A stretch of DNA of 62,001 bases, counting the filler, from Choristocarpus tenellus KU-1152 (taxonomy: Eukaryota > Protista > Phaeophyceae): the NCBI GenBank assembly GCA_964200185.2. It is 11 parts of 11 records of this genome, joined end to end, with 100 filler letters (N's around TTAATTAATTAA, not from the genome) between each part and the next. Parts side by side here need not be neighbours in the genome. Positions count along the whole stretch, not along the records: positions 42,663 to 46,916 come from CAXNAD020015463.1; 10 more parts are not named here. One strand, 5' to 3'. Both the position numbers and the translations under genes were made by a program. This document shows, one piece after another, positions 1-62,001 of the stretch. Positions within the stretch are counted from its first letter, which is position 1. Each line of letters starts with the position of its first letter. The notes beneath the pieces were generated by a model. That model did no database searches, was not told the origin of the DNA, and saw nothing but the letters and a program-made list of their open reading frames with translations.

Positions 1-94
1 TAATGTAAGTGTACTTTTCCTGGTCAGGGCCTGAATGGACACCCTGGTGTAGATCCTCCCTCCCGCCCCCCGCCCCCCCCAGATACTTTGAGTC
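1..94. mobile_element. Right half of a subfamily B MITE (further B ends at 12442-12457, 38731-38766, 42663-42698, 58574-58597, 61960-62001)
   Basis: TAATGTAAGTG..TTTTCCTGG...ATGGACACCCTGGTGTAGA-(C)n-AGATACTTTGAGTC matches the B consensus. Confidence 0.8.
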
Positions 95-998
95 TGTATT
101 TTCTCTTGTATATTTTTTCTAAATGTTTTTATAGAAATTGATTTGAAGGGATGTTGGAGGCGTTTTTTGGGCAGGTTTAGGGTTGGGGTGTAGTGTGTGT
201 GCGTTTGTGTTACACAGAGGTCCTGCATTTCCCTACCTCAGGATGAATTGGGCATTAGGTTCATGCCCTCTCAGTGTGTTTGTATGCTTAGAAGCGTGTG
301 AGTTAAAAGGCGGTTGGTTGGTGTAGGATGTCAGCAGTGAATGACTTTCGGGTAAGGCATCTGTTTCCTTGTGAAGGAATAGTGTACCTTGGTCTCTAGA
401 ATGGTGGAAGTTGAGTGTTGGGTTGACCAATCAAATAGAGAAGAATGGGCACACTAGTTTTTGCCTTACTTGAGTTATAAGTTCATTAAGGATAGCTGTA
501 GCAAGAGGAGCAATGGGTGAAGAATAATCCCAGGTTTTAGAAGATTCGAGTACGCTTCAGCTGGGTTACGCTGTATTAAGGTTACGCTGTTGAAAAGATC
601 TTGTGCATCCTAGAGAGCTGAAAATATACAAAAGGGACTAGAAGTATTGAAGGGTTGTACTGTACCACCATTCTCGTTGGGTTTTTTTTTTAATGATATT
701 ATCTTTTTTAAGCTTTTCCCTTCGAACAAGTTGAGGCTGATGTTTCCAGGCATTTTGTGAGGGACTCTTCGTGGCGTCCCACTGATGTGGTTGCTCATGC
801 AGCCTTGAGGTGGATGTTTTGAGGTCGTGAGTAAATAGATGTATGATGTGGTTGCTCTTTTTTAATATTTTTCAGAACAAGTTTTGACTTCAAGGTTTAC
901 GTCCCCCCATTGACGCCTACCTGGTTTTGTTCACACACACACACACACACACAAACACACACTGTACATACTCTGATGCCATGTGCCTGATCCAACAG

Positions 999-2814
999 GT
1001 ATCAAGCGAAAAGCTTCGGAGGGCATGGGGGACCTGAACGGGGTAGAGATATCCCTGGACACCCCAGAGGAGGCTGATCTCTCACGCATGATAATGAAAC
1101 TTCCGGATGTCTTGAGCGACTTGGAGGAGGGCCTGTTCCCCAACAGGTAGGGGGGGAAGTTTGATCTGCAGGTGCAATCCGAACACAACTAAATCCCTAA
1201 CCCCATTTTTTTTCTATTTTTTTTCTTTTTGTGGAAAATTTTTGTTGTTGTATTGCTTCCTTGCGAACTTGAGGCATTTTGTGTGTAGAGTTATAGGGTT
1301 ACATCCTGTGTGGTTTTGGAGGAACCTGGCTTGGCGTTTGGTCTATTGATCTGCGAGTGTACGGTTCTGTTTTGGTGGGAAGATCTACTATTGATGTTAG
1401 TACTCTGTTCTGCTAGTGAGAGACAAGGCTATGAAGAGTGTAAGTGAGTCAACTGTGAACGCCTTAGTGGTGTGGTACAGGATTGCATTGAAAATGGTAT
1501 TGATATTGTTTCTTGCAAGGTGGGTGTCACCAAGAAAAATCCGGATGGGCCCCAAAGGCATGTTTCCAGAAATGTAAGGACATGTACGCGTATGCCCTGA
1601 CTCCTCAGAGCACAGTAGACCTTTTTTTTATTTATTTTTCTTGAGAGAGGGAGGGAAGGCGTGAAGTAGGTATTTATATGGTGTTGAATACCACCACCTT
1701 GAAGGCATTTTGAAGGGGTTGTAGTGTCCATTGTGAACTACAATCAGGCATTGACTGCTTGGTCAAAAAATATATCACCAGAAGCTGAACATTTGCTCAG
1801 ATACACATATGCAGTTGAAACTCAGTTTGGTCTCTCTTTGTGATAACTGCTTGTGATAACGTTCTCCACCGAGCATTGATACCTATATGGGCACACCCTC
1901 CCCTTGCCCTCCATGCCCCTCTACCTGAGTACTTAAGATACATTACACTCCTTGTGTACGTACCACTGCTCCTAAACACAACATGTGAGGGTGTGTGATT
2001 AGGACTTGGAGAGTAGTGTGATAAGAGGGTGACAACATGCACATCTATGGGGTCTGGGGATCCTAGTCGAGGCTGAGGAGCAGTTGCTCCAGTACAAACG
2101 TAGCATGCTCAGATGATGAAAAAAACAAACACATTTCTAGGACTTCATGGTGAGGGTTGCAAATAGTTCTGCAATATGCAGCATGGTGCTGGTTTTCTCT
2201 TTCCTCTAAACTGATATGTTGGAGATTAGTGGCAACTTGATATGAGAGTGGTTTGGCGAATCAGTATGACGGTATGATGTGTATCACTCATGGTAGAGCT
2301 AATCCAAGATCATTTTGACATTATCTTGTGTAGTCATACCATACAACAACAATGCTATCATTGTGTTGACATTTATGTCAGACCTCCCTGTGTTTACTGG
2401 TTGTTCTTTCACTCAACCCAAACTGCCTCTAGGAATGTACATACAACCTCTCCCCACACACCCCATTTCCTCTGGTCAGATGATAACCCTTCAATCGTGT
2501 TCTGTTACAACTAGAACATGCTTGATGGTGCTAATGTATGACTCGTAATGCTAATGCAAATGCTTGGCACGCGATTACAAGACTACAGAGCTGTAACTGA
2601 AAATACTTCTTTTCTTTTTTGTGTAACTGACAGGCTGTGCGACTACCTGTTTGACATCAGCACCCGCTTCAACCGCTTCTATGAGTTGTGCCCAGTCAAC
2701 AAGGCTGAAACGCCAGAGCTTCGGCGCTCTCGTGCAGCTCTTTGTTCTGTAACTGCTGGAGTGATTAAGCTTGGTCTTGACCTCCTGGGCATAGAAACCC
2801 TGGAAAGGTTGTGA
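999..2814 (+). CDS. RARS: Arginyl-tRNA synthetase, C-terminal DALR anticodon-binding domain (last two exons, 999-1146 and 2634-2814; 5' part outside the window)
   Basis: The GT-AG intron 1147-2633 joins ...IKRKASEG...[37 protein letters not shown]...[28 protein letters not shown]. This is the typical ArgRS C-terminus (LCDYLY...F..FY..C.V...GL.LLGI...ERM). Confidence 0.93.
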
Positions 2815-5006
2815 ACTACTGTAACTGGTCTTGCACTGTAGGATGGACAGGGAGAGGGGAATGCTGGTCAGGGCCGTATTGGGGTGCCCCAAAGTGCTAC
2901 AGCTGTTGGTGATGGAATTCCCATGTGCGACGTGTTTGGATGGTTTCAAGCATGTATATCAGCTGTGAACAACAATCTTGCAGTTAACCAGTGTTTTGAA
3001 GCATGGTTAGTTTTCAAAGGAAACCATCTCTTTGTTGGTCCCTCCCTTGTCCATGTTGCAACCCCCTTGATGTGCAGCGTGGGGGCTCTCTCCCCTCACC
3101 CCTGAGTGGTTAGATTAATAGCGTACATATTTATATCTTCCAACCTACTTCTTTTTTTTTTTAGTGGGTTACTTATGTTCTACTTCGAAGACCGTGTGGA
3201 GTCTTGGAATATCCTTCTCATGGCACATTTTTAGAAGTTTGCTGGCTGGATGTATCTTCTAGTTCCTTCTGCAGTGTTACTGCTTCTACTATAGTAGTGT
3301 TATCACCGTTGTGGAGTGAGCATTGCACAGGTAGGGCAGAGAGGTGTTTATGGGAAGTCTTGCAGACACATTCGTCCCTTTGTTCTGGTGACAGAAGCAT
3401 AGCACAAGCAGTTTTCTCCCCAATCATCATGTCAATCGGTCAAGATAGTGTAATGCAGTAAGATAATTCCAAGCAAGGAGTAGAGCTCTAGATAAGTAGA
3501 CGTTTCTTGTTTTAGACTGTCCATCATGGCTACGTCTAAGAGGGAAATTCGGACTGGACTTGGTGGTCCATGTGACCCTCTCATTCTATGATGTCATGCA
3601 CTCAACACATTGCTTCCTCTAAGATAACAAGCAGATTCTCAGAAGGGACGGCCAATCCATCTTATTATTTGTTACAACGGTTTGACCCATTAGGTAGGTA
3701 CACTATTGATATTAGTGTAATATTCGTAGTAACGATGTACCTAAGGAAAGTAGAGGCAGGTAAGTTTTGTTTCTTTTTTCTTGAACCCAATCAAAAACCT
3801 TACCTTGATATTAGTTGACCAATAATAATAGAAACATCAAACGTACTGACAGAAGTCTCTCACTTTTTTCATTTGCTTTTAGCAGGTAGGTGAGTTACCC
3901 AGTTCTACTTCACACTTTTTTCTTCCACCATAAGAGTACAATATATACTAGCAATAATGTGGGAGTACTTACTATAGTACTGTGTACTATTCGTATTAAT
4001 ATTTAGATCTTGTGTTGCCACACTATTGTGCGCATGAAGCGATGGAAATAGTATATTGCCCAGCGTAAGAAAGATGACACAGAATGTAAAAGTGTCCAAA
4101 CCTGCCTACCTCTTCATTGTTTTGGCTGACTACCCTGTATGGAAGGCCTCTTAGTTTTGATCCACACTAACTACAGTTGTGCTTGACGAATTGCTGGCAT
4201 TGACATGTCCAACAGGACCTACTCTTCACGAGGAACCTGATCGTGACTACCATCGTACCAGCTTGATTCGTCCTGTTAGAGGATATCATCCTTCGACTGA
4301 TTGTACACTTCGCCACAGTTGGTAGCATTTTAACATCCAAATATACACACCGTCACTATGTCATCATCGTTCTGAATGATGTTAATCGTTCAACGACCTT
4401 AAACCATTCTTCCATTCATTCAAAAACAAGTCCATTACGTAGGTGCATCCAAACAATAGGCATCCACAGCAGTCGATATGTTGTACATCTCATTATTGCC
4501 GACCACGGAATCATATCCCACCTCACCTCGTCACTCCACACTCCATTCACTACATTGCTTCCTATTTGTATATTATCAGAGGGATTGAAGCGTGTTGTAA
4601 GTACATTGATTGGAGGAGTTTTTGCAATGGATTTTTTTTACCTAGAAGAGTATTAATAGTAGAAACACAGTGGTCACTTGCATTATTTCGACCTGTCTGT
4701 CCATTTCTAGTTTTGTTCATGATCCTTACGACCTTGTTTTTTTGTTGGATGAGTATGGATGACGGTTACACCGACTTACATGCAACCTTCACAGCAGTCA
4801 AGGAATCTAACCAAATAAAATACGAAGTAGAGATCATCTCTGCTCGAAGAGGGACAGAGCACGATCGAAAAAGGCGAAGTGGATCGATCATATACCATCT
4901 CTACAGATACTTCTACTACTGTGACCGTCTCACATCACCTCACACATCCCATTCTGATATGGTCCTCTCTTGCCCTACTTGACGAAATCCACAAGAGGTC
5001 GCCAGC

Positions 5007-5613
5007 ATGAACATCGAGGTGAACGAGGCATATCTGTGTTTTGCATTCCTCTTTTGATTGTAGAGCTAGGTTCCACAATTAGAGTGTCATTACTTCAACG
5101 ATGTACCAGGAACACAGCTCCTTGCTAAATGGCGCTCTCCGGATAGGTCTCATGTCTAAACCACCTGGGTTATATTCTTGCGTTCAGAGGTTTCGATTTC
5201 TCTCACCGTTCTACTTGAAATAGTAGCAATTTCGCAAATTGCGAGAGACCTTCTAGATTTCCAATTTGAACCATCTCCGTTTACAATCGAAGTACATCCC
5301 CATTTTTTTTGTAGTTTGTAGTGGAGGAATGACTTCAGTCTACAGAGTGAGATTGGTCTATCGATGTTGTCATAGTCCAATCCCAACCGGCCTCATCACC
5401 AAACACTAATTGCGGCATATATTGCTCGATTCCTCCTTCCACCCTTAACCCTTCTTACACCCAGTTCACATCCGGCCAATGCGTGGCAGGTGTACAAAGA
5501 ACCACTCTGCAGGCGTTACTATGCGACGCCATTTTCTTCCGCCGCAATCTACGTGATAGGGACGGTGGCTACGCTTCTTCTTGTCCCTTTCTTTTTGGCC
5601 TACAACCCACACA
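5007..5613 (+). CDS. TMEM231: TMEM231-like ciliary transition-zone membrane protein, 5' part (probable 12-nt first coding exon 5007-5018, then exon 5490-5613)
   Basis: The spliced product MNIE|VYKEPLCRRYYATPFSSAAIYVIGTVATLLLVPFFLAYNPH resembles the TMEM231 N-terminus (..V(F/Y)..P..R.Y.A...S.A.......L...P.L.A...H). Junctions are GAG|gtgaac, cag|GTG and A|gtgagc. The first exon is inferred. Confidence 0.75.
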
Positions 5614-6250
5614 GTGAGCACACCTATTCTCCAAAACCTTTTTCTACGATCATACTAAGAGTGATCATTTGATTTGTTGCGTCACATACACTATGCCACC
5701 AAATAGATATTACGCTGGTAGTGCAGATCCAAAATGTTCCATGGAAATATCTAAAATACCGAATTGCTCTTTCTGCAAGAGAATCCCATCCCAATGGTCT
5801 TTTCCATGCGTGATCGTTTCTAATTTATATTTGCCTTCTGAAGGTGCCCTTGATGCCTGGGTTTTCCCTTGACTGTTCAGTTGATACCAATTATATACTT
5901 CCAAGTAAATGCTTTTGTAAGCCCATAGAGTAGATATATGGTTATGATGCAAGGACTTAAGTGTGTGCGAGCGGCAATGTTGATGGCATCATTGCAATGT
6001 TTACACCTTCATAAAGCAGTCGAAATTAGTTAGAGAGGTGCACCAATTTTCTACAATCCTGTCCCTGGTCGCACTTTGCTCTTCAAGTGTATCATGGGTG
6101 TATTCGCCCATTGCCACTGTAGTTTTGCATGCTCCTCTGGGATACATTTTTTCAAGAGTATTTACAAGATCCGGATAATTGCTCTGACCTCCAATATACT
6201 CTTCAGCACAAGCAATCCCATTTTTCACTCTGCATGTAGGTTCAAGTCAT

Positions 6251-6292
6251 GAGCCAAAGTATCTTACAGGATAGGGCTGCGTCCATTTGGGG
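6251..6292 (-). mobile_element. Subfamily A MITE end, truncated by the contig end
   Basis: GAGCCAAAGTATCTTACAGGATAGGGCTGCGTCCATTTGGGG closely matches the reverse complement of the A right end. Confidence 0.8.
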
Positions 6293-6392
6293 NNNNNNNN
6301 NNNNNNNNNNNNNNNNNNNNNNNNNNNNNNNNNNNNTTAATTAATTAANNNNNNNNNNNNNNNNNNNNNNNNNNNNNNNNNNNNNNNNNNNN
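6293..6392. other. Artificial contig linker (also at 12342-12441, 19660-19759, 26360-26459, 29831-29930, 34689-34788, 38631-38730, 42563-42662, 46917-47016, 58474-58573)
   Basis: An identical N44-TTAATTAATTAA-N44 cassette with stops in all six frames. Genes are cut off at these points. Confidence 0.98.
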
Positions 6393-7382
6393 CCCCCCCG
6401 CCTCTTTGCGGGTGGGGGGGGGGGGGGGGGATCCGTTTTGTTTGGGGGGGGGGGGGGGGGGGGGGGGGTTGAGGTTCAGGTCTTTGTTCGTCCTTGCTTT
6501 TGGGAGGTTTGGAAGCAGTGTGTCTTGGTGTTGAAGTAGACCAATAAGAAAGGTCGTGGCAGCTCATTCGGTAATTTTGATTGGTTGTTGGTGTGATCAA
6601 CTTGTTTTGGCGTTTTGACAGGGTGGGTGGAATGGTTGGAGATGGAAAAAAAATAAATGACAGGTAAAACATTGTATTAGAAGTTTTTGTTTTTTTGTCT
6701 GCTGTCATCCAGTCTTGTCAAACAAACAAAAAGAGGTAACCCCCTAACCCTAATATCTACAGAGAGAGATGTATCACACTCTGATATCAATGGCTATTTT
6801 TGTTAGATATATAGTTACTCTATTAGCATATATGCATGCTATATGTACTGTGAAGAGTCCGTTGTAGGTATACTGGGTTCAAGGTCCAAGATTTACCTCA
6901 AGAGTCCCCGGAGGACCGTTCAAGTCTTCAATGTAGCGCCTTCCCAGGTCAAATGGTAGCGATACTGTTTGATTGTGTGAGAAAGCCTCTGGTACCAAGT
7001 CCATTACCCTCCAAGAACACGATTGTGTTGCTTGCTGTGGTAGTGTGTTACTTACATCTGGGATTGTTGTGTTTGTTGAGGATGGATGTGACACATGTGT
7101 ACAGTTTAAGCCTGGTCTTTTGGTGGAAGGCGTGGTAACATGGGGGGGGGAGGGGGGGGGATTTTGGCAATCGCAAGGAGGAGAATGAACAGGTCTTGGA
7201 AGGAAGGTAAGCAACCGTTGGAATTTAAATGGCTCTAGCCCCGAATTTGACGAGCTCTTGTCACCAATTGGACCATGTTTTGAATGTTGACATAGTTCAA
7301 TATTTCATCACTCTGATCTCATCTGCACCCTGATGCAAAATCTTTTTTTACATCTTCTTTTTCTATGTCTTTGTATGTGTAG

Positions 7383-9320
7383 GTGATATTGAGGGGTGCC
7401 ATGGATCTGCACGGTTTGCACATCCAAGAGGCGGTGTCTATCCTGGAGGAACAGCTGCCGGTCCTGCCTGAACACGGCCTGTCTTGCGTGAGCATTATCA
7501 CTGGCAGTGGTCACCATAGCAAGGGTGGAGGCGCCAAGAAGGTCCGTCCAATGAGATGGTGCAAATGGTGGAGTAGTCCTCTCTTGAAAAAAGGGTTAGG
7601 GAAAAGCTCAATCCTATTCGATTCTAACCTCTTGGAGTGAAAAAATTATTATTATTATTCTGTCGGCAGTCTTCAACGGAACTAACAAACTGTCTTGGAA
7701 TTGAATGCGTATGAGTCGGGACGAGGTTCTTGAAGGACTTGGTACTTGCTGGTCAGTACAGGACCGGTGAGGTCCCTTCCTCCCTGAAGGACTTGGTACT
7801 TGGTACTTGCTGAGTGAATCGATGATGTTTCACCATTGCCATGCTTCTTTTCTTTTCTTGAAGCTTGTTGGGACTGGTGGTGAACATGCGTACTGACAGG
7901 CAGCGGTGCGTGGTTCTTGTCTAGTCCACCTACCACACCAAGGTAGTGCTGATGGCCCCTTACGAGGGCTAGACAGGCGAATGATTTCACCAGGTGGTCA
8001 TACGTAGTTTGGGGAAGCAAAGCACTAAGGTGGCCCATCGGGTTTGTTAGGGAGTGTCAATACCCTTGCTCCGGAGACATCTTTCGCGGTCGTGTACATT
8101 TTAGGGCTAGGGTTAGGGTTAGGGTTAGCGTTCGCACAGAAAACTGAACACAAAAGGGCAAAAAAAGACAAACCCGTGGTAAGCCAAGCTCCAAACGGAC
8201 TAACAGGGCAAAAATCCCACCCTCTTAACGTGCTTTTGGGGCACCCACTGAATAGAAACCCTATCAGTGTACCAAGGGTGTCTTTCGCTTAATCTGCCAA
8301 AGTCGCGGTGTTGTTCTGTGCTATCCTCCCTAGCTATACGATGCATGCACTGCCTTCCTGGGGAAGCTTGACTACATGACTACATTCGTGTCGTCCCTTT
8401 TTGTGTCTCCTGATCCTCCAATGTATTCATTGCCTGTAGGTCTAGTGTCTATTTATTTTTTTTCTTGTAACTGTTTAGGCGACAGCTTCGTACAGTTGGG
8501 AGCACATTTCAATTGCTCATCTCCCACAGCAGTAGCTGCGTTTTTCCTTGCTGTGATCTATCTGCTCGAAGTGGAGTTTGCCCGTGTGTGTGTGTGTGTG
8601 GATTTTCGCGGTGGGAGGATTTCCGTTGTGCTTTGCCGGACACTTGTGACCTGCATTTTTTTTTTATGCCTGCCCTGTTCTTCTGAGCGTACAGGTGTTT
8701 TTGTTCAGGGTAGTACATTTATGACCTTTTCATGGAAATATTTACTTTTTTTTGTATGTCCTTCGGAGTGAAAACGAGTGCAATGCGTTTAAATCTGTCT
8801 GGTAGGATTAGGGTGTTCTTTGTCGGAGTATACACCGATAATGCTCTTGCAATTAGTGCACCTGTAACTGAAATCATCGCCTCGTTGGTGAGCTTGTTCC
8901 TCCTGACGACCGTGCTGTGAATGCCCGGCATGACATTAGCTACAAGTTGACGCAAAGCACCCTTCTCTTCCCAGCCCTAGAGCGAGTACCCTGGTTTGCT
9001 ATGAATGCCAACTTCTTTTGCCATCTTCTCGTTGAGGACAGGCTCGACTCCTTCCTGCGGTGGAGAGGCTCCTGACTGACTGGGGCCTCACCTTCCAAAG
9101 AGTTTGTGATCGGAGGACAGGACATATTGGAATGCTTAATGTGAACCTGCAGGGTCTTCTCAACAAGGGGGGAGTCGACGGTGGTCGTAGTTACAACGAT
9201 GGTAAGGGTCACACAGGAGCATATGGAGGGTTTGTTGGTGGGGTAGAGGCATGGTACTCCAATGGAAGGGGTCCAGATGTACAAGGGGGGGCTGTGCAGG
9301 AGGCTGTGGTGATCCGATGA
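7383..9320 (+). CDS. Smr-domain (MutS2/N4BP2/Cue2-like nuclease) protein, 3' end (exons 7383-7541 and 9042-9320)
   Basis: MDLHGLHIQEAVSILEE...VSIITGSGHHSKGG..|ARLLPAVERLL carries the canonical Smr motifs DLHG and ITG.G.HS. A phase-0 GT-AG intron joins the exons and a Gly-rich tail precedes the stop. Confidence 0.88.
8101..8128. repeat. Interstitial telomere-like (TTAGGG)n tract
   Basis: TTAGGGCTAGGGTTAGGGTTAGGGTTAG. Shorter tracts occur near 6740, 9695, 19837, 26795 and 29021. Confidence 0.8.
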
Positions 9321-12300
9321 CAACTCTGTACTACTTATTTATTGTATGTCGTTTCATCTGCATGGCGGGCAAACGCACGAGCCTGATCTATTGTGATTAC
9401 TTGCTTCTGTGTTCTGTTGGGGGGCGCTTGTGAGTACATTGTGTCTTGCAGAGGAGGAGAAGGCGTTATGTTGCCAAGCTCCGCTTTTGCGTGTATGTAC
9501 ATAATCTCTCTCCTTTCCAAGTCTTGTTTTTGTCAGTGTGTCAATTGGTGGAGTAATGCTGGAGGGAGTGTAACACGATTGCTATTTTTTTTGTTATCCT
9601 TCTGTGACTTGTAGATAGGGGTATTGTTGGTACGGCTTCAAGAGTCTTTGACAGTTGAGCCATCGAGTAGGGATTGTGTGTACATGAAGTGTAACTAACC
9701 CTAACCCTATTTAATACTTTTTGGTTGTTGATTTGGGCACCTCTTCTGGTCTATCACATCATGAACAAAGCAATGTCAACTAGGTTCTGTCCCCCTGGAC
9801 CTTGGATGCGGTGGACCCAAATCCCTGGGGGTCGCTTTCCTTTGGAGATGATGCTTTCCTGAGGCTGCTTCTCCTCTCTATGGCTGTCGTGATTGAGCGG
9901 TCTTTTGCACATCTTGTGCTCACACGTATCACTACTTCACTTTTTGCCAGAATACAAGACAAAATATTGCCTGGACAGTGGATGTCGCAGAGCAAGTGGC
10001 CCCAAGTGTTTTCCTGGACCTTAGCAACCCTATCAGGGTTGTGATCTGAAGGATTGAATAAATGGCGAAAAATAAATAGTATCAAGTGGGTTCAGTAAAT
10101 TTCTATGTAGGAACTACTCTGTTGAATAATGTACTCACACGCGAAATGAGAGGTGCAGTGCACACACGGATTATTAAATAGTTTACCGCTGCATAATCGT
10201 TAAAGAATGGAAAGAATCCCAAGTCTTGATATTGAAATATGTAGATTAGTTCCTTCTCAGTTGTGTTGAAGGTGGTAGAAAGTTGGAGTGAGAAACACCA
10301 TACAAGCGGGGGGGGTGACAGACTTCCACTCATCCCTGATCACTAATAACTCATCACTCAATCTGTGTTACTTGCTACAACATTTTTTTTCCAGGAGTAT
10401 GAATCGAAATGTTTCGACTAAGAAGTCTCTCCTTCTTAAGGCCTTTGATTTAATTGAGTCACAAGTATTAAATTACGATTCATAACCGACTCTTCAAGCA
10501 GTTTTTAAGTAGGAAAGCCGTTTTCATGGACAGGCCATACATCGGCAGGTCGAGGAAGTTCCAGATTTCTGCTGACTAACAAACTATTCTTGTCTGTGAG
10601 GACGGAGGGGCCTTTACAGATTATTGGGATTCTTCCTTTCTTTCTCCTTATTGTTCACCTTTTTAGCCCTGTACAAAGTGGAGGCATGATAATCAGGGTT
10701 TTCACCAGGCAGGCAATTTAAATGGTCCCATTCACCAGTCCGACCGATCCTACATTTTTTTTACGTGTCCTGGTCCATGTCCACCAGCGAGACCAGGTCA
10801 AACATTCTCTAACATGTCCAGGTCATGTCCATTGACTATTGTACTAGTCCGTGTCTGTCGACCCAACCAGTTATACCATTCTCAAACATCTCTGTTTCCA
10901 CTAGGTAGCCGGACAAGATAAATCCTCCATGTCCAGACCATGGTCGCTGACCAGTCTAGTTCCTTTCTTGTATGTCTACACCATGTCCACTACGTGTTAC
11001 ACTAGTATACGATGGGAAATATGTGCAGGTCAAAGATGTAGTTAAAGGTCCAGTATTGTAGACATAAATATTGTACCCATTCAAATCGAAATCATGAAGA
11101 ATATATCCATAGATAAGTATGGGTGGTGAGATATATAGGTGTGGAATTTTTGTTAATTCACATATTTATAATCTATATTTTTGTATTTATATCAAAGGCT
11201 CCGATATCGGATTGTGAACAACCCCAAAACAACTCTAGCGCTTCAATTAGAGCTGTTCATAACATGACCCAACAAATGAGAGTCATTCAATATGACCTGA
11301 AAGAAACAAGAATCACTGATTCTCAATGAGACTGTCACTCAAGAGAATAAGACTGAGACAACAAGCCCATCCCGGATCTGCAACTAAACATCCATGGTGA
11401 ATGAGAGGAGGATTGTCGGTAATATTCTCCATAAGAGAATTGCTACTGGATATGTCGTCGGAGACTCGGAAACGTGGAAAGACCCGCGGTGAAACTCTAT
11501 ATGGGAAATGTGTCATCAAAATGTCTTTTTGTTGGCAAAAAAAAATGAACGACCATGATAACACTCCCAACCTGAGATGTGTCACCAGAAGTGCCCCTCA
11601 AACCTCCTCTCACATTCATCATTAGTAGTAGTAGTAGCAGCAGTATAGACCTTGGCCATGACGTGGCTGACCTGAATACAAAATAATTTTACCTTATCGG
11701 CCATAGATGAACGTTCTAACATGCCCGAGTTCATGGTCGTAACAACTCAACGTGACCAGCCAGGCACACTAGGCAGCCCAGCCATGTAGAACCAAATCCG
11801 TACTTCAAGATGACTGGACCACAGGATAGTCCACTGCCGTATGACCGAAAACCGACACGCTAGCTTCGAAAAGTCCTCTGCCACTCTCTTAGCAACTCAT
11901 AGAATATGTTTTCACTCTGCTGGTCGAGTAGGCATCAAATTGATTGTAACACCCCTCGAAGTGATTTTTCGACGCCCCTTTACACTGAGCGTGCTATAGC
12001 CAAGCATATACGGAGAGGTTGAAATGAGACCTAACCAATCTGGTTGTAACCAGATCCCCATATATATTTTTATTATTATGACCTCTGACCTTTTACAGAT
12101 GTGTAAGGAGAAAAATCAACAAAAACTATTCACATGTCAGAATAAATCCTAAAGAAAGTTAAACAGTTGTCATAAATGTGCAAAACATTGATCTACTCGC
12201 TATTTTTCTAATGCCAGTTATGCTGCACCGTTCCCTTCCTGTGCCTCAAACCTAGCTTAGTCCTATACTCCAGGGTGAGGGGCTAGGGAGGCATCCCACG

Positions 12301-13151
12301 AATCTAACAAGCCCCTCCTTGCCCATCTACCTGGTGTCACCNNNNNNNNNNNNNNNNNNNNNNNNNNNNNNNNNNNNNNNNNNNNTTAATTAATTAANNN
12401 NNNNNNNNNNNNNNNNNNNNNNNNNNNNNNNNNNNNNNNNNCCAGATACTTTGGGTCTCAACCAAGCTCGAAACCATCCACAGGCAAAAGACAACTTGGT
12501 GGTCCACTAATTACCATTTCTCATCTGTTGGTGTACCTTCTGCGTGATTAACCCTGATTAACTCATCTGTGCAAATGGCCATCCATCCAAGTGCTGTCCA
12601 CTATCCAAACAGTCTCCCCATATCTATCTCAGAACTATCATGGCTATCCTTATTCGATGGAGCAGCGGTCGATGAATTAGGCAGTAAGGTGATGGCTACT
12701 TCCTATCCAAAAATTGAAATGAAATCAGTCTGTTGCTCAGGCATATACAAAACATCCCCAGAAAAGTGGAGTTGAAGCTGTTCATCTCCGAGGGCCACCT
12801 ACAACTGCCTCACCTTCCAATCAACCACTTCAAATATCCAGCGACACAGACCTAAAACTGTTGAAAGGGGAGCTAATATGCTTCATCTGTTGGATTGTTC
12901 ACAATTACCGTGACCAGAACCATATGTTCTATTTCTTGCCCTCACTGCTGAGCACAATAATTCCCCATGAGCTGTTGTGCACCAAGATCTACTTTAAAGG
13001 GGAAACATACACCACGTCCTGTTGTGCACCAAGCTACCAATAAGATGGGGAAGAGGGAAAAGTCCTGTGTGGTAACATGCGAGTGAGCTCAAAAGATTTT
13101 TAAAAAATGGACACTTGCTACCATTTGCAAAGGAGAGAGATCTGAACCTAC

Positions 13152-14499
13152 CTTGAAGAAGTTTGCACTATTTTTGCTGTTGGTATACAGCATAAAACAA
13201 TATTTCGAAAAATCCCTAGACCTCAAACACAACATAGTACTGACTACTCCAAAATATTAGCCAAACGTCTTATGTTGTAGGGAAACGGCATAGTCCAATC
13301 AGTAAGGCAAATCTACCCATACGGACAGCCTGAAGAAGTTGCACTCCCCAGGCTCCATTTTGTGCTAAAGTGGGGATAAAAGGCACAACGCATTTTGTGA
13401 CAAAAAATATACACCTGGAAAATGTTTCGCATAAATGCGTAAGCTAGGACTTGAGAGAGAGCAATTATGAGGATAGAAACTAGATCTTGAAAAATTGAAA
13501 TACATAGCTGCCAATAAATTTAACTTTTTGACTAATGTCTCTAACAGTACCTTCAAAATATAATTGTAAACCCTAGAGGACGAAGCTGCAACATCATATG
13601 ATAACCCCAACCAACTATGCATAAAAATGTGCTACATATTCATTCTATCAGTAGGTCTTCTTAGAGTTCTCTCTGAAAATATATATTCTTGGGCAAGCCA
13701 CTTGTTGTCAGCTCTTTGCAATGTCGACATCTGGAGTTCCCAAGCATGAGCGCTAAAATAAACTGCAATACAGAATATACAATGGCAGAGTATTTCGAGC
13801 CTTCACCATCTACAGACATGCGTAGAGTTTGTTATGGGGAAGAATAGATGCATGCATATATCTCACCCCAGATTGAGCAGAATATGATGTCCAGTAAAAT
13901 AGAGAAGAACAGGAAACAGAGGTACCTTGGGTCAGAGAAAGTACAGAGAAGGAGGAAGAAAGAATCGACTGTCTGAGCCACCTTCTCCGAATAAAATTGC
14001 CTCAAAGGTTTGGAGGCTGCCGTACAGAAAAGATAGATCATGGATTATGGAAGCACAGACAAGAGAACATGGAGTATTACAGCGTACACGGTGAATTCTG
14101 GTCGAATTCCATAGCAACACTTTCTCCCATGAACAAATCGTGAGCTTGGAGGGACACTGAACTTACGTTTGCATTGCCTGAATACCCCGAGTGAAGAGGC
14201 AGTACAAACTCCAGAAGCCCAGCACCACATTGTACGACGGGAAGGCCACCAAAGAACTGTTTAGGAAGTGGGTGAGGGTCCAGCTATTTTGGTGATGCGC
14301 CAACAATGTCAACAGCAGAATCACGATTCCATTTGAAATGCTGTAAGGTCTATCGTGTGTCGTTCGCGGGACCCACATACCTCGCTTGTGTCAAAAGGGA
14401 TAGCACGATCTGCACCCAAGCGATGCGTTCCACGATTTTGGGCGTCCAACGCAGAGCATCCGACCTCATTCGATCGAAGTTGCTTATCCCAACCGCCAT
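13152..14499 (-). CDS. Small multi-pass membrane protein, AGTRAP-like (exons 14499-14465, 14340-14167, 13925-13867, possibly 13176-13152; 3' end unresolved)
   Basis: Phase-consistent GT-AG splicing gives MAVGISNFDRMSISNGIVILLLTLL...SLVAFPSYNVVLGFWSLYCLFTRGIQAMQTYLCFLFFSILLDIIFCSIW. The pattern N..LG.W......A...L.....I.LDI resembles the AGTRAP family. Confidence 0.55.
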
Positions 14500-17400
14500 C
14501 CTTAGTATCTGGTTCCACTGTCCTGTAGGTCACAGACAAGGTGTAATGGCTACCGTACTTGGCGCAATTCGGCGTAGTTTATCCCCAATAACTCGCCGCT
14601 GTGCATTATCATGTGTGCCGTACATCTCGACTGAAACTTCTGAAACGACTAATATTCCTTTGAATACGATTGATACATGTTCACAACATTATAATACGAG
14701 TTCTACTATTAATGATGGTATTAAAATTAAAAACTATATGATGTCAAAAATGTACCAACAGAACATAGCTTTACCACATAGCACGAGCGACCTATATCCC
14801 ATAAGCCCACAACTCTTCTTTGTCCTAGCATACAATCGAAATGGGAATGGATGGTACACAACCAAGATTCCTGATGAGAACTAGACCAATCAACAGACCA
14901 GTTGACACCATTATTTACCCGGTCGGTCTTGTTCTACTGCATGTATGTGCTTGAACCAACTGCCCACTACACCAAGAAGGGCTAGTCTAGTTGATCGTTG
15001 TGGTCAATTGTGGGGTGTGGGGAATGTCAGGGATGCGTTATGCAAAGCATCATTGAGGAAGAACAACAGAACCTCTATCACCAATTGTTGCGAGATGCTT
15101 GGAACTACGTAGAAATATTTAAGCACCGCCACCACCACCAGGAAGAAAAAAATATTTGATGGAGTGTAGCACCAATGTCAATTGTCGCTCCCTTACATAC
15201 CACTGGAACACCACAATTACTTCATAGTGTATCGCTTCTCTTGCCTCCTTAGGACCCGATGAGAGGTTCAACATACAAAAGTCCGTCTTGAGAACAAAAC
15301 ACTTTTGTCTTGTGAAACCTGCGAAATGTGAATGATTGCCATGCTTTACGATCATTTACTACCACATCGCTGCAAATCCCTTGATTGCTGCCAAAATTCC
15401 TTTGCCGTGAATTGCAACATTTCAATCGACTCCAGTTTGATTGTTCAGAATATCAAGTATCTGAACTGAAAAAGTTTGGCTGTTCGGCAAACCATTTTTT
15501 ATCACAACACAACAACCAGAACAAGTGTGAATGCTGAATCTGTCAAGAGGTCACAGAACCATGCATTTTGTCTAAAGGTGTCACTACCCACATCTCCCTA
15601 CACATTTCACTGGTCATGGTTTCGGATCTGGGACTGTTGAGGCTTTTGAGGTTACCTGCGCGCATTTTGCGCGCTTCACCTCGCATGCTAACAGTTCAAT
15701 TGGATAAGTTGAAATACTTCCCAAACCGATTTAATTGTAGCCTCAAATTATTTCGGTTCACAACACAAAATGCCTTTTTTACCACAATTACTAGCGCAAT
15801 ATCAATAGCGTGTTCCACATAATATTAGTAGAACTAGAATAAGAGTAAAAACAAATCTCAGTAGATGCCAGGGGTTCCTGGCATGCAGTGTGTTCTCGTT
15901 GTAAAAGATTAGCTGCACCTGCATGATAGTAGTTCTACGTAACAGTACAATTGTATAAAGTCTTGTAGTATCTCTGGTGGTTATGACAAAAGAAATGTAT
16001 CAAGAATTATCCTATTATTGCTAAACTTTGCTTCACATTACTCCATCTTTGAAGCTCTCGATATTATTTACACAAATAGAGTCCTCTCCAAGGCTGCTCT
16101 GCAGTAAGCCAAGTGCCGTCATGCACGTTACACATCTCTACTGAATGACCTATCAGAATCTGCATAGGCAACAGTGAGCACTGTTATTCCCTATCTGACA
16201 CTACAGGCCACTATTCACATTCATACACCTCTGCATTCTTCATATTGTATCCTCAACCAGAGTCAAAGGAATAGTTACGAGTATATCATCTGCCCGCCAT
16301 CACTACCATTCAGGTATCTCAACAGTACAGCCACAACACATTTTTGTGATGGAACTACACCAAAAAATGCAAAAGAATTCATCCAAAGGTCCTCGGTCCC
16401 CACCCTCTCCCTCTCTGCCCTCTCATTCCAACATACTGACAATCCCTCCTCTTCATTCCTCATCCTCCCCAAGCATATTCATGCTGCCTCTTGGATATAT
16501 ATGTCATGTTACAGCGCCCACAGAGTGGCTTGTTGCAACAAGACACAGTGCTGCCCAAAAGCAACGGTTTGCTCCCGAGAGCCAAAGCAAACCAACAAAT
16601 ATTCACACTCTCAAAAGATGTATACTCTTCAGTCAAGAGAACCACCACACACTGCACTGGTTGCAAAGCTTGCAGTCCATTGAAGTTCCTGCATCTCTTC
16701 CACCTCCCCTAAACACACACCATTCACCCCACCAAGTAATTGCTATGACCACAGTAGTAGTGCCCCACAGCCTTCACTGCAGCCCCAATATTTTATCGTC
16801 ACTCACTTGCTGTAAGGCCTGATGTTGACTCATCTTCCTTTAAGAGGCACCAACAACAGACTGCACAGACTGAGCAAGAGTTGCCCGTGTGCATTAGGGT
16901 CAACTCTCTTAATGCATCAAATAGTGGTTTTGTCTGGTTTTGTCAACCGTGTGGCAAACGTGGGTGTGGAGAGGGGGCAATAACCCCTCCTTAGGACCTG
17001 ATTGAGAGAAACTCAGGCCATGAAGACTAGCCTCAGCAGCGGTAATGATCAGCTTATCTTGCATCCAAAGGCACACTGCACTGTAGTGTACACAAAACCC
17101 CAACAAGTATGCTGTCGTGACAAGGCACAGAAATCAACACAACATGAAATAAATCCACCTAAAAAAAATACATAAAAAAGACTGCAGTACCACTGCCAAT
17201 AGACCAACCACGAAGTATACACATGTACCCACACTGCCCGCTTGCCCTCTCTCCTCACCCCCACAGAGCATATCAACACAATATCACACAACATTCCAAT
17301 CACATCCATTCCAATCACATCCGTCTCAACACCCCCCTTCGTTCATGCTTCCCCACCTATTCTTCTCCCCGTGTCTCCATAGTACAGTCCCTCATATGCC

Positions 17401-18020
17401 ACAACCTTCACAGGAAGAACCCATACTGTAGCCCCTCAAGGTTCTGCATTGTCACATATCTCAGACTCCACATACATTTGTCTGCACTCCGTCTTACAAA
17501 AAGGTCACTGCAGAGGATAGGTGGGGGGATGATGCCCACGCCCCTAAGGGAACCTCCTCCCCATGAGACCCCCTCAGACAGTCAAAACCTTCTCACTCAA
17601 AACCTTCTCACTCAAGGTATATACATCTTGCAAGTATATTTTGAACGGTGTTTTTATCCCAAATAGACCTATCAAGTCACCACCTCACAAAAGGTATTAT
17701 CACATGGAACAACTGATGATTGTACGCATAACCACTTCCCCTCCCCCAAGTAGTGGTCAGACAAACTAAGACCGTTGCTAATAGGGAGTGACATATTCGT
17801 CTGCCATCAACTAAATCAAAGCCATCACATCCACACCAATCCCACACCAATCCTACCATCATCTTGACCGACTGCTCACCCCCCCTCACCTCCCTATTGC
17901 CTAGAGCACCACATCTTTCAGTGCCCTTGTTCCGGGAGGGGAAGGGTGGTGAATGGATCGTAACACTCTTCTTTGCCAGTTTGTTAGTCAGTCAGTGTCC
18001 ACCACTGCTGTTAGCTTTAC

Positions 18021-18775
18021 CCAGGTCGCCTTGAGCTTGGCCCACCCCCTCTTCACAACCTTTGCTCCCTTTGCCCCGAGATCAAAATCAGATTCTGAGA
18101 ATATGTCATTGTCACAACCAATCACCTTCCAATTGTGGAGGGAGGTGCAATAGCAGAATTGGAAGACAGCCAAGAAAAAAACAGGGGGAGGGGAAAGTGA
18201 GTTCATTGTAGGAAGGTAGTAAAGTAAAATGATGCTGCACCCTATGGAGACAAGTTTACCATGAGATTCAATGTGGACAAAGTAAGCGTAAAGGTGGAGG
18301 GAGGGCAATTCTAGTCTCCAAAAAAAGAGAAAAAAAACTAAAGTCCCCTTCAGCATCACGTAAAAATCCCAAATCCAACCAAACCACTGAAAAAAAAACA
18401 GACTTGTCTGGTATGTAGACTAAGCTCCACAACCTAAACACCCAAAACACACACTTGAGGGCTCACATACAACACACATCTATCAACAGAAAAATGCCCA
18501 CGTTCCCATACCGAATGCACAATCCACAATCCACAATAAAAATAAAACATAACAAGATCCTATCACACCTGGCAATAAACATTTCCTGCCACCATCTTCA
18601 CTGCACGCCAGACCTGGTGCCACTCATGCATACCCTGACCCGGGCAACTGAATGCAGCCCATACACAGGTTGTGTGTGGCTCAATTGGTGAGGCCCCCGT
18701 GGAGACAACAAGATTTCCATCTCGCTCTAGTGACACGTGGAATTCCTCATTCCCGCGCCATGACCATCCCCTCAC
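18021..18775 (-). CDS. Bulb-type (B/GNA) lectin domain-containing protein, internal exons 18775-18569 and 18125-18021
   Basis: FHVSLERDGNLVVSTG...CVWAAF matches the B-lectin L..DGNLV...VW repeat. Both exons are phase 0 with AG/GT borders. Confidence 0.5.
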
Positions 18776-18989
18776 CTTGGCATGGCGTTCAAGGTACACA
18801 AAAAGTAGTTAGTTAGTGGAGGGGAGGGGGAGAGGGCAGGGAAAAGATTATCACCCTGAACTAACCTTCAAAATAGGATGAATTGCACTGGCCAAAGACA
18901 CTTCAAAGTACCCACCATTGTGTTCAAATCAACACAATCTGGTTCAAAGACACTTCAAGATATTCAAAGTACAACACCGAGACAATACA

Positions 18990-19350
18990 CACAAGATATT
19001 TTTAAGATATTTGTAAGATATTTGTAAGTCACAAGATATTTACAAGATATTTGTAAGGAAGTCACAAGATATTTACAAGATATTTGTAAGGAAGTCACAA
19101 GATATTTGTAAGATATTTGTAAGGAAGTCACAAGATATTTGTAAGATATTTGTAAGGAAGTCACAAGATATTTACAAGATATTTGTAAGGAAGTCACAAG
19201 ATATTTGTAAGATATTTGTAAGGAAGTCACAAGATATTTACAAGATATTCGTAAGGAAGTCACAAGATATTTACAAGATATTTGTAAGGAAGTCACAAGA
19301 TATTTGTAAGGAAGTCACAAGATATTTACAAGTCACAAGATATTTGCAAG
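18990..19350. repeat. 33-bp minisatellite (ACAAGATATTT-ACAAGATATTT-GTAAGGAAGTC) built of 11-bp subunits, ~10 copies
   Basis: The tandem array is directly visible. The ORF 18964-19296 (LQISCKYLVTS repeats) is a by-product of it. Confidence 0.95.
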
Positions 19351-20805
19351 TCTGAGGTGGTCCCAAGAAGAGAAGATCATTCCAACGTGGTATGTGAGAT
19401 CTTCCTTCCCCTCTAAGATCCCCTCTAAGATCCCCTCTAAGATCTACTCGCTAATGTCCATACCTCTCACCAACAACCCCACAAAAGAACAAACATGGAA
19501 TTTTGGACATGTCAAGAGCACACAGATTCAGACAATGGGCAAGACAACACAGGTATGCAAAGCTGGCTGGGGGGGGGGGGGGTCAATACAAAGGCAAAAA
19601 AGAACATGGCAAGTGGATCACCTCATTGCTGCTCCAAAGGGGGTTGCCTGGGCTGGTGGNNNNNNNNNNNNNNNNNNNNNNNNNNNNNNNNNNNNNNNNN
19701 NNNTTAATTAATTAANNNNNNNNNNNNNNNNNNNNNNNNNNNNNNNNNNNNNNNNNNNNCACGATTAATTAGTCGCTTCGACGATTGATTTCTCAGCTCA
19801 CCACGATTAATCAGTTGGTTCGACGATTGATTCCAGCTAACCCTAACCCTAATTACTACAAGACCGATATTGTACCACATAAAGTCTGTGCCGTTTTTTT
19901 CGGGTGAACAAAATCGGGGTAGGTACTGTAGTACAAATATCATAATAATATTTTATTTTATTATTGGTTTGGACATTTTGGGGATATATCAGTGAAAAAG
20001 TCAACCAATGTCAGAACGAAGTTATAAAAGTAACAGTTTTCTAGTGTATATATATAGTATGTAGTAAATATTGATATTGATATTGATATTGGATTGGACA
20101 ACTATCACCATCTATAATTCTACACGTGATACTATTAAAGAACCATTCTATTGCAATTCACTCGTCTACATATATTTTTATATTGTACGGATAATTCTAT
20201 AGTAATAGACCAAACCATTGACGGTCTTGTTGTTGGAGATCAATTTTATTGGTCGAATCGTTTGGAAGGGTGTCAACTCTGAAGGGGTAGTTGATAGCCA
20301 GCATTGCCAGCACACTGGTGTGCTATACGCAAGGGGCGTGATGAATACCACTAGGGCCTCTTCTCTATCAGGGCATGAGGTATTGATTGGCAAAGCTCAA
20401 GCCAAAGTCTTATATTGATATTTGTCCTGTGTCCTCCTGTCTATGTGTTGACTTTCGTTGGTGGAGCAATAGTGGAAATACCTCTCGATCTCCTACTGGG
20501 GGGGAAAATGTGTGGTGTTCATTGTGTTTATCGCCAATGAAAGAGAGTGTAGCCTATATGAAGGTTGTCTCTGGTCACTGGTTTCCTGGTAAACACAGCT
20601 AGATAGCTTGCTTGAGTCATGCAGACGATGTGTCTGATAGCCCGATCGCACACCTTGGTTGGCAGGCATTCCTCGTTGACCCGTCGGGCGTTATTGGAGA
20701 CGCTTCGTTCCACTTGTACTGAAGTTTCTGGCTTCAATTATTTGTGGCCTCCTATTCATGAACCCAAAAGGCATGCTTTGTTTGACTGATTCACTTGTTG
20801 TACAG

Positions 20806-23800
20806 GTTTTATTCCATCTCAGGGCTGACGCTAGGACTGGGCTTAACGCCGAAGAGATTGAAGCGCGGCAGGGATTGGTCCCTCCCAATGAGCTTGAGCA
20901 TGAAGACGAGGTATACTCGAAAATGGATCCACTCCGTGGTATTATTTGGTTGTGCGATTTCACAGGAATTGCAACAATGTATGTATCGATACAGAGTGGG
21001 TTGAGATGAAACCTCATTCATTGACTCCTTGCTCACCAACTGACGTTGTGTACCCTTCTTTCCTCAAACGTGTCCTCTTTCCATCCTATACCTCAAGGAT
21101 CCCATGTACAAGAAATACATAGAGCAGTTTAAGGACCCCCTAATTTTGCTACTCCTGGCATCTGCTGCCTTAAGCCTTCTGATCAAGCAATACGACGATG
21201 CTGTCAGCATCTTCATGGCGGTGACCATCGTTGCCACGGTAATGGATAGCTTGAGAACAAGTCCGCTCAGCTATTATTGCTTTTTTTACGATTCGATGTA
21301 TAGCGCTAGTATGTACTCCGGAGGACCGTACTGCAGTGGTTTGTATGGGTGCGTTTGTGCTCCGGTCGCCATTTGTTCTCTTAACCCTTAGTTGCAACCA
21401 TACCCATGTAAACATGGCGGGGATAACGTGAAGAGAACACCATGCAGCAAACAGTTATTGGAATGAGGAACAGCACCCCTTGCACTAAGTTTTCTCGAAC
21501 CACATTTATTGTGTGACCCTGTTTTCACTTTGCTTACTCTTGTTCTCCCCAGGTTGCTTTCGTACAGGAGTATCGCTCTGAGCAGTCTCTGAAGGCTCTC
21601 ACCCAGCTCCTACCCCCCCATGCCCTATGTTTGAGGGATGGTCATGTGAGTGTGGGCTGATGGGGGGATGGTTTTGGTGGACTATTTCTCTGCTATTGTA
21701 TTTTATGTGGGTAATGTTGATGTGATTGGTTAATTCATTTTAAACGTTTGTTGTGACTAATTTCTGCTGCATGGTTTTGGACATTGCATGCAGGTGTTCC
21801 CAGAACAGACATCCTCACCTTTTTTTGTACATTTTGAATTATAATTTTTCTATGTTATTTTCAATGAATTTGAGATTCTTTTCTACCTTTGAAGATAAGA
21901 AGAACTGGAGTCTATATGATATTCCCAACTTTTACTGAAGAGGTGCTTGATTTTTTTGCAAACAGACCTTAACATACGTTTTCTTGACATTTCGATGTTG
22001 AGAGGCATCTTCCAACACATGAGAAGTGCAGAGTTATGGTAAAAACCTATCTGTAAATGGGATCAAACGTGTGACACTTGTACTAGTACAATGCATTCTC
22101 TCACTGCACACCTCTTTCATTGTCTTGCTGAAGTATGTTTTGATAACTATATTTACAGTCAGTTTTAGTAGTTGCAGATTAGACACAAAATACATCATAA
22201 TACCACCAGAGGTGGCTTATGTTTGTTTGTATGGGGCATTCCCCAGGAATAATCTAGTTCCGTACTGAAGGAGAAGGAGTCCCATGGTTTCTCCCTTTAG
22301 ATTATGCGGTTTAAGCAGAGCTGACTTGTTATTCTGCACACAATACAGTGAGCACTGGAGTTGCTAAGGGGACAGAGACAACCTCTTTTCTCCAGGTTAT
22401 GTCCTGGCTGAATGCCTTTCACCTGAGAGATTTAAGACTGTCACTGTCTTTGAGACTTGCCCCCGGGTTATCAAAGTGCAAAGATCCCTTACATCTCTTT
22501 ATTTTTACATCTCTGTGGTTCTGCCCTACTGATATGGCCATGGGGATGTGCTTTGAGGAAGTTGCAAACAGCAAGTGTCTAGTACCCAAATCCACTATAC
22601 TGTACATGTATGTGTGCCTATTAGAAGCACAGTGGGTGTGTAGAGGACATCATTCTGCAACATAACTTCGAAAAGTGATAATTTTTTCTTCTTTGCATAG
22701 GTTACTCTGACCTCTTTGTTGGTGCTGCTCACTCCTTCTATGTTTTGCTTTATTTTTGTATAGAGCAAGTTTTTTTTTTTTTTTTGTCAATGTGGTTGAG
22801 CTTTGATTCTTTGATTGACCTAGAAAAGTCAATTCCAATTCCCACAGGCTACTGACTTGCTGGCAAGGGACTTGATTCCAGGGGACATTGTTCTTCTGAA
22901 GAGCGGAGATAGGATACCAGCTGATTGTCGGATATTGGAATGTTCTGGTTTGTGTGTTGATGAGTCAAGGTGAGGCAATGATGAGTTGAGTTGAGTTGAG
23001 TTGAGTTGAGGTGAGATGAGATGATGGTTGCTGATGCAACAATATTGTGTGAGTTTGTGATGTTATTCAAAAACTAATGACAGACCATTGCCCAAGCAAG
23101 GCATAGATGATACTGATGCAACTCCCGATGTCTCTTTTTTTGTGATTTTTTTTGTTTCTGTGCCTCTGTAGGAGAGAGAGAGAGTGCATGAGCGCATCAA
23201 CATTGTGTTGTCATTTGCTATTTTTGTTTTTTATTTTTTGTTTTTTATTTTTTATTTTTGTACTAAAAATTCCTTTTGATGAACAAAAAATAATGGACTT
23301 CACAGGCACTATCTGGTTGTTTCAATAGCCATAGTAGAAATTACAGGAGTCTAGTAGCTTGAAATTTGTAAATAATGTTGTTGGCAAATGTAAAAAGTAA
23401 AATGTACAGAGTGCAAGTACCTTGAGAGTTGTTTGGGTCATGTACAGAGCTGTGCTAACTGCCTAGATTGGTTTGGAGTTGTTTGCTGGACCTGATAACA
23501 CCTCCTGAGTAGTGCATGTGTGTCTTGGAGTTCTTAACCTCAGTGTGGTGATTGACTAGAGTGGTTCAGTTGTAGTGACTCAGTTCAGTAACAATGCTAG
23601 TGATGGTGACCTTCATGATGGCATGCCCAGTCTGACAGGAGAAAGTGATCCTCACCACAAGAATGCTGCACTGCTGAATCGATCTAGAGGGCATGGGCTG
23701 CTGGATGACAGTGGGTTGGCTCAATGTGAAGGAAATGGGGGGGGGGGTGTTGGTAGCTCTGAGAAGCTGATTGATGGCAATGGCCCTCTTGCTGCAGATG

Positions 23801-26344
23801 ATGATGATGATGCAAGGAGTGGTGATAGCCCTCTTGCTGAGTGTAGCAACATGGTGTTCATGGGTACATTGGCTTGTGGTGGCCATGGGAAGGCGGTGGT
23901 CACATCAACAGGTGATGGACATGGACATGATGGACATGATGGACTTTTTTTGGCACTGACTAGATATAAATGTGTCCATTGATATGTTTACTATTGATCC
24001 GAATGGTATGTACTTTATTAATAAATTTTGATTAGTATCACATAACATTGTACAGAGTACAGTGTGGTACTTCTAGGAAAGTCTTGAATACTGAGACTGG
24101 AATAGGGTACGGGTGTACCTTCTATGAATCTGAAGGCTGCCGTATCATAGGGACTTGCACTTTTCACATTTGCATCTTGTATTGATGTGAAGCACTACTG
24201 AGCTGTCACTACTAAAGATGATGCTCTAGAAATCGTAGACACTGATTAGGTTGCTATAATATATATTGTGTTTATCATTAGTCTACCATTTCTATAGGTT
24301 TTAAAGTACGTGAACGACCAGTAGATATTAATTGATTAATTGGCTACTGTATAGGCAGAGAGTAGAAGGACCTGTGAATATATATTGAGAGACATGAAGG
24401 TATGTGTCCGTTATCTGTCCAAAGTTAGTGTATGTTTTTATCATCGCTACGTCTCTCACTCTTTCCATTTGTTTAATGACTGTGCATTTAGTTCTATCCC
24501 TTCAGATTAATCCTCTAGAGTGGGGACTGGTTAGTGGTCCACAAAGTTTTTTAATGTTGCAGTCTGTGTTTTTAAGTAGAGCCAGCACCATCTGTGTTGT
24601 TTGTTTATGGCGTATATGTATGTCTCAACCTTGGTGATGTGATGACAAGATGGATTAGAGATGAAACAGGTGGAATACAAGGGGTGCATCAAGTGGGAAC
24701 ACACGCACACACACCCTGCCATTTGCAGGGAGGAAGCTAAGAATATGGTATTAATAGAATATGGTATTAATAGAGCTTGTATTTTGCATGCTATAAAAAT
24801 TGTGGATTGTTGAGGATTGTCATTTATGTCTTCTTTCCTTTGCAGGATTGTTTTGTAAGACCTGTATCATGTTTTTGACCAATCACCTTCCTTCGGAGGT
24901 AGTTGTGGACACCTTGAAGAATATATTTCTCGTTGTCTATGTATCCCTACAAGGTTTGGTGATATTCTCCGTATATAAACTACGTACTATTTATTATTAT
25001 TTTATTTATAATAGTGTTGGTGCTGTTCTTGTCTGTGACATCCATTTCCAGGACATTATTGAGAGGTCAGTTGCTCTTTTAGGTCTGTCAATGGGGCAAT
25101 GTTCAGTGCCCCTTGCCCTACAATGGTTATTGTTGAGAAGAATGTCTGGTTCCATTATACCTTAATATGACATACCTCAATATGTATGTGATTACCTCAA
25201 TATGTATGTCTGTATGCTTGTATGTGTGTTTCAGACGTGGGTGATTTACTGTGTATTATTCTTTTTACTGCGTATTATTCTTGATGCATACATGAGGTAG
25301 TCTTTTTGAGGTCAGGGGAGCGATAGATGAGAATTGGTAGAAAGTAGAAACGATGCAAAGAGAAAAATGTATGTGTATGTATATATATTATGTATCTATG
25401 TATATATATTATGTATCTATGTCTATATATTATGTATCTATGTCTATGTATGTCGGTTGTACTCACCACGATGTCCTTTGTTGCACAAATGCTCTTGACC
25501 ATTTGCTCTTTAACTTTGTTATCCTGGAGAACACTTGGGGCACATTGGTTTGCAAAGTGTATGTCCATTAAAACAGTAATATCTGATCACTATGTAAATA
25601 CATAGTTCCTGGTGGAGCACTTCCTTCCCTACAATTGGGAATTTTTTGTCTGTTTGACTCAAGTAAAAGATAGAACCTAAGTGTGCTTTTGTACAGTGAA
25701 GACTGTACATTACATAGATCATACTATAATACTGTAGACACTTTGAATGGAAATGTGGGAAGGCTCTTTCAACAGGCACAAATAATGCAATTTCATCCAG
25801 TAAATTACTTGGCAGAACCCCTTGCCATCTTGCTAGGTGGGTGGGTATGGTGGCTTCTAATGATCCTACTATGCTGTGATGGTTGTAACATGTAGTACAT
25901 TCATTCTTAATACAGTGCTGATTATTATTATTATTATTATTATTGTACAAACATTAGTGTTTATGACTTGATGGTTTGATGAGTTTGATGAATAGAATAA
26001 ATAATAGAATAATAAAATAATAAACAGCTAGTTCCACCTCAACAAGATTACATACAGTAGATCTTTGCCACAGTAGGTATCTTTTCTCTAATTGGTAAGG
26101 TAGGTAACTGTTTAGTTACATTGGTCTTGCCTTTATGTCTACGTAGAGGTCTATAGAGGTCTAGTGAACAGTACAACCTATACTTGCAGGAATGAAGACA
26201 GAGTTTGGCAAGACCTTTGAGGAGATGAGGGATGTGGATAGCCGGCGTACACCTCTGCAGATGAAGATGGATGACCTGGGGAAGCAGCTCAGCCTCGTGA
26301 GCTTTGTGGTGATTGGTGTAATAGCTGCAGTTGGGGTACTTCAG
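20806..26344 (+). CDS. ATP2C1: P-type IIA Ca2+/Mn2+ ATPase, SPCA/PMR1 type, N-terminal half (exons 20806-20910, 21098-21238, 21553-21645, 22848-22969, 23631-23911, 26190-26344; truncated by contig end)
   Basis: All six exons splice in phase. Motifs: [93 protein letters not shown]......[13 protein letters not shown]. These are diagnostic for SPCA/PMR1. Confidence 0.95.
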
Positions 26345-26459
26345 GTGCCTTGCTCTCCCNNNNNNNNNNNNNNNNNNNNNNNNNNNNNNNNNNNNNNNNN
26401 NNNTTAATTAATTAANNNNNNNNNNNNNNNNNNNNNNNNNNNNNNNNNNNNNNNNNNNN

Positions 26460-29423
26460 GAGTAATGAACACGGTGGGAAGGCCAAAGACTATAGGAGAG
26501 GAGGTGAACTAGGGGAAGGAGGGCTGGGGTTGGGGCAGGGGGCGAGCAGGAGTACTTCCACCTTGAGAGAGTTACGACCCTCTGAGAAATTGCTACAGGA
26601 GGCTCTGGGTGCTGTGCTGAGAGATGCAGAAGTGGTGAAGGTCGGCTTTGTGCCTCAGGTGCAAGTAGAGTGTGCGCGTGGAGGGAGGGGGGGGGAGAGG
26701 GGGGAGAGGAGGGCGGGGACATCTGCGTCTGTTGATTTTGGGAAGGGTTCATAACTTTTTGCATTTTTTATTTATCCTGACCTAGCATCGCTTGTTAGGG
26801 TTAGGGGTATCTGCAGTGCTATTGGGTTAGATGTTCTCAGTCTGTTCTATCCAGAATACAGAGGTGCAATAGGGAGGAGGCTATCGGGTAAGGGGAGTGC
26901 TGGACATGTTTTGGGGGCCTATTGGTACTGTCAAGGGCAGTGTATGCTCTCCCCCCAAACTGTAATTCCATCAGGCTGTTACTGTATTGAAGTTGTTGAC
27001 TGGTGGTGTACTGCCACAGATTGGTTTGTTTATTGTGTTACTGTGTGAATTGGTCGGCTGCTAGGGGTAGGAGTGTGTCGAGATTGTTTCATAGAGACAT
27101 TTTTTGTGCGGCATTTGTGCTTTTGTCTCATTAAAATCTCATTGTGAAAAAAATCAACTGCTTTGCTCTGTGTTGATGAGTTTGGAATGGTTAGTTAGAT
27201 TTTGGTCAAGATGTCATCTAGCGTGAAAGAATTTTTGTGAGATTTGGATTTAGTATTGGACATACCCAGCCAAGCATCGTCTAAGCTCCCCAAGTGTTAA
27301 TGTCAGTCAAGATATTACTACTGTCCTCCACTGCAGCACATTTTTCCTGCGATGGACCTTTGTGCTCTGGTGGAATATGCAGTATCTCAATATCTGGACA
27401 ATATCAGACAATATCAGAGATTGGGGTTGCTGCCCGGCTTAACCCATGGGCTATTGTCCCTCTAGTTTGTCCTTTGTCTCGACCAGCTGTCATTTCAATT
27501 GTTTACCTTCCTCCAGGAGCTCGCCCAGGACCCCCATGTCCATTTTTTATCTCCCGCTGTAAAGAGAGTGGAGGAAGTTGGCCAGTTGGTTTTCAATCCT
27601 ATGGGCGTTGCCTTTTTCAGGACTGCCCACTGTTAGCTGTTCAACTGGGGCACAGCAGTACAGTGTGGTGGTGGTTTCTCAGCATGTTGACTCACTGAGG
27701 CATTTGCCATTCCAAGGGATGCACTGGGGGTAGGGGTTGGCAATTGAACTAGGCGTATTGTGCATCCTTCTTGTATGGCAATGTGTTCTGGTTGCACCCT
27801 TTCCAGGATGGTCGTGAACTCTCCTCTTGTGGTTATCCCGACAGTGGAGGGGGGGGGGCAAGGAGAGAAAAAATTTTAATATCTTGGTCCTCAGGGTTTT
27901 GAGGTGGGGTATCCCACAGTGGATGGAGTTCGGTAGAATCGCTACCATCACTACTTGAATCTCACTACTTGAATCTCCGTTGAACCTCTCAGAAGAGTAG
28001 GTGAGAAGGAAGTGTGTGTGACCTTAGATCTTTCTTATCTGTAGTCAGACCATTTCCTTGGTCAGTGAGGTATCTCATTACTGCAACTGATAAAATATTG
28101 TTAGGAAGAGCTTCCCAGTGATCAGCACCTGTATTACTATCCTATACCCTTGGATGGACATGTGACATTAAAAAAAAAAGTGTATGGCACCTGTTGACAT
28201 AAATAACCCTCTCTCCTCCTCCCACCCCTTCCCCTATCCCTCTACCTCTTCTGACTTCAGTCAGACCTGGTGAAACTCATGCGCTCGTACCCTCATATAC
28301 CGTGCTTTGCTGAAGTGACCAGTGTCATCAACCTCTCTGGATTGGCTAGAAATGCCGAAAGCCTGCGAGGCGTCCCAGCTGAGGAGAAGGGCTCTCTGAG
28401 CAGACTGAGCAATCTTGTCTTGGGTGAGAGAGAGGGAAGGAGCTGACTGGTGTGCCCTGGTCCCCTCTGATTCCTCCTGTTCCCTTTTATGGCTAGTGTC
28501 ATTATTTTGTTGGGGGCGGAGGGGGGGGGGCGTCAATCGAGTCTGAGAATGTCAATGTTGCACCTCAAATATTGCTCTTGAAAAGAAAAAAAAGAATGAG
28601 AACTGCTTCGCCCCCATTTGGGTAAATTCTTCGCATGCTGTCCTTTTCCATCATTGTGATATCTCCATTGGTTTGTATTCATAGCATTGAGGTGACAAGT
28701 TGTATCTCTGGCTACAGGGTGGCAAACTTGTTGGGGATTTTTGATACTACAGTAGATTGTAATTCATACAACCTGCGCTATCAGCGTTGTCCTATTGAGA
28801 TACACTGTGGATGTGAGAATTCTGTTCTCCAATACCTGTAGGGTATTATAGTCATTTTTTGTTCCCTTTTTCAGACCTGCACAAGTCCTTCACCGCCTTT
28901 GCATAGCTGACACAAGAACAGCCCTTTCGGTGTGATACCTTCTACTATGCCATAGACACCATCCACATATACATGCCTCCTTGTATTGCTGGTCCTTGAT
29001 CACCTTACCCAGCACACCCCAACCCTAACCCTAACCACATGCTCTAGATTTTTTCGACTGATTTTTGACCTACTTCTCACCCCCCGAAAGGTATACACGG
29101 ACACCCCCTCTCATAGGGTATACCCTCCTCTCATTAATACACAATGTAAATCAAGCACCCATTGAGTGTACTAAAGCGTAGCCCGTTTCTGTTCTGATTT
29201 TTTTTTTGTTCTGGCCTGACTGACTTCGTGTCCATGTACACGACGCCACAATCCTCGAAACGCAATAACAATAATAATCAATACTGTCGAGAAAGGAAAG
29301 CCCCTGAACAAGGGGGAGCAGTGCGCCAACTGGGGCATGCGGCCGCTATCAAACAGGCAAAAGAGGTACGCCGCTCTTGACGCACGAGCCACGCTCTTGA
29401 TCTACCGAAAGCTGGCACCAGAG
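26460..29423 (+). CDS. DEDDy 3'-5' exonuclease domain protein, Mut-7/EXD3/WRN-exo-like (exons 26460-26658, 28261-28423, 29296-29423; partial)
   Basis: The spliced product AVLRDAEVVKVGF..QSDLVKL...SLSRLSNLVLGKPLNKGEQCANWGMRPLSNRQKRYAALDARATLLIYRKL contains the Exo II and Exo III (YAALDA) motifs. Confidence 0.88.
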
Positions 29424-29930
29424 GTAGGTGTAGGTGTCAAAGCCGGGTACATTTGCATTGTAGACTTTGAACTGAGGTTGAGCCTAGCTCTTCGCTGGGG
29501 CTGTCTGGGCGGAGGGAGTAGAGTGGGATTGGGGGCGAGAATGTGGACTTGGGCGTAGGCTGCAGTTCTGTAAAAAACGTTTACGGTGCATCGGGAGATT
29601 TTGAATCGTCCTGAAGGGATTGAGGAGATTCACAGTTGTTACTAGTGACTTTATCGAGGAGGATGTGAAAGAACCATGTGGAGGGGTCGGTCATGAGTGA
29701 TAACGTTATCTGTATGGGTTGAGAAGGTATCTTTGCTTAGGGTCTGCCTGTGGGGGGGGGGGGGGGGTGTTGTTCTCCTTTTTTTTTGAGCTTTTTTTTT
29801 TGCTTGTGGAGTTGTCGGTTGGGGATGTGTNNNNNNNNNNNNNNNNNNNNNNNNNNNNNNNNNNNNNNNNNNNNTTAATTAATTAANNNNNNNNNNNNNN
29901 NNNNNNNNNNNNNNNNNNNNNNNNNNNNNN

Positions 29931-30382
29931 GAGATTGGAGGTGGCAGTAGCTGCTATGGATTGCTTCCCACAACCCCCCCCCCCTGATGCCCCACAGATG
30001 ACAGGTAGGCAGGGTAAAGGGGAAGGGTGGCTACAAGGGGGCAAGCAACATGTGTCTTGAGTAGAATAGTAATTGAACGCAAGTTGAGACCAGAGGAGGC
30101 TTTGCATTCGGGGAGGACAGGGGGAGCCACGAGATTGGCAACCATGGGGATATTAGAGCTAGTAATACAGAGGAAGGGAAGATGGAAGTCGAGTGTATTG
30201 ATGGTATATGTCAGGGCTAACCAGAGGGACCCAGTGTGGGTTTTGAAGGGCTTGATAGAGAGTAGGAAGGACTGGGTTCAACCAGGGTAGGAGATAGAGG
30301 GATAAACTAGGAGAGAAATCAACCCCGAAAGGGGAGGTCAAGTTCGGGAGGGGTAGACTTCTTCTAGCTCAAAGGCACGGTA
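29931..30382 (+). mobile_element. Degenerate tyrosine-recombinase retroelement (DIRS/Ngaro-like) 3' fragment
   Basis: ALHSGRTGGATRLA...IQRKGRWKSSVLMVYVRAN carries the YR box II motifs (H..R, GRW.S, Y). It is frameshifted upstream and followed by a terminal sequence ending TTCTAGCTCAAAGGCACGGTA. Confidence 0.8.
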
Positions 30383-31542
30383 TGAAGTGGATAATGAAGA
30401 GGTGTTCTTGTATAATTGTGGAATGGTGTTGAGTGGAGTGGTAACTGTTGAAACCTGAATCGAATGCATCGTACGTGTTAAGCAAAATGCATAGACAACG
30501 AGTGATGAGGAATCATGGTGTTGCAAGGCACCGATGAGTGATATGCGTAGTCCATGTTATGGATAGATGCGATTATGCTGCAATGAACTGATGTATTTAT
30601 TCTGTTGTAACTAAGGTCATTGATCTCTCAGTCAAAATGATGTAATGTGAATTCAGTGTTCTTTCGTGAGATACTCAACGAAAGAAGTCCATGCTTTGTG
30701 GAGAGGCTTGTTACCTTGGCTGGCAAGGGTTTCCGCGGATGGTTTTGACTCTGATTATATTATATCCATGTGTGCGTTTGGTATTCTTTTTGCAGATTGA
30801 GCTTGGTGCATTGTGAGTAATCAATGTCAGCCACGAAAGAAATAATAATCATCAACGTACAACTGTCATCGTCTGCTGATAAGAAGAAGGAAGAGTGAAG
30901 AAAAAACAAACAAGGGAACAGCAGAGCAAACAGGAACCAATGTGTGATGCAACTTAAGTAACATATACTATTCTTGCGTGTGGAACTCAGAGTGACTGTT
31001 CTCTACTACGGTGTTCCGATAGTCATTGATGTGGTGATGATGAACTTGTGACAGTAATGTCCAGAGCGTAACAGACCAATCGACAGTCAGTGCTGGCTGG
31101 TGGAACTGTATCGTATTAAGGAACAAACAGATGAGTAGCCTATGTTTTAACACCCTCCCCCGACTGAAAGAAGTGGAACACTGTTGAAGGAGTGTGACGT
31201 ACGGCTACTGCCAGGAGAAAAATATCCAAAATGTTGAACAAAAGAGAATACACCTTAAAAAAGGTGGGGGACTACAGAATACTAGCAGAATTGAGAAGTT
31301 GAATTCAGGAAAAAAATCCAATACTTCCAGGGAAGACACAAAATAACACAAACCATATCCAGATGTATCTGGTGAAGACAGTCATAATAAGAATCGAAAA
31401 AACAACAAATGGTAACACCTTGCTACGAGTCAATTTCCTACGTTGGGGGAATATGTAGAAATCGAAGATCTTGGAAATGTTGTTTGTGGTCTTGTTCAAA
31501 TATTATCAGCTAGTTGGTGTCGTGAGTTAGAGTGACAGCCAG

Positions 31543-31810
31543 CGATGTCCATGCTATCTGCGTACAGGAATGAAGTAGTGGTGGGGTTCTTGCGAGTGAT
31601 GTCCATGACGTTCTGCATACATGAACGTTGTGCTGCTCTTTGGTTGTAAGTAGTGCTGTCCATGGCGTCTGCCGACACGAACTAAGTAAGTGCTGCTCTG
31701 TGATTTTAAGTAGCGGTGTCCATGACGTCTTCGTCTACGAACGAAGTGCTGCTCTGCGGTTGCATGTAGTGATGTCGATGACGTCTTCGTACACGAACGG
31801 AGTGTGTGTT
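31543..31810. repeat. Degenerate ~55-60-bp tandem repeat (G.TGTCCATG.CGTC...ACGAACG..GTGCTGCTCT), ~5 units
   Basis: Recurring GTCCATG and GAACG anchors at regular spacing. Confidence 0.75.
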
Positions 31811-32385
31811 GATGTTGTAGGGGGAGGCTTGAGCAATTTCTGTGATGTGTGGGGTTGTTGAGTCTTGAGCAGGTACTGTGGTGTAATGTGTGGGGTTGGG
31901 TCTTGGGCAGTTTGAGTGGTGTGTGTGCAGGCGTGGAGTCTTGAGCGATTTCTATGATGTGTGGGGGGGTGTCGTGAGCAGGTTCTGTGATGTGTTGGGG
32001 GTAGTCTTGAGCGGGTTCTGTGGTGAGGGTCTTGACCAGGTTCAGTGGTGTGCATGTAGGGGTGATTTTGAGCAGTTGCTGTGGTGTGTGTGGTGGGGTC
32101 TTGGGCAGGTTCAGTGGTGTGTGTATAGAGGGTCTTGGGCAAGCGATGTGGTGTGTGTGGTGGGTTTTGAGCAGGTTCAGTGGTGTGTGTATAGGGGGTC
32201 TTGGGCAAGCGATGTGGTGTGTGTGGTGGGTCTCGAGCAGGTTCAGTGGCGTGTGTAGAGGGTCTTGGGCAAGTGATGGCGTGTGTGAGGGTGGTAGGTC
32301 TTGGATAAGTGATGTGGTGTGTGTGGTGGGGATGGTCTTGGGTAAGTGATGTGGTGTATGTGCGGGGGTGGTCTTGGGCATGGAT
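31811..32385. repeat. GT-rich ~33-bp degenerate minisatellite (GGTCTTG(G/A)GCA(G/A)G...GTGGTGTGTGT)
   Basis: GGTCTTG recurs about every 33-36 bp, with alternating subtypes forming a higher-order ~69-bp dimer. Confidence 0.85.
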
Positions 32386-33431
32386 GGTGAGTACAAGGCG
32401 TCCAAGCTCCGAAGTCCGTGTCTGGCCATTGTAATTCAGTAGATGTGGGTGTGGGTAGTCACTGTAGTCCAGCCAGTAGTCACCATACCACAGGTGGAGT
32501 ACACAAATGATGGCTTGAACCAGGTACCAGCAGGACAATGAAGGACAATGAGACAGGTGATGATGAGTGTTGCTGCAACAGTCCAGTGAAGGTGCCTTGC
32601 CAATGTGTAGGGAGATGGAGGTTCCCCATGTCGGGGGCAGTGATGAGATGTGCAGGGGTAAAAAGGTGTGACAAGAGGTGGTGGGTGGTGCGTTTGAAAG
32701 GAGAGATTAGCCAGGGGAAGAGCTGTGCAGCCAGGGTGAGGTATGATTGTGGTGAGGTAGGTTGTGGGTGTGTGCTTGGTCGTGATTGGTGGTAGGTGGG
32801 AGGGGAGGTGGTGGGTGAGTGATAGGCAGGCGGTGGGGTTGTTGATGTGGTGCTCGCTCGGCATGCTGTGTCAGTGAGAGTGGGGTATGATGTGGGAGGA
32901 ACACCAGGCGTCAGGGAGTGTGGCAGGGGCGTGAAATGGTGGTGGGGTGGGCGCATAGGGTGGTGGTCAGGTGGGGACAGGAGGACAGTTTGGAAATTGG
33001 CGCAGGGGGTGTCTGGGTTGGTGACAGTAGCTGCAGTGGAGAGCTCGAACAAAAGGAGTAAGGTTGAGGGGTCCCCGACTCAGCTCTTAGCCTTGCAGAG
33101 GCGTATGAGACACTGGTCGGGATCCTTGTCAGTTTCCATTGTACAATGCTCTGAGCAGTGACAAACAATACATCTCCGTTGTTCTATCAATGGCCAGCCA
33201 GTGCGACCCCTTCGCCACTGATTTCCAGTCACCCTCCCTATCTGATGACCAACCAGTGTTTCCCCTTTCACTACTGACTTTGGGTCACTACCACACCATT
33301 CAACCCCACTCGACCCCCCACCAGTTACCACTTCACTCAACCCCACCCCACTTCCCATTCCACCACACCATTGAACACCACTCAACCCCACACCACAATA
33401 ATCTAAGAACACCCTTTCATCATCCCCTCCT

Positions 33432-34020
33432 TACCGTGCCTTTGAGCTAGAAGACATCTTCCCCGCCCAATCTTAACCTCCCCTCCCTTTCGAGGTTGAT
33501 TTTCCTTCTAGGTCAAACTGTAATAATTCCTGTCCTGATTGAACCCAATCCTTCCTACTCTCTGCCAGACTCTTCAAACCCAAACCAGGTCACTCTGGTT
33601 GACCCTGACATATACCATGAACGCATTCGACTTCCACCTCCCCTCCCTCTGTATTACCATCTCTGATACTCCCATGGTTGCCAGCCTGGTGGCTCCCCCT
33701 ATCCTCCCTGAATACAAACCATACTCTTCTGGTCTCAACTTAAGCTCTTCCACTATTCTTCTCAGGTTACATATTGCTTGCCCCTTCATCGCTACACCCC
33801 CATTATTGCCACTCTTGTCAATCCCCCTATCTCCTGCCCAAGTACAAGGCGCATACTCTTCTGATCTCAACCTATATTCCCCCACTATTCGTTTCAAGAC
33901 GCCTGTTGTTGCTTGGCTCCTTGTAATCACCCTTCACCTCTCCCCATTCCTGTATGTCCCAAATGGGGTGTCCGGAGGGAGTTCTGCAATGTATTCCACA
34001 ATTGCTACCAACTTATAATC
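33432..34020 (-). mobile_element. Second, inverted degenerate tyrosine-recombinase element fragment with an internal partial duplication
   Basis: YGLYSGRIGGATRLATMGVSEMVIQREGRWKSNAFMVYVRVN, with in-frame stops and the same TTCTAGCTCAAAGGCACGGTA terminus as the 29931-30382 copy. Confidence 0.8.
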
Positions 34021-34151
34021 CCCCATATTATTCTCCTACTCACACCCTTTGGCCCCGAGGAAATCATGATGTGTTTTGTGGGAAGTTTGACGTTAGGAAT
34101 TTGTTTGCGGAAATGGGATTGCTGAGATCTTAGTATTTGATTGTACATACT

Positions 34152-34397
34152 GAGTGAAAGTATCTTAGAGGGTACAACTTTTGTTCTGTTTGTCCATTTG
34201 GCGCTTTACCTCCCTCGGGGTTTTTATGACATTTTCCTACTCCAAAATTTTCGGAGTGGGTAAAATCTATACACGTTATGAAAAGGTGGATATTGACACT
34301 TCCTAACAAACATGATAGTCAAAATTAGATTGAAATCGCAACACTGGATTTTGACCCCCAAATGGACGCGGCTCTACCCTCTAAGATACTTTGGCTC
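34152..34397. mobile_element. Sola2-like MITE, subfamily A (246 bp)
   Basis: TIRs GAGTGAAAGTATCTTAGAGGGTA ... TACCCTCTAAGATACTTTGGCTC, flanked by ACT/ACT. Homologous to the copies at 44936, 50458 and 57582. Confidence 0.88.
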
Positions 34398-35099
34398 ACT
34401 TGGTTCCCCCTACTCTTGTACCAACGCCACGCAAACTCCACTCGGGCCTTCCCATCATCCAACTCTTGACTTCTTCGGTCACACCACCTGCTCAATCCAC
34501 TCTATGTACAGAATTCAGACCAACGTTCTCATCACACTTCTGACTAGATGGCGCAACCAAGTCTCTGGTCTACAGGGCTGCAAGGCGCTTAATCACATCA
34601 TCTCCCATTCCCAACCCCGGGTCTGTTCTGTTCGATTAGACTCTTCCAACTCTACCGGGCAGTTACGGTAAAATATGTATGGAGTAATNNNNNNNNNNNN
34701 NNNNNNNNNNNNNNNNNNNNNNNNNNNNNNNNTTAATTAATTAANNNNNNNNNNNNNNNNNNNNNNNNNNNNNNNNNNNNNNNNNNNNTCGATACCACGG
34801 TATAACGCTATATAGCATACGGTAATAACGGTATAATAACAGGCAAACATGCTTTCCACATACTACCAAATATTCTTTCGAGGTGTCTGTATGTAAGAGT
34901 GTTTGGATACATCCATATGTATGTAGGGTATATGATTCTTATGAATCATCCCCTCCTTTGTGTAAGCCTGCATCACTCTAGTGTAGAGACCACATAATAT
35001 ACCCTTGCCTACAATATGTGTCCTCCTTCTACCTACCACTTATGTACAAAGCAGCCTTTCCTGAATCCTCAGAAACTCGATTACCTCACTCTGAGAGGC

Positions 35100-36510
35100 T
35101 TCACCTCTTTCGCCTTTTCAAGTTTACCCTGTTTTGATTGCTTGTACTATCCTGTATAGACAGGCTCTCCACCATATTCCAGAGAGCAAGAAGAGAATAT
35201 AACCCATCAAGGGCACCCTCATCAAAGGTATGCTTGCATGCAATGGCGAGCCTGGCAAAGGACAACGCCCGCGAAGTAAATGCAGTTGTCTCACTGTCAT
35301 CATCGGCACTCGCGTTAAGCTTGACAAAATCCAAGACTAGATCGTGAACATAGTAGTCACCTTTCATGGGTTTAAGCGGAGAATAATTAATCACCAATAG
35401 GTTTACATATTTTTGGCATCTCCCAGTACAAAGAAAAGGCGTTAGCACCTCAATCCCCCACACATCGTCAAGAACGGCCAAGGACTTCATGTTGGTAAAA
35501 TTGTCGTGGGCCACCTGTCAAGGCGTGGGTCAGAAGATCCCTTGCTAGATGTCGACGGTGCACAACTTACTCAAGAGCATCCCGACCTACTCTTACCCAG
35601 GCTATCCCCTATGGAAACACAACATCGACCCCGACACAGCGACCATGCTCGTGGCACTGATCTCCCCAGGTCCGGAAGTATCTTGTCCAAAAACGAAATA
35701 TTAGAGGCCAAGCTGCTTCCAGACCTCTTTACCTGACTTGGGGTTTGAGGCATCCACAGTAGTAGATGATGGTGCTTGCCCATCATTCGCATCCAGGTTT
35801 GATGAATTTGTATAATCAGGACACACCGAACTAAACCTACCCAATAGTGGTTATGTGTACCAATTATTATCATAAGTTTGTTGAAAATAAGTGTAAGAGG
35901 TGGAAGGTTGAGGCAAATATGAGGAAAAATCGGGTAAACCTTTTTGCAATTCTGGTTGGTTCAACTTCAATCAGGTTAGAAGAAAGATAGATATGTATTC
36001 AGGTGTCGATTTTATATCGTCTCCCCTACATTATGTTTTTGAGCACTTGTTCTCTTCCTATCGTCAATGCGTAGCGGTTGAAGGCCGCTCAATTCCTGAA
36101 GAAAGGATTTCCTCAAGTCTCCATTCGTTTCACGAGAGAAGACGAAAGTCACCACTTGTTGGACTTTTGTATTTCGTGGAACCTCATCATGTTGGCATGG
36201 GTCTTCGTTGCTCCATACTGGTGCACCCAAACCTGGATCCGGTCTCCTATACATGTAACTGACTGACCATATAGGACGTCTTTCGAAGTCAGAAGGCGGC
36301 CTCTTTGGTGTTGGGGTAGAACGCCACAGGTCAACAATACCCTGCGACTTATGTGCACCGTCAATGCTTGACTCTATATCTCCATGTTCTCGTTCCGTCC
36401 ATTCTCCTTTTCTTCCACGCCAAAAGCTTTCTGATGTACCCTCGGTGATACCATGTCGAGGGAGATCACAACGGGTGGTTAGCGGATGGCTATCGCTTCC
36501 TAGCACCTTA
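35100..36510 (-). pseudogene. NB-ARC (STAND ATPase, NLR-like) pseudogene
   Basis: Fragments lie in shifting frames with stops: GIAWVRVGR (RNBS-A-like), LAVLDDVW (Walker B), YYVHDLVLDFVK (MHD-like), GLYSLLALW. No intact P-loop was found. Confidence 0.65.
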
Positions 36511-37298
36511 TCTACACTTCCACGCTACTCTGAAAACCGCTATGGAAGGGTGGGCCTCTACAATACACGACTAAGTGCAAGAAATGGAAGTGAGGAAAGG
36601 TATGAACAGAGTCACAGGAGAGGGTGCCAATAGACTATACTAATACCAGCAAAATAGCAACATTTTTTTTGGATGAGAGTCAAGTGTTGCCACATTTGTA
36701 TTATTGCCACTTCAAGTTTTACCCACTATCGCGTCTCAGCACTCTGACACGTGGGTTGCATTGATATAGGTACCGGCCTCCAACCTGTTTCTTTCAGGGG
36801 GGAAGATCAAGATAGTATTGTTCCACATCGTTAAGATGATGAAAGAGTACATATGTGTCATAGAACTGGAGCTTTACTCAGGTGTGATTAATAAATTCCG
36901 CACTCTGTTATTTGTTGTAGCTTGTATGTGCTATGTACCAATACTTTTGATCGATTCCATGCGGCATTTTCGGCGGTGAAGGAGTTTGTTGCCTATTATA
37001 AAGTGCAGACCGTAGTAAGAAGAGGTCATTCACTTTGCTTTTCATGTTATGATGTTGGATCATCCCAGGGTAAGACCTGCTGCACTCAGCAAACTGTTGA
37101 CTTCATATATTAGACATTCCCAGAGAGATCAACAATATGCAAGGCACTCTGAAGTATATGGCTCTATTTTATGCAAAGTTTCTCTCAAGCAGAGGTGCAC
37201 AGACCACAACCACAGTCAACCCCCTCCCCCCTTCCCACTGCCTCTGACTAACTGCCTACTATTGTCTCACCGTCTTCCTTGATACCTTCATCAATCAG

Positions 37299-38539
37299 CA
37301 AGGGAGGGGCGAGAGATATCACTCGTACAGATGAAACCTTGAAGTGGCCAAACAAGGCAAGAGAGGGAAGCAAGGTTTCAGATACTTCCTCTGAAGAAGG
37401 GGTGCCTTCTACCACAGTGGTGTCTGTGGCTGATACAAACAGTGATCTAGGGGACAAGAGGTCGGGATCACAAGTAGGTTGGGTGTCCTCTTTCATTAGC
37501 AAGGTGCGAGAAGCTCTCCCAGGACCAACAGAGGCAAAGAAACTTGTACCTCTGGCACTTATGTTCTTTTTCATACTCTTCGACTACACAATCCTTCGGG
37601 ACACCAAGGTATGAAAGAGCATTTCCCTTTTATAGGTCGTACATCTTTCCCCCAATGTTCTCCAGACAGCCCCAAACCGAAACCCAAACCCATGTCAATG
37701 GAAGGCTTACCCCCCCCCCAGATACATCGTCAGTTGTTGGGGTGGGTTAAAATTGGCACAGTTACACAAATGCTTGGGGGCTTGTGTTGGCCTGGATACT
37801 CTCAGTAGTTGTGAGATGTAGTTGACGGTATAGAAAGGCAAAGCTGGGGCCCAAGCAGTCACAATACCCGTCAGCTAATGGTTCAGTTGTGATGTGTAGC
37901 TCAATGCTGAGATCGAGATGTTTCGAAAGTCCAGAATTTAAGTCTCTGTTTTGAACGATCTTTGAGGAAGATGACGATGATGAAGGAGCGGTATCGCTCT
38001 AGAGGGTATGAGAGAGTCAGTGCATGTTGGCTGTCAAGGTGCAACGGTATTCGGAGAACAAATGCACTAGACTGGAGTGTAGGAGGAGCCTGGTTGGGAT
38101 TAGCGTTGGCAGCGTCAAGAATGAACATGAGTGTTTGATAGTTGGATTTACTTTAGCATTGAGCAGTGCAAAGACCTTGTCATTTCCTTGATCAGACCCT
38201 TGCCATTTCTGTTTCGAGCCATATTTTCAAGCAGCTCTCACTGATAGGTAAGGCAAAGGAAGTACCCCCTCCAATGAAGAGCTTTCGCCAAGCAGTATAC
38301 ACATGTTGTGCAGCACCCTTTTTCGTACGGACGGCACCAACAAGCCTTCCTGACACCCCTCAAAACCCATGCGGCGACTGTTGCACCTCAATACGTGGCG
38401 TGCATTATAGGATGTCCTCGTTGTAACGGCGCCTAACAGTGGTGCAGAGATCATCCCATTTCTGAAGACCTACGTTAATCTCCCGGGGGCAGTGATGTTT
38501 ACACTCCTCTACTCCAAGCTTTGCAACTCTGTTCCCCAG
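37299..38539 (+). CDS. NTT: Plastidic-type ATP/ADP nucleotide transporter (NTT/TLC family), exons ~37299-37608 and 38411-38539; partial
   Basis: EAKKLVPLALMFFFILFDYTILRDTK|DVLVVTAPNSGAEIIPFLKTYVNLPGAVMFTLLYSKLCN is the TLC-family N-terminal signature. It is preceded by a Ser/Thr-rich extension that could be a targeting region. Confidence 0.93.
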
Positions 38540-39164
38540 GTGCGCCTTTCGTTGCTTGTGCAGGAGGGGTTGTAATTTATATTATGCACACCCCCCGAAT
38601 AGTGTGGCCGCGACCTCTAGGTTTGGGGGGNNNNNNNNNNNNNNNNNNNNNNNNNNNNNNNNNNNNNNNNNNNNTTAATTAATTAANNNNNNNNNNNNNN
38701 NNNNNNNNNNNNNNNNNNNNNNNNNNNNNNGTGTAGACCCCCCCCCCCCCCCAGATACTTTGGGTCAACACTAGAGTTTCATATTTTGGCAGCCTGTCAA
38801 TCTCACCAACCTACGGAAAATTTAGCTTGCTTTTTCTATTGTTTGCAGGGATCCTGCGTTGTAGTTCCAGGATAAGGACAGTACACATCCTATCACCTCG
38901 CCCCGCCTAAGGGAAGCTACTTCAAGTCTCTCCCACCTCACGTCCAAGTCTATACCAATGTATCCCGCCTGTCTACTACCCCTTGCTGCAGCCTTCATTC
39001 CACTCCAATCTCAATCGTTCTGTCCTCCTCACTCTCTCAGACATTTGTCCTACCGTCACTGCTATGAATGACCCTACCACACCCTCACCCACCCATGGAC
39101 TGTTGTTTCAACCCTCCCCAACCCTTCACCCCTATACCCACCTTGACAAATATATATGATGTAG

Positions 39165-41876
39165 AGGGCTTTGTGGCTAAAGAGTCGGAACATCGGACCA
39201 AAGGGCATATTGACTTTACTTGGGGAGTTCTACCACCTGTTGGTGGGGAGGGGGTGTCAAAGATCATTGACTCAGCAGATGCAGTGTCGGAGACTCTGGT
39301 GAAGGAGGGTGGAGTGAATAATGCCTCTCTACCGTATGGAAACTCTTCGTTTCCAGCTGATTACTTCTCTGCAGAATACATTGGTTTTGGTGAGCGATTC
39401 AATTCTTGCTTTGCTTTACCACCATAATGGAGGAATGATACATGCCCCAGAACTGATATTCCAACTTCATTCCTGTCATTGTCTTCAACAGTACCCAGAA
39501 GCATATTAACGGCTTAATTTTCAGTAGTGGCACATAGTTTACACTCTCTACACTAGCAACCCTGCACAAGCTTACAAACGCTTGGACACCTACTTTTATG
39601 CTTACACTTGCCCCAATGAAACTTGGATATCACAGTGGTGGCACATGTCACTGGGGAACACACGTTCTATGTCACATCAGACTCTTCCTCAGGGGTGCAG
39701 CTATCTGTGGGGGATGCAACCTTGTTTGATGACCTATCCTTAATCAGCCTAAATAACGATCATGCAGTAGTGGAGAAAGAGAGGCAGGGGGGCGCATGGC
39801 TCACTTCAGGGGCATTTATTCCCATCAAGCTGCGCTACAGGGTAAGGTTGGGTTGTGAATTTGTAGGTGACAGGAAGGTTCACAATTCTCATGACTTCGT
39901 ATGAACAATTTCTTGAATGAGCAACATTTAACTATATACATTTGCAGGAATATTGGCACTTGGCACATCCTCAAACCCTCGCCTACAGTGTATGTCTAAC
40001 TGTGGTTGTGCGACCAAATTAGGAAATGATTGAAGCCCGACTCATGCTGGATGAGGGCGGGTTCAGGAAATAGCAATGCAGGGAGGGAAAATTTGCAATC
40101 GAGATTGAAATTTGATAGCAAATAGAAGTAGTCAAAGAGTGGATATTTGGATCCTTTGATTCATTGAATTCTCACCAATGGGAGGGACCCAGGACAGCCT
40201 GGACTTGGACCTGGTGTTCGGGGATAACCTTTGTTAAAGTAACCCCTCACAAACATTATCCAATTTTCTAACATAAAGCAGGCGAAGCAAGTCCACCTTA
40301 CACATGAGTTTTTTTTTAATAGTTTAAAAAGAACAGTGAGTTGCTGAAGTTTACTTCTCCTGCACTACTCTCCACTTTAGTATGGGTCCTCAACCCCACC
40401 CCTGACCTTCTGCCCTGTTCTCCTATCCTCGTGGTACTTCTTCCTTTACCCTTCGTCCTGTGGGGTCTATTCCTGATTGTTCATGTCAAAATTTCCTCAG
40501 CTGCTGTTACCCCAGTTTGTGCTGTATATATCTCACTTCCTGTTGCCAAGCCACAACACCTTCATCACCATCAACGCCTCATGACATGTTTTGTTTCAAA
40601 CAGCATATGACGGGGGAGGCGATGCTGCAGTTGGAATGGTCACAGCCGTTGGCAATCCCTACCCCTACCCAACCTCTGCATCTCGGCCGGACTTCTACAA
40701 TGGAGACCAATCCCAGCACTGTGATACTGCCACGCTCGGTGGTGCCACCCTCATGTTTGCACCACCTACGATTGGGGTGGTCTGAGGACGTAACCGTCTG
40801 GTCAGCGCCCACTTTCCCCCAGGCATCAACGGTCGTGTTTCCCAGTGAAAAGGATGGGATAAAGGGGGACTTGAGGAGGGGTGCCGAAGATGTGGGGTTG
40901 ATCTCAGCAACAGTCGGTGTTATGAGGTCCTTTACGGTGGAGGCGAGAGATTACTTAGGCAATCTGCAAGAGTCAGGTAAGAGGGAGGGGAGGGGAATGT
41001 GGGGGGGGTAAATGAGTATGCGGGAATGGGAGAGGAGTGAGGGGTGGAGCCAGAACACTTTAATAATTTCTTATTAATTCCTCTCAACTCAAGAAAGCAA
41101 AGAATGTTAGTCGTCTATTACTATACTTCTTTGCCCTAGTTTGGTTGCTGGTAAAGCACAAAAAAAGAAATCCCCAGCACTCATCCAACAACTGCACCAC
41201 TGCTGACCTTTTTTCCTGAAGGCTATACCTCTAGATCAACTCAAATCCCCCACCCCACTTGTGTTCAACATTGCACTATGTGGTGAGTAAGTCTTAACAT
41301 ACTCTTTATTGTGTCTGTAGGGAAAAGAATTATTGTTATTTACAGGGATCACTTCTGATTTTTTCATATGTATCACACTCGACTCCTCAAGTATATTCAA
41401 TGCTCCAAACTTGCACCAACTCTAGTCATGTTCTTTCATTTCACTTCAATACCACCTACCTACCCCTTAACCTCACAAAGACTCTGCATTATTGAACCCT
41501 TTCATATCTTTCCCACTTGCCTGAACTTGCTTTGACCTTTCTCAGGACCAAGACAAAAAGGATACTTGGAACACTGATTTTATGAAGAGCTTAGATACTG
41601 CAAATGCAGCTAGCACAGACAAATGATCCTATCTAACTCAATGCACACCTTGGTTCAATGCTTCCATGGCCAAACTGCGTCATGTTTTGCAGGCGGAGAG
41701 ACAGTTCAAATGTATGCCAAGGGCCCTGATGGGATTTTGATTCATGGCACTGTCAATGAAAGTGACAGCGGGAAATACATGGTGTCCTTCTGGCCCGCGT
41801 TTGCAGGAGCCTATACCATGACTGTCATAATCAATGGAGGCACACTTGGTGCTTCACAATGGGCACTTGGGTACAG
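39165..41876 (+). CDS. PA14 plus filamin/Ig-like repeat protein, internal exons 39165-39389, 39636-39841, 40604-40976, 41693-41876
   Basis: All exons splice in phase. PA14 motifs: IDFTWG, DYFSAEYIGFV..TGEHTFYV, IPIKLRYRH.TGEA.LQLEWS. Filamin motifs: SFTVEARDYLGN, GKYMVSFWP..AGAYTMTVIING. Confidence 0.85.
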
Positions 41877-42387
41877 GTGTGGTTTGCTGCTAATTATGTG
41901 ATTGGGAAGTGAGGGAAATACTGGCAGTGAAGGGAGAGTTGTGTTGGCTAGGAGCAAAGATGGTTGAAGCTACCTATTTCAAGACTGATCCTACCAAAAG
42001 TAGGAATGATTTTCAGAAACCATTGGTGGAGCTCCCCACTGAGCTGCTACAGCTGTAAGAAGTATAAGCTCTGCATTTTTAATTTCTGGTGCTCAAGATC
42101 CAGGCAAACAAGCCCTCTTGTCTTCCAGGTGTTGGTTTGCTCTTACTGAAAGTCTGTAGATATTGACACTTCATATTGCCAGTGCAGCAGCAGGCTTTGG
42201 GTAGCAGTCCAAAATGATCATCACAAGATCTAACTCTGTACAGCGTTGTTGAGCTCTGATACTGATAGTACAAAAATTCACTAGAATTCTATTAAGTACA
42301 GTCTAGCATCAGTCAATGCAAGTTTAGAGGGCTATAATTTCTAACATGAATGTTTTCTCATGATAGACACAGACATGTACACGAAAG

Positions 42388-42562
42388 GGCCCAAAGTATC
42401 TGGGGAGGGGGTGGCGGCTGTCCATTTGGGGTCAAAATTTTCTTGTTGAGACTATTGTTTGACATGGTTGAATACGCTGGATGGATAATGTAAGTGCACA
42501 CCTTTCCTGGTTATAGGCCAGATGGACACCCTGGTGTAGACACACACACACAAACCCAAGAT
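42388..42562. mobile_element. MITE subfamily B (~190 bp), near-complete
   Basis: GGCCCAAAGTATCTGGGG..GTGGCGGCTGTCCATTTGGGG...GGATAATGTAAGTG..TTTCCTGG...ATGGACACCCTGGTGTAGA. Homologous to 1-94 and 46674-46841. Confidence 0.8.
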
Positions 42563-43453
42563 NNNNNNNNNNNNNNNNNNNNNNNNNNNNNNNNNNNNNN
42601 NNNNNNTTAATTAATTAANNNNNNNNNNNNNNNNNNNNNNNNNNNNNNNNNNNNNNNNNNNNATGGACAGCTACCACCCCCCATAGATACTTTGGATCAG
42701 GGCCAAAAACGGACGCCAGCACCCCCCCCCAGTACTTTTACCCTATAATATGTGCATACATAAGAGTTGGCAAGGGCTGCAGTTAGTGCAGCACAATTAG
42801 GGTTCGTCAAGATATTGAAATACTGCTGTACCTCCAGGGGAGTAGTCTCTTCTGGGAATATTATCATAACGGTACAGTGGAGTCGAGGTCACAGTGTGGA
42901 GCAGTATTGGGGCAGAGCAGGGGTAAAGAGAGTATGGTTTCGAGTCAGGGCAAAGGCCCGAGCTGGAGTAAGGATATGCACCAATTCCAAGGCTGCTATA
43001 CTCCAAGAGGTTGCTTTGGGTTCAGTGCTGTTATCTACTTAGCAACACCTTAACCTGATGGATGGGAGGGTAGGGCATTGCGGCCCAACATGCTGAGGTG
43101 CCTCTTGAGCGACCAAACACACATGCACACACAGGGTGCAGCCTAAAGAAACCCGCGAAGTGTACCGAACCCACCAACTCTCATGAGGTTTTCAGAGTGA
43201 GCAAAAGACACCAAAGTACAGAAGTATATTCTAAACTCCAGATAATTTTCTATGCGAAGGGAATGGCATAGCAAAGTGCCACAACAGGTACAATAAAAAA
43301 ACACACGAAAGGCTCTCCCATCCCGCCTTTCTAGCCCCAACTGCAGTCACACATTTTGGTCCTCAACGCCCATAGCACGTTTCATCCTCCTCCTCCCACT
43401 CCTCCTCTCCTCCCCCTCTTCTTCTCAACCCCTCTTCCTCTCCATGGCCTCAC

Positions 43454-45769
43454 CTCAACCTCAGTGTGGCCCACTGTTAGGGTGCGTTGGTGCATGCCTC
43501 TCCGAGAGTACCACTCCGCTGTGCTGGAATCACAGGACATGAGGAGCAGGTGGCGACCATAGACATTAATAGCCTCGCCACAGCGGAGATCTTCCCAGGT
43601 AACACTGTCCACACGCTCTCGCTGATGGAGGGGATGTACCAACGTGGACGAGCTGTTAATGCAAGGAGGAGGGTGCCAATTCTCCAAGTGCCTTTACTAT
43701 TGGTTGATATGGGTGTAGGAACTGACTATCTGCTCTTTTGGTCATTTTATTCAATGTAATTACGATTTGTAACTGACTGCCGGTGTTCACTGCAGTCAGG
43801 TCAAGGGGAGACAAAGGCCCTGTGCAGGAAGATCTACGTATGGAAGGCTTACAAAAAGTCAAATGCCACGGTTGACAAAGCGCTCAAGGGGAGAAACAGG
43901 TTGTATGCTCTTTGTTAGACTCAATCCAGTCATGCTTGAGGTTTCTATCAATCTTTGGACTGTGTAAATGTTTTGAAGTACCATGTTGTACAGATGCACT
44001 ATCAAGTTCCACTCGTTTGCGCTTAGTACAAGTTCAGGTCCACCATATTGACCCATCTGTACCTTCTCTGATTTGGTACTTCGAAGTATCATTTGGTACA
44101 GTAATGCTCCAATGTACTTAAGAGTACTTGGTACACACTAGGGGACAACCACAAGGCACAGATGGGGTTGAGGTGAGGGTGTTGGAGTATCGATGCCCTT
44201 ACTGATAGGTAGGGCGTCAAAGAACTCATGTGTCCTGGAGTTGATGTTAATAACTATGGACTATTGTCATGATCAGTGGTTGACAGTACAAAGGGAAGCT
44301 AAAACAGATAAAAAAAAAAACTTCAGTAGATGAGGACTCGTTTGAGCAATCGGCCATTAACAGTTTACTGCAACACTGTCAACCCGATAATTGACTAAGA
44401 GGGATTTTCCAACAGCATTCCTGACTTCCTGTCGTAATATAGCCTCTCCTGTATATACTTTGGGCCAAACCAATATTTCTTGTACGAGCTCTTGGTCTAG
44501 CACCATCCAGTCTTACACAAGGGTTCAAGCATGCTCTTCTTATTTTCGTCCAGTTTTTGGTGTCAATGATCTAAGGCTGGAGATTTTTAAGGCCTGCAAA
44601 ATTTGTTATGTTCGTACATTTTTTTGAGGTTTAAAAATCGAGATATCAGTTCAGAAAGCGGAGTATAAATTTCTGTGAGGATTAACGTAGTACCTAGTGC
44701 CCTCAGGTATCGTGATAAGTGTTGCTAGCAAGAGGAAATTGACATACTCTCGACTTGAGCGGTGCATGAGATAGGGATCGGTCATTGCTATTCATAGGAC
44801 TACGAGAAAATGTTTACTTCATGGGTGGTTGTCCAAGGCAACAGCATATTCGCTGTCTTACAATTGTGTGTTAAGAGGAAACCAAAATATGTGTCATATT
44901 TTGTTTGAGGTACAGAGCCAGAGTAGTGCAAACCTGAGTGAAAGTATCTCAGAGGGTACGAATTTTGCCCCGTTTGTCTGTTTGGGACTTGGCTTCCCAT
45001 GTTTTTTTTTAAATGATATTTTAATTTCGGAGTAGGTAAAACGTATACATTATGAAAAGGTATGTCCGGAACAAGGATATTGACTCTTCCTAACGAATAT
45101 AATAGTCAAAATTACATCAAAATCGCAACGTCGGATTTTGGCCCCCAAACTGGTGCGGCTCTACCCTCTAAGATACTTTGACTCACCTGTGGATCCCTAG
45201 GACTAATGACCCCCCCATATCCTGTGGGCACAAATATAGAGTTTTTAGGAAGTTTCTGGCGCCGCAGGAGATTTGGAAAATTATGACGTCCCTCCGCTGC
45301 CACCTGGTTTCGATTTGAGAGTGGGAAGACTCAGTAGCGACAACATCCAGCATCTCTTTCTCACATGAAGTCTGAGAGGTTGGGGGGAAGGGGGGGTAGA
45401 AAATGGGGGGTGGGATGCCTTTTTTGAAGGTTGAACAACACATGCCCCCCCATAGATTTTCTACCCTCTGATACAAGACCCTGCCCCTGAGTTCCCACTT
45501 CGCAAGCACAGCAGTAAAAGTCGATTTACGGATCAGCACAATGCCCACAAACAATCAGCCTGAGGACTCTTCCTTTCTCCTTTCACGTCAAGCCTGTCCT
45601 ATCACCTACCTCCTTGATCTCTATTGTGTCGTTCAACAGGTAGTAATAAAGAATGTAGTCTCGCTTGTCCCCCTGCAGGCGGTTGTCCTTGTACTTGCAG
45701 AAAAATCTGAGAACTTTCCTATCTTTCTTGTAGAACTCTCCCTTCTCACGCCCTGGCATCATGGACCCC
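43454..45769 (-). CDS. EFHC: EFHC1/EFHC2 (Rib72-like) DM10-domain ciliary protein, internal exons 45769-45610, 45303-45187, 43621-43454
   Basis: DRKVLRFFCKYKDNRLQGDKRDYILYYYLLNDTIEIKE|V..EGRHNFPNLLRRQKLPK...|...VTWEDLRCGEAINVYGRHLLLMSCDSSTAEWY forms a complete DM10 domain with phase-0 GT-AG junctions. Confidence 0.9.
44936..45184. mobile_element. Sola2-like MITE, subfamily A, inserted at an EFHC splice donor
   Basis: Same TIRs as the other A copies, with a perfect 4-bp target duplication ACCT (44932-44935 and 45185-45188). Confidence 0.92.
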
Positions 45770-46673
45770 CTGACAACAATGGCGTGGAAGAGGGGGGTTC
45801 TATTGAGCTGCTGTAATTCGCTCCCTTTGGTTCTTTTGCATTAAAAAATATATTCCGAGTATATTGATGCATTAGGGATAGGGCTACACGAATCTGTCGG
45901 ACGTGAAAAACACATTTTTATATAGCATTTATAGACCACTGCAATGACTACCATCTCGCACTCATGAGTTTCATTTACCTCCCTACATGTAACCCAGAAG
46001 TGCCTCCATAGTGTCTACCTTGAAGTATACTCATGACACTAAGTAGAACCCTGCGAGTGAACCACTGGCCCTCTACAAGTTGAACTGAGACTCCAGCAAA
46101 TAAAGTATAGTGTTGTTTGGCTTGGTGTTGTTTGTATTGGCCTTAAGCAGTGGGAAACACACAGGCAAAGGCTGTTGAATGCACAGCATTTCTTGTTGTG
46201 TATGTGCCTGCAGGTGTGTGTGTGTGTGTGTGTGTGTTTGTTTGTCTGTGTGCTTTTGTCTGTTAAAAAAAATGGGTGGATAAGGGCAGAGGGATTTAGT
46301 GCATTTGTTGCCGTTGCCTTTGGTGCTGTATTTCAGGTGTCCTTGAATAATTGCTCGGATGCAGATGGTGAAAGGCTTCACTTCCAAGAAACTGCTTTTC
46401 CTTTCCACAAAGCCAAATTTCTGCGGTGCACACACATTCTACTCTAGTTCAGAATGCAATACTGCTAAACACAGATAGGTGCAGTACACCCCATGCCCAA
46501 CTGCACTATATATGCCTTGAACCTCTGCATCCTACCAGACTACTCAAGCATGCCCCACATCAGTGCAGAATCTACTAAATATCTCAAAGTGTCATAATAA
46601 TGTGTAGGGGATATTGAAAATACTTTCAAGTATACAACATAAGACATTCAATTAAGGTACTTTGTACAAGAAA

Positions 46674-46841
46674 GACTCAAAGTATCTAGGGGGGGTGGCG
46701 GCTGTCCATTTGGGGCCAATTTTTTAATGTGGCGATTTTTGGGTGATTTGGTTCAATACCTTGGGTGGATAATAAAAGTGCACTTTTCCTGGTTTTGGAT
46801 CAAATGGACGCTCTGGTGTAGACCCCCCCCCCCCCCCCCCC
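46674..46841. mobile_element. MITE subfamily B, lacking the right TIR
   Basis: GACTCAAAGTATCTAGGGGGGGTGGCGGCTGTCCATTTGGGG...CTGGTGTAGACCCC aligns with 42388-42562. Confidence 0.8.
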
Positions 46842-47299
46842 ACCACAGTCAGCTAAGAATCAAAAAAATAAACTAAGCAGATGATGGGTACATAAGAACG
46901 AGAAAATAAACAAACANNNNNNNNNNNNNNNNNNNNNNNNNNNNNNNNNNNNNNNNNNNNTTAATTAATTAANNNNNNNNNNNNNNNNNNNNNNNNNNNN
47001 NNNNNNNNNNNNNNNNGGGGTCGTGTGAGGCTTCACACCTTCTTATCTTCACTACTAACAAATAGCATTACCTCCCAAGGTAATTTGCACATTTCTCAAC
47101 GTTGCATTTTGCGTGAAGAAATGCACGCGTTGTGGCAAACCTGTCAGCATAATTTTCGTTGTTCAATAGAAGGAGTTTGTTGTGGATCCTATCTATGTCC
47201 ATGAGTGATGTATAACCAAAATCCCAAACCAAACCAGTTCGGGTGCGCCTCCCTTAGCTAGAGTGTGTTGGTATGAGTGCTTATAAGCGTGTTAATTAG

Positions 47300-47940
47300 C
47301 TCAGCGCGTGTAAAGGCCCATCTTCCAAAGCCGCTGGTTGAGTTACATGGTGAAAAATGCACTGAATTATTAATTGCCCGCCAGGTGTCCAATATCAGTG
47401 GTATTCGCCCACCATATCGCTATGCACGTTTTTGCTTTGTAACGTATCTTCTCAAAGATAAACATTCATGAAAACTGTTACATACTTGAATCAGCGCATA
47501 CAACCGAAGGATAACACTATGTTATTCTACAGATGATGGAGGAGATTTCGATGCAACAAGTACATACCAAACTACAGAATGACTTTTTGAAGATGAGTGA
47601 CAAACTGCTGAAGCAGGTGCGAAATCCTCCCCTGTGCAGGGCGTTTTTTCCCTACAATACCGAGATTTAAGGAGGTATTCGGCATGGAGATCGACCTGCT
47701 TTTAACCGACATCTGAAAGGATACCATGTGGATATGAGCAAACAGAGCAACTCCCATTCATCTGAGACGTGCGAAGCATATTATTGTTGAGAGAACCAGG
47801 ACCAATTCTGTAGAGATGGATGAGACATTTCGAGGCCTTGATCAATGTAAAATCGGACCCCACTATGGCCAACCTCGTTAAACCTTTACTCCTTTCCATG
47901 CCACTCACTAATGAGCTCAAGACATGGGAGGGAAAGGGCA
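47300..47940 (+). CDS. Uncharacterised protein, three short exons (~47300-47384, 47533-47616, 47814-~47940)
   Basis: Phase-0 GT-AG junctions give ...KCTELLIARQ|MMEEISMQQVHTKLQNDFLKMSDKLLKQ|RWMRHFEALINVK.... No recognisable domain. Confidence 0.35.
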
Positions 47941-48871
47941 CAGAGCAACATTGTATTTGTATGTCCCACTCCATTCACACTGTTCACTGCCAAAATGTGA
48001 ATGTCCTAGATAGCTCAAGTGATCTCTTTGTGCTGATTTTTTTTCTGTGGAGCTTCCCTTGCTCTGCCTTCATCCTTCACAACACACGACAATCAAGATG
48101 TTCCCTCTTCCTCTGTTGAGCTCTCTTTTCTTCCTTCCCCCCTCTCAATGCATGATGTCCGTAAGTGCCTTGATTTTCGTAATATAAGTCCAGTGATCTC
48201 ATAATGTTCGGATTACCATCCCTTGAATCTGCTGTGCGCTTGTGTGACGGCATTGGTCTATAAGGAAGGTACACATGACACATTTCCTACCTAGTAATTT
48301 AGTGCGCACTGGGCATCCTCTGTCCGTGGTGCTTCCCTCCATCCTTCACTAGGCAAGCCCACCATTCTACACGATCAAGTTCTATAGAACATTGTGAATG
48401 GCACCTTCTTGCCAGGGCATACCCATAAAGGGCCCTTCCTTTAGAGATATACCCCAAGGTCTGTTTCCTCAGTATGACATGAGCATTTGCTTCCAGATGA
48501 CGTCAATATTAGGCTGTTTGAGTGGAGCCTACAAACCCCCCTCATCCACCTTTCCTTGTTAGCTCCTCTTTCCTGAGTAACCTTTTGAGGATTGCTCACC
48601 CTCTTACCTTGTTTCTCTTCCTTCCACTCCTCCTGTGGGTTATCTCGTTCCCCTTCAGTCTGAGGAACTTGTCTGCTGGTTTCCATTTGTTGCACAACAT
48701 ACATCAAAAATTAGTTGTGGTTTGTGGTATATTTCAGTTTGCACTATGTTGTACAAATACATGCAGTGTGTAATGCGTGTAATACTGATAGTAGTAAGTA
48801 GTGCCTCTGATCACTGATTGGTAAGGCTGATCAATTTGAATAGTCATTAGTGTATAATAGTTGAGAGTCAA

Positions 48872-49077
48872 GGGCCAAAGTATCTTAGGGAGGCGGGGTG
48901 GTTTGTGAGGGGGCGTCCGTTTCGGTCCGGACGAAGTACTCAAAAATCATAGGATTGCTTTCTTCAGTCGTGAATACTCCGCGACTGAGGACATAATTCC
49001 TATGATTTTTTAGTATTTCGTCCGGACCGACCCGGGCGCCCCCTCACAAACGACCACCCCCCACGATAATTGGACCC
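48872..49077. mobile_element. Foldback MITE, subfamily C (206-bp near-palindrome)
   Basis: Two ~95-bp inverted arms surround a short loop, and the element starts GGGCCAAAGTATCTTAG like subfamilies A and B. Confidence 0.8.
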
Positions 49078-50457
49078 GGTCAGCGTCCTTGTATGAAGCA
49101 TTTTGGGCTAAAATGCATTGAGGATGTACGCTTGGCGCTTGAGTGGGTGTAGACTACGTTGTTATGGCTCAGGGAAGTTGTCCATTGGGTTCAAAGTCTG
49201 GAGTCTGCCCGATTGTCGCCACTTAGTTTGGGTGTGGAAGAGATGGCATATGTTGTGGAAATCTCGACTTGTGCTGAAGATGGTTGAGTGGAGTACGAGA
49301 TGTTTGTGCGTGAACGTCCTCCTGGTAAGGTTTCTGCCAATTGCTCTGTGGTCCTATCAGCGCAAAGGGGGGAGGAAAAAGGATTGGGACGGCATTGCTG
49401 TAAAAGTATTAGAGAATAGTGGCAGAACGCACTAATGGAGACGAAATTTAGGTTGCCATCGGGCCAATAAATACATATGTGTACGAGGACACATAAACAC
49501 AGACTCTTATTATTCCTCCCGAAGTCTGTTGTTTTATAGAACGTATGATCCCTGTCCATCATAACTTGTCTGTGGAGGCATGTGTCTGACTGGCAAAGTG
49601 GAGGGTGACTCACGAACAGATATTGGCCTATGTTGCTTCTCAAAGCCATATCTGTCGTCAATATGGTGGCTGTGTAGGACTTCCCCAGAACCAGGCTCGT
49701 TTAGGAGGGTCTTGGTCAATGGTGTAGTGTTGGACAAGGAGCTACATATTTCGCAAGTCGCCATTCTCCCATTTGACCTTGTGGGGGTAGCTGACTCGCT
49801 TTTGACTAACTTAGACCGTGTGTAGTGGGGTTGGTTCTTGGTCACGGTCCCTCGCATCCGCTGATCGTCCCATCCGAAGTATAGTCCCCTGCCCTTGGTT
49901 CTGTCATTGAGCGTTACTCCCTCATCTGAATCCGACACATATAACTCAGTGTCGGTTCAAGGGACCTATATTTCTATATATATTAGGCTTCTGTTCATGT
50001 CCCTACGCTTTCTAGACCGACAGCGGAGTCGGACACACAGGGCTGCAGCCTCATCACTGTCCCTCTTTTGTTCTAGTCTCGAAATAGGTTGACACCCTCT
50101 TCGATCACGTCCTCTGTTATGTACGACCCCGGTTGAGGGGGGGTACATATTTTTCGCCATCGTCCGGGAGGTAGGACATTGAGTAAATGCACGCCTCTGA
50201 ACCATCTACATGAACATCGCTGACCTTCCCCTGTACGATGGACCCCCCACTCGCGAGTAGGATGAAGCTGGTTCCTCAACCGAATCTGGCTTCAGGCGTG
50301 TCCCCAAGTCTGAGTTGCCTAGCGAAGCGAGCAGGTATCCCACCGAGCAATTGCCGGTTGGATTCCGAGGCGAACCTCTCGTATTGACCAGGCAGGATCC
50401 TGAATATGTTGTCCAGGTGGTTGTGGTCGATGTCTGTGAAGTCTGGGATGATGATAG

Positions 50458-50716
50458 GAGTGAACGTATCTTAGAGGGTACGAGTTTTGCCCTGTTTGTC
50501 CATTTGGGGCTTGGCTTCCCACGGGAATTTTATGACATTCTACCTACCCCGAAACATTTCAGAGTAGGTTATATATGTACGTCATTAAAATGTGTGTCCA
50601 GAACAAGGATATTGACACTTCCTAACAAACACAATAGCCAAATTTACACCAAAATCGCAACATTGGATGTTGGCCCCCAAATGGACGCGGCTCTCCCTCT
50701 AAGATAATTTTGACTC
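50458..50716. mobile_element. Sola2-like MITE, subfamily A, inserted in a transposase exon
   Basis: Same TIRs, flanked by TAG/TAG. Removing it restores the minus-strand frame VVPLQAIIIPDF. Confidence 0.9.
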
Positions 50717-52055
50717 TAGCTTGAAGGGGCACGACCCGGGGGCCCGGTTGTGCGTCCTGCATCGCCACAAACATGTTCGTTGCGGGGGTTGTGTTGGTGT
50801 GTAGGACTATTGGGACGTGTTTGCGCGTGATGGCCTAGTTTAGCTGTATGAGGGGTGTTTTTGTTTTTTTAGAAACACGGATAGTTTTATATGGATGATT
50901 GAGGATACACTTAGGCAGCGAAACGAACGTATGGGACGCCTTTATTCGCCCTACATAGTTGTAAAATATTGCTTGAAAGGTGTCAGTGGCGGTTGCAGGT
51001 TGGTAGAACAAAATGACACTGGTTTGGATGCCAGGGTTAGACGTTATGGGGGAGGAATTCTATGTTGGTTAGATGGGATATAAGGGGATATGTGACATGT
51101 GTATAGGGAAAGTGTGGATTCATTCGTGTGGGGCATTGTTTTGTGTCGGAAGCAATAAGAAGCGTTACTCACCTTGTCCGTCCGTGACATGTGGATAGTT
51201 GGTACGCCATCAATAAAGCCGGCATTCAGCACCTCGAAGTCTTCAGTGACAAAGACGATCTCATCTCCAGCACTGAACATCCTCCGTAGCTGGAGTGGTG
51301 TCTGGCGTTCCATTGAATCGTGTCCTTGCGGTGGACAGTGAACGGCAAGAACTCTATACCATTGTACTCCGATGGCTTCGTCCGCACAATGCATATATTC
51401 CCCTCAGCGAGCTGTCTCTTCTTCCTGGACAGCTGGCTTCTCAGATACATATCACCTGTTCCCGCTTCGGTGGAAAATCCGAGGTCTATTTCCTTGAGTG
51501 GGGGCATATGGGTTGGTTGCCACCTGCATTGGGCGAGGTTGCTGATGGAACAGTTCGTGCAGTAGCACGACAGTTCGGTGTATACCAATGTACAGGAGTC
51601 GCAGGGTGTGAGCTGACCAGTGAAGAAGAAGAACCTGTGTATGGACTTGATTCCACTGAGGTTCGGGACACGTCGGTCGTGTCGTCCCGCACGGTCGATC
51701 TTGTAAGACGGAAGGTGGACTATCCCCTGTGTGTGGAACGTGTCAATGTGTAGAAGTTTTGTGTATGTGTTACTGTGCTGTCTGCTATCCCTGTCCGTCC
51801 AATCCAAGGGTTGTGGCGATTGGGCGTATAAGGGGAGGGGCGGTTAGTGATGGAGTTAGCGTCGGCACCGAGACATTGTGCTGTGACCGCTTCTATGTGA
51901 TTGCATATTTCCTTTGTATTGATAAGTAATACCTCTATCGCAGTAAGAATTGTTTGGTAACGACGGATGGGAGAGTGTGTGATGAACCCCAAAACCTGGA
52001 GTTTCTTTTGGTTTGTTTTGCCGACTGGTGGACTAACGAGAAATAGAGTGTCATG

Positions 52056-52357
52056 GTTGCAAGACCGCATGGACTTTGTGCAGTCGCTTGACGGCCACAC
52101 TATGAGCGATCATACTGTGACTCGTGTTGTCGGCATGAAGGGAAGGCACGAATGTTGCAAGACCGCATGGACTTTGTGCAGTCGCTTGACGGCCACACTA
52201 TGAGTGATCATATTGTGACTCGTGTTGTCGGCATGAAGGGAAGGCACGAATGTTGCAAGACCGCATGGACTTTGTGCAGTCGCTTGACGACCACACTATG
52301 AGCGATCATACTGTGACTGTGACTCGTGTTGTCGGCATGAAGGGAAGGCACGAATGT
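52056..52357. repeat. 98-bp tandem repeat, 3 near-identical copies, inside a transposase intron
   Basis: GTTGCAAGACCGCATGGAC... starts at 52056, 52154 and 52252. Confidence 0.95.
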
Positions 52358-55300
52358 GACATAATGTGTCGACCATATCTATTGCCTTGGTGGAATTATA
52401 TGTGTTAGCAAGGGACTCGTGGGTGTAGAGTGTCGCAAGTTGCAAACAGGTATCAATTATTTTGAGTGGGGAAAATCATACACGTGAGAGGGGTGGTATC
52501 TGTCCATGTAGCATACGCAGTAAATGCGGTCGACGTTGTAACATGAAAGGAAACAAAATCTTGAAGTTTAGGGTTGGTTTACCGATTGGCAGACTCATTT
52601 TAAATCGAGGTTGGTGGTTGCAAGTGTGCACGGACGGTGTGCGGTTCGTGAATAAATGCATGTGTGTATTTATCATGTGATCTATGGTGTCAACGCGAGG
52701 GAAGGTGTGGATGTGACATAATGGGTCAACGATGTGTATTGCGTATTTAGTGTATGATTTATGAAGGAACAGGAGGGTGCAGATCGATGCGAGTGGCAAG
52801 GATGGATCAAGTCCAGGGGGGCGGGGAGAATCGTGTATGTAGTGTATGTGGTATGTGTTCCTCTTACAAGCGATGGGTATATTGTCAACGTTGGCGCTGG
52901 GAAGAAAGAGGAAATCCTCATTTTTGCGCGAGTTTACCGATTGGCAGACTTCTACGAGAAAAGGCGGTGATGGTTGTACGCGTGTATGGACAATCTGTAC
53001 AGTCATTTCACAAGTGCAATTGTGTTATTTTGACGCGACAAGTCGTGTCGATGTGAAGGGAGTGATGGGTGTGGCATAAGTTCCAACGATGTGTATGTTG
53101 TGTGTTTCTTATATACGTGGGCAAGGGGTGTACGTGTTGGGGTTGTCGCCAGTGGTAAATAGAGGCCGAACTTTGTGAGTGTGTGTGTGGGGGGGGGAGG
53201 TTGTCGTGTGGAGTGTGACTACCTTTGTGACAATTGTCTGCCCGGGAGGAATCTATTGACATTTGCGGTAAGCGCCCCTCTTCCTCTGGTGTCGGATCCC
53301 TCAAGGTGTACTGAGTTTTGGTTGCCTTGATAGTATCCACTAGAGATGCGGTTCCCGGCATGTGCACTCCGTGCAGTTCCAGTCTCCTGGCGGTAGACAT
53401 CACCACAGCCCCAACTCCATCAGACAAGGACTTGCCGTGACATGAGGCAAAGAATTGTGTACCACGGATGGGATAAAGACTGTGAAACCCACCACATCTG
53501 CCATCTGTTCTTGAATTGACTCCCATAGCCATCAGACGAGATGTGAAGGACCTCTTGAGTCTGTCCGTATTCACTGGCTAGAGGTATTAGGCGGTCCTTC
53601 ACCGGCATCTCCATGACATTCTGGACGAACTCGTTGTCCTGGCTTCGGTCTTCACTGCACACTGTCATGCTGTGAGCCCAAACCCTTCCATTCCCGAGAT
53701 ATCCCTCTTCTCTGAAATCCGTCAACCACCAGACAATGGTCAGAAGCGCCGTAAGGAATAGGTTGAAGAACTCTTGTTTTGTCAAGTCCTGGTGGTTGTG
53801 TTGCAGGTGGGCGCTGAAGACCACGGACAAGGCGGCATGTCCTTTGGGTAGGTGGGCTATGCAGTGCTTGTATTGTTGCGCCTGCCAAATGGTGGTGTTG
53901 TGATGAAGGAAGAAGCTTTTCGCGAAGTTAGCGAATATGACCTTTAGGAGTGTGGGGAATACCTCTGTCCTTGGGAACAGCACCTGCATGGAACGGGCGA
54001 GGTGGTCTCGTATCGGGAGTTGTTGCTGGTGGTCGTAGGTCGGTGATTCGGGCTGAGTTCTCTGGTGTAACCGATTATGTACGGTGCTGTGGGAGGGAGT
54101 ATCTGGTGGTTGTTTGACCAATACACCATGTGTGAGACACATGCAATGTACAGCGTAACTATTATTGGAATGAAAATGTCGCTCTCACCTTTCACCTCCG
54201 ACTGCATTTATCCGTGGGCTCTGTGGTGTCTTCGTCATCGTTATCCTCGGTCCTGTTCCTCCTGAGGTCGGGGGCGGACTCTCCTTCCAAGCACTTAGCG
54301 ATAATCAAATTGTCAGTCATGAGATTGTCAGCCCTCAGCTCCGCATATTTTTCGGTGATCAACTTGATCATGTCGTCTTTGGTGGTCCCGCTTGGGTTGG
54401 TGATGCCAAGTCTAGACGACAGCGCCTGTGCGGCAGTGTAGGCGGGTATGTATACATATAGCTATATTGCAGCATGAGTGTGTGGTCTGGATGTTTACAC
54501 CGGGGTCTGGTCGACACATTGCACACGTTGCTGCGTCGGTCCTGTACCCGCCGTGAGGATGGAACCAGACAGATTCGTCTTCAAAACTTAATTGGTTGGT
54601 GAATGTTTGGATAAGGCCCACCTTTAATTCCTGGCAAGTCTTTTGTTGCAGATCCGCCTCCACCACGAGGATGTACGCGTGGACGAATTCGTTCCATGTG
54701 ACATGGGTGCTGTCAGAGTCTAACATACAAGGTCACTTCCACGTGGGATGAGATTTCCAGTTGCACAGGTAACATGTACTGTCGACACAGGAATGTTTTA
54801 AACCGCCCAAGGAACCGCCAGAGGACGGTTCGCTGAGGGGTTGCAGAGCGGTCCTGTCGCATCTGTTTGGTTTTGATCAGTCCATGAGCAGTTTTTGTTG
54901 TCAGTGTGGATGTTTGAGTAGCGGATTGAACGTCACTAGTGGAGTCTGACTGTGACTGCAGTACATATGTAGAGTACGTAGTGAAACGGTTTGGGGGTGT
55001 GTACGGTGGTGTATGTATCTTTAGTGGCCTCATTATTTTGGATACCATTACAGCTCGTCGCGATAACACATTCGCCACGTCAAGGATGTGGTTTGGAAGA
55101 CAAGCTTACAAGAGGAAGGCCATTAGATGAGCACCACTTTCGAGTGCGGTGTCCACTTCTTTAGGCCCGCATCCTTTGCCTTTGTCGCAGAATTCGCATG
55201 TGCATGCGCAAGCACGTTGTCCATCATCGCGAAAGCTCATTCTCGTATGTACTTTCTTCCAGTTCTCTCTTAGGCACAGAACTGGAGGTCGGCGGCCATA

Positions 55301-57581
55301 TGGTGGATGCAAACGCATGATCTGTGTTGTGCGTTAGAGTGGAGGGAGGAATGCTATCGGTGTGTTATCCTCCCTTGTGTGTGGACACTGATGATGCAGT
55401 ACGTGACTGGCTATCCTGTGACGGTTAGGAAACGTAGAGTTGCCCGGTCGCCACTGTAGCGTGTACCCCAAAATACGACTATTTCGGCACATACCTTGGC
55501 GTGGCCTTTGAAATGTAGAACGGTCTCCACTTCACCAATGTTGACAGACTGGGTATTGGTCCTGACGTCCCCTCCTGTTCGAATCTCTCTTTTAAGTTGG
55601 CATAGACATCCTCATCTGTCCCAATCTGTGACCTGCTGTGACGTCGGTTGCACCATGTGTACGTAGTGTAATGTCACAGTTTTGTTGGAGGGTGAACATG
55701 TTACACACTGATTAATCCATGACGTGTCGAGGGTGGATACACGCAATATTTGTGAGGATGACACTCGCTAGTGTTGAGTACCTCTGAGCATGCTGTTGGC
55801 ACAGTACATCCGGATGGCAAACTCTCTTGTTCGTATGCGGGTCTAAGTAGTGCATTCCCTGGGTGGGATCATTAGATGTGACCGGATCGTGGGGCATGGC
55901 GGTGCTGTTGCTCACCCACACGGTGATACCCAGAACATGTGTATCAGGACGCTGTACATGGAACTGTCGTGAGGAGTTGTCCCTTCTCACGTCGAATACC
56001 CTTGGTCTGCTGTTTTGTGTGAGTAGTAACGATGGTAGATATGGAGCCTGTGTCGGTTGTGCAGCAGAATATGAGATATCATCCGGGCATCCCTGTTAGA
56101 AATGAAACGGTTTTCTATATACAGTGGATGTGTTCGCCCGGGGGGGAAGTTTTGTGTGGTCACACTGTTGGTGGTTGCGGGAAACGAACTTCCATACCTG
56201 TGGGCTGTGCCTTGAGTAAAGTTGTGAGCGGCGTGTATGTTTGAGCTGGGAGAGAAGCCCCCAGCATCATCTGCAGCCGATTCGGATGGGCTCGCCTGTC
56301 GCCGCATGTCTCGCAGGAATTCCGTGCGTTTTTCGGCGGATGACTTTAGTGTGTCGATGCTGATGTCGTACTTTTTTGCTGTGACAGACAGAAGTGGTTG
56401 AAACGTGGATGTCACCCCATCATCGCCTATTTCGACATCAGGAACGGTGCCGACGAGGATGGATTTGTACACCTGGCGTGTATGCTCGGTGCTAAGATCT
56501 TTCTTTACACTTTGGAGGAATGTGTAAACCTGGAGATCAGGCGTTGACTCGCGTTGTTCCCGACCCAACGTAACTCGCACCGCACTTGCCAACGGTGCAA
56601 AATCTGCTCTTCTCATCCAACAACCAAGAGACAAGGTTGTTCCAAGTGCGACCGCTTCCTTCTATCTCTTCTGAGGCATCATGGTTGACAAACATGAAGA
56701 GGAAGAGGTCCATTATCTGGTCCGTTTGGGATTTCTTCCACGAACGGGCAGCACTAGTCTTGGGCAGTCTCGTTAGTCCCCGTCTCCTTAGTGGGATCCG
56801 AAGGAGGTCACGATATAAGTTGGGTGGGTTTGTATCCTTTGACACTAGTGATCGATCCTCATCATGCGAACATAAGTAATACTGCATCTTTCTTCGGGGA
56901 AAGGTGCTTGCATAATGTTTGGTCACGAGATGCTCCACGGAAAAGGGCCGTGGTGGATGACACCTCACTTTGGAAGCATGGAGAAGGGTGTGTTTGATGC
57001 ATCAACAACCGAAACTGCCCCGATTAGATTCTCCTGAAAATGTGTGCGTTGCATATGCGGTCAATCGCGAGCGACATACAAAAGGTAACGAAAACGTACG
57101 ATGAAGCAAGTAGGACGAAGTGACTGGGGGTAGTTTGTCGAACGGTACAAAGTGTGTTTTGGTATGATTTTTTTTTGTTGGGAAGCACTTGACAGGTGCA
57201 TGGTGGGTGTCGCCCCTGACACCATTAGCTCATGTATGTATCACAATGGACGTGTTCTGACGAACGGTTAACTAATATGTACGATGGATTTTGTGGAAGG
57301 GATATTGAACGTTACATGTGACGTAGGTCAACACATAGCCCCACATACATGCGCATACCATCGTATGAACCCCTTGCTCTATGGGAGATATGAGATAGCG
57401 ATTGAGTTTTGTGGTGAGTCCAGGACGATGGTTTGGGGGGGGGTGGATCGAAAAAGTTAGTATGTCGACCGAAGCAACTTTCGCCACAATTTGTTGTGGA
57501 ACAATGTTCGGCAAAAATGACATGATGTCATTGACTTGAAATAGGTTTTATGTGGACAGCCGCAATGTTTGCTGTACTTTG

Positions 57582-57826
57582 GAGTGAAAGTATCTTAGAG
57601 GGTACGAGTTTTTCCCTGTTTGTCCATTTGGGGCTTGACTTCCCAAGGGTTTTAATGACATTTCACCTTCTCCAAAATGTTTCGGAGTATGTAAAATGTG
57701 TATATTATGAAAAGGTGCGTCCACAACATGGATATTGGCATCTCCTAACAAACATGATGCCCAGAATTACATCAACATTGTTCCCCCAAAATGGACGCGA
57801 CCCTTCCCTCTAAGATGCTTTGGCTC
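57582..57826. mobile_element. Sola2-like MITE, subfamily A
   Basis: GAGTGAAAGTATCTTAGAGGGTA...TTCCCTCTAAGATGCTTTGGCTC with an internal sequence homologous to the other A copies. No clear TSD. Confidence 0.85.
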
Positions 57827-57837
57827 TATCAAGATTT

Positions 57838-58473
57838 TTAGATTCAATGTCCTGTGGTTATTTGTGCTCCCAACCGTGTACATACCACCTGTCCATGGTG
57901 GAGATTCCAGCATTTTTAGATTCGATTTCCTGTGTTTATTTCTGCTCTCAACTATGTACACGCCACCTGTCCATGCTGGTGATACCTGTGTCTTTAGATT
58001 GGATGCCCTGTAATTATTTGTGGCTCCAACCATGCACACACCACCTGTCCACGGTTGTGATACCTGTGTCTTTAGATTCGATGCCCTGTAATTATTGGTG
58101 CTTCCAACCGTGCACACACCACCCGTCCATGGTGGGGTTATCACCATTTGGTAGATTGGATGCCCCGTAATTACTTGTGGTCCCAACCGTGTACACACAA
58201 CCTGTCCATGGTGGTGATTCCAGCATTTTTTGATTCGATGCCGTGTAATTATTTGTGCTCTCAACCATGTACACCCGATCTGTCCATGCTGGTGATATCA
58301 CTATTTTGTAGATTGGATGCCCTGTAATTATTTGTGGCTCCAACCATGCACATACCACCTGTCCACGGTTTTGATACCTGTGTCTTTAGATTGGATGCCC
58401 TGTAATTATTTGTGCTCCCAACCGTGCACACACCACCCGTCCATGGTGGGGTTATCACCATTTGGTAGATTGG
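57838..58473. repeat. 78-79-bp tandem array, ~8 units, running into the contig end
   Basis: TAGATT(C/G)GATGCCCTGTAATTATTTGTG...CCAACC.TG.ACA.ACCACCTGTCCA recurs at ~57838, 57916, 57994, 58072, 58151, 58229, 58308 and 58386. Confidence 0.95.
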
Positions 58474-61278
58474 NNNNNNNNNNNNNNNNNNNNNNNNNNN
58501 NNNNNNNNNNNNNNNNNTTAATTAATTAANNNNNNNNNNNNNNNNNNNNNNNNNNNNNNNNNNNNNNNNNNNNCCCCCCCCCGAGATACTTTGGGTCATT
58601 ATTAAACCAAATTGTTATTGCACTATTCAGAAAATGAGTCAATACAATCAAACCTTAGCATTTATTAGCTGGGTCTTGTTCTTGTAAGTGGTTGAAGTGA
58701 GGAAGGACTTCCGAGAAATTTCATGTGACAAATCACATATTATGGTACCTAATTTCTATTTGGATGGGATGGTTACCTGTTGTTGATTGGTGTAGGAGGA
58801 AACCGTGCGTAATTGACATCACCAATCGTTTTATATTTTACCTTCCGACTTCGTACAATCATGTCCTTTCTCACAGCAACAACTCACGAAACAAAACCCC
58901 ATTCTTGGCACCGCCTTAGTCTTCAATACGATTGGGGTGAGAGAGGCTATGGGACAATCTATGAGCAGGAACAGTTGCTAACAGTAATAATAATAAATCA
59001 CCAATGCGTCACATTGAGCGGACTGGGCCGATTCATGGACATGTAAGAAAAAATGTATTGTGATACCCTTCCCCCTCAATGAAACACTTACGACCCACAC
59101 AACAGAGAGATAAGTCTACTACCATCCTTATTTCCAAATTTGAGGTAGATTGATCTTCTCATGGTAGAGACAAAACAGGTGGTCATAAGCAAGCTCATTC
59201 TTTCCTCAGTCATCAAATAATGTATGATACGATGCTTCTTAGAAGTACGTACGAAAATATAACCAACGCAGGCTCCGTTGAACAATGTTATTATTATTGT
59301 TGGAAATATAATACACCTTGCACTATATGTGCTCCATGCCGCTATCACTAATGTCTAATCTTTCAATACTATTTTTTTAATATTTGCAGCTAGCTTCTGG
59401 TACTTTGTACTGTAGAGCTCTACGACCAACTAACAATCAACTATGATGCGCTTGAAATAATACAGGGGTACTTTACTACTCCACCCTAATCAGTACAACC
59501 ACATTCCCACTTCACCTTGTCATGGTGGTGATACTAATCCAACCTCAAATGCGACACTTTCACTAGCACCCATCTTAGGTACTTCTTCAAAGAAAGACAG
59601 TGAAAATCGCATACCAAGACTCCTCCTACTGTAGCTCCCCTGCCTTCACCTCTCATGTGTGTTAACCTTGTCATCAGAAAATATCACTCTATTCATTGTC
59701 TGTGTGCTGCGTCTTGTCCTTCAGAGTTTTATCCACCGTGTGCATGCACGAGTGCATTGCAAATCCCAACTGTAATGCACCGAATCTCCATACTCACATG
59801 GCCAGCCATCAAGTGAGGAGTACAACGCTGATGCTACTGTGCAATACGTTAAATTTTAAGCGAGCAAAGATTGTCCAGGCAAAAGGCACAGTACGCTCCT
59901 ACTATCTCCCTCCTACAAAACACATCCCCTTCACAAATATCGCTGTTCCCGTTTCACACACACACATCGATGGTCTACGTCAGCACAAATAATATCAGTA
60001 AACAGAAAAAAAAGTTATTGCCATGCCTCCCTTCGATCCGCATCTCATGCCAGTACTTGTCGCATCACACAAATATAAAAAAAAATAATCATTTTGGTCG
60101 TCCCAAGGTGAAATAATGCAACGCCTCTCCCGAAAGGGCGGGCTCAATGTTCCCAATGACCCTCAGAGATTATCCCTCGCCCTCTGCCTCTCTTCCCCTC
60201 ACCATCCCTCCCAACCAGGGGCCCTTGTTGTATGCCTCTGAAGATGGGCATGGTGATTGTGTGAAAGATGATGTGGCACTGGTGGCGATCGTCCATGAAA
60301 GTCAATGCCCTGCTTTTTTCCCTTGCTGTCATCGCTTAGAAGACCAAAATCGGTTGGGTTGTGATCATCCTCCTCTGAAAGAGATGCAGTTGTGGAGTGG
60401 AAACCAGCACGCCTAGCAGCTGATGAAACCAATAAGAAGATGTCCACCCCCCACCCACCCCCGCCCCCCCACCCCCATCCCACGAGATGTTGATTGAATG
60501 GTGAGATTATATATGAGGAAGGCGGTACACGACCAGAGGAGTAATGATGTCAAGATTCAATGGAAATAGGTGAGTATTGTGAGAAATATTACTGCTAGGG
60601 GTTGCTCTTCTCAATAATTATTCATGATGAGCAGTATGTTCATATTTTCAAGTGTGTTGTGTTGTGTTGTAGATCAACGTCTAAGAACAACTTTTGTGCA
60701 TGTATGTCTCCATCTTCATCTGCATATATGCATGTGTTGATGTCACAGGAACTCAAAAGATGAGGGAAGGGGTGCCTACTGCTTGTAGCCGAGCTGGAAT
60801 TCAACAAGAATAAGGCCCAAGCGGATTTTGTACGCTTGTGAATCAGCATGTCTCCGGTGCAATCAGCAACAAACTAGGCAGCCTTCCACCTAAGCAAGAA
60901 CACAATAACAATCCCTTGTGCTGAGCACAAAACTTCTAAATTTATGGAAACTGTGCATTGAAGACTAAGACGTCGCATCTTTGCCTGACAGCATATCTTT
61001 ATCCCATGATGGTTGCTTTTTTTGTATCATAGGGAGACGGCCTTCACAAAGAATTTCAGAAATAATCCAATTGCATGCACTTGTTGTTTGTTGCCTAGGT
61101 AAGATGTCAAGTAGTGCATGTTGGAATTCAATCCCAGATCCATTAAATGATCATTGCAAACCTGTCGCCACTCTCCTCCCCTCTTACACAGTTTAACATC
61201 CCTTGCATCACCTATCTTGTTCCACTGAAGCCCTCGATTCTTTTGAGCCCTAAGGAGGGCGTCTGATTTTATACCTAC

Positions 61279-61392
61279 CAGCACATCCATGGCCTTGATG
61301 TCAGCCTTGAGACGCGAGAGGGCAGCTTTGCCCTTATGCAGCTTCTTGACAGAGCAAATCTCCTCCCCTGTCTTCAGTAGTCTCATTTGCAG
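61279..61392 (-). CDS. Probable exon of an uncharacterised gene (further candidate exons near 60200-60320 and 59092-59155)
   Basis: cttgtag|LQMRLLKTGEEICSVKKLHKGKAALSRLKADIKAMDVL|gtagg. No domain recognised. Confidence 0.3.
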
Positions 61393-62001
61393 CTACAAGA
61401 AAGGCGTCAAAGCGAGGAAATGGAGATTTGGTTGCAGTTTTGGTTGCTGGTGATGAGGAAAACGTCTTGTTACAGGCGCAGAAAAAGTATACGGTTTCAT
61501 GGAAACTTACTGCCGCCCTTAGGAGTGTTTTGTGTGTGATGTGGAGCGATTGTCTAGGAAGAAATGCCTTTCTACTTTTACTTGATTGATCCAAGAGGTC
61601 TTGATGATTTGTGAATATGGTAGTACAAGTTTTATAATGAAGTACTTGAAGGGAAAGAACTAAAATGTCATTTCTAATCTTCTGGCATGATTGTAGAACC
61701 CCCTAAGCAGTTCCAATCTCATTTCGACGATCAATCATCGTGCTAAGGTACGTGCATAGCCTAATCAAAACAATATGGTGGTTGAAGAATGTTCGTGAGA
61801 GAGGCCACAGAGCAAAAGGAATATCTCAAACGTCTTGAGTACTGTCAAGGGTACAAGATTGTCCAACCCTCCCTATTCCCTACTAGAAGTAGGGAGGGGC
61901 GAGTAGTGATAGACTTCACACACGAGCCACTTTCCTATCTATAAGAGGAGAAAAAGACAGAGCCAAAGTATCTGGGGGGGGGGGAAGGGGTCTACCCCAG
62001 G

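Follow-up and report, generated by a model that had tools for sequence, protein, structure and literature searches.

The window is a 62,001-nt stretch of joined DNA parts from Choristocarpus tenellus KU-1152, and the locus lies in the part contributed by record CAXNAD020015463.1 (42,663-46,916). On the minus strand, the exons that surround the insertion described below, searched one at a time, match the DM10 domain (Pfam PF06565) at E = 2e-12 and 9e-5. By Pfam, PDB, and orthologue comparison, the domain starts in the exon at 45610-45762, whose true 5' end is probably 45769, and ends in the exon at 43454-43621 (RERV...VE). Between them, orthologue comparison places a 39-codon exon at 45187-45303 (VAAEG...SPRDPQ), which is 82-97% identical to its orthologues and terminates in CCACAG at 45187. 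The best PDB matches of the exons are EFHC2, EFHC1, and RIB72, and an Atlas search returned DM10 again and nothing further. On these matches, the host is an EFHC/RIB72 (DM10) flagellar gene.

A word search with one exon retrieved 15 relatives at 79-96% identity, and a second search, with the ORF of a relative as query, returned Sphacelaria rigidula (99% identical to that ORF), Discosporangium, and Tribonema minus; a further candidate, P0021, was rejected as an unrelated transporter. The exons of the window are 92-94% identical to the Sphacelaria gene model, and the EFHC exons are intact, with 73-97% identity to orthologues. Relative to the orthologues, the first DM10 exon seems to have its acceptor (45763-45772) moved 3 nt upstream, giving one codon more. 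The exons ending at 45187 and resuming at 43621 are separated by a phase-0 intron of 1565 nt (43622-45186, minus strand), which measures 1312 nt once a MITE and one copy of its target-site duplication (TSD) are subtracted.

Structure and family of the MITE

The MITE, a 249-bp non-autonomous element at 44936-45184 (no strand assigned), is bounded by GAG...CTC ends and by 23-bp terminal inverted repeats (TIRs) that are complementary at 21 of the 23 terminal bases; when the piece was shuffled 20 times, no comparable inverted repeat arose. Both ends read GAGT(C/G)AAAGTATCT. The exon-proximal TIR (45162-45184, minus strand) begins GAGTC and supplies positions +3 to +6 of a new donor, and the second TIR (44936-44958) begins GAGTG on the plus strand and presents, on the minus strand, a pyrimidine-rich terminal tract with an internal AG.

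AGGT stands at 45188-45185 and again at 44935-44932 (minus strand), forming a 4-bp TSD around the element. The first copy (AG|GT) comprises the exon end and intron bases 1-2, and the second is a latent AG|GT, in which a possible acceptor at 44934 would directly adjoin the old donor at 44933. Exon sequence borders the MITE on one side only, the sequence beyond the element being intron. In-silico excision of 45186-44934 (253 nt, the 249 of the element plus 4) regenerates CAG|GTTTGC. This anatomy had been described accurately in the sequence-only reading, from the 249-bp MITE and the duplication of the exon/intron junction AGGT itself as TSD to the geometric reversibility of the insertion and the GTGAGT donor expected in either orientation from termini that both begin GAGT. 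The pyrimidine-rich MITE end and the AG abutting the original GTTTGC donor, also pointed out there, are present as sequence potential.

The termini are marked independently by three public DNA runs, in which contigs break at 44936 and 45184/45185. Summed contig depth in run X1 reaches ~5e5 over the MITE against ~17 over unique flanks; summed depth itself is not a copy number, and the family likely comprises thousands of copies. The three runs agree on a high copy number, as had been proposed. The copy at 44936-45184 departs from the family majority letter at many positions, indicating an insertion that is not very recent or a minor subfamily, and contigs that bridge the end of one copy and the start of another suggest clustered copies. 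An Rfam search gave no match. Scanning metagenome and viral contigs with a 23-mer TIR pattern gave no matches, and a 16-mer pattern gave chance matches together with a repeat that recurs in sample Ga0182004 and is unrelated, with no family copies. L042, which comes from a human-gut metagenome, was excluded from the scripted analysis.

Sola2 elements have short TIRs with GRG...CYC ends, a rule to which the 23-bp TIR and GAG...CTC ends of the MITE conform. Sola2 non-autonomous elements are reportedly described in Bao et al. 2009. A 4-bp TSD is a further Sola2 criterion (PMC3627910, PMC10741241), represented here by AGGT on both sides of the single copy examined, and the TSDs of Sola2 are AT-rich, of the AWWT type (PMC3627910). 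The MITE is comparable to Sola2 non-autonomous elements in its 4-bp TSD, 23-bp TIR, and GAG...CTC ends, and the summarised flanks of its family look A/T-rich, but the TSD of the EFHC-locus copy carries GG where AWWT is reported. By structure the element appears Sola2-like, in keeping with the Sola-type MITE first suggested, and from this structure we infer its Sola2 affinity; no autonomous transposase partner lies within the piece. Sola-1 and Sola-2 families are listed for Ectocarpus, where DNA transposons are abundant in introns (PMC12477816). The MITE is a new family of an already known kind.

An ancestral intron and a probable rebuilt donor

Comparison with seven distinct brown-algal-type orthologous loci (L159, L162, L163, L164/165, L167/168, L170, and L172 (Sphacelaria rigidula assembly)) revealed the same phase-0 intron after ...SPRDPQ, with CAG|GT and no MITE. 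In the six loci whose contig reaches it, the next exon begins RERV after AG and the intron measures 215-7171 nt, and the Sphacelaria gene model likewise ends its exon at PRDPQ. The presence of this intron without the MITE in all seven loci shows that the intron is ancestral and predates the insertion. On this comparison, the MITE landed on an existing donor and made no intron. Removal of the MITE alone runs the frame into the intron, where it stops after 20 codons, and DM10 homology resumes at 43621.

Two further arrangements were considered and rejected. That an exon is missing from the 45187-43621 interval is contradicted by Tribonema, in which the same 9-residue spacing separates SPRD from VTW, and a TSD origin of the AG|GT that borders the upstream intron on either side is contradicted by the orthologues, all of which conserve the E|V codon pair there. 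The L162 locus shows two peculiarities of its own: an apparent GC donor after its third exon (18053-18060), where the others have GT, and a Copia-type RVT_2 ORF within its MITE-free orthologous intron of 7.2 kb.

Of 25 donors scored, the candidate new donor GTGAGT (45181-45186, minus strand) ranks highest, matching CAG|GTAAGT at 8 of 9 positions. Past AG|GT, the donors of this gene are only loosely constrained. The displaced ancestral donor GTTTGC (44928-44933, minus strand) matches at 6 of 9 and lies inside the range of orthologous donors, which at this position read GTGCGT, GTGCAG, GTATGC, GTGTGG, GTATAT, and GTACCT; given such loose donors, almost any GT following CAG seems sufficient here.

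We propose that a chance insertion placed a copy of a high-copy Sola2-like MITE in the AG|GT of the old EFHC/RIB72 donor. Through the 4-bp duplication, GT would have remained next to the exon, to be completed to GTGAGT by the first bases of the MITE. The spliceosome would then join this new, stronger donor directly to the acceptor at 43622, taking out all 1565 nt of the intron in a single step and leaving the mRNA unchanged, the insertion tolerated, and the downstream AG|GT a mostly idle by-product. We hold this sequence of events to be probable, with donor use, one-step splicing, and chance targeting all predicted; one-step removal is the simplest route, and an ordinary tolerated insertion on a donor is the most likely account of the locus.

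Recursive splicing would reach the same mRNA by removing the 253-nt segment 45186-44934 first and then joining the regenerated CAG|GTTTGC to 43622. The geometry for this route is exact. The candidate site combines, as recursive sites do, a pyrimidine tract and AG with a donor immediately after, the pyrimidine share of the MITE far end (0.70) is like that of real acceptors, and the donor restored in the process, being ancestral, is presumably functional. In a predicted fold (z = -2.95), a TIR stem takes up donor positions +3 to +6 and the pyrimidine tract, and may draw both ends close; the same stem, however, may bury the tract. The candidate acceptor at 44934 is also preceded, at a distance of 14 nt, by a competing AG from the TIR, in violation of the AG-free zone kept by all 15 real acceptors, none of which has an AG within 25 nt. 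Like recursive splice sites and zero-length exons, the site has an AG abutting a donor inside an intron, but the EFHC intron is not very long (1.57 kb, with an orthologue coping with 7.2 kb at the same position) and the site is not conserved; recursive splicing is known chiefly from very large introns (PMC2773006). We consider this two-step route unlikely. If an intermediate joining 45187 to 44933 proved true, one insertion would have created a recursive splice site.

Fungal [D1,2] stwintrons (PMC12403724) resemble the EFHC locus in that the inserted sequence interrupts the donor of a surrounding intron. They need two splicing steps and have no TSD, whereas one step would suffice at the EFHC locus.

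Target choice and the question of intron gain

Loose contig ends across the family accumulate at 44936, with 185 contigs in X1 and 140 in X2, the largest piles among those listed, and their consensus ends are A/T-rich. In X3 the pile is at 44935, with a consensus of AAA before T (ending AAAT). At the right end, joints halt at 45184 or, in 38-43% of the listed joints, one A beyond it; 45188 is absent among the joints listed. An AGGT target, in either orientation, would place a T at 44935, yet the listed X1 and X2 piles are at 44936, and no ACCT or AGGT signal appears among the summarised flanks of other copies shown, which represent consensus rather than per-copy TSDs. Indirectly, the A/T-rich family flanks fit the AWWT targets of Sola2 better than a preference for AGGT. 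The A that follows the element in ~40% of listed joints may mean that A..T-type targets such as AGGT are somewhat favoured.

The expected number of chance insertions was estimated for an assumed 300 Mb genome with 75,000 AG|GT donors, 2,000-30,000 copies, and a bias of 0.2-1. These assumed figures yield 0.1-7.5 chance insertions at AG|GT donors and 0.2-12 at exonic AGGT, so that a single insertion at a donor needs no special mechanism.

The sequence-only reading had further cast the family as introner-like and as a possible generator of introns. That claim falls at this locus, where the intron predates the insertion in seven distinct orthologous loci; indirectly, the summarised family flanks also look A/T-rich, not AGGT. 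An introner is expected to form a new intron at a site that is intron-free in relatives and to constitute the whole intron between two exons; here the relatives carry the intron without the MITE, and excision of the MITE alone leads to the stop noted above. One introner feature is present, as the candidate GT and AG would both be co-opted from the AGGT of the TSD.

The locus nevertheless has close parallels among described routes of intron gain. A long-standing model of intron gain has a transposon entering an AGGT protosplice site (PMC3443670), and with this model the EFHC case shares a 4-bp AGGT duplication, AG|GT at both ends, and an insert that is exactly spliceable together with 4 nt; the model, however, concerns exonic AGGT and a new intron, whereas the EFHC copy sits on an existing donor with no gain. 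Some described introners draw one splice site, or both, from a 4-bp TSD (PMC9860276). The MITE-type introners of Symbiodinium, Chrysochromulina, and Florenciella (PMC9860276, PMC12130899) are likewise non-autonomous TIR elements with TSDs overlapping splice signals, but their families form many whole introns, each bounded by exons on both sides. A 2025 introner survey removes secondary insertions into pre-existing introns (PMC12130899), the category to which the EFHC MITE belongs. Sola goes unmentioned in the main texts of the introner surveys PMC12130899 and PMC9860276, which leaves uncontradicted, though it supports only weakly, the remark in the sequence-only reading that no Sola-derived introner was known to it.

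That the MITE family acts elsewhere as a weak intron generator, with copies in exonic AG|GT being spliced precisely and surviving as new introns and the EFHC locus being a side case, is quite unlikely. Such a role would draw on ends that yield GTGAGT and a pyrimidine-rich tract in either orientation, on the likely thousands of copies with their 0.2-12 expected exonic AGGT insertions on the assumed figures, and on the precedent of introners in Florenciella whose two splice sites both come from the target (PMC9860276). No example was seen, however, and the EFHC locus is not one. Both splice dinucleotides must derive from the target, so only exact insertions into the four bases AGGT qualify; the flanks look A/T-rich and the MITE acceptor is weak. 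The brown-algal lineage underwent an early burst of intron acquisition, and its introns are mostly ancient and stable (10.1101/2024.02.19.579948). A few genuine new introns elsewhere are possible if the MITE acceptor works. The broader proposition, in which the Sola2-like family made precise new exonic introns via AGGT and also gave rise to a transposon-born recursive site at EFHC, is an unlikely one. Should MITE-sized new introns prove true, Sola would join the intron-making transposons.

Probable tolerance of the insertion, and neighbouring repeats

Damage to splicing, in which the hairpin hides the new donor, 44933 is used instead, and the MITE is exonised with a stop at 45114, giving a leaky or null allele, is very improbable: the predicted stem (z = -2.95) may cover the new donor and read-through stops at codon 64, but the new donor is far nearer consensus and is transcribed first, contigs in two samples pass from the flank into the MITE, and the exons are intact and conserved at 73-97% identity to orthologues, which makes use of the old donor unlikely as the main outcome. 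As a tolerated insertion with a rebuilt donor, the EFHC MITE would offer a clean natural case in which a transposon persists at a splice donor by restoring the signal with its own end.

A second high-copy repeat lies at 46674-46832, with a summed depth of ~4e5 in X1 and an end that shares the AAAGTATCT motif; the consensus end of its family seems to be GGGCTCAAAGTATCT, preceded by an A-rich flank. This repeat probably represents a sister family of MITEs that a related transposase mobilises. The cut-off end of another copy of this second family occupies 42663-42700, with 32 nt that are 91% complementary to 46678-46709, and the edge of the piece falls inside that copy. A CA repeat at 46204-46256 was skipped in the read comparison. 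Within the upstream intron, a decayed TIR-like fragment at 45445-45475 (repeat D1) resembles both MITE families and has raised depth in X3. A short TIR-like motif in the long intron, at 44446-44467 (repeat D2), is possibly an old relic.
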